This document shows positions 1 through 64,000 of a stretch of 64,000 nucleotides of DNA, in pieces. The DNA comes from Paludibacteraceae bacterium (GTDB lineage: Bacteria > Bacteroidota > Bacteroidia > Bacteroidales > Paludibacteraceae), in contig CAJOPG010000134.1 in the NCBI GenBank assembly GCA_905236355.1, forward strand, positions 4,595-68,594. The letters are read 5' to 3'. The translations under genes and the position numbers were made by a program. Within the stretch, counting starts at the first letter, position 1, and each line of letters begins with the position of its first letter. The notes under the pieces are model-generated. The model had not been told where the DNA came from. It made no database searches and saw only the letters and a program-made list of their open reading frames with translations.

Positions 1-11300: not shown

Positions 11301-11476
11301 GCACTGCCGATATACCATAAGTTATTCCATATGATACTCGAGTTCTTAGGTGTATTCAGATTCCACTGTGCGTTTTCAACTGCATCTTCAAAATCACACT
11401 TATATGAGGATAATGCTTGCGCATTCATTCCCATAGCGAACAACAAAAGCAGCAATATGTTTGCTATTCTTTTCAT
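8315..11476 (-). CDS. Secreted 1053-aa surface protein, paralog of 11476..14598: N-terminal adhesin-like domain, Fn3-like domain, conserved central domain of unknown function, Cys-containing repeats, Ig-like region, T9SS type-A-like C-terminal sorting domain
   Basis: Signal peptide MKRIANILLLLLFAMGMNA|QA. Motifs YHTIHYLPGEYDARTY, QPRFTLDIVD, HYGYAYFTLNC, two ...GCDSV... repeats and RYQWYKNAVAV. The C-terminus MMRLVGVDGVLLLQQQLEEGQTFVSLNVSKGIYFLQLQPRNDKGRVVVIQVR resembles Por/T9SS C-terminal domains. The ATG overlaps the upstream stop by 1 nt. Confidence 0.85.
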   Translation of the reverse strand: MKRIANILLLLLFAMGMNAQALSSYKCDFEDAVENAQWNLNTPKNSSIIWNNLWYIGSAVSNGGTNSLYISSDGGVTASYAQTNQIMIAWRELTLESGNYDIVFDWRSMGTPGSYIKVCWVPESYFDDFVCGSNSTISGRKWITDNELELQGVDTLYGSSAWQHGMSSLTSDGTPHRLLFVWRTTSTAAVLLPGACIDNIQIARNNCGRPTDLEVNMHGTMATFSWHSSAERFALRYSRLDENEYQVIDDIIGSSVTVPLQHGVYNVSLQVYCQGDTSVWYAFPPVIVYDSNCFNYLDLTDDNCSYSDSTASDYTKNKYKPGKLDYGYAASYSYHTIHYLPGEYDARTYNSKDEDGNDVNPLRTIPEGEIASVRINGWRGRPASVAGKSEENARVARVTYDYVVDKADASNLILKYAVVLQVPTHDELQQPRFTLDIVDAETGEALSHCTTVDFAATLLNAKKEGWYFGTIEDGDSKVIWKDWTTIGLNLAEYDGRHIQVVLSAYGCTASVHYGYAYFTLNCIKGGIEGIQCGNNLTEQFIAPEGFKYHWYKETNPSEKLANADQRIFPVAYDDTTHYAVECIYPTDAGCSFVLTACATPRFPIPEISYSLQQKDCKNIVRLVNTSHIRTKIIKEDRYIDTEARPDYVLWDLGELGSQTYDWEPEISVPATGGRYLVSLRAAVGLCDSTQYLELVIPAISDTVVTDSIQLCAGDFYVYQSRMISSDTTIITEGKTIAGCDSVHQLKIKFVDKIEVRLDTVLAEGDTLWCDGVAMTQTDTYTYNFVSTAGCDSVLTVNLTVVPRLRVVADSVLMPCGDEKTVAIPYKVTSGTASGCKVEFSEEAIVAGWRDTVFVFTLQEGEMLLSIPANIPGWYSLQLRFESEENGTVLLPIEIMVRYPSSLLSQRWSDVIGIKSSETEYARYQWYKNAVAVDNADSPYLYVPDGLEIGAEYSVELFTISAERGVMSCPIVATAVADSEIEITPTVVSEGVPVRIRLSESAMMRLVGVDGVLLLQQQLEEGQTFVSLNVSKGIYFLQLQPRNDKGRVVVIQVR

Positions 11477-14400
11477 CAGTTATTGCGTCTTACTTTTCTA
11501 CCAAATATATCGTAGCGGATGTCATCCGTTTCAATGTATAACCGCTGATTTTCTAACACCTTCTTAACTCTCTTTGCCGAGGCATCCGAATTGTCAGGAA
11601 CAACCATATCAAACACAAACGGGCAGATTATCAGTGGTGTTCCATCTTCCAACTTTACCTCTACATAATATTCATTGGTTGCATCATTTAGTCCGTCGGC
11701 ATGTATCCAAGAACCCGTTGCACCCTCTATCGCCTTATCATTACAATACCACTGATAGGAACTGAAACGGAACCCTCCGTTATAGTTCTCGTTCAGTATG
11801 GCAAGTACATTATCCCATTTTGCCTTTACTATACTCTTAGGCAGATTAACGACAAACGGAACATACGACATCTGCGGGTCACACCATGGTGTAACAATAG
11901 CAACCTCCGCCTCCATATTGCCCGAAGGAATCCCATTCAACGGGATGGCCAATTCCATGTCCGGTTGGTCCGCCTCAAACTCATAGTCTTCCCCTATTGC
12001 CGGTATATATACCCTTATCTTATCCGCATATTCCGAGTTGCTCACCTTCAAGACAAAGGCATCTTCATCTGCACAAATAAGGGCAGAATGAAGCGATACT
12101 GCAAATTCGGGCAACGCGGCAAGATGTAAATGCACTATTGAATCACACCCCGTCTGTTCGGATGTAAAAGTAGCAATATAATCGTTCCCCGCCCTGTTTA
12201 TCTCCATCCCGCCAAACCGATAGGAACCTCCTGCGCAAATAGTATCATATAATACTGAGTCACGAATTGCCGTTACATTCAGCAACTGATGCACAATACT
12301 GTCACAACCCGTCCATGTCTTAAGTGTATCAACCATTGAATAGTTGCCTACCGCAATATTCTTGTATAAGGAGTCGGCCCATAAGAAAGACTGGCTTCCA
12401 TCTTGCAGCTCACATATCATTGTATCCGCCAAGTAGGTATCCACCTTGTCTATTGCCGGAACATTTATTGTGACATTCCGCACACTGTCTGCATACTCTT
12501 TCCCCCGCACCCAATTGCTTGCATGTAGCGAGTACACAAAGGTTTCTCCCTCATTAGAACAAGGTATATACCAACCATCATAGTTCAACTGATCGGTCTG
12601 GGTTCCATCAGGCAATTCCCATAATGCCGTCATCAGCTTCATATCATACCTGTCTTCTATCTCACCTGTAATCTGATTATGCAGTTGCACATGACTCGCA
12701 TTTCTTACAATAATCCCATTCTGGCAATTTTCAGGAACCCACTCCCACTGAATCTCAGCCTTAGGAGTATGCGGACGGGCTGTGGCTTCCATCAAATAAT
12801 CGCACTCACTGTTAGACGCATATATGATACGACAAAAATAGTTGGTCGTGTCATTTTCATTCACTTCAAACTTATAGTCGGTTGACAGAATATTTTCCGG
12901 TTCTCCTTCTTTGTACCACTCATAGTTGAACCCGTTCGGGGCGGTGAAGACATTAGTCGAAGAATCTTCCCCCCATGGGATACCCTCCATCTCGGAAGAT
13001 ATACAATTTAGCGTAAAATAGCAATAACCGTAATGACCGCCTTGATCGCAATCGTATGAAGTTATAATAATTGTCAGTGTAGAATCAATCCAATCATCCA
13101 AATTAAGTCCTACCGCGCGCCAATCTTGCCACCAATTGCCTTTCTCTTTATTTTCATACCACAAACTCATGTATTGCGGATCGTCCTGTTTCTCGGCTTT
13201 TGTCGGTGTATGGAAGTCCACCGTACCACATTTTATATCAATGGGTTCGCCTGCAGCATTTAATATATCTATTGTCAGGCGCGGTTGGTCTTGTTCTGGG
13301 TGGTCGCCGGTTTCTTGTAGCACCATAGCATACTGAATCAACAAAATCGACCCCATATTTCCGGGAACAGTATAATTAAAGGTGATACTTTCATATTGTG
13401 AACTGGTTTCCCAGTTGCCTAATCTAACAGAGCCAAATGCACCTTCGGGAACTGTTTTCAGACTGATTGGATTCCCGTTTTTATCTTTCGTTCCTATAGT
13501 TCGCACATCATATTCATCCTGCATATAATGGGTTGTATGGCGACTTTTCTCCGAAGCATACCCCCAGTCCACTTTTTCATAACCTGACGGAGACTTGCCC
13601 GTTCTTGCATTCCAAGTACCGGTTTCATAAGTCGCTCCATACATGTTCAAAGCATCAAAACAATCGGTTTCATATACATACAATGGCTTGATGTAGTAGT
13701 ATATAGTGGTGTCCGCCCCAACTATTCCCCGCATCCAGAACTCATAAGCCCCAAACTCCATCTGATACTTAGAGAATACAGAGTTGGCTGTTTCACCTTC
13801 TTCCCAAGCTCCCGTTTGTCCTGAATCCGACAGTTTACGATAACGGACTTCGTACTTATCGGCCTCGAATGCCTCCCAATACAGATTGGAATAACCTTGC
13901 AAATAATCTACATGTGCGTTCTGCGGCCATTCTGATTCCGGAGACTTGGACAATTGAATATTATCCAGCATTATACTTGAAGGGGTCGGATTTGTCTTGG
14001 CAGTATTCAACCACTCTATCAACAGGGACAAGTTACGCGTCGGATGTTGTACATTTTCCCATGTCGCGCTTATAGAAAATTTGGTTTGAATATGTTGCCA
14101 TTCTTCCTCACCCGAGAGGCGAACCACATTCTCGCCCATTATTGAAAAAGATTTGCTGTTCTGAAGAAAAGCAGGTTCTCCACTCCCACTCCGGCAGTAT
14201 AAGTCAGACCCATTTTGTGAGGTTATCAACACCCTTACATACCCTTCATCCCCATTACCCTGTCCTTTCCAGTCAAAGGCGAAGTCATAATCACCTTTTT
14301 CCAACTGCAATTCACGATAGGCTAAAACAATATTGGCAGAAGACGGATTATATACAGCGGCAGTCGCATTGGAAGATATATACATTGCGTGTGAACCATC

Positions 14401-14598
14401 GTAAGCATCCGCCGTCCCCACTAACCACAGATTGTCGGTAGGAGCACTTTGATTCAGCACCCACTGTGAATTTTCCGTATCGTCTTCAAAGCCACAAAAA
14501 TAAGGGAGGTCTGACATTGAAACAGGAGCAGCATGCGTGCAGAAATATACAGGCACACAAAGCCCCCATACTACTATCAACAGACCTAACCTTTTCAT
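11476..14598 (-). CDS. Secreted 1040-aa surface protein, paralog of 8315..11476, with the same domain order but no T9SS-like tail; ends in a different short C-terminal motif
   Basis: Signal peptide MKRLGLLIVVWGLCVPVYFCTHA. Motifs RHTTHYMQDEYDVRTI, QPRLTIDILN, HYGYCYFTLNC, two ...GCDSIVH... repeats and SYQWYCNDKAIEGATG. The C-terminus is KVLENQRLYIETDDIRYDIFGRKVRRNN. Stop TGA 11478-11476 overlaps the ATG 11476-11474 of the next gene (TGATG). Confidence 0.85.
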   Translation of the reverse strand: MKRLGLLIVVWGLCVPVYFCTHAAPVSMSDLPYFCGFEDDTENSQWVLNQSAPTDNLWLVGTADAYDGSHAMYISSNATAAVYNPSSANIVLAYRELQLEKGDYDFAFDWKGQGNGDEGYVRVLITSQNGSDLYCRSGSGEPAFLQNSKSFSIMGENVVRLSGEEEWQHIQTKFSISATWENVQHPTRNLSLLIEWLNTAKTNPTPSSIMLDNIQLSKSPESEWPQNAHVDYLQGYSNLYWEAFEADKYEVRYRKLSDSGQTGAWEEGETANSVFSKYQMEFGAYEFWMRGIVGADTTIYYYIKPLYVYETDCFDALNMYGATYETGTWNARTGKSPSGYEKVDWGYASEKSRHTTHYMQDEYDVRTIGTKDKNGNPISLKTVPEGAFGSVRLGNWETSSQYESITFNYTVPGNMGSILLIQYAMVLQETGDHPEQDQPRLTIDILNAAGEPIDIKCGTVDFHTPTKAEKQDDPQYMSLWYENKEKGNWWQDWRAVGLNLDDWIDSTLTIIITSYDCDQGGHYGYCYFTLNCISSEMEGIPWGEDSSTNVFTAPNGFNYEWYKEGEPENILSTDYKFEVNENDTTNYFCRIIYASNSECDYLMEATARPHTPKAEIQWEWVPENCQNGIIVRNASHVQLHNQITGEIEDRYDMKLMTALWELPDGTQTDQLNYDGWYIPCSNEGETFVYSLHASNWVRGKEYADSVRNVTINVPAIDKVDTYLADTMICELQDGSQSFLWADSLYKNIAVGNYSMVDTLKTWTGCDSIVHQLLNVTAIRDSVLYDTICAGGSYRFGGMEINRAGNDYIATFTSEQTGCDSIVHLHLAALPEFAVSLHSALICADEDAFVLKVSNSEYADKIRVYIPAIGEDYEFEADQPDMELAIPLNGIPSGNMEAEVAIVTPWCDPQMSYVPFVVNLPKSIVKAKWDNVLAILNENYNGGFRFSSYQWYCNDKAIEGATGSWIHADGLNDATNEYYVEVKLEDGTPLIICPFVFDMVVPDNSDASAKRVKKVLENQRLYIETDDIRYDIFGRKVRRNN

Positions 14599-14649
14599 GA
14601 CTCAATATCGAAATGTTACGATTTTACGCCAATATTATAAAAATCGCTG

Positions 14650-14681
14650 CAAAAATAAGCGTTTTTTTTTTTTTGTACAAA
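14650..14681 (-). promoter_or_regulatory. Bacteroidetes-type promoter (-33 TTTG, -7 TAnnTTTG) for the surface-protein gene cluster
   Basis: The minus strand reads tatTTTGtacAAAAAAAAAAAAAcgctTATTTTTGcagcg. The TTTG is at 14681-14678 and TATTTTTG at 14657-14650, with a 20-nt spacer. The box lies 52 nt upstream of ATG 14598. Confidence 0.55.
14662..14674. repeat. Homopolymer T13 (A13 on the coding strand) inside the promoter spacer
   Basis: Direct count in gTTTTTTTTTTTTTg at 14661-14675. It is the longest homopolymer I noticed in the window. Confidence 0.95.
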
Positions 14682-14786
14682 TAAAAAGTGCTTTTTGTAG
14701 CAAAATGTTACACCAAGCACCCGCAAATTGTATGGATATGTATGGAATATATACATATCATACTATAAAATAAAACATGTAATACA

Positions 14787-14814
14787 GGAGAGAGACCGTA
14801 CGCAGTCTCTCTCC
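14787..14814 (-). terminator. Hairpin downstream of htpG (putative terminator)
   Basis: GGAGAGAGAC (14787-14796), loop cgtacgca, GTCTCTCTCC (14805-14814): a perfect 10-bp stem 25 nt past the htpG stop. On the minus strand it is followed by tgtattacatgttttatttta. Confidence 0.5.
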
Positions 14815-14838
14815 TAAAATGTATGTATGTCAAATATG

Positions 14839-16908
14839 TCAGAGTAGTTCTACGGAACGATTGACAAACTTGGCAAGGCTTTCACCTTTGAGCATTCCAC
14901 CGGCAAGAAGGGCGATGTCAATGAGCTGTTTCATGCGACTATTGTCTTTGGCAACAGCGGCATAGAGTTGCTTGAGTTGGTTTTTGAGATCTGCCACTTC
15001 TTTGGTCAGATTGCTGACAGCATCTTTCTCTTCCTGCGTAAGTTCATCATACTTTTTATCTTTCTGTTCGTCACGCAAGCGTTGCTCTTCCTGCTCTTTG
15101 GCTGTTATCTGCTCTGAGAGAGGTGCAACTTGTTCATGGGTCTGCTCTACCACATCTTCTGCCAAGCGTTGAATAAGTGGATGGGCAGTATTGAGCACAA
15201 GGTTATATTGGTCCGGCATCTGCCCATAGAAAGACATGCCTTGCTGGTGAGCAGACATCTCCTTCATACGGCGCATCCACTCGTTTTGAGTCAGGAAGAC
15301 AGGCAGCGCATCTGTGCTGACACTTTCCAAAGAAACGGTATAGTCGGGTTTGCCGCTTTGTTCCGTCGATTCATTGTTCAGAAGGCTCTCAAAGGAATAG
15401 CGCAAAGCGTCTTCCTGCTCTGCTGTGAGAGTTACCTTTTCCTTGTCTTCTTTCTTGATAAGATTTTCAATAACATCTGCGTCAACGCGTGTGAATCGCA
15501 TATTCTCGTTTTTCTGTTCGGTCTGCGAGATAATATGCACATCCAGTTCGCTATCCATCAACAAAACATCATAGCCTTTTTCCTTTGCACGCTGTATGTA
15601 GGCGTAAGATGCATCGGCATCTTGGGTGTAGAGCACTACAAGATTGCCATCCTTGTCGGTTTGTTTTTCCTTGATGAAGTCTTTGTATTCGTCAAGTGTA
15701 TAGAATTTCTTGTCGATATTTTCAAAGAGTGCAAATTTGACGGCACGCTCATAGAACTTCTCATCGGAAAGCATACCAAACTGTATGAACAGTTTGATGT
15801 CGTTCCACTTTTTTTCGAAGTCTTCGCGTTCGTTTTTGAACATCTCGGCGAGTTTGTCCGCCACCTTCTTGGTGATGTGTCCGCTGATTTTCTTGACGGC
15901 GGCATCGCTTTGCAGATAAGAGCGGCTTACATTGAGGGGGATGTCAGGGGAGTCAATAACACCATGTAGCAGAGTGAGGTACTCGGGTACGATATTCTCT
16001 ATTTCATCGGTAACAAAGACCTGATTGCAATAAAGTTGGATTTTATTGCGACGGATGTCGAGGTTGTTCTTTATTTTGGGGAAATAGAGAATACCAGTCA
16101 GGTGGAAAGGATAGTCCACATTGAGATGTATGTGGAAGAGGGGTTCATCGAACTGCATGGGATAGAGTTCGTGATAGAAATTTTTATAGTCTTCTTCCGT
16201 GAGGTCGACCGGCTTCCGTGTCCATGCGGGTGTAGTGTTGTTTATAACATTTTCTTCGCCGGTTTCCTGCTCTCGTCCGTCCTTCCACTCTTTTTTCATG
16301 CCGAAGGCAATCTCAACAGGGAGGAACTTACAGTACTTGGTAAGCAGTTCCTGGATTTTGCTATCTTCCAGAAACTCTTTGTTTTCACTGTCAATATGTA
16401 GCACGATGTCGGTACCGCGTTCAGCCTTGATGGTATCTTCCATTTCATAGACGGGAGAGCCGTCGCATGACCAATGGACCGCTTTGGCGTCCTCTTTATA
16501 AGACAAGGAAAAGATTTCCACTTTTTTGCTGACCATAAAGGCGGAGTAGAATCCGAGTCCGAAGTGTCCGATGATAGCGGCAGCGTTGTCCTTATACTTA
16601 TTGACAAACTCTTCAGCTCCGGATAAAGCAATCTGGTTGATGTATTTGTCCACTTCTTCGGCGGTCATACCGATACCATGGTCACTGACAGTAAGCGTTT
16701 TCTTTTTCTTGTCAATGCTGACGCGCACCCGCAGGTCGCCAAGATCGCCTTTGGCTTCTCCGACAGATGAGAGTGTTTTCAATTTTTGGGTAGCATCCAC
16801 CGCATTACTTACCAACTCACGAAGAAAAATCTCGTGGTCACTATAAAGAAATTTTTTGATGATGGGGAAGATATTGTCTGATGTTACCCCGATATTACCT
16901 TGTGCCAT
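14839..16908 (-). CDS. htpG: Molecular chaperone HtpG (Hsp90 family)
   Basis: 689 aa. The N-terminus MAQGNIGVTSDNIFPIIKKFLYSDHEIFLRELVSNAVDA and GHFGLGFYSAF are Hsp90/HATPase signatures. Full-length ORF. Confidence 0.95.
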   Translation of the reverse strand: MAQGNIGVTSDNIFPIIKKFLYSDHEIFLRELVSNAVDATQKLKTLSSVGEAKGDLGDLRVRVSIDKKKKTLTVSDHGIGMTAEEVDKYINQIALSGAEEFVNKYKDNAAAIIGHFGLGFYSAFMVSKKVEIFSLSYKEDAKAVHWSCDGSPVYEMEDTIKAERGTDIVLHIDSENKEFLEDSKIQELLTKYCKFLPVEIAFGMKKEWKDGREQETGEENVINNTTPAWTRKPVDLTEEDYKNFYHELYPMQFDEPLFHIHLNVDYPFHLTGILYFPKIKNNLDIRRNKIQLYCNQVFVTDEIENIVPEYLTLLHGVIDSPDIPLNVSRSYLQSDAAVKKISGHITKKVADKLAEMFKNEREDFEKKWNDIKLFIQFGMLSDEKFYERAVKFALFENIDKKFYTLDEYKDFIKEKQTDKDGNLVVLYTQDADASYAYIQRAKEKGYDVLLMDSELDVHIISQTEQKNENMRFTRVDADVIENLIKKEDKEKVTLTAEQEDALRYSFESLLNNESTEQSGKPDYTVSLESVSTDALPVFLTQNEWMRRMKEMSAHQQGMSFYGQMPDQYNLVLNTAHPLIQRLAEDVVEQTHEQVAPLSEQITAKEQEEQRLRDEQKDKKYDELTQEEKDAVSNLTKEVADLKNQLKQLYAAVAKDNSRMKQLIDIALLAGGMLKGESLAKFVNRSVELL

Positions 16909-16920
16909 AATTGTTATGTT

Positions 16921-16960
16921 GTTTAGTATTGTTCCGTATTGTTTGGTGTGGTTTAGAATA
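16921..16960. repeat. Four tandem 10-nt phased units just upstream of the htpG start
   Basis: gtttagtatt gttccgtatt gtttggtgtg gtttagaata, with GTT anchors at 16921, 16931, 16941 and 16951. Confidence 0.6.
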
Positions 16961-16994
16961 CATTTATAATAGGTTTCCTTTATGCTTCTGATAT

Positions 16995-17027
16995 GCTTTT
17001 GATGTATCGATGATGTTTCGATGCTGC
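16995..17027. repeat. Copy of the dispersed intergenic core repeat GCTTTTGATGT(T/A)TCGATGAT...TCGATGCTGC
   Basis: gcttttgatgtatcgatgatgtttcgatgctgc. By hand alignment, 30 of 33 positions match the copy at 37157-37190. It lies 87 nt upstream of the htpG ATG. Confidence 0.7.
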
Positions 17028-17186
17028 TACCTGATTATATGCATATCGATATTCTGCTCCTACCTGATCTTCTCTATATTGATTTATATTCACTCACGCT
17101 TTTATTCGGTTTTTCATCGAAGCATATTGCATACCCGCTGTTCATCCTTCCAAATCAACCGCAAGAAATATAGCCAATAATATGCC

Positions 17187-17223
17187 AAAGTGGTATTCTG
17201 CCAAATTGGCAGAATACCACTTT
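17187..17223 (-). terminator. Strong hairpin downstream of 17267..19510 (putative terminator)
   Basis: AAAGTGGTATTCTGCC aaatt GGCAGAATACCACTTT: a perfect 16-bp stem 44 nt past the stop at 17267. The arms end in a TTT run on either strand. Confidence 0.6.
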
Positions 17224-17266
17224 CTGTTAGTATGTTTGCTTATTTATCTGCTTTTTGTTGAACTTC

Positions 17267-19510
17267 TTATTCGGTTTCGCCTCTAATTTCATATCGGCTT
17301 TTTCCTTTATAATCGGCAAGTTCATCAACCGGGGCAGTAATTGCCGTTACAGAATGTTTGTTGACTCCCTGTTGTTCGGTAAGGTAGCGTACCACGAACT
17401 GATTGCGTTGATTGGCATCTTGCAGTACCTGTGTTTGCAGAGAGTCAGCCGTATAATATTCTACTGCGCGCTTCTGCAGACCACCTTTTTTACCAACCAT
17501 AGGTTCGATGAATGCAGCAAAGCCGCTGTTGTTATCTTTAATAGCACGAATACGATCGATATCCACTAATGTAAGGGGTCCGGGCGGAAGGTCAGTATGT
17601 TGCGACTCATAGTAGGCTCTTTTGAGATTGAAGACCGCCTTTTCCTGTATAGCATCCTGTAAGTTAAATTGCTGATAGAGCGAGAGCGTGAGTTCTTCGT
17701 GTTCTTTCATCATTTGTGCAATGGCATCCAATTTTCTGTACTGCTCCAATGCGAAGTCAGGCTGAAGCATATCCACTTGAATTTGTGTAAGGTCGCCGAC
17801 ATCCTTGTTGGCGGCGGCTGCGATAGCGACGAATGGTGCCGCCGTGGCTTTAAGCAGCGCATTACCAATGGCACGCCCGATGATTTTGCCAAGTGAGAAT
17901 TTAGGTGAGTTGATATCCCCTGTAATCGGCACTTCAAGATTGATTTTTCCGTTCACATCAGTCATAAGGTTGATGCCTGCCTTAAGGGGGACATTCTTGA
18001 GTTCAGCATCCAAACGGTTGTTTTTGCGCCCCAATTTGAAATTATAAATTTCTATTTTCTCAGTAGCATCAATTACCCCTTTCCTAATAGCATTATCACT
18101 GGTTACAGAAAGAGTTCCTTCCTTGACGGGATAAGCAAACATATATTCCACCCATGGCGAAAGGTCCTCAAGCTGCACATTTTTGAGCATCGCCACAATG
18201 CGTGTATTTCCCTTTTCCATATTGACAGCCCCCCTCCAATTGGCGAGAAAACTTCCCCCATGAGGGAGTAATCCGCGCAGAACAATATGGTTATCACCCG
18301 TTAGATTTACATTATTGGCAGAAGCGGATATCCCTCTGATATTATAATTGAACTTGGAAAAGAGTGTTTTATCAACATAGTTGACCGATGAAGAGGTGAG
18401 TCGGAAATTCTTTATTTTGATTGTCGGTTGGTTGCTGACGGTTGGTTGCGTTGCAGGCGGTGCGGATTCCGTCTCTATTGTGTCAACCTCTTGCTCCTCT
18501 TCTGATTCCTCCACATCAAAAAGGCGGGAAAGAGTGGTATAGTTTTGTGCACGGGTAAAGTTGACATGCAGACTATCAACAAGTACTGAATCTATGTTAT
18601 ACACCTGTGGACCGGGACTGATTTCTGTCAGTTTGACCGCCATTTGTCTAAGGGTGACGACAGGGTCTCTATCTTCATCTTTCAACTCCAGATTGTCAAT
18701 TTGTGCATTTCCCTGCACGCGTACCCCCATAATATTGTCCAGACTCCCGGAGGCAAGGAGGTGTCCGCTGAGCCATGCGTGAAAGGAATGGATATTGAGG
18801 TACTCTTTGACAATCGGCTCTGCCTGAGTCAAATCGATATCTTTGAGGTCAAAAATAACGGAATACATGTTGGATGACATATTGTATGCCCCTCTCAACC
18901 GGAGATTACCTCCATTGTCAGGCAAATCGAGCGAGAGACCGGCATCAGACTGCTGATTGTCAAAATGCAGTCCCGGAACAACGAGGTTAACATTCTCTAT
19001 ATTCCATTCATTATGGCGTTTGCGGTCTTGATAAGCAATTTTTCCTCCGCGCAGACGAATGTCGTTGAGGTCTATTGTCCAAGAAGAAGGAGTGGTGTCA
19101 GGTTCTTGCGGTTGCTGAGCATCGTTGGAAGCGAAGCGTTGCGGAATATCCGAGAAATTGAAACAGGTGTCGTTGCTCCAGATATTGACATTGAAGTCGG
19201 TAAGATGAATTCTGCGCAGACAAACATCCTTTCCTATAAGTCTAAAGAGACTTGCCCGTACATACAGTTCACGGAATCCGACAAACTCGTTATCAGAACC
19301 GGCATCAGTGCAATGAAGGTTCTTGATGCGTACACTGCCATTAAAGGGACAGACATGCAGGCCTCCTATCTCTACTTTGCGTCCTATCCATTGTTCACTA
19401 TGATTTTGCACGACAACTTTCGCTATCGGCGAGCCGACAAACTCTATCAGCAACAGAAGCAGCAGAATACTTCCTGTCACTATAACTGCTATTTTCAGCG
19501 TTTTTTTCAT
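17267..19510 (-). CDS. Large envelope protein with N-terminal membrane anchor, DUF748/AsmA-like (tentative family call)
   Basis: 747 aa. N-terminal TM helix KIAVIVTGSILLLLLLIEFVG followed by a long beta-rich body. The family was recalled from the N-terminal pattern only. Confidence 0.6.
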   Translation of the reverse strand: MKKTLKIAVIVTGSILLLLLLIEFVGSPIAKVVVQNHSEQWIGRKVEIGGLHVCPFNGSVRIKNLHCTDAGSDNEFVGFRELYVRASLFRLIGKDVCLRRIHLTDFNVNIWSNDTCFNFSDIPQRFASNDAQQPQEPDTTPSSWTIDLNDIRLRGGKIAYQDRKRHNEWNIENVNLVVPGLHFDNQQSDAGLSLDLPDNGGNLRLRGAYNMSSNMYSVIFDLKDIDLTQAEPIVKEYLNIHSFHAWLSGHLLASGSLDNIMGVRVQGNAQIDNLELKDEDRDPVVTLRQMAVKLTEISPGPQVYNIDSVLVDSLHVNFTRAQNYTTLSRLFDVEESEEEQEVDTIETESAPPATQPTVSNQPTIKIKNFRLTSSSVNYVDKTLFSKFNYNIRGISASANNVNLTGDNHIVLRGLLPHGGSFLANWRGAVNMEKGNTRIVAMLKNVQLEDLSPWVEYMFAYPVKEGTLSVTSDNAIRKGVIDATEKIEIYNFKLGRKNNRLDAELKNVPLKAGINLMTDVNGKINLEVPITGDINSPKFSLGKIIGRAIGNALLKATAAPFVAIAAAANKDVGDLTQIQVDMLQPDFALEQYRKLDAIAQMMKEHEELTLSLYQQFNLQDAIQEKAVFNLKRAYYESQHTDLPPGPLTLVDIDRIRAIKDNNSGFAAFIEPMVGKKGGLQKRAVEYYTADSLQTQVLQDANQRNQFVVRYLTEQQGVNKHSVTAITAPVDELADYKGKSRYEIRGETE

Positions 19511-19528
19511 ACTTCTAACGGATTAAGA

Positions 19529-20539
19529 TTATAGCCGTTGACGGCGCCTGAGTTGTTGTATATAAAAAGCCACATTAAGCGTTTGTTGTGCGGCTTCCGC
19601 CCCTTTGGACTGTAAGAAATGTGTCTGTGCTTTTTTCGCCCAACTGATGGCCGCCTCAAAATCGTCCTGCAACTCACAGGCAACGGCGATATCAGCGGCG
19701 GCATAAGCCCTTGTCAGACGATTATCGGTTGCATTATAGACTTTTTCCCATTCCTGTTGTGCCTGTTGCCATCGGCGGAGAGAGAGTTGTTGGAATCCAC
19801 TTCGCAACAATCTCTTATTGTCCTCATAAAAATAGCGATCTTCCTGTTGCCATGCCGACAAGAATTGCTGCCCGAAACGCTCGCCGGCATAGGCCGCAAA
19901 ATCAAGCAATGCGGTTTGACGGTCAGGTAGTTGTGCTATAGCCTCAGAAGGCACATCACCTTTCCCTTCCCAATAAAGTGTATCCGCAAAGACATATTGC
20001 TGTTTGTTGCCCTCAATGGTCTGTGCGGTCCAGCGGGACATAAGGTAGACCTCCAAGTAGGCATAATAGTCATCCGACATTGTAAGGTAACAGTCGGTTT
20101 TGTCGTAAAGAATAAGTTTATCCAAAGACAGCACCTCGTTGGATGTATAGTCTGCCATCCATTGTGCAGCCTCTTGCGCCGAGGGGAGAGTACTGCCATA
20201 AATGCTCTCTGAACTGTTTTGTGAGACAGGAAGCAACGCCACAGAAGCCAATGTACTCTGATAATCAAGCACCTCGCTCAGCGCAAACAGCATGCGCTCC
20301 GCCGCCATGCCTAAATCAACTGCCACACTGCCTGCACTCTGCCCATTCTGCAAAACAACATGTCCATACTCCGCAGGTTGAGCAACAGAATAGTTGACAA
20401 TCAACAAATCGGCATAAGCATCGGGCAATACCTTGGCGGGGTGATGCAAAACATCAATAGTAGTATGCCACTGTTGTGCCGAAACAACCGTAGCAAGCGC
20501 TAACACACAAAACAATATTACCCGTCTTTGCCCGTCCAT
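19529..20539 (-). CDS. Secreted protein of unknown function with a helical (TPR-like) C-terminal part
   Basis: 336 aa. Signal peptide MDGQRRVILFCVLALATVVSA|QQ. The C-terminal AYAAADIAVACELQDDFEAAISWAKKAQ looks helical-repeat-like. Its stop lies 18 nt before the next gene. Confidence 0.6.
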   Translation of the reverse strand: MDGQRRVILFCVLALATVVSAQQWHTTIDVLHHPAKVLPDAYADLLIVNYSVAQPAEYGHVVLQNGQSAGSVAVDLGMAAERMLFALSEVLDYQSTLASVALLPVSQNSSESIYGSTLPSAQEAAQWMADYTSNEVLSLDKLILYDKTDCYLTMSDDYYAYLEVYLMSRWTAQTIEGNKQQYVFADTLYWEGKGDVPSEAIAQLPDRQTALLDFAAYAGERFGQQFLSAWQQEDRYFYEDNKRLLRSGFQQLSLRRWQQAQQEWEKVYNATDNRLTRAYAAADIAVACELQDDFEAAISWAKKAQTHFLQSKGAEAAQQTLNVAFYIQQLRRRQRL

Positions 20540-20561
20540 AAGCGTTCTGCATTATCGACTG

Positions 20562-20569
20562 CAAAGATA
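20562..20569 (-). promoter_or_regulatory. -7 box TAnnTTTG for 19529..20539 and the downstream gene
   Basis: The minus strand reads TATCTTTG (plus strand caaagata), 23 nt upstream of ATG 20539. Confidence 0.45.
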
Positions 20570-20608
20570 GGTAAAATTGTCGGATAGCCCAAATAAAAGT
20601 ACGGGTAA

Positions 20609-21196
20609 TTATTCGGCTACTTTCAACTCACCTTTGTCCGATCCTACTTTTCCGGGCTGCATGGGTTTGGCATGAGGACCATTGAGAGGCCGATCGGTTT
20701 TAAACCGCTCTTCTTTTACCGGTCGTTCACGAAAGTCGGGTCTTCCTTGCTGTACTTCACCGCGCTGTTGGCGGATATCACCTTCGCCTCGTTGATGGCA
20801 ATTTTGCCCTTGTGCACGGCATTCTTCCATCAACTTGGTGTATTGCTCAAACTGCGCATCATTCAGTATCTTCTTCATCTTTTTCTCATGCTGAGCGCGC
20901 TGTTTCTCACGCTCGGCCTCTTTCTTCTTCTTTTCTTCAGCAATGCGCTGTTCCTGAGCCTTCGCCTCTTCTACAAACAATTTATATACCTGTTCATACT
21001 GTTTGTCGTCCAATGCCAACTTGCTTTGCAACTTCTCTGCATGGCGTTTTGCTTTTTCTTCGGCAGAAGGACGCTGCTGGGACTGCTCTTGTCTGCCTTT
21101 CCCTTCTCGCTGACCCTGAGGCCTTCCTTTCTCGGTTTGTGCGGAAATACCGGTTACCGCTGCGCACATCATAAGTGCTAATACAATCTTCTTCAT
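20609..21196 (-). CDS. Secreted K/E/Q-rich protein, possibly a Spy/CpxP-like (LTxxQ-type) periplasmic protein (tentative)
   Basis: 195 aa. Signal peptide MKKIVLALMMCAAVTGISA|Q. Repeated L.L(D/N)D.Q(Y/F)EQ motifs (LALDDKQYEQVYKL, ILNDAQFEQYTKL). Highly charged and low in complexity. Confidence 0.5.
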   Translation of the reverse strand: MKKIVLALMMCAAVTGISAQTEKGRPQGQREGKGRQEQSQQRPSAEEKAKRHAEKLQSKLALDDKQYEQVYKLFVEEAKAQEQRIAEEKKKKEAEREKQRAQHEKKMKKILNDAQFEQYTKLMEECRAQGQNCHQRGEGDIRQQRGEVQQGRPDFRERPVKEERFKTDRPLNGPHAKPMQPGKVGSDKGELKVAE

Positions 21197-21329
21197 AACA
21201 TTCTTGATTTAACAGGTTAAATGTTTAGGGTTAATTTCATTCATAAATATAGTTTCAAACACCGTGCCAAAACACTAAACGTTTACTGTACAGTGTTTTA
21301 CCGAATAGCACATCTTTCTATTCCGACTA

Positions 21330-22337
21330 TTATTTAACTCTATTGACGGCGTAATCAGCAAGGGCAATGAGCGAGGAAAGCAAGCGGTCGGTCAGCGTGT
21401 CATGTTGGGGGCGTACGGCCGACTGAAGTGCATTGACAGCCATATTATAATGCTCTTGCATCTTTCTGCGGGCATAGCGGATACCATCATATCGAAGAAC
21501 GAAAGAATGGATGTCCTGTTCTGCATCAAAATTTATAGGACCACGCAAAAGCGACAATATCCTTCTGCGCTCATCCTGAGTGGCGCGCTGAAGTGAAACA
21601 AGCAACGGAAGCGTGATTTTGCCTTCCCTAATGTCACCCATTGTAGGCTTGCCAAGTTCCTCCGAATCAGAAAAGTCAAGGATGTCGTCTTGCATCTGAA
21701 AACAGATGCCGAGATGTTCTCCATAGGTCGTCAGTGCCGTTTCCTGACGCAAAGTAGCACCGGCCGACACCGCCCCTGCCTCTGCGCATGCAGAAAACAA
21801 ACGGGCAGTCTTGTTCTCTATCACAGAAAAATACTGCCTCTCAGAAAGCAGGTCTGCAGACGAATAGAATTCCTCGCTATGTTCCAACTGCAACAATTCG
21901 CCACCCGCCAACGCCTTGCCCATATCCGACACAATATTCAGTATCCTGACATTACGCAACGAGGCTACCAATTCTATCACCTTGGAGAGCATAAAATCAC
22001 CTACCAATATCGCCACCTTATTATTCCATTGTTTATGCACAGTAGGCATTCCACGGCGCATATCGCTGTTGTCCACTACATCGTCATGCAGCAGAGAAGC
22101 CGTATGCAACAGCTCCAATGCCACTGCCGTCTTTATCGTCTTCTCGTTGATTTCGCCGCACAATTTGGCACACAGCAGCACTATCATGGGGCGCATTTGC
22201 TTGCCACGCCTTGCCAACAACGATGACAACACCTCTCTCAGCAAAGGATTATCAGTGCGCAATACGCGCTCATACTCCTCCTCAAAAAGACGGAACTCAC
22301 TCCTGATAGGACTCAATATCTTTTCCTGAATATCCAC
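21330..22337 (-). CDS. ispB: Long-chain polyprenyl (octaprenyl-type) diphosphate synthase
   Basis: 335 aa. Aspartate-rich motifs LLHDDVVDNSDMRRG and FQMQDDILDF. The GTG start overlaps the upstream TAG by 1 nt. Confidence 0.85.
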   Translation of the reverse strand: MDIQEKILSPIRSEFRLFEEEYERVLRTDNPLLREVLSSLLARRGKQMRPMIVLLCAKLCGEINEKTIKTAVALELLHTASLLHDDVVDNSDMRRGMPTVHKQWNNKVAILVGDFMLSKVIELVASLRNVRILNIVSDMGKALAGGELLQLEHSEEFYSSADLLSERQYFSVIENKTARLFSACAEAGAVSAGATLRQETALTTYGEHLGICFQMQDDILDFSDSEELGKPTMGDIREGKITLPLLVSLQRATQDERRRILSLLRGPINFDAEQDIHSFVLRYDGIRYARRKMQEHYNMAVNALQSAVRPQHDTLTDRLLSSLIALADYAVNRVK

Positions 22338-22996
22338 TAAACATTCTCTGTTAGTTGCTGCAAGCGTATCTCCACCTCTTTCCGCAGCCTGTTCTGCAAA
22401 ACCGTATCATGCACCTCGTTGATAATATCTTCTATAAAAGCATTAACCAGCAACCATCTTGCCTGTGCCGCTGACAATCCGCGCTGACGCATATAAAACA
22501 ATGCATGCTCATCCAACTGACCCGTTGTCGCACCATGAGAAGCCTTTACATCATCCGCATAAATTTCCAACTGCGGCAGCGTGCGCATCTTTGCCCCATC
22601 TGACAATATAAGATTTCTATCGGTTTGAGTCGCTGATGTCTGCTGCGCATCAGGTGCAATCTTCAGACATCCCTCAAAATACCCCCGGGCTTTACCCCCC
22701 AATACATATTTAAACAACTGCTCTGACCTTCCTTTGCCCTTATCATGCAATAAGAAAGTGCGATTGCTCACATTTGTTTCGCCGCCGGCTATCACCATCC
22801 CGTATATTTCGGTCTCGCAACCTTCCTGCCGATGCTCCACTCTAATGCAATTGTCCGCATTGGCCGCATCATAATTTATCAACACCAAACGCAACCTCGA
22901 CCCCGCTTGCTGCACAATATGCAAATCAAGAGCATGCTCGTTAAGCAAAACACGCTCCAACGCTTCACCGGCCCCTATCTCTAATCGTTCTGCCAT
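22337..22996 (-). CDS. sufD: Short SufB/SufD-family Fe-S assembly protein (SufD-like, 219 aa)
   Basis: Core motifs QLEIYADDVKASHGATTGQLDEHALFYMRQRGLSAAQARWLLVNAF. It abuts the sufC stop with no gap. It is about half the length I expect for SufD. Confidence 0.7.
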   Translation of the reverse strand: MAERLEIGAGEALERVLLNEHALDLHIVQQAGSRLRLVLINYDAANADNCIRVEHRQEGCETEIYGMVIAGGETNVSNRTFLLHDKGKGRSEQLFKYVLGGKARGYFEGCLKIAPDAQQTSATQTDRNLILSDGAKMRTLPQLEIYADDVKASHGATTGQLDEHALFYMRQRGLSAAQARWLLVNAFIEDIINEVHDTVLQNRLRKEVEIRLQQLTENV

Positions 22997-23752
22997 CTAT
23001 TCCACAATACCGTCAAACCCTTTCAAATCTATTTCCTTTGCCAAATCCGCTCCACCCGAACGCACTATTCTGCCTGCCGACAACACATGCACATAGTCCG
23101 GCTGAATATACTCTAATAGACGCTCATAATGAGTGATGACAATAGCTGAGGTATCAGCCTTCCTTATCTTATTAAAACCCTCCGCCACCACACGCAAAGC
23201 ATCTACATCCAAACCGGAATCCGTCTCGTCAAGAATAGCAAAACAAGGCTCCAGCATCGCCATCTGAAATACCTCGTTCTTCTTTTTCTCTCCACCCGAA
23301 AAACCCTCGTTCACCGCACGATTCTGCATCTTGCCTGTGATACCGAGCAATGCCTCCTTCTCACGCTTCAACTTCAAAAACTCCGTTGCCGACAATGCCT
23401 CCTTGCCCTCGTATGCACGCTTCTCATTAACGGCAGTGCGCATAAAGTTCACCATACTGACACCGGGTATCTCCACAGGATATTGAAACGAGAGAAAAAT
23501 ACCTTCCCGTGCCCGTTGCTCCGGGGGCATCTTGAGCAAATCTTTACCCTTAAAAACAATACTTCCAGCCGTTACCTCGTAGGCAGGATTGCCCGTTAGA
23601 ACAGCACTCAAAGTACTCTTTCCTGCTCCATTGGGCCCCATGATGGCATGCACCTCGCCTGCACCTATCGTCAAATCCACTCCACGCAAAATCTCTTTGC
23701 CCCCTACTGAAGCATGCAAACCTCGTATATCAAGCATCAATTCCTTTTCCAT
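22997..23752 (-). CDS. sufC: Fe-S cluster assembly ATPase SufC
   Basis: 251 aa. Walker [10 protein letters not shown], signature FSGGEKKKNE, Walker B AILDETDSGLD. Confidence 0.92.
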   Translation of the reverse strand: MEKELMLDIRGLHASVGGKEILRGVDLTIGAGEVHAIMGPNGAGKSTLSAVLTGNPAYEVTAGSIVFKGKDLLKMPPEQRAREGIFLSFQYPVEIPGVSMVNFMRTAVNEKRAYEGKEALSATEFLKLKREKEALLGITGKMQNRAVNEGFSGGEKKKNEVFQMAMLEPCFAILDETDSGLDVDALRVVAEGFNKIRKADTSAIVITHYERLLEYIQPDYVHVLSAGRIVRSGGADLAKEIDLKGFDGIVE

Positions 23753-23767
23753 CTTTTTTCCTATATT

Positions 23768-24748
23768 CTATTTTCCTATCGTCATGAGTACCACTCTGCC
23801 TACTGCATCCAATGTAGCAGGCGAGATATTACGCATGTCGTCATATTGCGTATGCCACCAGTGAGCAAAACCGGTCTGAGAACGGGTGTCATAATGAATA
23901 ATGTCAACACAGGGAATGCCCGCAATCGTATTCACATAGTAATGATCATCGGTGATCGGATAGGCTAACTCATCACGAAAATATTGTGTCAAACCCTCCT
24001 TACGGGCAGTACGCCACAATTTCTCCACATACTGCTGACCATATTCCATCGAGAAATATTCCTTCGGAAATACAGCATCAGGTGCACCCACCATATCAAG
24101 CACAATGCCATACTGATACTCTTCGCGGCGATGCCGATTCCTGTTGCTCCACAACTGCGACCCCAAACACCATGTGTCCTCACGCTCCTGACCCGTATAG
24201 AAATCAGGGGTACCCATGTCCTCACAATCAAAAAACACTATATCCACCCCTCTCACACTATCACGCTTACCCAACTGGCGCGCTATCTCAAGCAACACAC
24301 CTACTCCGCTGGCACCGTCATTCGCACCAAGCACAGCCCTCTGTCTGTCCTCGTAATCTTCCTCCTGGTCCGCCCAGGGACGGCTGTCCCAATGAGCAGC
24401 AAGCAACACCTTCTTCCCCGGATTGCCAACCCCATAGTGACCTATTATATTCACTATCGGCTGCATGTCACCTTTATAATCCGGCATCTCACCTTGCTGA
24501 ACCTCTACCTCCGCACCAAAACGCTCCAACTGCCGACGAAGATACAAGGCACAATCCCGATGGGCTCCACTGCCCGGAACACGCGCACCAAAAGCAGTCT
24601 GCTCTGCCACATAACGATAAGCCGAATCAGCAGAGAACTCCACTTGCACCGCCACCGTTTCATGACCGCCTTGCGACTTGCATGAGAACAGCAACAGCAC
24701 AACCGCGAATCCTATCAACACACCGTATCCCCTTCCCGCACGCATCAT
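23768..24748 (-). CDS. M28-family lipoprotein, glutaminyl-peptide cyclotransferase-like (type II QC-like)
   Basis: 326 aa. Lipobox LLLFSC. M28/QC-like motifs AAHWDS, GANDGASGVGVLLEIARQL, VFFDCEDMG, VLDMVGA. ATGA overlap with the prs stop. Confidence 0.65.
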   Translation of the reverse strand: MMRAGRGYGVLIGFAVVLLLFSCKSQGGHETVAVQVEFSADSAYRYVAEQTAFGARVPGSGAHRDCALYLRRQLERFGAEVEVQQGEMPDYKGDMQPIVNIIGHYGVGNPGKKVLLAAHWDSRPWADQEEDYEDRQRAVLGANDGASGVGVLLEIARQLGKRDSVRGVDIVFFDCEDMGTPDFYTGQEREDTWCLGSQLWSNRNRHRREEYQYGIVLDMVGAPDAVFPKEYFSMEYGQQYVEKLWRTARKEGLTQYFRDELAYPITDDHYYVNTIAGIPCVDIIHYDTRSQTGFAHWWHTQYDDMRNISPATLDAVGRVVLMTIGK

Positions 24749-25692
24749 TTGTTCTGGTTAAATTCTGATATAGAATGATGCTCCTGTATCGCTAATATAG
24801 TATCGGCAAAAGGTTTTGCCACCGAAAGAATCTTCACCTTCGGGCAACGAGATGCATCAAAAGGAAGAGTGTCGGTAAACACAAGTTCCGTCAGAGCACT
24901 ATTCTCCACTTTTTCGCAAGCATTGCCTGACATTACGCCATGACTCACCACAGCCCTCACCGACTTGGCGCCCTGCTCCATCATTAAGTTAGCAGCCTTC
25001 GACAATGTACCCACCGTGTCCGCTATGTCATCTATGATAACCACATTCTTACCCCGTACATCACCCAATATGCGCATCTCGGCTATCTCATTAGCCTTGG
25101 CACGATTCTTATAGCACATCACCATCGGCGTTTGCAAACGAATAGCAAGCTTGGCGGCACGCTTTGAACCTCCCTCATCGGGCGACGCCACTATCAAATC
25201 CGGCAAATTAAGACTCTGTATGTAATCGGCAAAAGTGTTCAAACCATACAAGTGATCCACAGGAATATCGAAGAATCCTTGTATCTGCTCCGCATGCAAG
25301 TCCAAAGTAATAATCCTGTCACAACCTGCTACCTGAAGCATATTCGCAATCAGTTTGGCGCCTATTGATACACGGGGCTTATCCTTCCGGTCCTGACGCG
25401 CCCAACCAAAATAAGGTATCACCGCCACCACAGAACTTGCACTCGCACGACGGGCAGCATCTACCATCAACAACAACTCCAACAAATTGTCCGCACTCGG
25501 ACATGTCGGCTGTACCAAATAAACCGCCTGACCCCTCACTGATTCAGCAAACTCCGCAGCATACTCGCCGTCAGAAAAATGCTCAATATTGACACGACTT
25601 AATTTACAACCTAACTGATTGCAAATCTCTTGAGCCAAATGCTCACCACGACTGCCGGCAAATACCTTGTAACGGCGCGACTCTTCAACCAT
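24745..25692 (-). CDS. prs: Ribose-phosphate pyrophosphokinase
   Basis: 315 aa. PRPP-binding loop VVIIDDIADTVGTL and the typical KVFAGS...IEHFSDGE N-terminus. Confidence 0.93.
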   Translation of the reverse strand: MVEESRRYKVFAGSRGEHLAQEICNQLGCKLSRVNIEHFSDGEYAAEFAESVRGQAVYLVQPTCPSADNLLELLLMVDAARRASASSVVAVIPYFGWARQDRKDKPRVSIGAKLIANMLQVAGCDRIITLDLHAEQIQGFFDIPVDHLYGLNTFADYIQSLNLPDLIVASPDEGGSKRAAKLAIRLQTPMVMCYKNRAKANEIAEMRILGDVRGKNVVIIDDIADTVGTLSKAANLMMEQGAKSVRAVVSHGVMSGNACEKVENSALTELVFTDTLPFDASRCPKVKILSVAKPFADTILAIQEHHSISEFNQNK

Positions 25693-25992
25693 AAGTACTT
25701 ATTTATAATTAAGTTATACTCTTATTCACCATTCCACACAAAATGCATTCGCTTACAATCTGCAAAAGTACACTTTTTTTCAAATATACGCAACAACTCA
25801 TTTCCTTTTTCAATACCTTATGAAACAAATCTTATAAATTCCGACGGCAAAAACTCTTTAATCTCTGCAAGAAGCTTATAACAATCGGGCAAACAGAAAC
25901 ATTTTTCCATACCCCCATAGAGAATTTCAGAATAAAATAATCTCCCGTTACAACCAACACAAATACAATATCTTACCCCGCCAAACACTCCC

Positions 25993-26081
25993 AAAAACCA
26001 TTATAACTCCTTAAAAATCAGCACCCGCAAACATAAGATAAACATAAGATGAACATAACATAAACATAATATCAAAGGCCC
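25993..26081 (+). repeat. Intergenic repeat element containing four tandem 11-nt units (26029-26072); homolog of 49313-49435
   Basis: aaaaaccattataactccttaaaaatcagcacccgc AAACATAAGAT AAACATAAGAT GAACATAACAT AAACATAATAT caaaggccc. It aligns by eye with the reverse complement of 49313-49435. Confidence 0.8.
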
Positions 26082-26176
26082 GGATAAACACTTGCACGAT
26101 GAAAAAAAATCAAGCATCTGCTCTGTCTGTAAATATATCCGTTGTATCTGCAAAAAAACAATACCCAAACAAATAC

Positions 26177-26208
26177 TTTGCTAATTACAAAAAAATATAT
26201 TACCTTTG
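26177..26208 (+). promoter_or_regulatory. Bacteroidetes-type promoter for 26272..27111
   Basis: TTTG at 26177-26180, a 20-nt spacer, then TACCTTTG at 26201-26208. Confidence 0.5.
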
Positions 26209-26271
26209 TACGCTCATAGAGTGCCCCTTGGAGAAAACTCTAAAAAATAAAACATAAAACCACTACAAATT

Positions 26272-27111
26272 ATGAAAACGGATATGAAAAAAATTTGTTT
26301 GGCAGCCTTTGCTGCAATCATTACACTGACCTTGTTTGTCAATGCCGACCAAAAACCTCTTACCATTTATATGGCAGGTGATAGCACAATGGCCGACCGA
26401 GAGGACACTATTGAAACTCCCGAACGTGGGTGGGGACAAGTACTACCAACCTTCCTGAACGATAATGTCATCGTCAAAAACTACGCAAAAAACGGAAGAA
26501 GTTCCCGCTCATTCATAGAAGAAGGGCGCTGGAGTGAAATCGTCAACCAACTGCAAAAAGGAGATGTCGTTATTATACAATTCGGACACAACGACACTAA
26601 ACAGACCGACTCCGTACGCCATACCTCTATCGAACAATACCAAGCCAACTTGGAAAGCATGATAAAGCAGGCACAAAAGAAAAAAGCCAAACCCATCCTC
26701 TGCACACCTATAACTCGACGCGCTTTCAGCATGGAAACAGGGGAACTCATCAATAAACACGGGGGATATGTGGAAGCAGCAAGAAGAGTGGCTAAAGCCA
26801 CCAAAGTTCCTTTGGTTGACCTCAATCAAACAACTTCCGACTGGTTGACACAAGTGGGGGACTCCGCTTCACAACCCTACTTCGTTTATAAAATGGAACC
26901 TGGAGAATACAGCAAATACCCCGAAGGAAAAACCGACAACACACACCTGCGGGAATTGGGAGCGCTTGTTGTCGCAAGTATGTTTGCCGAAGCCGTAGAA
27001 TCACAAAAAATCAAACCCCTCAATAAATACATCAACATCCCGCAAGGCAACAACTTGACACCCGTTTACACTACCGTCTATTTGCCAGTTGATGACTCTG
27101 AAAATCAGTAA
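26272..27111 (+). CDS. SGNH/GDSL hydrolase, rhamnogalacturonan-acetylesterase-like
   Basis: 279 aa. Signal peptide. SGNH blocks MAGDSTMAD, GRSSRSF, QFGHNDT, DNTHL. Confidence 0.8.
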   Translation: MKTDMKKICLAAFAAIITLTLFVNADQKPLTIYMAGDSTMADREDTIETPERGWGQVLPTFLNDNVIVKNYAKNGRSSRSFIEEGRWSEIVNQLQKGDVVIIQFGHNDTKQTDSVRHTSIEQYQANLESMIKQAQKKKAKPILCTPITRRAFSMETGELINKHGGYVEAARRVAKATKVPLVDLNQTTSDWLTQVGDSASQPYFVYKMEPGEYSKYPEGKTDNTHLRELGALVVASMFAEAVESQKIKPLNKYINIPQGNNLTPVYTTVYLPVDDSENQ

Positions 27112-27173
27112 GTAACACTTTGACATCCGTATAATACTATACCTGCCGATTATATAACAAAAAAATAATCGCT

Positions 27174-28145
27174 ATGCTGAAAAAATCACTACAAACCTTA
27201 TTTTTCATTCTTCTTGCAGTCTCCTTTGCAAATGCGCAGAGGATAGAAAAACTACCTTATGCCGACTTTGAACATTGGACTGTCCGCTATATCAAAGAGT
27301 CAAATATAATAGGTGGGAAAACCAATGTCCTGTATGCCATCGGACCTACTGATACTATTAAGGCTAATATTCCCTTCCGCTACGGAGAAAAAGGCAATAT
27401 CTGGGGCGTGAGCAATGCATACGCCAAAGTATCCGGTGTAGAAAAGGCAAGCGGCACTCTCTACCCCGAATACAGAGATGCCAAAAACGGATACTGCTGC
27501 CGTATGGATTCCAAAATGGAAGTTGTCACCGCCTTGGGAATTATTGATATCAAGGTATTGATTTCCGGCACACTCTATACCGGTCGCGGTATCGAACCCA
27601 TCCGCACACAAAAAGACCCTTATCAGAACATCGATTTCGGCGTCAAGTTTACCAAACGCCCTTCTGCACTCATGTTCGACTATAAAGCCAAAGTATCTAC
27701 TGAAAATTTCATCTACATTGCAAAAGGAGCCGGCAAACCTAAAAAGGTAGAGGGACACGGAGAACCGCAAGCTCTTGTTGTATTGCAAAAACGTTGGGAA
27801 GATGCCAACGGGAACATCTATGCCGAACGCATCGCTACAGGATTCGAACGCTATACAAAAAGTCAAAACGAATGGATCAATGGCCATAAAATTCCCATCG
27901 TGTACGGAGACATCAGCAATACACCGCTCTTCAAACAATATGAGGCTTCCATGGGATTCCACCTGCCTATGCGGTCCATGAACTCCAAAGGCAAAATTGT
28001 GCCTGTTCAGGAAATCGGATGGGCAGCACCTAACACACAACCTACACATATCATCATCAATGTCACATCCGACTACCACGAGGCTTTCACCGGCTACGAT
28101 GGCAATAGTTTCTGGATTGACAATATATGCCTCGTTTATGATTGA
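27174..28145 (+). CDS. Secreted protein, PCMD-domain-like (putative carbohydrate metabolism domain; tentative)
   Basis: 323 aa. Signal peptide ...AVSFANA|QR. The N-terminal LPYADFEHW... pattern was recalled as PCMD-like. Confidence 0.45.
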   Translation: MLKKSLQTLFFILLAVSFANAQRIEKLPYADFEHWTVRYIKESNIIGGKTNVLYAIGPTDTIKANIPFRYGEKGNIWGVSNAYAKVSGVEKASGTLYPEYRDAKNGYCCRMDSKMEVVTALGIIDIKVLISGTLYTGRGIEPIRTQKDPYQNIDFGVKFTKRPSALMFDYKAKVSTENFIYIAKGAGKPKKVEGHGEPQALVVLQKRWEDANGNIYAERIATGFERYTKSQNEWINGHKIPIVYGDISNTPLFKQYEASMGFHLPMRSMNSKGKIVPVQEIGWAAPNTQPTHIIINVTSDYHEAFTGYDGNSFWIDNICLVYD

Positions 28146-29311
28146 TTGCTGTGACACTTATTCCCGTACATATTACTCTGTTTGACTGGATACTCTTGGG
28201 TATCCTTACTACAGCATGGATATATCAGCTCTATTTCTACCTGCGCTACATAGCAGGCGTGTTGCGACGGGCAAACAGAGATAAAAAAGGTCGTACTCCG
28301 CAACGCAACGACCGCCCACCCGTGTCTGTCATCGTTTGTGCACGCAACGAAGCATATAATCTGTGCGCCTATCTACCCAAATTACTTGAACAAGACTACC
28401 CGCAATTCGAGGTGATAGTGGTGGATGATGGCAGTCAGGACAACACCCACGATGTATTGGAACAATACCAACTGCACTATCCTCATCTGCATACCACCTT
28501 CGTGCCGCAACAAGCACGCGTACGCAGCACGAAAAAACTGGCACTCACTCTTGCCATAAAGGCTGCCAAATATGATTATTTGGTCTTAACCGATGCCGAC
28601 TGTTGTCCGGAAAGCAACCAATGGCTGAATAACATCTGCAGCAACTTTACCGGCAATACCGAGATTGTTCTCGGCTTCGGTGCCTACTTCCGGCAAAAAG
28701 GATTCTTGAATAAGGTTATTGCATACGACACCTTATTCAACGGACTTCTTTATTTAGGTATGGCATTGTCTCGCCACCCCTATATGGGCGTAGGCAGAAA
28801 TCTTGCCTATCGGAAAGAAACATTCCTTACACATAAAGGCTTTGCCGGTACATTGGGACAGAGAGCGGGAGACGACGACTTGTTTATCAACAAAGTGGCC
28901 ACCCGCCATAACACCAATGTCGCCATCAACAGCAATAGTGTCACTTGGTCTGTACCAAAGCAGTCATTCAAACAATGGTTCCAACAGAAAGAACGCCATC
29001 TGGGAGTGGCACCGCAATATCGTTTTGACACAAAATGCCGCCTTACTCTCGAACCCGTTACACGAGCATTGTTCTATGCCGCAGCAATTGCCGTCTGCAT
29101 ATTATCACCGCTACTCTTCAAAATCATTGCAATAGCAATGCTCATCTTGCGCTTCTGCTGGCAAATAACCATCATCAATGTTTCTGCCAACCACTTTGGC
29201 ACACGCCGATTCGGACCGTCAATACTGCTCTTCGATATCTGGCTGCCGCTGAACACATTGGCACTGATGTTTCACTATTCCGTCATCGGCAAACGCCGTC
29301 AAAGATGGTGA
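28142..29311 (+). CDS. Family 2 glycosyltransferase, membrane-bound
   Basis: 389 aa. VSVIVCARNEA, VVDDGSQDNT, LTDADC (GT-A fold/DXD). N- and C-terminal TM helices. There is no in-frame ATG, so the start must be TTG 28142 or GTG 28151, overlapping the upstream stop. Confidence 0.8.
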   Translation: MIAVTLIPVHITLFDWILLGILTTAWIYQLYFYLRYIAGVLRRANRDKKGRTPQRNDRPPVSVIVCARNEAYNLCAYLPKLLEQDYPQFEVIVVDDGSQDNTHDVLEQYQLHYPHLHTTFVPQQARVRSTKKLALTLAIKAAKYDYLVLTDADCCPESNQWLNNICSNFTGNTEIVLGFGAYFRQKGFLNKVIAYDTLFNGLLYLGMALSRHPYMGVGRNLAYRKETFLTHKGFAGTLGQRAGDDDLFINKVATRHNTNVAINSNSVTWSVPKQSFKQWFQQKERHLGVAPQYRFDTKCRLTLEPVTRALFYAAAIAVCILSPLLFKIIAIAMLILRFCWQITIINVSANHFGTRRFGPSILLFDIWLPLNTLALMFHYSVIGKRRQRW

Positions 29312-29348
29312 TCCCTGGAATATATTAACTATATAATGAATACACATT

Positions 29349-29654
29349 ATGGAAGAGCAAAAAATGCAAATCAATCTCACGCCTGAAATAGCAGAGGGTA
29401 CATACGCCAATCTCGCCATCATCGCCCACTCATCCAGCGAATTTGTGGTGGACTTTGTACGCACAATGCCGGGCATGAAACAGGCACAAGTAAAGTCACG
29501 CATCATTCTGACCCCGGAACACGCCAAACGACTGTTGTTTGCCCTGCAAGACAATATCAGTAAATACGAGCAACAGTTCGGAAAAATAGAAATGACCGGA
29601 CACCCCGCTCCCGGAAGTACCTTCCCCCTCTCTTTCGGTGGAGGAGAAGCATGA
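29349..29654 (+). CDS. Small conserved protein, DUF3467-like
   Basis: 101 aa. EGTYANLAIIAHSSSEFVVDFV matches my recollection of the DUF3467 core. Confidence 0.55.
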   Translation: MEEQKMQINLTPEIAEGTYANLAIIAHSSSEFVVDFVRTMPGMKQAQVKSRIILTPEHAKRLLFALQDNISKYEQQFGKIEMTGHPAPGSTFPLSFGGGEA

Positions 29655-29720
29655 TGCGCACTACGAAGCTTGGACTTTAATATTTTAGAATTGATAATTA
29701 TAGACAAAATCTAATATACC

Positions 29721-30596
29721 ATGAAGACATTTCCTGCATCTCAACTGATTATCAACGCCGATGGCAGTGCATTTCACTTGCACCTCCGTCCGGAGTTCTT
29801 AGCAGATAAAATCATCCTTGTCGGCGATCAAGACAGGGTAAATATGATAGCATCGTTCTTTGACGAAGGCAGCATAGAGTGCGATATACAAAGTCGCGAG
29901 TTTCACACTATCACAGGCAAATTCCAAGGCAAACGCATATCCTGCGTAAGCACAGGTATCGGTACCGACAATATTGACATTGTGCTCAACGAACTTGATG
30001 CACTTGCTAATATTGACTTTGAAACACGCACAGAGAAAACACAAAAACGCTCTTTGGAAATTGTACGCATCGGTACCTGTGGAGCTATGCAAGACGACAT
30101 TCCTCTGGGATCTTTCCTTGTCAGCCAAAAGAGTATTGGCTTTGATGGAGTATTGTCCTTCTATAAAGGTCGTGACGAAATAGCAGATTTAGGCTTCGAA
30201 AAAGCTTTGATAGAGTTCATCCACTATCCTGAAAAAGCCGCACGCCCTTATGTGGTCGCCGCCAATAAAGAACTGGTTGACCGTGTGGCTGGCAACGATA
30301 TGTTGCGTGGCTGCACCATTGCCGCTAACGGGTTCTATGGTCCGCAAGGACGAGTGCTCCGTTGCGACATCGCCGTGCCTGACATCAACGAGCGCATTAG
30401 CAACTTCCGCTACGAAGGACAACGCATCACCAACTATGAAATGGAAGGTAGTGCTATTGCCGGATTGAGTCTGCTGATGGGACACAAAGCCATGACGGTG
30501 TGCTGCGTCATTGCACAACGCAAAGCGGAAGCGGCCAACACCGACTACAAACCACGCATCAAAGAACTTGTCCGCACCGTACTTGAAAGAATATAA
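29721..30596 (+). CDS. Nucleoside phosphorylase (PNP/UDP family 1)
   Basis: 291 aa. RIGTCGAMQ and NYEMEGSAI motifs. Confidence 0.8.
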   Translation: MKTFPASQLIINADGSAFHLHLRPEFLADKIILVGDQDRVNMIASFFDEGSIECDIQSREFHTITGKFQGKRISCVSTGIGTDNIDIVLNELDALANIDFETRTEKTQKRSLEIVRIGTCGAMQDDIPLGSFLVSQKSIGFDGVLSFYKGRDEIADLGFEKALIEFIHYPEKAARPYVVAANKELVDRVAGNDMLRGCTIAANGFYGPQGRVLRCDIAVPDINERISNFRYEGQRITNYEMEGSAIAGLSLLMGHKAMTVCCVIAQRKAEAANTDYKPRIKELVRTVLERI

Positions 30597-30610
30597 ACCT
30601 CTACCAGCGC

Positions 30611-31303
30611 ATGACCGTCAATGTTGAACACCTGAGCAAGAGTATTGGGAAAACAGAAATCTTGCACGACATCACCTTCAATATTAGTAAAGGTGAGATT
30701 GTGGGATTGTTAGGACCCAATGGTGCAGGCAAGTCAACACTGATGAAGATTTTGACCGGTTTGTGGGACTTTCAGCAAGGAACCGTTAGTGTTTGCGGTA
30801 TCAACGCCAACAGACAGCTCCCTCATGAAGTAAGCCGCCTGATAGGATATCTCCCCGAAGACAACCCCCTATACAAAGACATGTATGTGCGGGAGTACCT
30901 CCTCTTTATGGCTAAAATGCACTGCATCCCCCGGAAAGAGCGTAAGCAGAAAACAGGAGAGTTGATAGAAAAGGTGGGGTTAACTCCGATGGCGCATAAG
31001 AAAATACGGGAACTGAGCAAGGGATATCGCCAACGAGTGGGGTTGGCACAAGCCCTACTCGGCAATTTTGAGTTGCTGATTCTGGATGAACCCACTACTG
31101 GATTCGACCCCAACCAGTTAGACGACATCCGTAATTTGATTCGTGAAATAGGAAAAAATTGCACAGTAATACTCTCCACGCATATTCTGCAGGAAGTGCA
31201 GGCCATGTGCAACCGGGTTATCATTCTTGCACAAGGACAAGTGAAAGACGATACCACCGATTTGAACAATCTAACCGAACTTTTCCGCCGATTAACCACC
31301 TGA
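30611..31303 (+). CDS. ABC transporter ATP-binding protein (no adjacent permease)
   Basis: 230 aa. Walker [10 protein letters not shown], signature [15 protein letters not shown], Walker [13 protein letters not shown]. Confidence 0.88.
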
Positions 31304-31317
31304 TTTATTGTAACAAC

Positions 31318-32337
31318 ATGAGTGAATTCGACATACGTGGCCAACTGAATGAAAAAGAACAGGACAATGCTTTGCGACCGCTGAAATTTGATGATTTTGC
31401 AGGGCAGACAAAGATTGTAAGCAACCTGCGTATCTTTGTTCAAGCAGCACGCCTGCGCGGAGAGAGCTTGGACCATACCCTGCTCTTCGGACCTCCGGGT
31501 TTGGGAAAAACCACATTAAGCAACATCATCGCCAATGAGTTGGGAGTTGGGTTCAAAGTAACATCCGGACCTGTTCTGGACAAACCCGGTGACCTGGCAG
31601 GGTTACTCACCAGTTTGGAACCCAACGATGTTCTTTTTATTGACGAGATACACCGTTTGTCACCCATTGTGGAAGAATACCTATATTCCGCCATGGAGGA
31701 CTATCGGATTGACATCATGATTGACAAAGGACCTTCGGCACGCACCATCCAGATAGACCTCAACCGATTCACCCTGATTGGCGCTACCACTCGCAGCGGA
31801 CTACTCACTTCCCCGCTGCGCGCACGCTTTGGCATCAACTGCCACCTGGAATACTACGATGCCGATGTGCTTACAGGCATCGTGCAACGCTCTGCCCGAC
31901 TGCTGAATGTCGCAATAGATAGCCACGCCGCTGCTGAAATAGCACGCAGAAGCCGTGGAACACCACGCATTGCCAATGCACTGCTTAGACGAGTGCGCGA
32001 CTTTGCACAAGTGAAAGGCGACGGGAATATCAATTTAGACATTGCCAAGTATGCTCTTGAAGCACTCAATATCGACACCTTTGGACTTGATGAAATCGAC
32101 AACAAACTCCTCTGCACCATTATCGACAAGTTCAAAGGAGGACCCGTCGGACTCAATACTATCGCTACTGCAATGGGCGAAGACCCCGGTACAATAGAAG
32201 ATGTGTATGAACCCTATCTTATTAAGGAAGGTTTTATCAAACGCACACCGCGAGGAAGAGAAGTAACCGACCTCGCCTACCGACATCTTGGCAAGACACC
32301 TTGGCAGCAAGAGCCAAACGGAACTTTGTTTGACTAA
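31318..32337 (+). CDS. ruvB: Holliday junction branch migration helicase RuvB
   Basis: Walker [35 protein letters not shown] chose ATG 31318 (MSEFDIRGQ...). The track ORF start at 31159 overlaps the ABC gene by 145 nt. Confidence 0.93.
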
Positions 32338-32356
32338 GGATCTTGGAACGACAACA

Positions 32357-33382
32357 TTACAACTCCAATATTACCTTCCCACATTGCCCCGACTCCATAA
32401 TGTCAAAACCTTTCTGGAAGTCTTCAAACTTGAAATGGTGCGTAATGACAGGGCTTAAGTCGAGTCCCCCCAATAGCATTTGCTCCATCTGATACCAAGT
32501 CTCCCACATACGCCTGCCGGTGATGCCCTTGATGGTAAGAGCATTAAAGATAACATCCGACCAATTGACCTTTGTGTCAGAAGGAAGAATACCCAGCTGG
32601 GCTATGTTAGCACCTTTATACATGTGCTGTATCATATCGTTGAAAGCGGAAGGTGCCCCCGACATCTCCAATCCTACATCAAAGCCACGAATTCCCAGTT
32701 GTTCCATTGCAGCCGCTACCGTCTCACCCTTCGAACCATCCACAGTGAGCGTGGCGCCCATACGCTTGGCTATATCCAATCGCAACGGGTTGATGTCTGT
32801 GACAATGATATTCTTCGCTCCCGCAAAACGACATATCCCGGCAGCCATTGTACCTATCAATCCGGCACCCGTAATCAGCACATCCTCTCCTAACAAAGGG
32901 AATGCCATTGCCGTATGAGTAGCGTTACCAAAGGGGTCCATAATCGCGGCAAAATCGTCTGATATACTGTCTTTCAACTTGACAATATTGCTCTCTGGTA
33001 TCGTAACATATTCTGCAAAAGCACCATCCTTACCAAAGATTCCCACCGATAAGCTATTCTCGCACACATGCCCCATACCACGACGGCAGTTTCTACAATG
33101 TCCGCACACAATATGTCCCTCCGCCGTTACACGCTCACCTACCCGTATATTCCGCACACCGGGACCCGTTTCCACCACTATTCCTACAAACTCATGACCC
33201 ATGATATAGGGCACACGGCAATGCTGTTCAGACCATTCGTCCCATTTATACATGTGTAAGTCGGTCCCGCAGATAGCTGCCTTTTTTACTTTGACAAGCA
33301 CATCATTCACAGCCACTTCCGGCATCGGAACATCTTCCATCCAGATACCGCGCTTCGGATAACGCTTTACTAATGCTTTCAT
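32357..33382 (-). CDS. tdh: L-threonine 3-dehydrogenase
   Basis: Zn-ADH motifs CGTDLHMY, GHEFVG, CGHCRNCRRGMGHVC, GAGLIG. ATG 33382 (MKALVK...) is preferred over the upstream TTG at 33397. Confidence 0.9.
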   Translation of the reverse strand: MKALVKRYPKRGIWMEDVPMPEVAVNDVLVKVKKAAICGTDLHMYKWDEWSEQHCRVPYIMGHEFVGIVVETGPGVRNIRVGERVTAEGHIVCGHCRNCRRGMGHVCENSLSVGIFGKDGAFAEYVTIPESNIVKLKDSISDDFAAIMDPFGNATHTAMAFPLLGEDVLITGAGLIGTMAAGICRFAGAKNIIVTDINPLRLDIAKRMGATLTVDGSKGETVAAAMEQLGIRGFDVGLEMSGAPSAFNDMIQHMYKGANIAQLGILPSDTKVNWSDVIFNALTIKGITGRRMWETWYQMEQMLLGGLDLSPVITHHFKFEDFQKGFDIMESGQCGKVILEL

Positions 33383-33416
33383 AATAGAAAATCTCAAAAT
33401 TCCTAAATCCTATATT

Positions 33417-34619
33417 TCAGCCTTTCAACACCCCAAGTTTCTTGCCTACCTTAACAAAGGCGGCTATGCCACGGTCAAGATGGTTCTGCGTATGAGCCGC
33501 ACTGAGTTGCACGCGAATACGGGCCTCTCCTTTAGGCACTACCGGATAATAGAAACCTGTTACATAAATACCCTCTTGTTGCAATGCTGCGGCAAACTCT
33601 TGTGACAGACGGGCATCATATAGCATTACGGCACATATCGCCGATTGTGTGGGTTTGATATCAAAACCTGCTTGTTGCATCCGGCTTACAAAATAGCGCG
33701 TATTCTCGTGCAGACGGTCTTGGAGCACATTGTCACGACTCAGTAGTTCAAAAGTACGCACGCCCGCTGCCGCTATCATAGGTGGTATACTGTTGCTGAA
33801 CAAATATGGCCGCGACCGCTGACGGAGCATTGCGATAATCTCTTTCTTACCTGTAGTAAAACCTCCAACAGAGCCGCCAAAGGCTTTCCCGAGCGTGCCG
33901 GTGATGATTTCTATTTGTCCCCTGAGATTGTATAGTTCAGTCACACCGCGACCCGTACTGCCTACCACACCTGCCGAATGGCTCTCATCCACCATTACCA
34001 ATGCGTCATATTTCTTTGCCAAAGCATATATCTTGTCCAACGGACACACATTGCCGTCCATGGAAAATACACCATCGGTAGCTACGATGCGAAAACGCTG
34101 GGCCTGTGCCTTCTTTAGTTGCTCCTCAAGGTCGGCAACATCACCATTCTTATAACGATAACGAACTGCCTTGCAAAGACGAACTCCGTCTATTATCGAC
34201 GCATGATTCAATGCATCTGATATGATAGCATCTTCTTCTGTCAGCAATGGCTCAAACAAACCGCCATTCGCATCAAAGCACGAAGCATACAAAATAGTAT
34301 CCTCTGTTCCGAAAAAATCACTGATTGCCCGCTCCAACTCTTTGTGAGTATCCTGTGTCCCGCAAATGAAGCGAACGGATGCCATACCATAACCGCGCAT
34401 ATCCATACGCTGTTTGGCTGCAGCAACCAACTCTTGGTTGTCCGCAAGACCTAAATAATTATTCGCACAGAAGTTTATAACTTGCTGCTCATCCTTACCG
34501 GATGATACGCGAATACTACTACTCTGAGGAGACACAATGATACGCTCTTCCTTATAAAGACCCGCTTCTCTTATCGCAGACAACTCCTCACACAAATGTT
34601 GCTGAAATGATTTATACAT
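33417..34619 (-). CDS. kbl: Glycine C-acetyltransferase (2-amino-3-ketobutyrate CoA ligase)
   Basis: 400 aa. PLP-enzyme motifs VMVDESHSAG and GTLGKAFGG. Sits directly upstream of tdh. Confidence 0.9.
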   Translation of the reverse strand: MYKSFQQHLCEELSAIREAGLYKEERIIVSPQSSSIRVSSGKDEQQVINFCANNYLGLADNQELVAAAKQRMDMRGYGMASVRFICGTQDTHKELERAISDFFGTEDTILYASCFDANGGLFEPLLTEEDAIISDALNHASIIDGVRLCKAVRYRYKNGDVADLEEQLKKAQAQRFRIVATDGVFSMDGNVCPLDKIYALAKKYDALVMVDESHSAGVVGSTGRGVTELYNLRGQIEIITGTLGKAFGGSVGGFTTGKKEIIAMLRQRSRPYLFSNSIPPMIAAAGVRTFELLSRDNVLQDRLHENTRYFVSRMQQAGFDIKPTQSAICAVMLYDARLSQEFAAALQQEGIYVTGFYYPVVPKGEARIRVQLSAAHTQNHLDRGIAAFVKVGKKLGVLKG

Positions 34620-34818
34620 AATGTAATATACTATTTATAAACTGCTCCTTCTCACTCCCATCAACGCTACAAAGATACAACATTCTTTGGTAACGCACAA
34701 AATTTTTCTTTTGATGAAAATAAATCCATACACGAAAAACGCGACATCCAAAACAACACCGGACAATATCTACCATACAAAATAGGCAGCGACACCATAT
34801 CGGTGCCGAAGGAGCAAC

Positions 34819-34854
34819 CATACATCATCAAAGGATCAACCATACATCAAAAGC
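34819..34854. repeat. Degenerate copy of the intergenic core repeat (reverse orientation)
   Basis: catacatcatcaaaggatcaaccatacatcaaaagc. It shares the terminal ACATCAAAAGCCC motif and the 11/22-nt spacing with 42319-42352. Confidence 0.55.
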
Positions 34855-34935
34855 CCATACTAATCCCCACATAAGCCTCATGAAAGACCGCAACACTTTA
34901 TGTTGGAGGAACCTACTCCAATGTCCTCCGCCATT

Positions 34936-34966
34936 TTTGATGTTCCATTTTTTATTTGTACCTTTG
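34936..34966 (+). promoter_or_regulatory. Bacteroidetes-type promoter for the queFCDE cluster
   Basis: TTTG at 34936-34939, a 19-nt spacer, then TACCTTTG at 34959-34966. Confidence 0.55.
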
Positions 34967-34978
34967 CAGCCGATAACA

Positions 34979-35022
34979 GGGAGCTACTGTTTTTCCTCCC
35001 AACAACAAAAAAACTGAAAACA
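34979..35022 (+). promoter_or_regulatory. 5' leader hairpin plus A-rich tail in front of queF (candidate preQ1-responsive element, unproven)
   Basis: GGGAG (34979-34983), a 12-nt loop ctactgtttttc, CTCCC (34996-35000), then aacaacaaaaaaactgaaaaca running into ATG 35023. Confidence 0.25.
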
Positions 35023-35493
35023 ATGAGAACTTCTGAAGAATTGGAAGGCATCAGCCTTCTCGGTAATCAAGGAACAAAATACCCTACGGATTATGCTCCT
35101 GAACTCTTGGAAACTTTTCCTAACAAGCATCCCGAAAACGAATATTTAGTCACGCTCAACTGCCCTGAGTTCACATCGTTGTGCCCCAAAACAGGTCAAC
35201 CGGATTTCGGCAAGATAGTTATCCGTTACATCCCGCGCAATCGAATGGTGGAGTCAAAGTCGCTGAAACTTTATCTATTCTCCTTCCGCAACCATGGAGA
35301 CTTTCATGAAGACTGTGTCAACATTATTATGAAAGACCTTGTAAACCTCATGAACCCGAAATATATAGAGGTGTGTGGCTACTTTATGCCTCGTGGAGGT
35401 ATCAGTATCATCCCTTTCGCAAACTATGCCGATGCCGAGCATGACGAACTTCGCAAGGCAAGACTTGCCGCACAGATGGCGGGAGAAATGTGA
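35023..35493 (+). CDS. queF: NADPH-dependent 7-cyano-7-deazaguanine (preQ0) reductase
   Basis: [17 protein letters not shown] and [10 protein letters not shown] motifs. ATG 35023 (MRTSEELEG...) was chosen because the track start at 34900 lies upstream of the promoter box. Confidence 0.9.
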
Positions 35494-35518
35494 AATCTGA
35501 AGTGTAAAAATAGAAATA

Positions 35519-36169
35519 ATGAAAGATTCGTTATTGGTTTTATCAGGCGGACTGGATTCCACCACTATGCTCTATGAATACAAAGAGCGTATCGCTTTGG
35601 CTGTATCATTCGACTATGGCAGCAATCATAATAAGCGCGAGATAGGGTTTGCACGCCTTCATTGTGAGCGGCTGGGCATACGGCATATCGTTATACCTTT
35701 GCCTTTCATGAAGGAATATTTCCATTCGTCTTTGCTTGAGGGCGCAGAGGCTATTCCTGAAGGCAACTACGATGAAGAAAACATGAAGAGCACGGTGGTG
35801 CCCTTCCGAAATGGTATTATGCTGAGTGTGGCGGCAGGTCTTGCAGAAAACGAAGGATTGCACTATGTCATGCTTGCCAACCATAGCGGCGACCATACAG
35901 TGTACCCCGACTGCCGTCCTGAGTTTGTAGAGGCTATGTCTTCCGCCATACATGCAGGCACATGGAACGGAATAAAACTGCTTGTACCCTATACCAATAT
36001 TACCAAGACGGAAATTGCACGACATGGCAAGACCTTGGGCATTGACTATAGTGAGACATGGAGTTGTTACAAGGGCGGAGAGGTTCACTGCGGCAAATGC
36101 GGCACTTGCAGGGAACGGCGTCAAGCGCTTGCCGAAGCGGGAGTAAATGACACAACAGTTTATGAATAG
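35519..36169 (+). CDS. queC: 7-cyano-7-deazaguanine synthase
   Basis: 216 aa. PP-loop LSGGLDSTT and a C-terminal CYKGGEVHCGKCGTC zinc motif. Confidence 0.93.
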   Translation: MKDSLLVLSGGLDSTTMLYEYKERIALAVSFDYGSNHNKREIGFARLHCERLGIRHIVIPLPFMKEYFHSSLLEGAEAIPEGNYDEENMKSTVVPFRNGIMLSVAAGLAENEGLHYVMLANHSGDHTVYPDCRPEFVEAMSSAIHAGTWNGIKLLVPYTNITKTEIARHGKTLGIDYSETWSCYKGGEVHCGKCGTCRERRQALAEAGVNDTTVYE

Positions 36170-36204
36170 GTAATGGCGAATCGTTAACAGATAAACAGAT
36201 AGTC

Positions 36205-36537
36205 ATGTATTATATCCAAAAGACCATAGAGATATCAGCAGCACACAATTTGATGCTGAGTTACGAAAGCAAATGCGAAAGTCTGCACGGACACAATTGG
36301 ATTATTGTGGTTTATTGCAAGGCGGAAGAACTTAACCAAGACGGGATGGTAACCGACTTCACCCATATCAAGCGTGTCGTGAAAGACACCTTTGACCACA
36401 AGTATATCAACGATGTGCTGGATGTCAATCCCTCTGCCGAGAACATCGCCCGTTGGATATGCGAACATGTGGAGAACTGCTATAAAGTGAGCGTTCAAGA
36501 GTCGGAGGGTAATATTGCAATATATGAGCGAGACTAA
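36205..36537 (+). CDS. queD: 6-carboxy-5,6,7,8-tetrahydropterin synthase
   Basis: 110 aa. PTPS-like CESLHGHNW and DHKYIND motifs. Confidence 0.88.
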   Translation: MYYIQKTIEISAAHNLMLSYESKCESLHGHNWIIVVYCKAEELNQDGMVTDFTHIKRVVKDTFDHKYINDVLDVNPSAENIARWICEHVENCYKVSVQESEGNIAIYERD

Positions 36538-37093
36538 GAGATACCGCATCAACGAGATATTCTATTCTCTTCAAGGTGAGGGATATCACACGGGAAGACC
36601 TGCTGTGTTTATTCGGTTCTCCGGTTGCAACCTGCGTTGCCGGTGGTGTGACACGAACTTCAAACAATACACACTGATGAGTGCGGAAGAGATAGTGGGG
36701 GCATGCATAAAGTTGCATCGGGATTGTATGGCGCTTCTGACGGGCGGTGAACCTGCATTACATGCTGATGATGATTTGATAGATGCGTTGCACAAAGCGG
36801 GTTATAACCGTATTGCTATTGAGACCAATGGCACCAAGTATCTTCCGAAAGGTATTGATTGGGTTACTTGCTCGCCCAAAGAAGGAACCCATGTGTTGCT
36901 TCACAATGTGGATGAGATGAAAATTGTCTATACGGGTCAGGATGTGGAGAAATGGCTTCAGATAGTGCACGCTCCGTACAACTATCTCCAACCTTGTTCT
37001 CTGCAGAACACCAAACGCATCGTCAGGTACATACTCAAGCATCCGTGGTGGCGGTTGTCACTACAAACGCAGAAGTATATCGGAATGAAATAA
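36524..37093 (+). CDS. queE: 7-carboxy-7-deazaguanine synthase (radical SAM)
   Basis: EIFYSLQGEG and FIRFSGCNLRCRWCDT motifs. ATG 36524 is preferred over TTG 36515. Overlaps the queD end. Confidence 0.88.
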   Translation: MSETKRYRINEIFYSLQGEGYHTGRPAVFIRFSGCNLRCRWCDTNFKQYTLMSAEEIVGACIKLHRDCMALLTGGEPALHADDDLIDALHKAGYNRIAIETNGTKYLPKGIDWVTCSPKEGTHVLLHNVDEMKIVYTGQDVEKWLQIVHAPYNYLQPCSLQNTKRIVRYILKHPWWRLSLQTQKYIGMK

Positions 37094-37156
37094 GCGTTAA
37101 ATGTCGCAACAAAAATATATTTCATATTTTCGGGGCATCTATATGTGTATTGTTGT

Positions 37157-37190
37157 GCTTTTGATGTTTCGATGATCCTTCGATGCTGCA
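37157..37190. repeat. Copy of the intergenic core repeat
   Basis: gcttttgatgtttcgatgatccttcgatgctgca. It is identical at 33 of 34 positions to the reverse complement of 42319-42352 (hand alignment). Confidence 0.8.
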
Positions 37191-37325
37191 AACTGAACGG
37201 TGTAAACGATGTGCGTAATGTGTTAAAATGTGAAAATACGGGTATTTTAAGACTATCTTAAGATTCTTTGGGGGTAATTATAACATTTTCACATTATAAC
37301 ACACACAAATGGTTTTGTTGTTATG

Positions 37326-38945
37326 TCATTTGGCGGGCAGTCCGAGGATGGTGTAGGTGATACCATCTTTCAGTAAGTACAGGCTTCCGTTTTGCAGGAT
37401 GAGGGTGCCGGAGTGAGTATCTGCAGCGCGCAAGATGTCATCTACTCCGTCCTCTTGCAACTCTTCTTCATCGTCATTGCCGGTGCTATTGTTTTCTGCG
37501 CCATCTTCGCCACTATTGCACGTGTTGTCACATTGAGCGCTAACGGTCAGGTTTTTTATTTCCCATGCGGGTGCCGAAGTTTGTGCATCGTACTTAAATG
37601 CCAAACGGACATCCTCTTTACCCATAAATTCATCGGGGATGGCAATAGTGTTGTCCTTCCACTCCCAATTGCTGCTCCCCCAATTGGTGATGTCGAGTTG
37701 GGTCCATGCGGCAGTTTGCACATCACCGTCATAATCGTCAGAGACAAACAGCATGCATTGTTGAGGCCACTCTTGCGGGTTGTTGCCATAGCCCAACGCA
37801 TGTGTAAAAGAGACAGAGCCATGCTTCTGCCCTCGGAAATCAAAGACGGGCGATACGAGCCAGTCTTCATCAGGAAGTGTTTGGTAGGCATTCATATATG
37901 CGCAGGAGTAGTTTGAATACCAGAACCAATTGGACTCACCTTTTACATTTACGACCTCCCAACTACCCAACGAGGAGGCAAAAGTCTCGGTGTATTGAAA
38001 ATTCTGACAATCATCTTTGTCATCTTCGCCTCCTTGTTCTTGCCGTTTTCCGAGGTCAAGAGCAACGAGGTAGGGGTCGTGGTCGGAATAGTCGTAACAC
38101 CTATAGCAGTTGCACGAAAGATTGTTCAAGTGCCACACTCCCGCGCCGGTTATCTGCTTCGCCATAGAAGCGTTAGCAAACACATGGTCGATGAGTTCGC
38201 CGCTATAGTTCCAGCAATAAGAATAGGCGGTGGAATCGAAACGGAGCAATTGTTCTTCATAGCCTGCATTCTGAATAAGGGCAATACACTCCTCGTCGAT
38301 CTGCGCATTCAAGTCCCCCATGATTAGGATGTCGGGGTCGGTAGCATACTGTGGTAAGGCATTAAGCAGATGATTGGCATTGTTGATTCGCTGCTGCTTG
38401 TCGGAATCTGTGGATTTGGCCTTGAAGTGATTCATGCTGAGTGTAAAACGCTCACCGGTGGAAATTTCTTCGAACACCTGAATGCGCATTGTGTTCTTGT
38501 AGTATGTCCATGTGGAAGCGGGATGACTACTGCCGTAGGGTTGCACTTTGTCCTTCCTGTAAATGAAGCCCGACTTGAGCGCATTGTCATACTCATCGGT
38601 CGCTTCGTAAATACCGTCGCTGACAGTGGCATAGAGTTCCGCCTCCGCCATCTTGTTGAGTGTATCCACCAACTGCTGTAGCACAATGGGTTTGGCTTCC
38701 ACTTCACAGAAAGCATAGATGTCGGCATCTGCTGCAAGCATCATGTCGGCTATCTTGTGCGTCTTCTCGGCAAGCCCCGCCTCGGTATTATAGTCGGGGC
38801 GTGCAGACTCTGCATAGTTGTAATAGTAGTTCTCCAGATTATTAGCCAGCACCAGAATTCTGCCATTGCCCAACTCAGGAAGAGTTGCGGCAAAAAGATT
38901 CGCAACCGAGAATATTAATATCAAAAAAGATGTTGTTTTTTTCAT
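37326..38945 (-). CDS. Secreted endonuclease/exonuclease/phosphatase-family nuclease fused to an adhesin-like beta-sandwich domain, an acidic linker and a short C-terminal motif
   Basis: 539 aa. Signal peptide MKKTTSFLILIFSVANLFA. EEP motifs ADIYAFCEVE, LIMGDLNA, YSDHDPYLV. The second domain reads QYTETFASSLGSWEVVNVKGESNWFW...DWLVSPVFDF. The linker is GEDGAENNSTGNDDEEELQEDGVDD. The C-terminus is TLILQNGSLYLLKDGITYTILGLPAK. Confidence 0.75.
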   Translation of the reverse strand: MKKTTSFLILIFSVANLFAATLPELGNGRILVLANNLENYYYNYAESARPDYNTEAGLAEKTHKIADMMLAADADIYAFCEVEAKPIVLQQLVDTLNKMAEAELYATVSDGIYEATDEYDNALKSGFIYRKDKVQPYGSSHPASTWTYYKNTMRIQVFEEISTGERFTLSMNHFKAKSTDSDKQQRINNANHLLNALPQYATDPDILIMGDLNAQIDEECIALIQNAGYEEQLLRFDSTAYSYCWNYSGELIDHVFANASMAKQITGAGVWHLNNLSCNCYRCYDYSDHDPYLVALDLGKRQEQGGEDDKDDCQNFQYTETFASSLGSWEVVNVKGESNWFWYSNYSCAYMNAYQTLPDEDWLVSPVFDFRGQKHGSVSFTHALGYGNNPQEWPQQCMLFVSDDYDGDVQTAAWTQLDITNWGSSNWEWKDNTIAIPDEFMGKEDVRLAFKYDAQTSAPAWEIKNLTVSAQCDNTCNSGEDGAENNSTGNDDEEELQEDGVDDILRAADTHSGTLILQNGSLYLLKDGITYTILGLPAK

Positions 38946-38991
38946 ATTTCAGACTATAATGATTAGAATTGGTTCAAGACAATACTGCGTC

Positions 38992-40473
38992 TTACAACGT
39001 TACGCCATTTTTGAAGATTGCTATCTCATGATAACCACTCCGCTCGTTGTTGGTGAGATTGCCGCTTGCCACACCCAATACAAAGTCAATAAAACGTTTG
39101 TTTACTTCTTCCATAGGCTCACCTTCGGCAATGACGCCGGCATTGAAATCTATCCAGTTGGGCTTATTGCGGTAGAGGTTGCTGTTGGTGCTTACCTTTA
39201 CTGTGGGAACATAGGTCCCGAAAGGTGTGCCGCGTCCTGTAGTGAAGAGCACTATATGGCAGCCCGCACTGGCAAGCGCTGTACTTGCCACAAGGTCGTT
39301 ACCCGGAGCAGAGAGCAGATTCAATCCTTTTGTCTGTATCCGCTCTCCGTATGCCATCACGCCCCTGACAAGCGACTTGCCGCACTTTTGTGTACAGCCC
39401 AACGCCTTATCTTCCAGTGTACTGATACCACCGGCTTTATTACCCGGCGAAGGATTCTCGCCCACAGGTTCACCATGAGAGAGAAAGTAGTCTTTGAAGT
39501 CATTGATGAGGCTCACGGTTTGGTCAAATAACACGCGGTTGGCACAACGATTCATCAAAATGGTCTCAGCGCCGAACATCTCCGGCACTTCGGTAAGCAC
39601 GGTGGTGCCTCCTTGAGCCACCAGCCAGTCGGAGAGCATGCCGAGAAGCGGATTGGCAGTGATACCTGAGAAACCGTCGGAGCCTCCGCATTTCAGACCT
39701 ATGCGCAACTCGCTGACCGATATGGGCTCGCGTTTGTCTTGTTGCATTTTCTGATATAACTCACGGGCGAGATTGAGTCCGTATTCAACCTCGTCTCCTT
39801 CCGCTTTCTGTGATACCATGAAACGCACACGGTCGTGGTCGTAGTCACCGATGAACTGCTCAAACACATCGGGTTGGTTATTCTCACAGCCGAGCCCCAC
39901 TACCAGCACAGCACCTGCGTTGGGGTGAAGCACCATGTCGCGCAGAATCTTCTTCGTATTCTCGTGGTCGTCGCCCAATTGCGAGCACCCATAGTTGTGC
40001 GGGAAAGCGAAAATATTATCTCCGCCTGTTTCCTGACGCAGACGCGCTGCTATCTTCTCTATTATTCCGTTTACACACCCCACGGTGGGTATAATCCAAA
40101 ACTCGTTGCGGATACCCACATTACCATTCTTGCGGCGATAACCAAGAAAAGTGCGTTGCTCGTCAGGGATATTGAGCACCACATCTGTGGGGTGATACTC
40201 ATAAGAGAGCAGGCCTGCAAGGTTGGTTTTAATGTTATGCTCATTCATCCACGAACCCGCCTTCTTCGTCTCACAGGCATGACCTATAGGGAAACCGTAT
40301 TTGATCACATTCTCCCCCTCGGCAAGGTCGCGTATGGCAATTTTGTGCCCCGCAGGTACATCTTCCAAAACGGTTATTTGTTTGCCGTCAACGGTTATCA
40401 CCGCCCCCTTCGGCTGAGGCTGAATGGCTACCACAACATTGTCAGCGGAATTGATTTTAAGAACAGAAGTCAT
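38992..40473 (-). CDS. uxaA: Altronate dehydratase (UxaA family)
   Basis: 493 aa. The N-terminal SAF-like MTSVLKINSADNVVVAI... and the long UxaA-type C-terminal domain. Adjacent to uxaB. Confidence 0.88.
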   Translation of the reverse strand: MTSVLKINSADNVVVAIQPQPKGAVITVDGKQITVLEDVPAGHKIAIRDLAEGENVIKYGFPIGHACETKKAGSWMNEHNIKTNLAGLLSYEYHPTDVVLNIPDEQRTFLGYRRKNGNVGIRNEFWIIPTVGCVNGIIEKIAARLRQETGGDNIFAFPHNYGCSQLGDDHENTKKILRDMVLHPNAGAVLVVGLGCENNQPDVFEQFIGDYDHDRVRFMVSQKAEGDEVEYGLNLARELYQKMQQDKREPISVSELRIGLKCGGSDGFSGITANPLLGMLSDWLVAQGGTTVLTEVPEMFGAETILMNRCANRVLFDQTVSLINDFKDYFLSHGEPVGENPSPGNKAGGISTLEDKALGCTQKCGKSLVRGVMAYGERIQTKGLNLLSAPGNDLVASTALASAGCHIVLFTTGRGTPFGTYVPTVKVSTNSNLYRNKPNWIDFNAGVIAEGEPMEEVNKRFIDFVLGVASGNLTNNERSGYHEIAIFKNGVTL

Positions 40474-40507
40474 ATAAATAGATTTTTAGCACTGGCGTTA
40501 TCGTTTG

Positions 40508-40515
40508 CAAAGATA
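40508..40515 (-). promoter_or_regulatory. -7 box TAnnTTTG for uxaA
   Basis: The minus strand reads TATCTTTG, 35 nt upstream of ATG 40473 and just after the uxaB terminator hairpin. Confidence 0.5.
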
Positions 40516-40542
40516 TGAATAAAAATTGATTGTACAAAAAGG

Positions 40543-40569
40543 TAGGGGCGGGTCCATCTACCCGCCCTA
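40543..40569 (-). terminator. Rho-independent-like terminator after uxaB
   Basis: A GC-rich stem: TAGGGGCGGGT (40543-40553), loop ccatct, ACCCGCCCTA (40560-40569), with one bulged G. On the minus strand it is followed by cc then TTTTT (40540-40536). Confidence 0.65.
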
Positions 40570-40600
40570 TACATGAAAACATAATATGTCCGGTCTGTAT

Positions 40601-42085
40601 TCAGAGAATCGACTTTACGGTCTCTAACATACCCTTCTCTTGGATGTCTTTCAGGAAGCCGCATACCATATCTGTCAGACCGGGTATCTCATTGAGATTC
40701 TGTTTCGACTCTTTCCAGATGATGTCGGTAGCACCAAGCACGCCTTCTGTCACTTTTCTTAAGTCGCCTGTTGCCCAAAGTTGCTGCAAGAGGTCCATGA
40801 TTTCCTGTGCATCGTTAGGCTGGATGGGTGCACCGTCGGCACGAGTGCCGCCCTTGTAATAAGTAATGATGGCCGCCAAGCCGAGCACGAGGCCCCTGGG
40901 CAGTTCACCTTTGCGCTCCAAATAAGTCTTCAAGCCCGGCAAGTCACGCGTCTCAAACTTCGGGAAGGAGTTGAGCATAATGCTGGTAACGGCATGATCA
41001 ACATAAGGGTTATTGAAACGTTCCAATACACTCTCACCATAAGCACGGAGCTCGTCCTTGGGAAGATTGAGGGTCTCTAACAACTCGTCAAACATAACCT
41101 TGTGGATATACCTGCCCAACACCTCATGGTTGCAGGCGTCACGCACAATGTTGACGCCACTCAGGTAGGTGACAGGTGAAAGAACCGTATGAGGACCGTT
41201 GAGCAAAGTCACCTTGCGCTCGTGGTAAGGTTTCTCGCTTTCTGCAATCAGCACATTCAAACCCGCTTTGTTGGCAGGGAACTCCGCCTCAAGTTCTGCT
41301 ATTGACATGTTTTCGGGTTTCTCTATCACCCACAGATGGAATATCTCGGCTTGCACAACCAAATTGTCGGCATAGCCTATCTTTTCCTGAATCTCGGCAA
41401 TGTCCTTGCGGGGGAAACCCGGCACAATGCGGTCAACCAATGTGGCACATACATAGTTGTATTTTTCAAACCATTCTTTGAAGCCTGCATAGTCGGCACC
41501 GAAGTCATCTTTCCACAACTCGATATATTTGCGGATGCAGTCTTTCAAATGATGCCCGTTGAGGAAGATGAGTTCGCACGGCATAAAGATAAGACCCTTC
41601 TTGGGGTCACCCTCAAAGGTCTTGTAGCGACGAAAGAGCAGTTGCACCAACTTGCCCGGATAAGACGATGCGGGAGCATCGGCAAACTTGCAAGCAGGGT
41701 CGAAAGTGATACCCGCTTCAGTAGTATTGGAGATGACAAAACGAATCTCCGGCTGGTCGGCCAGTGCCATAAAGGCGGCATTCTGGCTGTAAGGATTCAA
41801 GGCACGACTGATGACATCAATACGCTCAAGCGAGTTGACAGTCTCACCCTTCAAACGCCCTTGCAAATTGACATGATAGAGACAGTCCTGTCCATTGAGC
41901 CATTCCGCCATACCTTTGTCAATGGGCTGAACCACTGCCACCGAACCGTTGAAATTGGTTTTGGCATTCATATTCCATACAATCCAGTCGATAAACGCAC
42001 GAAGGAAATTACCTTCGCCAAACTGAATGATTTTTTCAGGAGCCGCCGACTTTGGAGCGGTAAATCTGTTTAATGCTTTTTTCAT
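40601..42085 (-). CDS. uxaB: Tagaturonate reductase (altronate oxidoreductase)
   Basis: 494 aa. Mannitol-dehydrogenase-family N-terminus IIQFGEGNFLRAFIDW. Confidence 0.88.
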   Translation of the reverse strand: MKKALNRFTAPKSAAPEKIIQFGEGNFLRAFIDWIVWNMNAKTNFNGSVAVVQPIDKGMAEWLNGQDCLYHVNLQGRLKGETVNSLERIDVISRALNPYSQNAAFMALADQPEIRFVISNTTEAGITFDPACKFADAPASSYPGKLVQLLFRRYKTFEGDPKKGLIFMPCELIFLNGHHLKDCIRKYIELWKDDFGADYAGFKEWFEKYNYVCATLVDRIVPGFPRKDIAEIQEKIGYADNLVVQAEIFHLWVIEKPENMSIAELEAEFPANKAGLNVLIAESEKPYHERKVTLLNGPHTVLSPVTYLSGVNIVRDACNHEVLGRYIHKVMFDELLETLNLPKDELRAYGESVLERFNNPYVDHAVTSIMLNSFPKFETRDLPGLKTYLERKGELPRGLVLGLAAIITYYKGGTRADGAPIQPNDAQEIMDLLQQLWATGDLRKVTEGVLGATDIIWKESKQNLNEIPGLTDMVCGFLKDIQEKGMLETVKSIL

Positions 42086-42318
42086 GTTTATATGTTTTAA
42101 GTTAATCGCCTTTGCTTGTTATTTCTATATATAATAGTCTCGTTTCATAGTTCAGTTGCGCATCTCTCCTTATCCCGACAATGCGCACTTCTCATGGTGC
42201 AAAGATACTTTCTTTTATCCATACATGATGCCGCAAACTGACATATTTTGTGGAATAATTGGAATTTCATGCCATTATATTTAATAGGAGTATGATAGCA
42301 GTATGGTAGAAGCATCCC

Positions 42319-42352
42319 TGCATCATCGAAGGATCATCGAAACATCAAAAGC
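42319..42352. repeat. Copy of the intergenic core repeat (reverse orientation)
   Basis: tgcatcatcgaaggatcatcgaaacatcaaaagc. It lies 126 nt upstream of the amn -7 box. Confidence 0.8.
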
Positions 42353-42477
42353 CCGTACTGCCTCTCAACAAAGGCTACTAAAAAACATCTGACATCAAAA
42401 ACTCTTATCTTTGATACAGACCGGTGACTTTTTACAGGTTTTTTTATTTTTGATTTTCCATTTCTAATTATAATTTG

Positions 42478-42485
42478 TATCTTTG
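42478..42485 (+). promoter_or_regulatory. -7 box TAnnTTTG for amn
   Basis: TATCTTTG, 56 nt upstream of ATG 42541. The track ORF start (TTG 42475) sits on this box. Confidence 0.45.
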
Positions 42486-42540
42486 CCGATTGAAAGTCTT
42501 GAAAAACAAAGAAAGAAAAGAGTATAAAACAGACAATACT

Positions 42541-43317
42541 ATGCTCAAATCCAAAAACGAAATTATTAGCAACTGGCTTCCGCGCTACACTCAGCGAAAT
42601 CTGAATGACTTCACCAACTTGATACTGCTGACCAACTTCAACCATTATGTGCAACTATTTGCCGAGAAGTATCAGGTGGATATAGTGGGAGAGTCTGGTT
42701 CCATGCCCAATGCGAGTGCCAACGGCATAACCATTATCAACTTCGGAATAGGCAGTCCGAATGCTGCCTTGATTATGGATTTGCTGCCAGCAATCAATCC
42801 TCGTGCCGTATTATTTCTCGGCAAATGCGGCGGATTGCGCACGAAAAACAGGATAGGAGACTATATTCTTCCCTCTGCCGCCATCCGTGGAGAAGGCACT
42901 TCCAACGACTATTTCCCGCCCGAAATACCGGCACTACCCGCTTTTAACCTGCTCCGTGCAGCAAGCGCTTGTATCCGTGACTTCGGACATGACTATTGGA
43001 CCGGAACCATTTATACCACCAACCGGCGCGTGTGGGAACACGACGAGGCGTTTCGCAACAAGCTGAAACAGAGCAAAGCGTATGCCGTGGATATGGAAAC
43101 CGCCACTTTGTTTTCTGCCGGATTTTACAACAGTATTCCAACCGGTGCGGTGCTACTCGTATCTGACAAGCCACTGGAACCCGACGGTATCAAAACCAAC
43201 GAGACAGACAAAAAGACCACGGCTGTCTTTGCCGGCGAACATCTGGGAATAGGCATCCGCACACTGGAAACCATCCGCGACAACACCATTACATTGAAGC
43301 ACTTGAGATTTGACTGA
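42541..43317 (+). CDS. amn: AMP nucleosidase, short form (PNP/UDP fold)
   Basis: 258 aa from ATG 42541 (MLKSKNEIISNWLPRY...). Motifs GKCGGL and VDMETATLF. Confidence 0.75.
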   Translation: MLKSKNEIISNWLPRYTQRNLNDFTNLILLTNFNHYVQLFAEKYQVDIVGESGSMPNASANGITIINFGIGSPNAALIMDLLPAINPRAVLFLGKCGGLRTKNRIGDYILPSAAIRGEGTSNDYFPPEIPALPAFNLLRAASACIRDFGHDYWTGTIYTTNRRVWEHDEAFRNKLKQSKAYAVDMETATLFSAGFYNSIPTGAVLLVSDKPLEPDGIKTNETDKKTTAVFAGEHLGIGIRTLETIRDNTITLKHLRFD

Positions 43318-43341
43318 TGGAGGAAGTGGAAAACTGAGGAA

Positions 43342-44367
43342 ATGAAAAGTTACGATGACATAATGCGTGACCTGCAGCAGGAAAAATACGCGCCTGTGTA
43401 TTTTCTTTTTGGTGAGGAGCCCTATTATATAGACAGGGTGAGCGACTATATAGAAAATAACATTCTGGATGATATGGCACGCGAGTTTGACCAAATGGTT
43501 GTATATGGCAAGGACTATGAGCGTGACATGTCGCCCATTATCTCTGCCGCACGGCGTTTCCCGATGATGGGCAAGCAGGTGATTATTGTAAAAGAAGCAC
43601 AAAATATCAAGAGTTTTGAGCCCTTGGACCTCTATATGCAACAGCTGATGCCCACCACTCTGCTGGTGTTCTGCTACAAATACGGCAAACCCGACAAGCG
43701 TTTGAAAGTGTTCAAACGCATAGAAGAAGCGGGAGGAGTGATGATGGAGTCAAAACTGCTCCGCGACTCTCAGGTGGGAAAATGGATATTGGATTACATT
43801 AGGGACTGGAACAAGCAGAAAGGTCAGCAAGTGACTATCAGTGAACAGGTAGTAGCTTTATTGGCAGAGTCGTTAGGCAACGACCTTACCAAAATAGTGG
43901 GAGAACTGAAAAAACTGACCGACGGACGCCCTGAAGGAGTAAACGAGATAACTCCCGAACTTGTAGAGAGAAATATCGGCATCAGCAAAGACTTCAATGT
44001 TTTCGAGCTGCAGAATGCCCTGCGTGACGGGGATGTACTGAAAGCCAACCGCATTGTGCGCTACTTTGCCCAAAGCAAACAACACTCCATACAGAAAGAG
44101 TTGATATCGCTTTTCAGTTGGTTCCAGAATTTGATGATATTTCATTATTTGCCGGACAAGTCGGGCCCTGCCGTAGAAAAAGTCTTGGGAATAAATCGTT
44201 ATTTTGTAAAGGACTATGTTGCCGCAGCACGCAGATACAACGCAATGAAAACTTTCCGCATTATCGGCTGGATAAGAGAGACTGATGCTCGGAGTAAGGG
44301 TATTGGCAATTCTTCTGCCGACGACCTTGCTTTATGGCAAGAACTAATATACAAAATCATGCATTAG
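43342..44367 (+). CDS. holA: DNA polymerase III subunit delta
   Basis: 341 aa. N-terminal YFLFGEEPYYID pattern. Sits immediately upstream of polA. Confidence 0.8.
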   Translation: MKSYDDIMRDLQQEKYAPVYFLFGEEPYYIDRVSDYIENNILDDMAREFDQMVVYGKDYERDMSPIISAARRFPMMGKQVIIVKEAQNIKSFEPLDLYMQQLMPTTLLVFCYKYGKPDKRLKVFKRIEEAGGVMMESKLLRDSQVGKWILDYIRDWNKQKGQQVTISEQVVALLAESLGNDLTKIVGELKKLTDGRPEGVNEITPELVERNIGISKDFNVFELQNALRDGDVLKANRIVRYFAQSKQHSIQKELISLFSWFQNLMIFHYLPDKSGPAVEKVLGINRYFVKDYVAAARRYNAMKTFRIIGWIRETDARSKGIGNSSADDLALWQELIYKIMH

Positions 44368-44380
44368 AAAGAAAAGATAT

Positions 44381-47035
44381 ATGAAGCGCCTTTTGCTTAT
44401 AGATGCCTATGCGATGATATATCGTGCGTACTACGCTTTCATGCAACATCCGCGAGTTACTTCCTTCGGACAAAACACCTCCGCTATATACGGGTTTGTC
44501 ATTACCTTGGAAGACCTGCTCAGGAAAGTACAGCCGACGCATATAGCCGTGGCTTTCGACCCCAAGGGAAAGACTTTCCGTCATGAGGCGTTTGAGGCAT
44601 ACAAGGCGCAGCGGCAAGCCACACCCGAAGACATCCATGCTGCAGTTCCTTACATTAAAGACATCTTGTCGGCTATGAATATCGCCACTCTGGAAGTGGC
44701 AGGTTTTGAAGCCGATGATGTAATAGGCACTATGTCAAAAAAGGCGGAGGCTGAAGGCTTTGAAGTGCTGATGGCTACCCCCGACAAAGATTATGGTCAG
44801 TTGGTGACAGAGAATGTACATATCTACCGACCGCGACATACCGGAGGCTTTGAAGACATGGGACCCAAGGAAGTTTGTGCCAAATACGGCATAAATTCAA
44901 CTGCTCAGATTATTGATTTGTTAGCCTTGATGGGAGACAGTTCCGACAACATTCCCGGTTGCAAGGGTGTGGGAGAGAAAACGGCTGTCTCTCTGTTACA
45001 AGAGTTCGGCAACATAGAGAACCTGCTCGCCAATACGCAACAATTAAAAGGTGCTCTGCGGACCAAAGTGGAGACACAAACAGAAGCTATTCGTTTCTCT
45101 TATTTTCTGGCTACCATACGGACGGATGTACCCATTGACATAGAAGAAGAGGAGTTCAGATGCAAGGAAATAAATCTGCCTGCACTTGCCGCAATATATC
45201 AGTCGCTTGAATTCCGCAGTCTGCTAAAGAAATATAACATACCGCAGGATGAGGGTTCTGTTACGCCTGTGCCTGCAACAAAGAAACAGGGAGAGACGGA
45301 TTTGTTTTCAGAGACGGCAGTAGCGGATGTACCGGCATTAACAAAGTTGGATGTTCAACCACAAGAGGGTCTTCCACCGCGGATTACGGATTCATGGCTC
45401 GGCATAGCAGTGGTGCAGGGCGGGACGACTCCGACTCCTGTGCGAGACCTCTTTTCCGCTTTGGAGGAAGAGCCTCTGACAGTATATCTTACTACAGACG
45501 GAACAGCCATATATAAAACCGACTTAAACAGCTCTGTCAAACGACTATTGGAAGACTGTACGATAAGGAAGACAGGGTTTGACTTGAAAAACGACTACAA
45601 GCAGTTAAAAAAACGAGGAGTGATTCTGAAGGGAGAGTTGTATGATACAACTGTTGCACACTATCTTCTCCAGCCTGAGCAGCGTCATGAGACAGATTAT
45701 TTGGCAGAGATATATCTTCATTGCGCATGCGAGGACACTCCTGCAAGCAAGTTGGCGGCGGCATGGCGTTTGTGCGAGCGACTGCAACAAGAGTGGAAGC
45801 AGCAAAATGCCTCATACGATATATTGAGTGTGGAAATGCAACTTATTCCTGTATTGGCAGATATGGAAACAGCGGGAGTGAAGTTTGACACACAGGTATT
45901 GCATGAAGCATCGCTCCATCTGAAAGAAGAGTTGGACACCTTGGAAAAAGAGATACTACAATTGTCCGGCACTGATTTTAACATCAACTCCCCCCGCCAA
46001 GTAGGTGATGTATTGTTTGAGACCTTAAAACTTGATCCTAAGGCCAAGCGGACAAAGAGCGGGCAGTATGTTACTTCAGAGGAGGTACTGCAAGAGTTGC
46101 AAAGCAAGCACCCTATAGTGGAAAAGATATTAGACTATCGCGCGATAAAGAAGTTGTTATCCACTTATGTTGAGGCACTTCCTGCGATGTCGGACCCTGT
46201 TACAGGCAAGGTGCATACCACCTACAACCAGACCATAACGGCAACCGGCCGGTTGTCCAGCAGCAATCCCAACCTGCAGAATCTGCCTATCCGCAGTGAG
46301 CGCGGGAAAGATATTCGCAGAGCGGTGATACCTGACAAAGGCTGTGTGTTCTTCAGTGCCGACTACTCACAGATAGAACTCCGTCTGATGGCACATTTTT
46401 CACAAGACGAACATCTGCTTCAGGCATTCCGCGAAAGACAGGACATTCATGCCGCAACGGCGGCGAAGATATTCGGCTGCCCTATCGAAGAAGTGAGCAA
46501 GGACATGCGCCGACGGGCAAAAACCGCCAATTTCGGCATCATCTACGGTATATCCGCCTTCGGTCTATCGCAACAACTCCACTCTTCAAGGCAGGAAGCA
46601 AAAGAACTCATTGACGGTTATTTTGCATCTTTTCCGCGAGTGATGCAATACATCGAACAACAAAAGCAGACGGCACGGGAACAGGGATATGTGGAAACCA
46701 TGTTTGGCAGAAGACGCTATTTGCCGGACATCAACTCCCGCAATGCCACCGTCCGCAATTTTGCCGAGCGAAACGCCGTCAATGCACCTATACAAGGGAC
46801 AGCAGCGGACATTATCAAGATAGCGATGGTGCGTATCGCCAAACGGCTGCAAGAGCAGCATCTTCGTGCCCGGATGATTATGCAGGTACATGATGAGTTG
46901 AACTTCAATGTACCGCAGGAAGAGTTGGCGCAAGTTAGAGATATAGTGAAATACGAAATGGAGCACGCTGTTGAATTACGTGTCCCATTGGTGGCAGACT
47001 GCGGCAACGGCAGTAACTGGCTGGAGGCCCATTAA
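44381..47035 (+). CDS. polA: DNA polymerase I
   Basis: 884 aa. 5' nuclease N-terminus LLLIDAYAMIYRAYYAF. Polymerase motifs DYSQIELRLMAH, RRRAKTANFGIIYG, QVHDEL. Confidence 0.95.
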   Translation: MKRLLLIDAYAMIYRAYYAFMQHPRVTSFGQNTSAIYGFVITLEDLLRKVQPTHIAVAFDPKGKTFRHEAFEAYKAQRQATPEDIHAAVPYIKDILSAMNIATLEVAGFEADDVIGTMSKKAEAEGFEVLMATPDKDYGQLVTENVHIYRPRHTGGFEDMGPKEVCAKYGINSTAQIIDLLALMGDSSDNIPGCKGVGEKTAVSLLQEFGNIENLLANTQQLKGALRTKVETQTEAIRFSYFLATIRTDVPIDIEEEEFRCKEINLPALAAIYQSLEFRSLLKKYNIPQDEGSVTPVPATKKQGETDLFSETAVADVPALTKLDVQPQEGLPPRITDSWLGIAVVQGGTTPTPVRDLFSALEEEPLTVYLTTDGTAIYKTDLNSSVKRLLEDCTIRKTGFDLKNDYKQLKKRGVILKGELYDTTVAHYLLQPEQRHETDYLAEIYLHCACEDTPASKLAAAWRLCERLQQEWKQQNASYDILSVEMQLIPVLADMETAGVKFDTQVLHEASLHLKEELDTLEKEILQLSGTDFNINSPRQVGDVLFETLKLDPKAKRTKSGQYVTSEEVLQELQSKHPIVEKILDYRAIKKLLSTYVEALPAMSDPVTGKVHTTYNQTITATGRLSSSNPNLQNLPIRSERGKDIRRAVIPDKGCVFFSADYSQIELRLMAHFSQDEHLLQAFRERQDIHAATAAKIFGCPIEEVSKDMRRRAKTANFGIIYGISAFGLSQQLHSSRQEAKELIDGYFASFPRVMQYIEQQKQTAREQGYVETMFGRRRYLPDINSRNATVRNFAERNAVNAPIQGTAADIIKIAMVRIAKRLQEQHLRARMIMQVHDELNFNVPQEELAQVRDIVKYEMEHAVELRVPLVADCGNGSNWLEAH

Positions 47036-47086
47036 GCAGATTCTCAAGCATCAACCATTACTTTAAGAAAACAGAAATACTATATC

Positions 47087-47118
47087 TCTGTTTCTTAGTA
47101 AGACTGTTTCTTAGTAAG
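47087..47118. repeat. Perfect tandem duplication, 2 x 16 nt
   Basis: ctgtttcttagtaaga ctgtttcttagtaaga, lying between the convergent polA and clpX ends. Confidence 0.9.
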
Positions 47119-47217
47119 AGGGTACTGCTAAAAAATTCACGCTCTTAGGATACCTTCAAAAGATTGATATAACCTTACTTTTATTTGTTTCCGGTCAAAT
47201 TCCGTTTATCTCTTTTT

Positions 47218-48495
47218 CTACAGAGCATTCTTCAGCCGGAGCATGTTGGCCGCTTCTATTTTTTGACGGGCATAGTCGAGTGTGACAACATACTCTGAAT
47301 TTTTGGTTTCTTTGCCCGGCACTTCGTACATGACATCCATCATGAGTGTCTCCATGAGCGAGCGTAGTCCCCGTGCACCCAGTTTGTATTCCACTGCTTT
47401 TTCCACTACATAGTCGAGCACTTGAGGTTCAAAGGCAAGTCTCACACCATCCATCTCAAGCAGTTTGACATATTGCTTCACTATAGCATTTTTCGGTTCG
47501 GTGAGAATATTGCGGAGCGCTTCCATAGAGAGCGGCTGAAGATAGGTGATGACGGGTAGCCGGCCTATAATTTCGGGAATGAGGCCGAATGACTTCAGAT
47601 CTTGCGGGGCAATATATTGGAGAAGGTTGTTTTTGTCAATTTGCTGACGCTTGCCCACGGAGTCGAATCCAACGACCTGCGTATTGAGTCGTTGAGCGAT
47701 TTTACGTTCGATTCCGTCGAAGGCGCCGCCGCAGATGAAGAGTATGTTCTGCGTGTTGACATGCACGAATTCCTGCTCGGGATGTTTTCTTCCTCCTTGT
47801 GGCGGCACATTGACCACGGAGCCTTCCAAGAGTTTGAGCAGTGCCTGTTGTACACCTTCGCCCGAGACATCTCGTGTGATGCTCGGATTGTCGGACTTCC
47901 GCGCGATTTTATCGATTTCGTCAATGAAGACGATACCTCGTTCCGCCTGACGGACATCATAGTCACATTCCTGCAAGAGTCGTGAGAGCAGCGACTCGAC
48001 ATCTTCCCCCACATAGCCTGCCTGCGTGAGTACAGTAGCATCCACAATGGTGAAGGGTACTTGCAGCATTTTGGCGATGGTTTTGGCGAGGAGCGTTTTG
48101 CCAGTTCCTGTAGGTCCGACGAGTATTATATTGGATTTTTCTATTTCCACATCATCCGCAGCAGCGGGCTGAAGGATGCGTTTGTAGTGATTATACACCG
48201 CTACAGAAAGGTATTTTTTTGCATCATCCTGTCCGATGACATACATGTCGAGGAACGCCTTGATATCAGCCGGCTTGGGCAGTTTGTCAAGTGCGAGTTC
48301 TGTTTTGGCGGATTTCCGGGTGTTTTTTGGGGAGTCGTCCTTTTGAGTCGCTATCAGCCCCATCTCTTTCAGAATTTCGTTTGCCTGTTCAATACAATCA
48401 GGACAGATATACGCCCCGTCTATACCTGAAAGGAGGTTAGGCACTTCTCTTCCACAGAAAGAACAAAGAGTTTTTGGGGTATTTTTTTTTGCCAT
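47218..48495 (-). CDS. clpX: ATP-dependent Clp protease ATP-binding subunit ClpX
   Basis: Zn ribbon CSFCGREV...CPDC, Walker [24 protein letters not shown] 48495 (MAKKNTPK...) was chosen so that it does not overlap clpP. Confidence 0.93.
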
Positions 48496-48499
48496 TACT

Positions 48500-49162
48500 T
48501 TATTTCTTTTTGTCAAACACCTTGTCAATCATACCATATTGAAGTGCTTCTTGTGCTGTCATCCAGTAGTCACGGTCGGCATCGGCGATAATTTTATCCA
48601 TTGCCTGTCCGGAATGATTGGAGATAATCTGGTAGAGTTCTTCCTTGAGTTTGAGTATTTCGCGGGCGGTGATTTCGATGTCGGAGGCTTGTCCTTGAAT
48701 ACCTCCCATGGGCTGATGAATCATGACTCTGCTGTGAGGGAGTGCGGCACGCATGCCTTTCTCTCCGGCCACGAGGAGTACGGCTCCCATGGATGCAGCC
48801 ATACCGGTACAGATGGTTGCTACTTTGGCATTGATGAACTGCATGGTGTCGTAGATACCCAAACCGGCATATACGCTTCCTCCGGGAGTATTGAGATAGA
48901 GTGATATATCGCGGTCAGCATCGGCGGAGTCAAGATAGAGGAGTTGTGCTTGAATGACATTAGCGGTATAGTCATTCACCTCAGTGCCGAGGAAGATGAT
49001 ACGGTCCATCATAAGGCGGGAGAAGACATCCATTTGTGTTACATTGAGTTGTCGTTCTTCCAGAATGGAAGGGGAGATATAAGAGGCGGAAGCCTGCATA
49101 GCATTTTCCACATGCATGGTATTCATGCCCATGCCTTTAGCAAATTTAAGGAAATCGTTCAT
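48500..49162 (-). CDS. clpP: ATP-dependent Clp protease proteolytic subunit ClpP
   Basis: Catalytic Ser context TGMAASMGA and His context MIHQP. ATG 49162 (MNDFLKF...) was chosen because the track start at 49192 lies inside the predicted -7 box. Confidence 0.9.
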
Positions 49163-49189
49163 ATCAGTTGGAATATTGTTAATAGGCCG

Positions 49190-49197
49190 CAAAGGTA
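49190..49197 (-). promoter_or_regulatory. -7 box TAnnTTTG for clpP-clpX
   Basis: The minus strand reads TACCTTTG, 28 nt upstream of ATG 49162. Confidence 0.5.
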
Positions 49198-49240
49198 CGA
49201 AGAAAAGTGAAAAGAGGAAAGAGAAAAGTGACTGAGGGAG

Positions 49241-49310
49241 TGGTTGGGGGTGTTTTAGGATGGTTTCGGGTGGTTTGGAAATGGCTTCGGGTGGTTTGGG
49301 ATGGTAGTTA
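49241..49310. repeat. Seven phased 10-11-nt G/T-rich units (C/A-rich on the clpP sense strand)
   Basis: TGGTT-type anchors at 49241, 49251, 49261, 49271, 49282, 49292 and 49302: tggttggggg tgttttagga tggtttcggg tggtttggaa a tggcttcggg tggtttggga tggtagtta. Confidence 0.7.
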
Positions 49311-49312
49311 TA

Positions 49313-49435
49313 GGGCTTTATCCTAATATGTTGATATTATGCTTATCTTATGTTGATGTTATGTTGATGTTATGTTCATCTTATGTTTATCTTATGTTTG
49401 CCTATACTGATTATGAGGGAGTTACACCGGTTTTT
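49313..49435 (-). repeat. Intergenic repeat element with six to seven tandem 11-nt units; homolog of 25993-26081
   Basis: TTATG anchors at 49337, 49348, 49359, 49370, 49381 and 49392, exactly 11 nt apart. The reverse complement reads aaaaaccggtgtaactccctcataatcagtatagg CAAACATAAGAT AAACATAAGAT GAACATAACAT CAACATAACAT CAACATAAGAT AAGCATAATAT ... gataaagccc. Confidence 0.8.
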
Positions 49436-49565
49436 AAGTTTAAAATCAAAGTAAACCATTGGATTTGTGTTAATTATGACAGGGAGCAGTTTTGCCATGA
49501 TACCACGATTCGGGTTTATTTTTCTTGAAAGCGCCAGCATTGTTGTATAATTTCAGGAAAAAGTG

Positions 49566-49573
49566 TATCTTTG
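49566..49573 (+). promoter_or_regulatory. -7 box TAnnTTTG for ileS
   Basis: TATCTTTG, 65 nt upstream of ATG 49638. Confidence 0.45.
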
Positions 49574-49637
49574 CAGGTTGAAGCAAGAGGAAGACGGTCG
49601 ATTTGACATGTTTTCGAAATGATATACGAGACTGAAC

Positions 49638-52600
49638 ATGAAGAAATTTAACGAATACAACAAGTTAGACTTGGCACAAGTATCTCGCGAGATACTGTCA
49701 GAGTGGGAAAAGGAACATTTGTTTGAGCAGTCTGTTCAGACGCGCGAGGGGAGTAAGCAATTTTTATTTTTCGAGGGTCCTCCTTCCGCCAATGGTATGC
49801 CGGGGATTCATCATGTGTTGGCCCGTTCGATAAAAGATACTTTTTGTCGTTACAAGACGATGCAGGGCTATCAGGTTCACCGCAAAGCCGGTTGGGATAC
49901 ACATGGTCTGCCTGTGGAACTGGGAGTAGAGAAGATGCTGGGTATCACGAAGGAGGATATCGGCAAGAAAATCAGTGTGGACGAGTACAATTCCGCCTGC
50001 CGTAAAGAAGTGATGAAATATACAGCGGAGTGGACGAATCTCACGAAGCAGATGGGGTATTGGGTGGATTTGGACAATCCGTACATCACCTACGATAACA
50101 AATATATAGAGACATTGTGGTATCTGCTGAAGGAGTTGTATAAAAAGGGGTACTTGTATAAGGGTTACACTATACAGCCGTATTCTCCTGCAGCGGGCAC
50201 AGGGTTGAGCACGCACGAATTGAATCAGCCGGGGTGCTACAGAGATGTAAAAGACTTGACATGCACAGCAAAGTTTTTAGTAGAGCGGGAGAAGAGTGAA
50301 GGCGAAAGGGGGGAGAGCACTACGCATGGCGCAGGAAGTCTGCCAAGCACGGATATGCCAGTTTATATTATAGCGTGGACCACGACACCTTGGACTCTTC
50401 CAAGCAATACGGCGTTGTGTGTAGGTCCGAAGATAGACTATGTAGCTGTCAGACGGGACGAGGATGTGCTAATTATGGCAGAGGCGCGCATGTCGGCTTA
50501 TCAAAAAGAGTTAGGAGAGAATGCGTCGATTATATGGCGCGGGAAGGGGACGGACCTTATAGGATTGCGTTATCGTCCTTTGTTTCCGTGGGTGAATCCG
50601 GGTGCGGGTGCTTATCGGGTTATTCCCGGCGATTATGTGACAACGGATGATGGTACGGGTATTGTTCATATTGCTCCTACATTCGGTGCGGACGACAAGA
50701 AGGTAGCCGACCAAGCAGGTGTACCCGGTTTATATATGCAGACCAAGGTGAACGGCATGCGTCCGATGGTGGACTTCAGCGGCAAGTATTGGAAGGTTGA
50801 AGAGCTGGATGAGGAGTGGTATAAGGCGAATGTGAACGATGCGTTGTACAGCAAGTATGCAGGCAGATATGTGAAGAACGCATACGACTCCACTTTGACA
50901 GAGAAGGATGAGAGTTTGGATTTGCATTTGTGTTTGGAGATGAAGAGTGACGGCAGACTATTGAAGAGCGAGAAACATGTGCATACTTACCCTCACTGCT
51001 GGCGTACCGACAAGCCTGTATTGTATTATCCGTTGGATTCGTGGTTTATCAAGAGTACGGCTGCAAGAGACAGGATGATAGCGTTGAACGAGACTATCAA
51101 CTGGCAGCCCGAGAGCACAGGTACGGGCAGATTCGGGAAGTGGCTTGAGAATTTGAATGACTGGAACTTAAGTCGCAGCCGCTATTGGGGGACTCCGTTA
51201 CCTATCTGGCGTACAGAAGACGGTACGGAAGAAATCTGCATCGGTTCGATAAAAGAGCTGATGGAAGAGATAGAGAAGGCCCGGAAGGCCGGTGTAATGA
51301 AAGAGAACCCCTGGCCACTTTTCAAAGCGGGAGACTACTCGAAAGAGAATTACGACCCGAAGGTGATAGATTTGCATCGTCCGTATGTAGATAATATTGT
51401 GTTGGTGTCAGCTTCCGGCAAGCCGATGAAGCGTGAGTCGGACCTGATAGATGTATGGTTTGACTCGGGTGCGATGCCTTACGCTCAGAACCACTATCCT
51501 TTTGAGCATAAGGATGCGGCCCGGACGGCAGATTTCATATCGGAAGGTGTGGACCAGACGCGTGGTTGGTTTTTCACTCTCCATGCTATCCATACTATGA
51601 TAGACGATGAGGTGGCCTACCGGAATGTTATCAGCAACGGTTTGGTTCTTGACAAGAACGGTAACAAGATGTCGAAGCGATTAGGGAATGCGGTGGATCC
51701 GTTCAGTATGCTGAACCAGTATGGTGCAGACGCTGTAAGATGGTATATGCTGACCAACTCATCGCCTTGGGAGAACCTGAAGTTCGACCCCGAAGGAGTG
51801 GAGGAGGTAAGAAGGAAGTTCTTCGGGACATTATATAACACTTATTCCTTCTTTGCGTTGTATGCCAATGTGGACGGTTGGAGCATAGAGGAGTCGGCAG
51901 AGGAGTCTGCTTTACAAGAGATAGACCGCTGGATACTGTCGAAGTTGAATTCGCTTGTGAAGGAAGTGACGGAATACTATGAGTCGTATGAGCCGACGCG
52001 TGCGGGCCGAGCCATCGAGAGTTTTGTAGGCAACGATTTGAGTAACTGGTATGTCCGTCTCAACAGGAAGCGTTTCTGGGGGGGCGAGATGGATGCGAAC
52101 AAGCGGGCAGCCTATCAGACTTTATATGAATGTCTGAAGACAACCGCCCAACTGACGGCTCCTATTGCGCCTTTTTATGCAGACAGGCTTTATCGTGACC
52201 TCACGGACGGAGCGACAGTACACTTGAGCAACTGGCCGAAGGCGGACGAGAGTCAGATAGACAAGAGGTTAGAGGCTCAAATGGATCTTGCGCAACAAGC
52301 AACCTCAATGATATTGTCGCTCAGGAAGCGCGCCAACAAGAAAGTGAGGCAGCCGTTGCAGCGTGCCGTTATTCCCGCAACGGATAGTGAGATGCGAACC
52401 AATCTGCTGCATGTGACCGAACTGATAAAGCAAGAGGTGAATGTGAAGGAGTTGCAGATAGTGGAGCCAGACGACGAAGCGGTGCAATTGGTGAAAAAGA
52501 TACGCCCGAATTTCAAGGTGTTAGGCAAGAAGGTAGGCAGTCAGATGAAGGTCGTAGCAGCCGAGATAGGCGGACTGAGTCAGGAGCAGATAAAGCAGAT

Positions 52601-53006
52601 AGAGAACGAAGGCAGGTATCAGTTGTTGACGGTAGATTATGAGTTGAGAGCGGAAGATGTGGAGATACTGACAGAAGATATGCCGGGCTGGTTGGTTCAG
52701 AGTGAAGGTATGCTAACCATAGCGTTAGACATAGAAGTAAGCGAGGAGTTGCGCGAAGAAGGTATTGCCCGCGAATTAGTGAACCGCATACAGAATTTGC
52801 GTAAGACCTCCGGTTTGGAAATAACCGACCGCATTGAAGTGCAAATAAAGAAGAACGACAACATCAATGCGGCAGTGGAGAATTTCAAGGACTACATAGC
52901 ATCGCAGGTGCTGGCACAGAGTTTGTTTTTGGACGACAATGTGAAAGAAGGCGAGGTTCTTGACTTTGATGAATTCAGCATAATTGTAAACCTAAAAAAA
53001 GCATAA
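49638..53006 (+). CDS. ileS: Isoleucine--tRNA ligase (long, type-2-like form)
   Basis: 1122 aa. HIGH-region PSANGMPGIHHV, KMSKS-region NGNKMSKRLGN, and the CP1 editing region. Confidence 0.95.
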   Translation: MKKFNEYNKLDLAQVSREILSEWEKEHLFEQSVQTREGSKQFLFFEGPPSANGMPGIHHVLARSIKDTFCRYKTMQGYQVHRKAGWDTHGLPVELGVEKMLGITKEDIGKKISVDEYNSACRKEVMKYTAEWTNLTKQMGYWVDLDNPYITYDNKYIETLWYLLKELYKKGYLYKGYTIQPYSPAAGTGLSTHELNQPGCYRDVKDLTCTAKFLVEREKSEGERGESTTHGAGSLPSTDMPVYIIAWTTTPWTLPSNTALCVGPKIDYVAVRRDEDVLIMAEARMSAYQKELGENASIIWRGKGTDLIGLRYRPLFPWVNPGAGAYRVIPGDYVTTDDGTGIVHIAPTFGADDKKVADQAGVPGLYMQTKVNGMRPMVDFSGKYWKVEELDEEWYKANVNDALYSKYAGRYVKNAYDSTLTEKDESLDLHLCLEMKSDGRLLKSEKHVHTYPHCWRTDKPVLYYPLDSWFIKSTAARDRMIALNETINWQPESTGTGRFGKWLENLNDWNLSRSRYWGTPLPIWRTEDGTEEICIGSIKELMEEIEKARKAGVMKENPWPLFKAGDYSKENYDPKVIDLHRPYVDNIVLVSASGKPMKRESDLIDVWFDSGAMPYAQNHYPFEHKDAARTADFISEGVDQTRGWFFTLHAIHTMIDDEVAYRNVISNGLVLDKNGNKMSKRLGNAVDPFSMLNQYGADAVRWYMLTNSSPWENLKFDPEGVEEVRRKFFGTLYNTYSFFALYANVDGWSIEESAEESALQEIDRWILSKLNSLVKEVTEYYESYEPTRAGRAIESFVGNDLSNWYVRLNRKRFWGGEMDANKRAAYQTLYECLKTTAQLTAPIAPFYADRLYRDLTDGATVHLSNWPKADESQIDKRLEAQMDLAQQATSMILSLRKRANKKVRQPLQRAVIPATDSEMRTNLLHVTELIKQEVNVKELQIVEPDDEAVQLVKKIRPNFKVLGKKVGSQMKVVAAEIGGLSQEQIKQIENEGRYQLLTVDYELRAEDVEILTEDMPGWLVQSEGMLTIALDIEVSEELREEGIARELVNRIQNLRKTSGLEITDRIEVQIKKNDNINAAVENFKDYIASQVLAQSLFLDDNVKEGEVLDFDEFSIIVNLKKA

Positions 53007-53010
53007 GATT

Positions 53011-53589
53011 ATGAAACGACATTTACTTATTACAGGAGGAATGTGCGTATTAGCATTATTGTTTGTCTCGTGTAATCCGTCTGGCTATCAAGAAGATGAC
53101 ATGATAGGAGTATGGCGTTGCCCCACAACGGGGAAGGAGAATCCTGACGGCTATTACTATGTAGTGTTTAACGCAGAGAAAGACGAGACGGGCGAGTATC
53201 GTTTGGGCAAAGAGTGGGACGAAGGTGATGATGTGCAGGAGGAAGAGGCTCAGTTGTTCAAATGGAAATTGGAAGTGAGAGATTTGACACAAATATATTG
53301 GATGGAAATCAACGAGACTTGGGGTGTGCCAAAATACTACACGGTTACACTGCTGACCAATACTGCGTTGAGTTTCAACAACGGCAACAGGACTTACACC
53401 TTTGAGAAGGTAGCAGAAGCGGAAGTTACTCCGACGGAAGATTCTTCAAGCAACGAAGAAGGCGAAGATACTCCGAACAACGGAGACGAAGATAATCCGA
53501 ACAACGAAACCGAAGAAACCCAAGAAAACGGCGGCGGCGTAGAAACACCTGACAACGGAGGAGAGCAAACAGAGGAACCGCAACAATAG
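53011..53589 (+). CDS. Lipoprotein with a lipocalin-like body and an acidic low-complexity tail
   Basis: 192 aa. Lipobox LLFVSC. IGVWRC... start of the body. The tail is TPTEDSSSNEEGEDTPNNGDEDNPNNETEETQENGGGVETPDNGGEQTEEPQQ. It starts 4 nt after the ileS stop. Confidence 0.6.
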   Translation: MKRHLLITGGMCVLALLFVSCNPSGYQEDDMIGVWRCPTTGKENPDGYYYVVFNAEKDETGEYRLGKEWDEGDDVQEEEAQLFKWKLEVRDLTQIYWMEINETWGVPKYYTVTLLTNTALSFNNGNRTYTFEKVAEAEVTPTEDSSSNEEGEDTPNNGDEDNPNNETEETQENGGGVETPDNGGEQTEEPQQ

Positions 53590-53620
53590 CCATAGACAAT
53601 ATAAGATAAGGAGTTGCATC

Positions 53621-56600
53621 ATGAAAAAGTTCTGGAAGATATTCGGTATTACGCTGGGCTCCATTATCGGTGTTTTACTGATAGCGGTACTGGTGGCAAT
53701 ATATGTGGTTTTCACCCCGCAGCGATTGACGCCGATAGTAAGGAATGTGGCGGACCAATATGTGGGTTGTCCACATGAATTGGGTGATGTGGAATTAACC
53801 TTCTTCTCCACTTTCCCAGAATTCGGTTTACAGATTAACGGACTTTATTTGATCAACCCAATGGAAGGTGCCAAGAGCGACACTTTACTGGCAACCCCCA
53901 AGGTGGTGGCCAAAGTGAATGTAATGCGTTTTTTGCGGGAGAACACACTGGATGTGCCGATGTTGGAATTGGAGGAAGTGACGGCCAACCTATTTTTCAA
54001 CGAGGAGGGAAAGAGTAACTTGGATGTATTTATTTTGCCAGAAGACAGCACCGAAGAAGATACTACCGCTTTCTCGCTCCCCTTTGACAGACTGGAGGTA
54101 GGGTCTATTCGTATGCAATCTCCCCAATTGTCGTATTCAGACAAGCAAAACGATATTGATGCCACCATAGGCGATGTACTTTTAGAAGCCTCGGCAGACG
54201 GATTGGAAGACATTGATTTAGCCCTGACTGCTGAGGATGTGAATGCTACTATCGGCGGCGAACGGTATGCGGAACATCTGAGCGTATCATTTCGTGCGGA
54301 TGATACAGATTTTGATTTGGACAGTCTGCGCGTGATACTTCATGACGCCCAACTTTCCGTCAACGAATTCGGTGTTAAGTTGAATGGTATGGCCGGCATG
54401 CCGAATGACATAGTGTTAGATTTGAATGTTCAAGCCGCCGATTGGGATGCGGTGGAACTACTGAAATTGCTTCCGCAAAGTATAACTTCGTTATTAGACG
54501 GAATAGATATAGACCAAGCAACGGTGAGTGTGAGTGGTGATGTGCGGGGTATATACAATGACAGCGTGATGCCATTGATAGACGCAGATGTGACATTGCG
54601 CGACGGGAAGGCAGCCTATATGGAAGTATTCCCATATAGAATCAGCGACATACAAATGAGAGCCACTGCCCATGTGGACATGAATGAGGAAGAGAAGTCG
54701 GAAGTGAGCATCAGCAAACTACATGCCCGCACGGGCAAGACCACTTTGGATGCGACGGGTCGTGTGTGTGAGTTACTGGGTGATCCCTTGTGTGATGTAT
54801 GTGCGAAAGCGAATGTACATCTTCCCGAGTTCAAGCGTTATTTGGAGAGTGATGGCATCAATACTGATTTAGACGGCACAGCAAAGGGAAGTTTAACTGC
54901 CAAGATTCGTTTGTCGGCCCTAAGCAATATGCAACTGCAGCGAGGTGTCATATCAGGGAACTTTGACATCAGTAATTTAAGTGTAGTGTATGACAGTCTG
55001 TCCGTTGATATTCCTTCCACCACATTGGCATTCAGAATTCCCAATCAGAAGCCGACCAAGAATACCGTTGACTGGATTAGTGCCACTCTGGTTCCGACAT
55101 CATTGAATTTTGAGATGATTGATTTTCTAAAAGCCGGACTTGGAGGAGCCACTATCCAACTGGAGGCCTCTGATGTGTTGAACAAGCAGGTTATCTATGC
55201 GAATATAGGAGTAAAGAGTAGCAAGTTGAACGCCGAGACAGACTCGATGGGCGTTGTGATTAACGCCCCCGAACTACAGGCTTATGCGGAATATGATACG
55301 AAGGCAGAGAACACTATCCCTATGGTGGATGCCAGTTTGGCCTTGAATGATTTGGAAGGTTTTTATACAGATATTAACGCGACTCTGCAACAATCGGAAT
55401 TCACGGCCCATTTGTCGGGTACAGACAAAGACAAGAGCCAACCCAAGGCAAGAGTGTCGCTAAAGACGTCGGGTTTGAAAACCACTATGGGCGAGGATGT
55501 TCATGCCACGACGGGCCGCCTCAACCTTACAGCCCTGGCTCAATACGACCCCTCAAAAGAGAACATCCTATTGCAATGGAATCCGCGCCTGCAGGTTGAC
55601 TTGAATGATGGTGTGGCCGATTTGAAGTCATTTGGAGAGCAGATACAACTACCACAGATAACCTTTGCCTACAGCAATAAGGTGTTTAACATCTCGCAGA
55701 GTGAGATTATCGTAGGGAAATCTGATTTTTCGTTAGTGGGAGAGATCCGCAATATCGGCAAATGGATAGACAAACAGGGTAATTTGGAAGGCGAGCTGAG
55801 TTTCACCAGCGATTATACGGATGTGAATGAGTTGATGGCTCTGATTTCAGCCGATAGCGGATCAGAAGAGACCGCCACTGAGGTTAAGACAGAAGAAGCA
55901 TCCGTTTTACAGGCATCGGCGGAAGACAGCAATCCGTTTCTTGTACCCAAGGATGTGGACTTAACTTTGAATACACACATCAAACAGGCGACAGTGTTTG
56001 ACCAGATTGCCCGTGATTTGGGAGGCAAACTATATATAAAGGATGGTGTATTGGTGCTTGAAGAGATGGGTTTCATCTGCAAAGCTGCGAAGTTGCAACT
56101 GACGGCCATGTACAAGACGCCCCGACGCAATCACCTATATGTAGGATTGGATTATCACATGCTTGACATCAACATAGAGGAGTTGGTGAATATGATACCT
56201 CAAATTGACACCATGCTTCCTATGTTACGTTCTTTCCGCGGCGGAGCAGAGTTTCATATTGCCGCCGAGACTTATTTGAACAGCAAATATGAGTTGAAGA
56301 CATCGACAACAAAGGGGGCATGCTCCATAGAGGGGAAGGACCTTGTTTTGTTGGATGGTGAGACCTTTACACAGATAGCCAAGATTTTGATGTTCAACAA
56401 GAAGACAGAGAATAAGGTAGATAGCCTTTCTGCACAATTTACGGTGTATAAAGATGAGATTGACATATATCCTTTTTGTCTGACAATAGACAAGTATATG
56501 GCAGCAGTGGGCGGCCATCATAATTTGGACATGTCGTTTGACTATCACATATCATTGCTAAAGCCTTTGTATATCGGTGTGGATGTAAAAGGGACTTTTG

Positions 56601-56740
56601 AAGACCTGAAAATCAAGTTAGCCAAATGCCGTTACGCCCAAGATTTCCGTCCGATTATACACAAAGATGTAGAGACAGAGAATGCGTCCCTCAAGAAACT
56701 TATCAACGAAGCACTTAAGCGAAGTGTGAGTATAGAATAA
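53621..56740 (+). CDS. AsmA-family large envelope protein with an N-terminal membrane anchor
   Basis: 1039 aa. TM helix ITLGSIIGVLLIAVLVAIYVV followed by a long beta-rich body. The family was recalled from architecture. Confidence 0.6.
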   Translation: MKKFWKIFGITLGSIIGVLLIAVLVAIYVVFTPQRLTPIVRNVADQYVGCPHELGDVELTFFSTFPEFGLQINGLYLINPMEGAKSDTLLATPKVVAKVNVMRFLRENTLDVPMLELEEVTANLFFNEEGKSNLDVFILPEDSTEEDTTAFSLPFDRLEVGSIRMQSPQLSYSDKQNDIDATIGDVLLEASADGLEDIDLALTAEDVNATIGGERYAEHLSVSFRADDTDFDLDSLRVILHDAQLSVNEFGVKLNGMAGMPNDIVLDLNVQAADWDAVELLKLLPQSITSLLDGIDIDQATVSVSGDVRGIYNDSVMPLIDADVTLRDGKAAYMEVFPYRISDIQMRATAHVDMNEEEKSEVSISKLHARTGKTTLDATGRVCELLGDPLCDVCAKANVHLPEFKRYLESDGINTDLDGTAKGSLTAKIRLSALSNMQLQRGVISGNFDISNLSVVYDSLSVDIPSTTLAFRIPNQKPTKNTVDWISATLVPTSLNFEMIDFLKAGLGGATIQLEASDVLNKQVIYANIGVKSSKLNAETDSMGVVINAPELQAYAEYDTKAENTIPMVDASLALNDLEGFYTDINATLQQSEFTAHLSGTDKDKSQPKARVSLKTSGLKTTMGEDVHATTGRLNLTALAQYDPSKENILLQWNPRLQVDLNDGVADLKSFGEQIQLPQITFAYSNKVFNISQSEIIVGKSDFSLVGEIRNIGKWIDKQGNLEGELSFTSDYTDVNELMALISADSGSEETATEVKTEEASVLQASAEDSNPFLVPKDVDLTLNTHIKQATVFDQIARDLGGKLYIKDGVLVLEEMGFICKAAKLQLTAMYKTPRRNHLYVGLDYHMLDINIEELVNMIPQIDTMLPMLRSFRGGAEFHIAAETYLNSKYELKTSTTKGACSIEGKDLVLLDGETFTQIAKILMFNKKTENKVDSLSAQFTVYKDEIDIYPFCLTIDKYMAAVGGHHNLDMSFDYHISLLKPLYIGVDVKGTFEDLKIKLAKCRYAQDFRPIIHKDVETENASLKKLINEALKRSVSIE

Positions 56741-56759
56741 CAAATGGTAACAATACAAG

Positions 56760-56790
56760 AAAGAGGCTGCCCGATTGTGGCAGCCTCTTT
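56760..56790. terminator. Bidirectional terminator hairpin between convergent genes
   Basis: AAAGAGGCTGCC cgattgt GGCAGCCTCTTT: a perfect 12-bp stem between stop 56740 (+) and stop 56807 (-). Confidence 0.65.
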
Positions 56791-56806
56791 AGTGGTAAGC
56801 AGATTG

Positions 56807-64000: not shown

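Follow-up and report, generated by a model that had tools for sequence, protein, structure and literature searches.

Two otherwise unrelated exported proteins encoded in one stretch of a Paludibacteraceae bacterium genome carry similar short tails, raising the question of whether this tail is a sorting signal and, if so, which pathway reads it. The window, which is the whole stretch of 64,000 nucleotides analysed here (positions 4,595 to 68,594 of contig CAJOPG010000134.1), belongs to a genome of 1.86 Mb in 151 contigs that has a G+C content of 45.8% and is 90.6% complete. Re-reading of the ORFs confirmed that both genes are present as a sequence-only reading had described them, and that both products carry the motif in their tails.

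The two tails and their relatives in the same genome

The first gene (11476..14598, minus strand) encodes an exported protein of 1040 residues that ends in ...KKVLENQRLYIETDDIRYDIFGRKVRRNN. Alignment with its neighbour by BLASTP stops at residue 999, and the last 41 residues (1000–1040; 11479..11601, minus strand) comprise a linker and the tag. HMM alignment places the tag core at residues 1011–1037 (11488..11568, minus strand), where it reads KKVLENQRLYIETDDIRYDIFGRKV and is followed by RRN(N). The 24-mer quoted earlier as the C-terminus of this protein has four further residues, RRNN, behind it. The second gene (37326..38945, minus strand) encodes a secreted ExeM/NucH-type nuclease of 539 residues with a choice-of-anchor J domain (NF033681, E 1.5e-40; NF038128, E 3.4e-9; PF03372), and its product ends in ...GTLILQNGSLYLLKDGITYTILGLPAK. 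The nuclease tag core, TLILQNGSLYLLKDGITYTILGLPAK (37329..37406, minus strand), was located with both a leave-out HMM and the 45-column tag model. It is preceded, as previously noted, by an acidic linker (37407..37463, minus strand), in which the linker columns of the tag model fall on a degenerate cleavage-type motif, EDGVDDIL. The gapless match of 9 identities over 21 positions claimed for the two tails was reproduced. When 20,000 pairs of ORF tails were drawn at random from this genome, only 0.015% did as well, a chance of 1.5e-4.

Recurrence of the motif in the host genome was assessed using loose regular-expression seeds that were developed into an HMM, and later using a six-frame search with a 45-column alignment of 20 tails (A1). 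The HMM identified the motif in 27 ORFs, in every case within 0–9 residues of the stop codon, while the six-frame search with the 45-column model returned 33 places. Both window tails are among the top non-member matches of an HMM built without either window protein. In that model the nuclease tail scores E 5.8e-5 (54.7 bits with the 45-column model), while the tail of the 1040-residue protein is marginal at E 0.054 (49 bits with the 45-position model, which includes this tail). We therefore regard the latter, first noted at 11479-11562, as a divergent copy. It features NQ in place of NG and DD in place of DG, and is a degenerate tag that may no longer work.

A crude rule detected signal-peptide-like N-termini in 21 of the 27 host copies and in 72 of 97 full-length public representatives, and nearly all of the tagged ORFs in the host genome begin with signal peptides of the MKK... 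type. The N-terminal parts of the tagged proteins are mutually unrelated and include a pectinesterase, a metallophosphatase with a choice-of-anchor Q domain, the nuclease with choice-of-anchor J, a DUF4465 protein and InlB-type repeats; the cargo is diverse and typical of exported proteins. Mean identity across the tag core is 45% for residues versus 54% for bases, and 62% of the identical residues differ in codon. This divergence of codons at identical residues indicates that selection acts on the peptide, and it rules out a DNA repeat as the source of the motif.

Searches of 12 tagged proteins against Pfam-A and NCBIfam (release 20) at E ≤ 0.1–1 placed no model over the tail, including TIGR04183, PF18962 and TIGR04131. 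Above its cut-off, TIGR04183 identifies 23 ordinary long CTDs in the host genome and none on tagged ORFs. Outside the window, classical short CTDs also occur in small number in the genome, among them those of a 410-aa ORF on contig C101 and a 346-aa ORF on contig C106. One ends in ...VYTLDGRLVGNPDNLPAGMYIQDGRKLIKR, and one, of a G-V-N-I-I type, fits the GxN subgroup that PMC11969387 mentions. A crude all-against-all comparison of the two ORFs on either side of tagged genes found no recurrent neighbour, PorP-like or otherwise.

Anatomy and distribution of the tag

The tag comprises a linker with the consensus P-T-[A/G]-[V/I/L]-[E/D]-N, 8–12 variable residues and a C-terminal core with the consensus K-v-I-r-N-G-Q-l-y-I-l-R-d-G-K-t-Y-N-v-l-G-a-e-V-K. 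In 122 of 148 public representatives the pattern T-[GASP]-[ILVMF]-[EDN] lies 24–50 residues before the C-terminus, whereas approximately 2% of background windows contain it. From this threonine to the end the median length is 37 residues (range 32–43), and 137 of 159 tails finish with K or R. AlphaFold2 applied to alignment A1 predicts a flexible, poorly ordered linker (pLDDT 65–68) and, with confidence, a three-stranded antiparallel beta meander of 27 residues (pLDDT 90–94). The tails contain no hydrophobic helix. Foldseek comparison of the model with the PDB gave no match at E ≤ 0.001, a null result that is uninformative because a 27-residue meander is too small.

Among 1.84 billion public cluster representatives (50% identity) searched, 16,429 match the tag profile at E ≤ 0.001. 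The match is terminal in 149 of the best 150 of these, and the ten public relatives that were checked are nameless or annotated as 'hypothetical protein'. The sole internal match among the best 150 is in P0060 (1772 aa), where the last 13 profile columns (Y-N..G-x-E-V-like) are partially matched eight times; this indicates a repeat protein and not a terminal tag.

All seven genomes of the window's genus have the tag. Within the family, 41 of 151 genomes, spread over 14 of 33 genera, carry it, usually in 1–14 copies. Across the rest of the order it occurs in two of approximately 297 genomes, as a single copy in each, and in the rest of the phylum in none of approximately 297. Six of 26 genomes in the genus of Prevotella falsenii carry it, one with 19 copies, as do five of 41 in the family of that species; the Prevotella copies are also terminal and have the same linker. 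Complete genomes of the window's genus (2.0–2.3 Mb) contain 83, 76 and 53 tags versus 14, 16 and 22 TIGR04183 matches, respectively, so that tags outnumber classical CTDs in this genus. TIGR04183 matches number 72 and 27 in two genomes of the family that have no tag. In one congeneric genome, a tag-bearing frame (G133:C38:17498-17614) contains an in-frame TGA, which could reflect a pseudogene or a sequencing error.

A scan of the host and related genomes had been suggested as a check on the motif, and it yielded the 27–33 host ORFs and the 53–83 copies per complete congeneric genome reported above. The original proposal that the tail is a sorting tag thus gains support: the motif is recurrent, lies at the extreme C-terminus, and is carried by signal-peptide proteins with unrelated N-terminal domains.

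Exchange with T9SS signals and candidate pathways

The 1040-residue protein has a paralogue encoded immediately beside it (8315..11476). The two genes, each for a protein of about 1050 aa, span window positions 8315-14598 with a start-on-stop overlap at 11476. BLASTP aligns them at 29% identity over residues 33-999 of the protein from 11476..14598, and the alignment stops at residues 999 and 975, respectively. Beyond this junction one protein has the 41-residue linker and tag, while the other has, at the equivalent position, a 78-residue long type-A T9SS CTD (8318..8551, minus strand) that matches TIGR04183 with 20.4 bits (E 8e-4; E 0.005 in a second search). The large central region of both proteins gives no family-model match beyond a weak Ig_7. 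A giant protein at window positions 1-8113 runs past the window's start and ends, beyond it, in a good TIGR04183 CTD of 39.7 bits (contig C134:3717-3935). Of the three adjoining large surface proteins, this one therefore bears a long CTD, the next a long CTD with a weak match and the third the new tag.

A similar exchange is seen for the nuclease. Three of 30 homologues compared in the family end in the tag: the window's protein, one from another congeneric genome and one from another genus. The best full-length orthologues, from two other congeneric genomes (44% and 40% identity), end instead in a classical short CTD (...vYtItGqEV...GiYLLvnG...KivvR), and the remaining homologues carry medium or long type-A CTDs. 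Because nuclease orthologues and the large paralogue bear T9SS CTDs at the same junction, the tag can be said to sit in the slot of a T9SS signal. Three nuclease orthologues from genera g18 and g26 (L073-L075) have medium-length CTDs that open, within the last ~60 residues, with NG-R-I-Y-G-A-D-D-M-R-I-Y-N-V-L-G-I-D-V. This start is similar to the tag core, with an HMM score of only 3-4 bits, and ordinary motifs D and E come after it. These CTDs may be evolutionary intermediates, in which case the tag may have arisen from the first half of a CTD.

The host genome encodes PorU (1036 bits), an adjoining PorV (455 bits; contig C113:6272-7393) and SprA. PorU was found in 39 of the 41 tag-bearing genomes of the family sample, the two bearers with no match being 82% and 90% complete. 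When checked singly, it was also found in both tag-bearing genomes from other families of the order and in the Prevotella genome with 19 copies. This co-occurrence has no discriminating power, since PorU is near-universal in the family (144 of 151 genomes). Some related genera of the family sample (g5 and g22) have two full-length PorU genes in tandem (e.g. G038:C1:37269-44070 and G132:C15:189954-196787).

As the most economical explanation of the sequence evidence, we think it probable that the tag represents a third sequence class among the C-terminal signals of the T9SS, shorter than those already described, and that PorU cuts it at P-T|A/G. This reading is based on the PorU-type motif upstream of the core, the presence of CTDs at the same junction in orthologues and the paralogue, the encoded machinery and, more weakly, the likeness of the last strand to CTD motif B. 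A mechanism is proposed where the N-terminal signal peptide would direct the protein into the periplasm and the last ~27 residues would fold as a beta meander of three strands. This meander, instead of a 70-90-residue beta-sandwich CTD, would then be what the T9SS (SprA translocon and PorV shuttle) recognizes. The PorU sortase would cut the flexible linker at P-T | [A/G]-[V/I/L]-[E/D]-N, removing ~37 residues, and the cut cargo would be either released or joined to a surface glycolipid. The earlier statement that the tag is distinct from the T9SS CTD thus applies to its sequence, which CTD models and profiles miss, but probably not to its pathway, given the cleavage motif, the CTD swaps and the machinery. 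A further-reaching idea, which we advance only tentatively, is that the tag defines its own sorting route or recognition mode, either as T9SS export that needs only a terminal motif-B-like strand and can dispense with the supposedly essential strands of motifs D and E, or by docking onto a partner outside the T9SS; such a route could address up to ~4-5% of the proteome in some gut and rumen Bacteroidales.

The main alternative, a sorting or retention tag that acts independently of the T9SS, whose meander would dock by strand addition on an outer-membrane or surface protein or mark its cargo for vesicle packing, appears rather unlikely to us. Profile similarity to T9SS CTDs is not significant and the tag lacks motifs D and E; it is also confined to a few Bacteroidales lineages even though the T9SS is widespread, and it reaches a very high copy number in one genus (53-83 per genome), all of which would fit a separate system. 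Against this, true T9SS CTDs are replaced by the tag in orthologues and paralogues, a PorU-type cleavage motif precedes it, and the neighbourhood analysis, crude as it is, revealed no conserved partner gene. To our knowledge, moreover, no other outer-membrane route is established in Bacteroidota for proteins with type-I signal peptides.

We consider it improbable that the tail is a small functional module, such as a glycan- or cell-envelope-binding hairpin akin to cell-wall-binding repeats, that comes last by happenstance. The pattern G-x-x-Y-I...G-K-x-Y-N..G does loosely recall choline- and glucan-binding hairpin repeats, P0060 contains its eight internal partial matches, and one Foldseek match was a glucansucrase, but only at E 1.5. 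In 149 of the best 150 public representatives the tag is nevertheless a single copy at the very terminus. It matches no Pfam repeat model and no fold at E ≤ 0.001, has a cleavage-type linker before it and can be exchanged for secretion domains. A functionless remnant of a decayed or truncated CTD, or a chance likeness, is hardly credible: the degenerate copy in 11476..14598 (leave-out E 0.054) and the likeness between the core and the opening half of certain medium-length CTDs (L073-L075, with NGRIYGADDMRIYNVLGIDV) would suit it, but 16,429 clusters, 53-83 copies in complete genomes, strong peptide conservation despite codon divergence and a chance of 1.5e-4 for the pairwise match all speak against it.

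Prediction of T9SS cargo rests almost wholly on CTD models. As these miss the tag on 53-83 proteins per 2-Mb genome and in 16,429 public clusters, the secretomes of tag-bearing Bacteroidales are likely to be badly under-called. If the tag does depend on the T9SS, we know of no natural T9SS signal that would be shorter, at ~37 residues removed. It would also reveal which parts of a CTD the translocon, PorV and PorU really require for recognition, and could serve as a compact export tag for engineering. If it is T9SS-independent, it would mark an undescribed sorting system.

Comparison with known C-terminal signals

LPXTG/sortase, PEP-CTERM/exosortase and GlyGly-CTERM/rhombosortase signals resemble the tag in being recurrent C-terminal elements of diverse exported proteins with choice-of-anchor domains. 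The tag differs in being a polar beta hairpin without a membrane-spanning segment, or a basic cluster behind one, and in having no NCBIfam match. The type-B CTD (TIGR04131) is an alternative class of C-terminal T9SS signal with PorP/SprF-like partners; the tag has neither a TIGR04131 match nor a recurrent PorP-like neighbour. The type-A CTD (TIGR04183/PF18962, Por_Secre_tail) is a seven-stranded Ig-like beta sandwich of 70-90 residues with motifs B, D and E in order. The tag apparently shares its role and position, is exchanged with it in orthologues and paralogues, and occurs where the T9SS is present. It is, in contrast, a 27-residue three-stranded meander that the family models do not detect.

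The sequence-only reading knew of no described function for the motif, and we likewise found no paper on it using literal motif strings and the T9SS, short-CTD, Prevotella and rumen literature, where only a study of short CTDs in Prevotella intermedia came up. In that study, Ye et al. (2025, Open Biol; PMC11969387) described 48 'short' CTDs of 40-55 residues alongside 32 long CTDs in that species, and a PT/GI cleavage motif was found experimentally for both types. The prediction for the short CTDs was a single three-stranded sheet with motifs B, D and E and a 1-6-residue gap after B (PMC11969387). In the summary given there, motifs D (GxY) and E, the last two strands, are required in P. gingivalis, and the two functionally relevant CTD motifs named for that species are motif B, which is the beta3-beta4 loop, and the C-terminus (PMC11285876).

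Using P. falsenii as a stand-in for P. intermedia, we located the orthologue of a validated short-CTD cargo by means of the published peptide; its CTD reads T|GINGINNNETEVKTVYDLQGRRLPAEAATKKGVYIINGKKVVVK. The tag is absent from the P. falsenii genome, which contains 39 classical short CTDs. The published short CTDs, of which examples were read in P. falsenii, span 40-55 residues and feature motif B (Y..G-R), then a loop, then motif D (G-x-Y-I) and lastly motif E (G-K-K-v-v-K). The tag is ~37 residues long and has two tight N-G/D-G turns; it shows neither motif D nor motif E, and its final strand is motif-B-like.

Profile comparisons using hhalign reflect this difference. Only the linker of the tag aligns with classical short CTDs (P 0.01), and only its last strand aligns with long CTDs, onto motif B (P 0.024), while in a control the classical short CTDs matched the long CTDs of the host genome with 95.7% probability (E 1e-8). 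Using 136 ungapped cores, the best local alignment in three CTD profiles places Y-N-x-x-G-x-E-V of the tag onto the motif B pattern i-Y-d-x-x-G-x-x-v. The scores of 13.9-15.6 compare with 9 ± 2-2.7 for column shuffles, of which 0-3 in 60 reach them. The resemblance of the last strand of the tag to motif B is thus weak, but the same in all three profiles. Motifs D and E could not be recognized in the tag, with no G-x-Y following the motif-B-like strand. An alignment of LYILRDGK of the tag to IYIVNGKK of motifs D/E was also considered, and was rejected as no profile alignment supports it.

The remaining features bring the tag close to the P. intermedia short CTDs. Its linker motif is the same as the published PT/GI motif and also matches the short CTDs of P. 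falsenii. Both signals occupy the extreme C-terminus of Sec-exported cargo behind a flexible linker with a P-T/[G,A]-[I,V] motif, are predicted to fold as a three-stranded sheet, end in a basic residue and coexist with long CTDs in one genome.

Follow-up and report, generated by a model that had tools for sequence, protein, structure and literature searches.

The minus strand of the window, by which we mean the whole 64-kb stretch of DNA analyzed in this work, carries a run of 13 adenines between two short elements that resemble a Bacteroidetes promoter, immediately upstream of genes for large surface-type proteins. The question that this locus raises is whether such a run could be a slippage-prone promoter spacer through which transcription of these genes is switched or tuned. 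The initial annotation had described the block as TTTG-tac-A13-cgct-TATTTTTG with a 20-nt spacer, and the sequence at 14650-14681 is exactly so: read on the minus strand from 14681 to 14650, TTTG (14681-14678) is followed by tac, A13 (14674-14662), cgct, and TATTTTTG (14657-14650). The reverse complement of 14650-14681 is TTTGTACAAAAAAAAAAAAACGCTTATTTTTG, and the plus strand shows T13 at 14662-14674. The elements of this block are the following:

14683..14687, minus strand: short T-run, T5 in the window, just upstream of the -33 element
14678..14681, minus strand: -33 element TTTG, a perfect match to the sigma-ABfr consensus, located within the 10-bp palindrome TTTGTACAAA
14662..14674, minus strand: A13 homopolymer, which accounts for 13 nt of the 20-nt spacer separating the -33 element from the -7 element
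14650..14657, minus strand: -7 element TATTTTTG, a match to the motif TAnnTTTG

The sigma-ABfr consensus of Bacteroidetes consists of a -33 TTTG and a -7 TAnnTTTG element (PMC7366714), and at the motif level the block has both boxes together with the 20-nt spacer that is typical of the clade. When the window was searched for TTTG-N17-23-TAnnTTTG, 8 sites were found versus 1.93 expected, a number reached in 0 of 100 shuffles, and all 8 had a spacer of 19 or 20 nt though gaps of 17 to 23 nt were allowed. The description of this block as a canonical Bacteroidetes promoter thus holds for both motif and spacing. The A13 run is the only homopolymer of at least 10 nt in the 64-kb window (the runner-up is a T9 at 48482), and under an iid model approximately 0.004 A/T runs of at least 13 nt are expected in 64 kb with 45.6% G+C. 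With 13 nt, the run is above the length at which the tract of an SSR promoter-spacer contingency locus is prone to slip (about 8 to 9 nt or more), and, at the motif level, it is located between both core promoter elements so that its length sets their spacing.

The surroundings of the block were analyzed for genes and structured elements, and the features needed to place the promoter are listed below:

14839-16908, minus strand: htpG (NF003555, 644 bits), the upstream neighbor of the promoter
14785..14816, minus strand: hairpin with a 14-bp stem directly after the htpG stop codon (dG -25.4 kcal/mol, z = -5.4)
11476..14598, minus strand: gene 1, 1040 aa, with a signal-peptide-like N-terminus as judged by eye
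8315..11476, minus strand: gene 2, 1053 aa, a tandem paralogue of gene 1 (29% identity) whose start overlaps the gene 1 stop
1..8113, minus strand: gene 3, partial because it runs off the window, more than 2704 aa; its N-terminal domain is MAM-like, and it has at least 8 fn3 repeats

The -7 box lies 51 nt from the ATG (14598) of the 1040-aa minus-strand ORF, and TATTTTTG at 14650-14657 is the single minus-strand copy of TAnnTTTG in the 240-nt intergenic region between htpG and this ORF. The hairpin after htpG, which none of 200 shuffled sequences matched in folding, is probably a terminator that insulates the promoter from htpG read-through. With the ATG 51 nt away and a terminator-like hairpin on the upstream side, the position of the block would suit a sigma-ABfr promoter, in which transcription starts a few nucleotides downstream of the -7 box. 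The T13 run of the plus strand was itself considered as a terminator and ruled out, because there is no convergent plus-strand gene and the preceding stem is just 4 bp long. No Rfam family was found in the intergenic region (best E-value 0.12, with every match far under the gathering score). Between the htpG hairpin and the promoter, an AT-rich stretch at 14724-14770 of the minus strand contains interlocking CATAC/GTATG repeats (gtatgatatgtatatattccatacatatccatac) that have weak inverted-repeat partners at 14819-14840 and are not conserved in the sister species described below.

Gene 1 belongs to a large Paludibacteraceae/Bacteroidales family of approximately 1000- to 1100-aa proteins with several paralogues per genome. 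All of its homologues were found in rumen and gut MAGs of uncultured Paludibacteraceae and other Bacteroidales, and for several of them the protein name refers to a T9SS type A sorting, an fn3, or a PKD domain. The C-terminus of gene 2 gave a weak match to a T9SS sorting domain (TIGR04183, E = 0.0054, below cutoff). The 8 fn3 repeats of gene 3 scored above threshold; Ig-like, MAM, and T9SS CTD matches were under the curated cut-offs. The putative surface character of the products is read from N-termini that look like signal peptides by eye, from the 8 fn3 repeats, from the T9SS names of homologues, and from a T9SS CTD match below cutoff. Downstream of the promoter, genes of this large secreted or surface type continue on the same strand for about 14.6 kb, and the 14-kb surface-protein cluster described earlier is a fair account of these genes, 2 paralogues of approximately 1050 aa followed by an fn3/MAM protein. 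The 200-nt gap between gene 2 and gene 3 (8114-8314, minus strand) contains no TAnnTTTG, and for this reason gene 3, with more than 8 kb, may be co-transcribed from the A13 promoter. The candidate operon would thus consist of genes 1 and 2 and probably also of gene 3; the assignment of genes 1 and 2 to this promoter is part of the switch reading, on which we place an even chance below.

The initial annotation had set a spacer-tract mechanism against the invertase-type phase variation that is classical in Bacteroidales, and this contrast is borne out by the absence of invertase-style inverted repeats flanking the tract. Invertible promoters have near-perfect inverted repeats on both sides of a segment of about 150 to 400 bp that carries the promoter. 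Here the best pairs of repeats are 14 to 22 nt long and 73% to 79% complementary, and none of them convincingly brackets the promoter. A domain scan of five upstream ORFs within about 6 kb gave matches to HtpG (Hsp90), AsmA/DUF748, and DUF6340 and none to a recombinase. An invertible promoter was therefore ruled out, since inverted repeats bracketing the promoter and a recombinase in the five upstream ORFs are both lacking.

To determine which distances between the 2 boxes are used in this clade, we sorted the TTTG-N-TAnnTTTG sites of 797 kb of sequence (75 related loci and the window) according to the length of N. A spacer of 20 nt was found at 48 sites, 19 nt at 21 sites, and 21 nt at 11 sites, while 18 nt occurred at 2 sites, which is below the background of about 5 to 13. 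All other lengths had about 3 to 13 sites each except N = 12, where a secondary excess of 22 sites was observed. The A13 tract gives a distance of 20 nt, the modal value in the clade, A12 would give the second-best distance of 19 nt, and A11 a distance of 18 nt. At the 69 canonical sites with spacers of 19 or 20 nt, the spacers average 70% A+T, and their longest homopolymer ranges from 2 to 8 nt (8 nt at seven sites), with the A13 of the window as the single outlier. A 2007 J Bacteriol study by Chen et al. reportedly found a pronounced effect of spacer length at the F. johnsoniae ompA promoter, with 19 bp being optimal. The spacer of B. thetaiotaomicron promoters has been described as AT-rich and 'of variable length' (Ryan et al. 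2020, PMC7366714), and RNA-seq of F. johnsoniae did not recover the -33 motif (PMC7366714). Because of these 2 observations, spacing may be less critical in such promoters than in sigma-70 promoters.

We then analyzed the length of the tract in other assemblies of the window species, for which the data are consensus sequences of metagenome assemblies. In the public assemblies ERZ1667817 and ERZ28573638 the locus is 99.97% to 99.99% identical to the window and the tract is A13 in both, which indicates that A13 is not a one-off assembly error; the contigs L001, L002, L004, and L005 have this A13. Together with that of the window, these are three assemblies that effectively represent one strain (2 to 3 SNPs in 9 kb) and thus have little power on variability. 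Looking up the exact protein yielded just the same strain, with the contigs L003 and L082 stopping short of the promoter, and a pattern scan of JGI metagenomes with TTGTACAAAAAAAA-N2-16-TATNTTTGCAG gave two unrelated matches (a tRNA promoter with A8 and another locus) and no extra strains. One of the short contigs, L003 (ENA ERZ1667818 scaffold_26601), has at positions 1-338 a segment without a match in the window that adjoins the interior of gene 1 at window position ~14013, and its gene call is a truncated 844-aa product. The junction may come from a chimeric assembly, or gene 1 may have undergone a rearrangement or insertion that is specific to the strain.

The nearest other homologue of gene 1 is P0002, with 67% protein identity, which comes from a sister species. 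There the block reads cac-T6-cTTGTAC-A13-gata-TAT[T/C]TTTGCAGCG, again with a spacer of 20 nt, and the -7 box is TATTTTTG or TATCTTTG followed by GCAGCG. Between the window and the sister species the intergenic region is otherwise diverged and poorly alignable, and the promoter block including the pure tract is its best-conserved part. The three-gene order is found in the sister species as well (1063, 1055, and 2983 aa in L087). Upstream, the sister species carries a gene for a Peptidase_C10/Flg_new protein and a 65-aa ORF (L085-L088:20-3494) where the window has htpG; since the upstream genes differ and the promoter block is intact, either the promoter and operon were relocated as a unit or the neighborhood was rearranged. 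In L085-L091, the public gene call (1063 aa, P0127) starts at a TTG inside TATTTTTG, whereas the conserved ATG (MKRFSLL...) lies 66 nt further downstream. The TTG start is an artefact of annotation, and it conceals the promoter within the coding sequence.

Nine contigs of the sister species, obtained from several samples and assemblers, cover the promoter, and 2 states of the block were found among them: T6/A13 in L081, L085, and L092, and T7/A11 in L086-L091. The A11/T7 state was thus present in six contigs that come from at least 3 BioSamples and several assemblers including Logan, and the A13/T6 state in three contigs. The 2 tracts co-vary strictly, T6 always occurring with A13 and T7 always with A11, and neither A12, nor A14, nor mixed T/A combinations were found among the nine contigs. 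Over 7432 nt, L085 and L090 show no mismatch at all and are set apart solely by 3 gap positions, which fall in the two tracts; between L085 and L087 there are 3 SNPs in 11.2 kb in addition to these gaps. The SNP tree, which has few SNPs within the clade, is ((L089,L091),(L086,(L088,(L085,L087,L090)))) with L081 and L092 as outgroups. On this tree A13/T6 occurs in the outgroups and otherwise only in the deeply nested L085, which has two derived SNPs in common with L087 and L090, both A11, and the more divergent L089 and L091 are also A11. Because A13/T6 nests inside an A11 clade, the tract state has changed at least twice or has reverted. Such homoplasy in the sister species is the pattern that would be expected of a hypermutable repeat. 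The A11 allele sets the boxes at a strongly disfavored distance, since the census contains just 2 sites at 18 nt, and this is indirect evidence that the 2 alleles of the sister species may differ in promoter strength.

Of the heterogeneity between A12, A13, and A14 that the initial annotation proposed to look for, what was found is variation in the sister species, between A13 and A11, and A13 only in the window species (three assemblies, one strain). The idea of spacer slippage likewise stands in part. A sister tract that is length-polymorphic with homoplasy and the preference for 19 to 20 nt both speak for it; on the other hand, the alleles differ by 2 nt and not by 1 nt, and they are coupled to T6/T7. 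Neither the coupling of T6/A13 and T7/A11 nor the allele step of 2 nt is predicted by simple independent slippage. The T-run and the A-run are the two arms of a quasi-palindrome with GTAC at its center, of which TTTGTACAAA is a perfect palindrome in the window. That the tracts pair so strictly around it might point to a mechanism that changes both of them in concert, in place of independent slippage.

We also analyzed homopolymers elsewhere in the family. In the 260 nt upstream of the 24 closest species-representative homologues (48% to 32% identity) there were no A/T runs of at least 7 nt and no G/C runs of at least 6 nt except two short C runs, and because of this absence the tract appears restricted to the lineage of the window and the sister species. 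In L006, a more distant orthologue with 48% identity, the apparently corresponding spacer contains TAC-A5-GCCG, which suggests that A13 may be a lineage-specific expansion of a normal A-run. In the 75 family loci, all 8 intergenic homopolymers of at least 10 nt fell into the 23 kb of intergenic sequence upstream of the operons with a family gene, as against 0 in the remaining 26 kb (binomial p = 0.002), a count that rests on crude ORF calling. These runs are:

L029:2986-2998: A13
L044:3398-3411: T14, which abuts or overlaps a -33 box
L053:685-696: T12, which abuts or overlaps a -33 box
L064:3564-3577: T14
L077:96-107: T12
L014:2958-2967: T10, about 60 nt upstream of a -33 box
L043:963-972: T10, the tail of a terminator
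L037:761-770: G10

The association of homopolymers with the operons of this family is therefore suggestive, and the runs appear heterogeneous in their position relative to the predicted core promoter. In the third orthologue of the L044/L053 pair (P0095 cluster, L093-L096), the tract is absent and the four upstream regions are identical. The T10 of L014, which is also present in L097 and L098 and served as a control, is followed about 60 nt downstream by a canonical TTTG-20-TATCTTTG promoter and about 90 nt downstream by a 294-aa ORF that precedes the family gene. In L099, one of these four contigs, it is T9, and L099 differs by 41 SNPs in 7.1 kb. Because this control tract outside the core promoter also varies, tract polymorphism alone does not prove a switch; what is special to the spacer tract is that it changed on a background of zero substitutions (L085/L090).

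Altogether, we regard the locus as a probable promoter-spacer slippage switch in terms of its class. On this reading, replication slippage would add adenines to the hypermutable run or remove them, the change in length would shift the distance between the -33 and -7 boxes on or off the 19- to 20-nt optimum, and transcription of the whole operon would be raised or lowered in a heritable and reversible manner, as in SSR phase variation of the promoter-spacer type. For the complete proposal, in which A13 is the slippage-prone spacer of a sigma-ABfr-type promoter and switches or tunes transcription of the operon, we consider the chances about evenly balanced. The presence of several paralogues per genome resembles other phase-variable surface families; the closer paralogues and orthologues (48% to 38% identity) and the third orthologue of the L044/L053 pair, which all lack the tract, count against the proposal. 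From the sequence we infer all three of its functional components, namely that the promoter is used in vivo, that spacers of 18 and 20 nt differ in their effect on expression, and that switching is frequent and reversible.

The spacer tract might instead be a static structural element, an extreme version of an AT-rich spacer that acts, for example, as a rigid A-tract tuning promoter strength or as a UP-like element, with near-neutral changes in length. The clade itself offers a basis for this, since the canonical spacers are 70% A+T and A/T runs of 7 to 8 nt are common in them, and both species retain A13, as does every assembly of the window strain. B. thetaiotaomicron spacers are also AT-rich and of variable length (PMC7366714), the control T10 outside a core promoter varies too, and the T-tract of the M. 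agalactiae vpma promoter is a precedent for a promoter tract that does not switch (PMC2268961). However, toggling between the same two states in a clade with 0 to 6 SNPs per 11 kb is unexpected for such an element, the preference for 19 to 20 nt is sharp with 18 nt below background, and A13 is far outside the normal range of spacer runs, so that we regard a static role as possible but doubtful. A functionless by-product, that is, a short A-run expanded by slippage in a place where the motif is fortuitous or the real promoter lies elsewhere, would fit the lineage-specific expansion suggested by TAC-A5-GCCG at the apparently same spacer position of L006. This we consider unlikely, because the block is the best-conserved part of a diverged intergenic region and holds the sole available -7 box, the full motif is 4-fold enriched over shuffles with all sites at 19 to 20 nt, and tracts are enriched upstream of family operons.

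The strict pairing of the 2 runs could also be read as the mark of an operator in which the palindrome TTTGTACAAA and the arms formed by the T-run and A-run bind a dimeric regulator, the tracts being half-site arms and not a length counter. TTTGTACAAA is a perfect 10-bp palindrome, a 12-nt palindrome with 92% complementarity is centred on GTAC, and both TTGTACAA and the 2 flanking runs are conserved in the sister species, where the runs co-vary (T6/A13, T7/A11). Nevertheless, any TTTG-TAC followed by adenines is automatically palindromic, the arms are very unequal (5 to 7 versus 11 to 13 nt), and there is no adjacent regulator gene, which makes an operator very improbable. An error of sequencing or assembly in the tract or in the length differences has the least weight of all and is already largely refuted. 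Illumina consensus sequences are error-prone at homopolymers of 11 to 13 nt and all comparators are metagenome assemblies, but A13 was read in three assemblies of the window strain, A11/T7 in six contigs and A13/T6 in three, and the two tracts change together, unlike random error.

Promoter tracts of this general kind include the poly-G of N. meningitidis porA and the poly-C of opc, the TA repeats of H. influenzae hifA/B, and the poly-C of B. pertussis fim. SSRs control phase variation in Neisseria, Haemophilus, and Bordetella (PMC11868660). In porA, opc, hifA/B, and fim, slippage of the repeat changes the spacing of the promoter elements and modulates the expression of surface antigens. As in these systems, the repeat analyzed here lies in or beside the predicted core promoter of genes with putative surface cargo, and the length of its counterpart in the sister species differs between near-identical contigs. 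Unlike these proteobacterial sigma-70 systems, which have G/C or dinucleotide repeats and measured switching rates, this locus has an A/T run, belongs to Bacteroidales, and has a polymorphism known from sister-species consensus sequences. A closer counterpart in architecture is M. hyorhinis vlp, where a poly(A) tract lies between the -35 and -10 elements and insertions or deletions in the spacer turn transcription on or off; M. arthritidis maa2 and M. mycoides vmm are related promoter-tract systems (all summarized in PMC2268961). The likeness to vlp consists in an A/T homopolymer in the promoter spacer of multi-copy variable surface-protein genes. The differences are the phylum, the promoter geometry (-33 TTTG and -7 TAnnTTTG with a 19- to 20-nt spacer versus -35/-10 with 17 nt), and the cargo (giant T9SS-type proteins in an operon of about 14.6 kb versus small lipoproteins), and switching is here a proposal from sequence. 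M. agalactiae vpma is a cautionary precedent, since it also has a homopolymer immediately beside the core promoter of a variable surface-protein locus, and this T-tract was shown not to cause variation, switching being due to Xer1 recombination (PMC2268961). The invertible promoters of Bacteroides (capsule, SusC/D, S-layer; invertase/Mpi), which belong to the same order, subject costly surface structures to stochastic control through their promoters (PMC11868660), a role that the locus would share; it differs from them by having no such flanking inverted repeats and no recombinase in the five upstream ORFs.

A 2025 review of phase variation mentions Bacteroides solely in connection with invertase or inversion systems (PMC11868660). 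A literature search of partial coverage for phase variation by SSRs or homopolymers in Bacteroidetes, Bacteroidales, Porphyromonas, Prevotella, or Flavobacterium returned no report. The mechanism is known elsewhere, in Mycoplasma, Neisseria, Haemophilus, and Bordetella, and it is the phylum and the promoter geometry that would be new. Given the outcome of this search, slipped-strand phase variation through a promoter spacer at this locus could be the first in Bacteroidota. Phase variation in gut Bacteroidales is now detected and interpreted almost entirely via invertible DNA with PhaseFinder-type scans (PMC11868660). If the slippage reading is true, the locus would stand for a class of heterogeneity that is invisible to inversion scans and that Illumina assemblies systematically flatten, and the concept of contingency loci would reach a phylum whose sigma factor and promoter geometry are different. 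The length of the tract relative to the 19- to 20-nt optimum would then predict the ON or OFF state of surface proteins from rumen and gut metagenomes, and for the engineering of Bacteroides the block would provide a small promoter part that can be tuned. Should the reading be wrong, what is left is an AT-rich spacer with an A-run of unusual length.

On a wider scale, homopolymer tracts within or beside sigma-ABfr promoters might serve Paludibacteraceae and related gut Bacteroidales as a contingency system that spans the family and controls its multi-copy operons for giant T9SS surface proteins, an extension that we put forward tentatively and hold to be somewhat less likely than not to apply. 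Such a system would act in parallel to, or instead of, the invertase switches that are considered typical of the order. Among the loci of the family, a further homopolymer was observed in L017, where a G10 at 3475-3484 lies about 500 nt upstream of the family gene and, by crude ORF calling, inside a coding sequence; it is possibly a repeat of the frameshift type.
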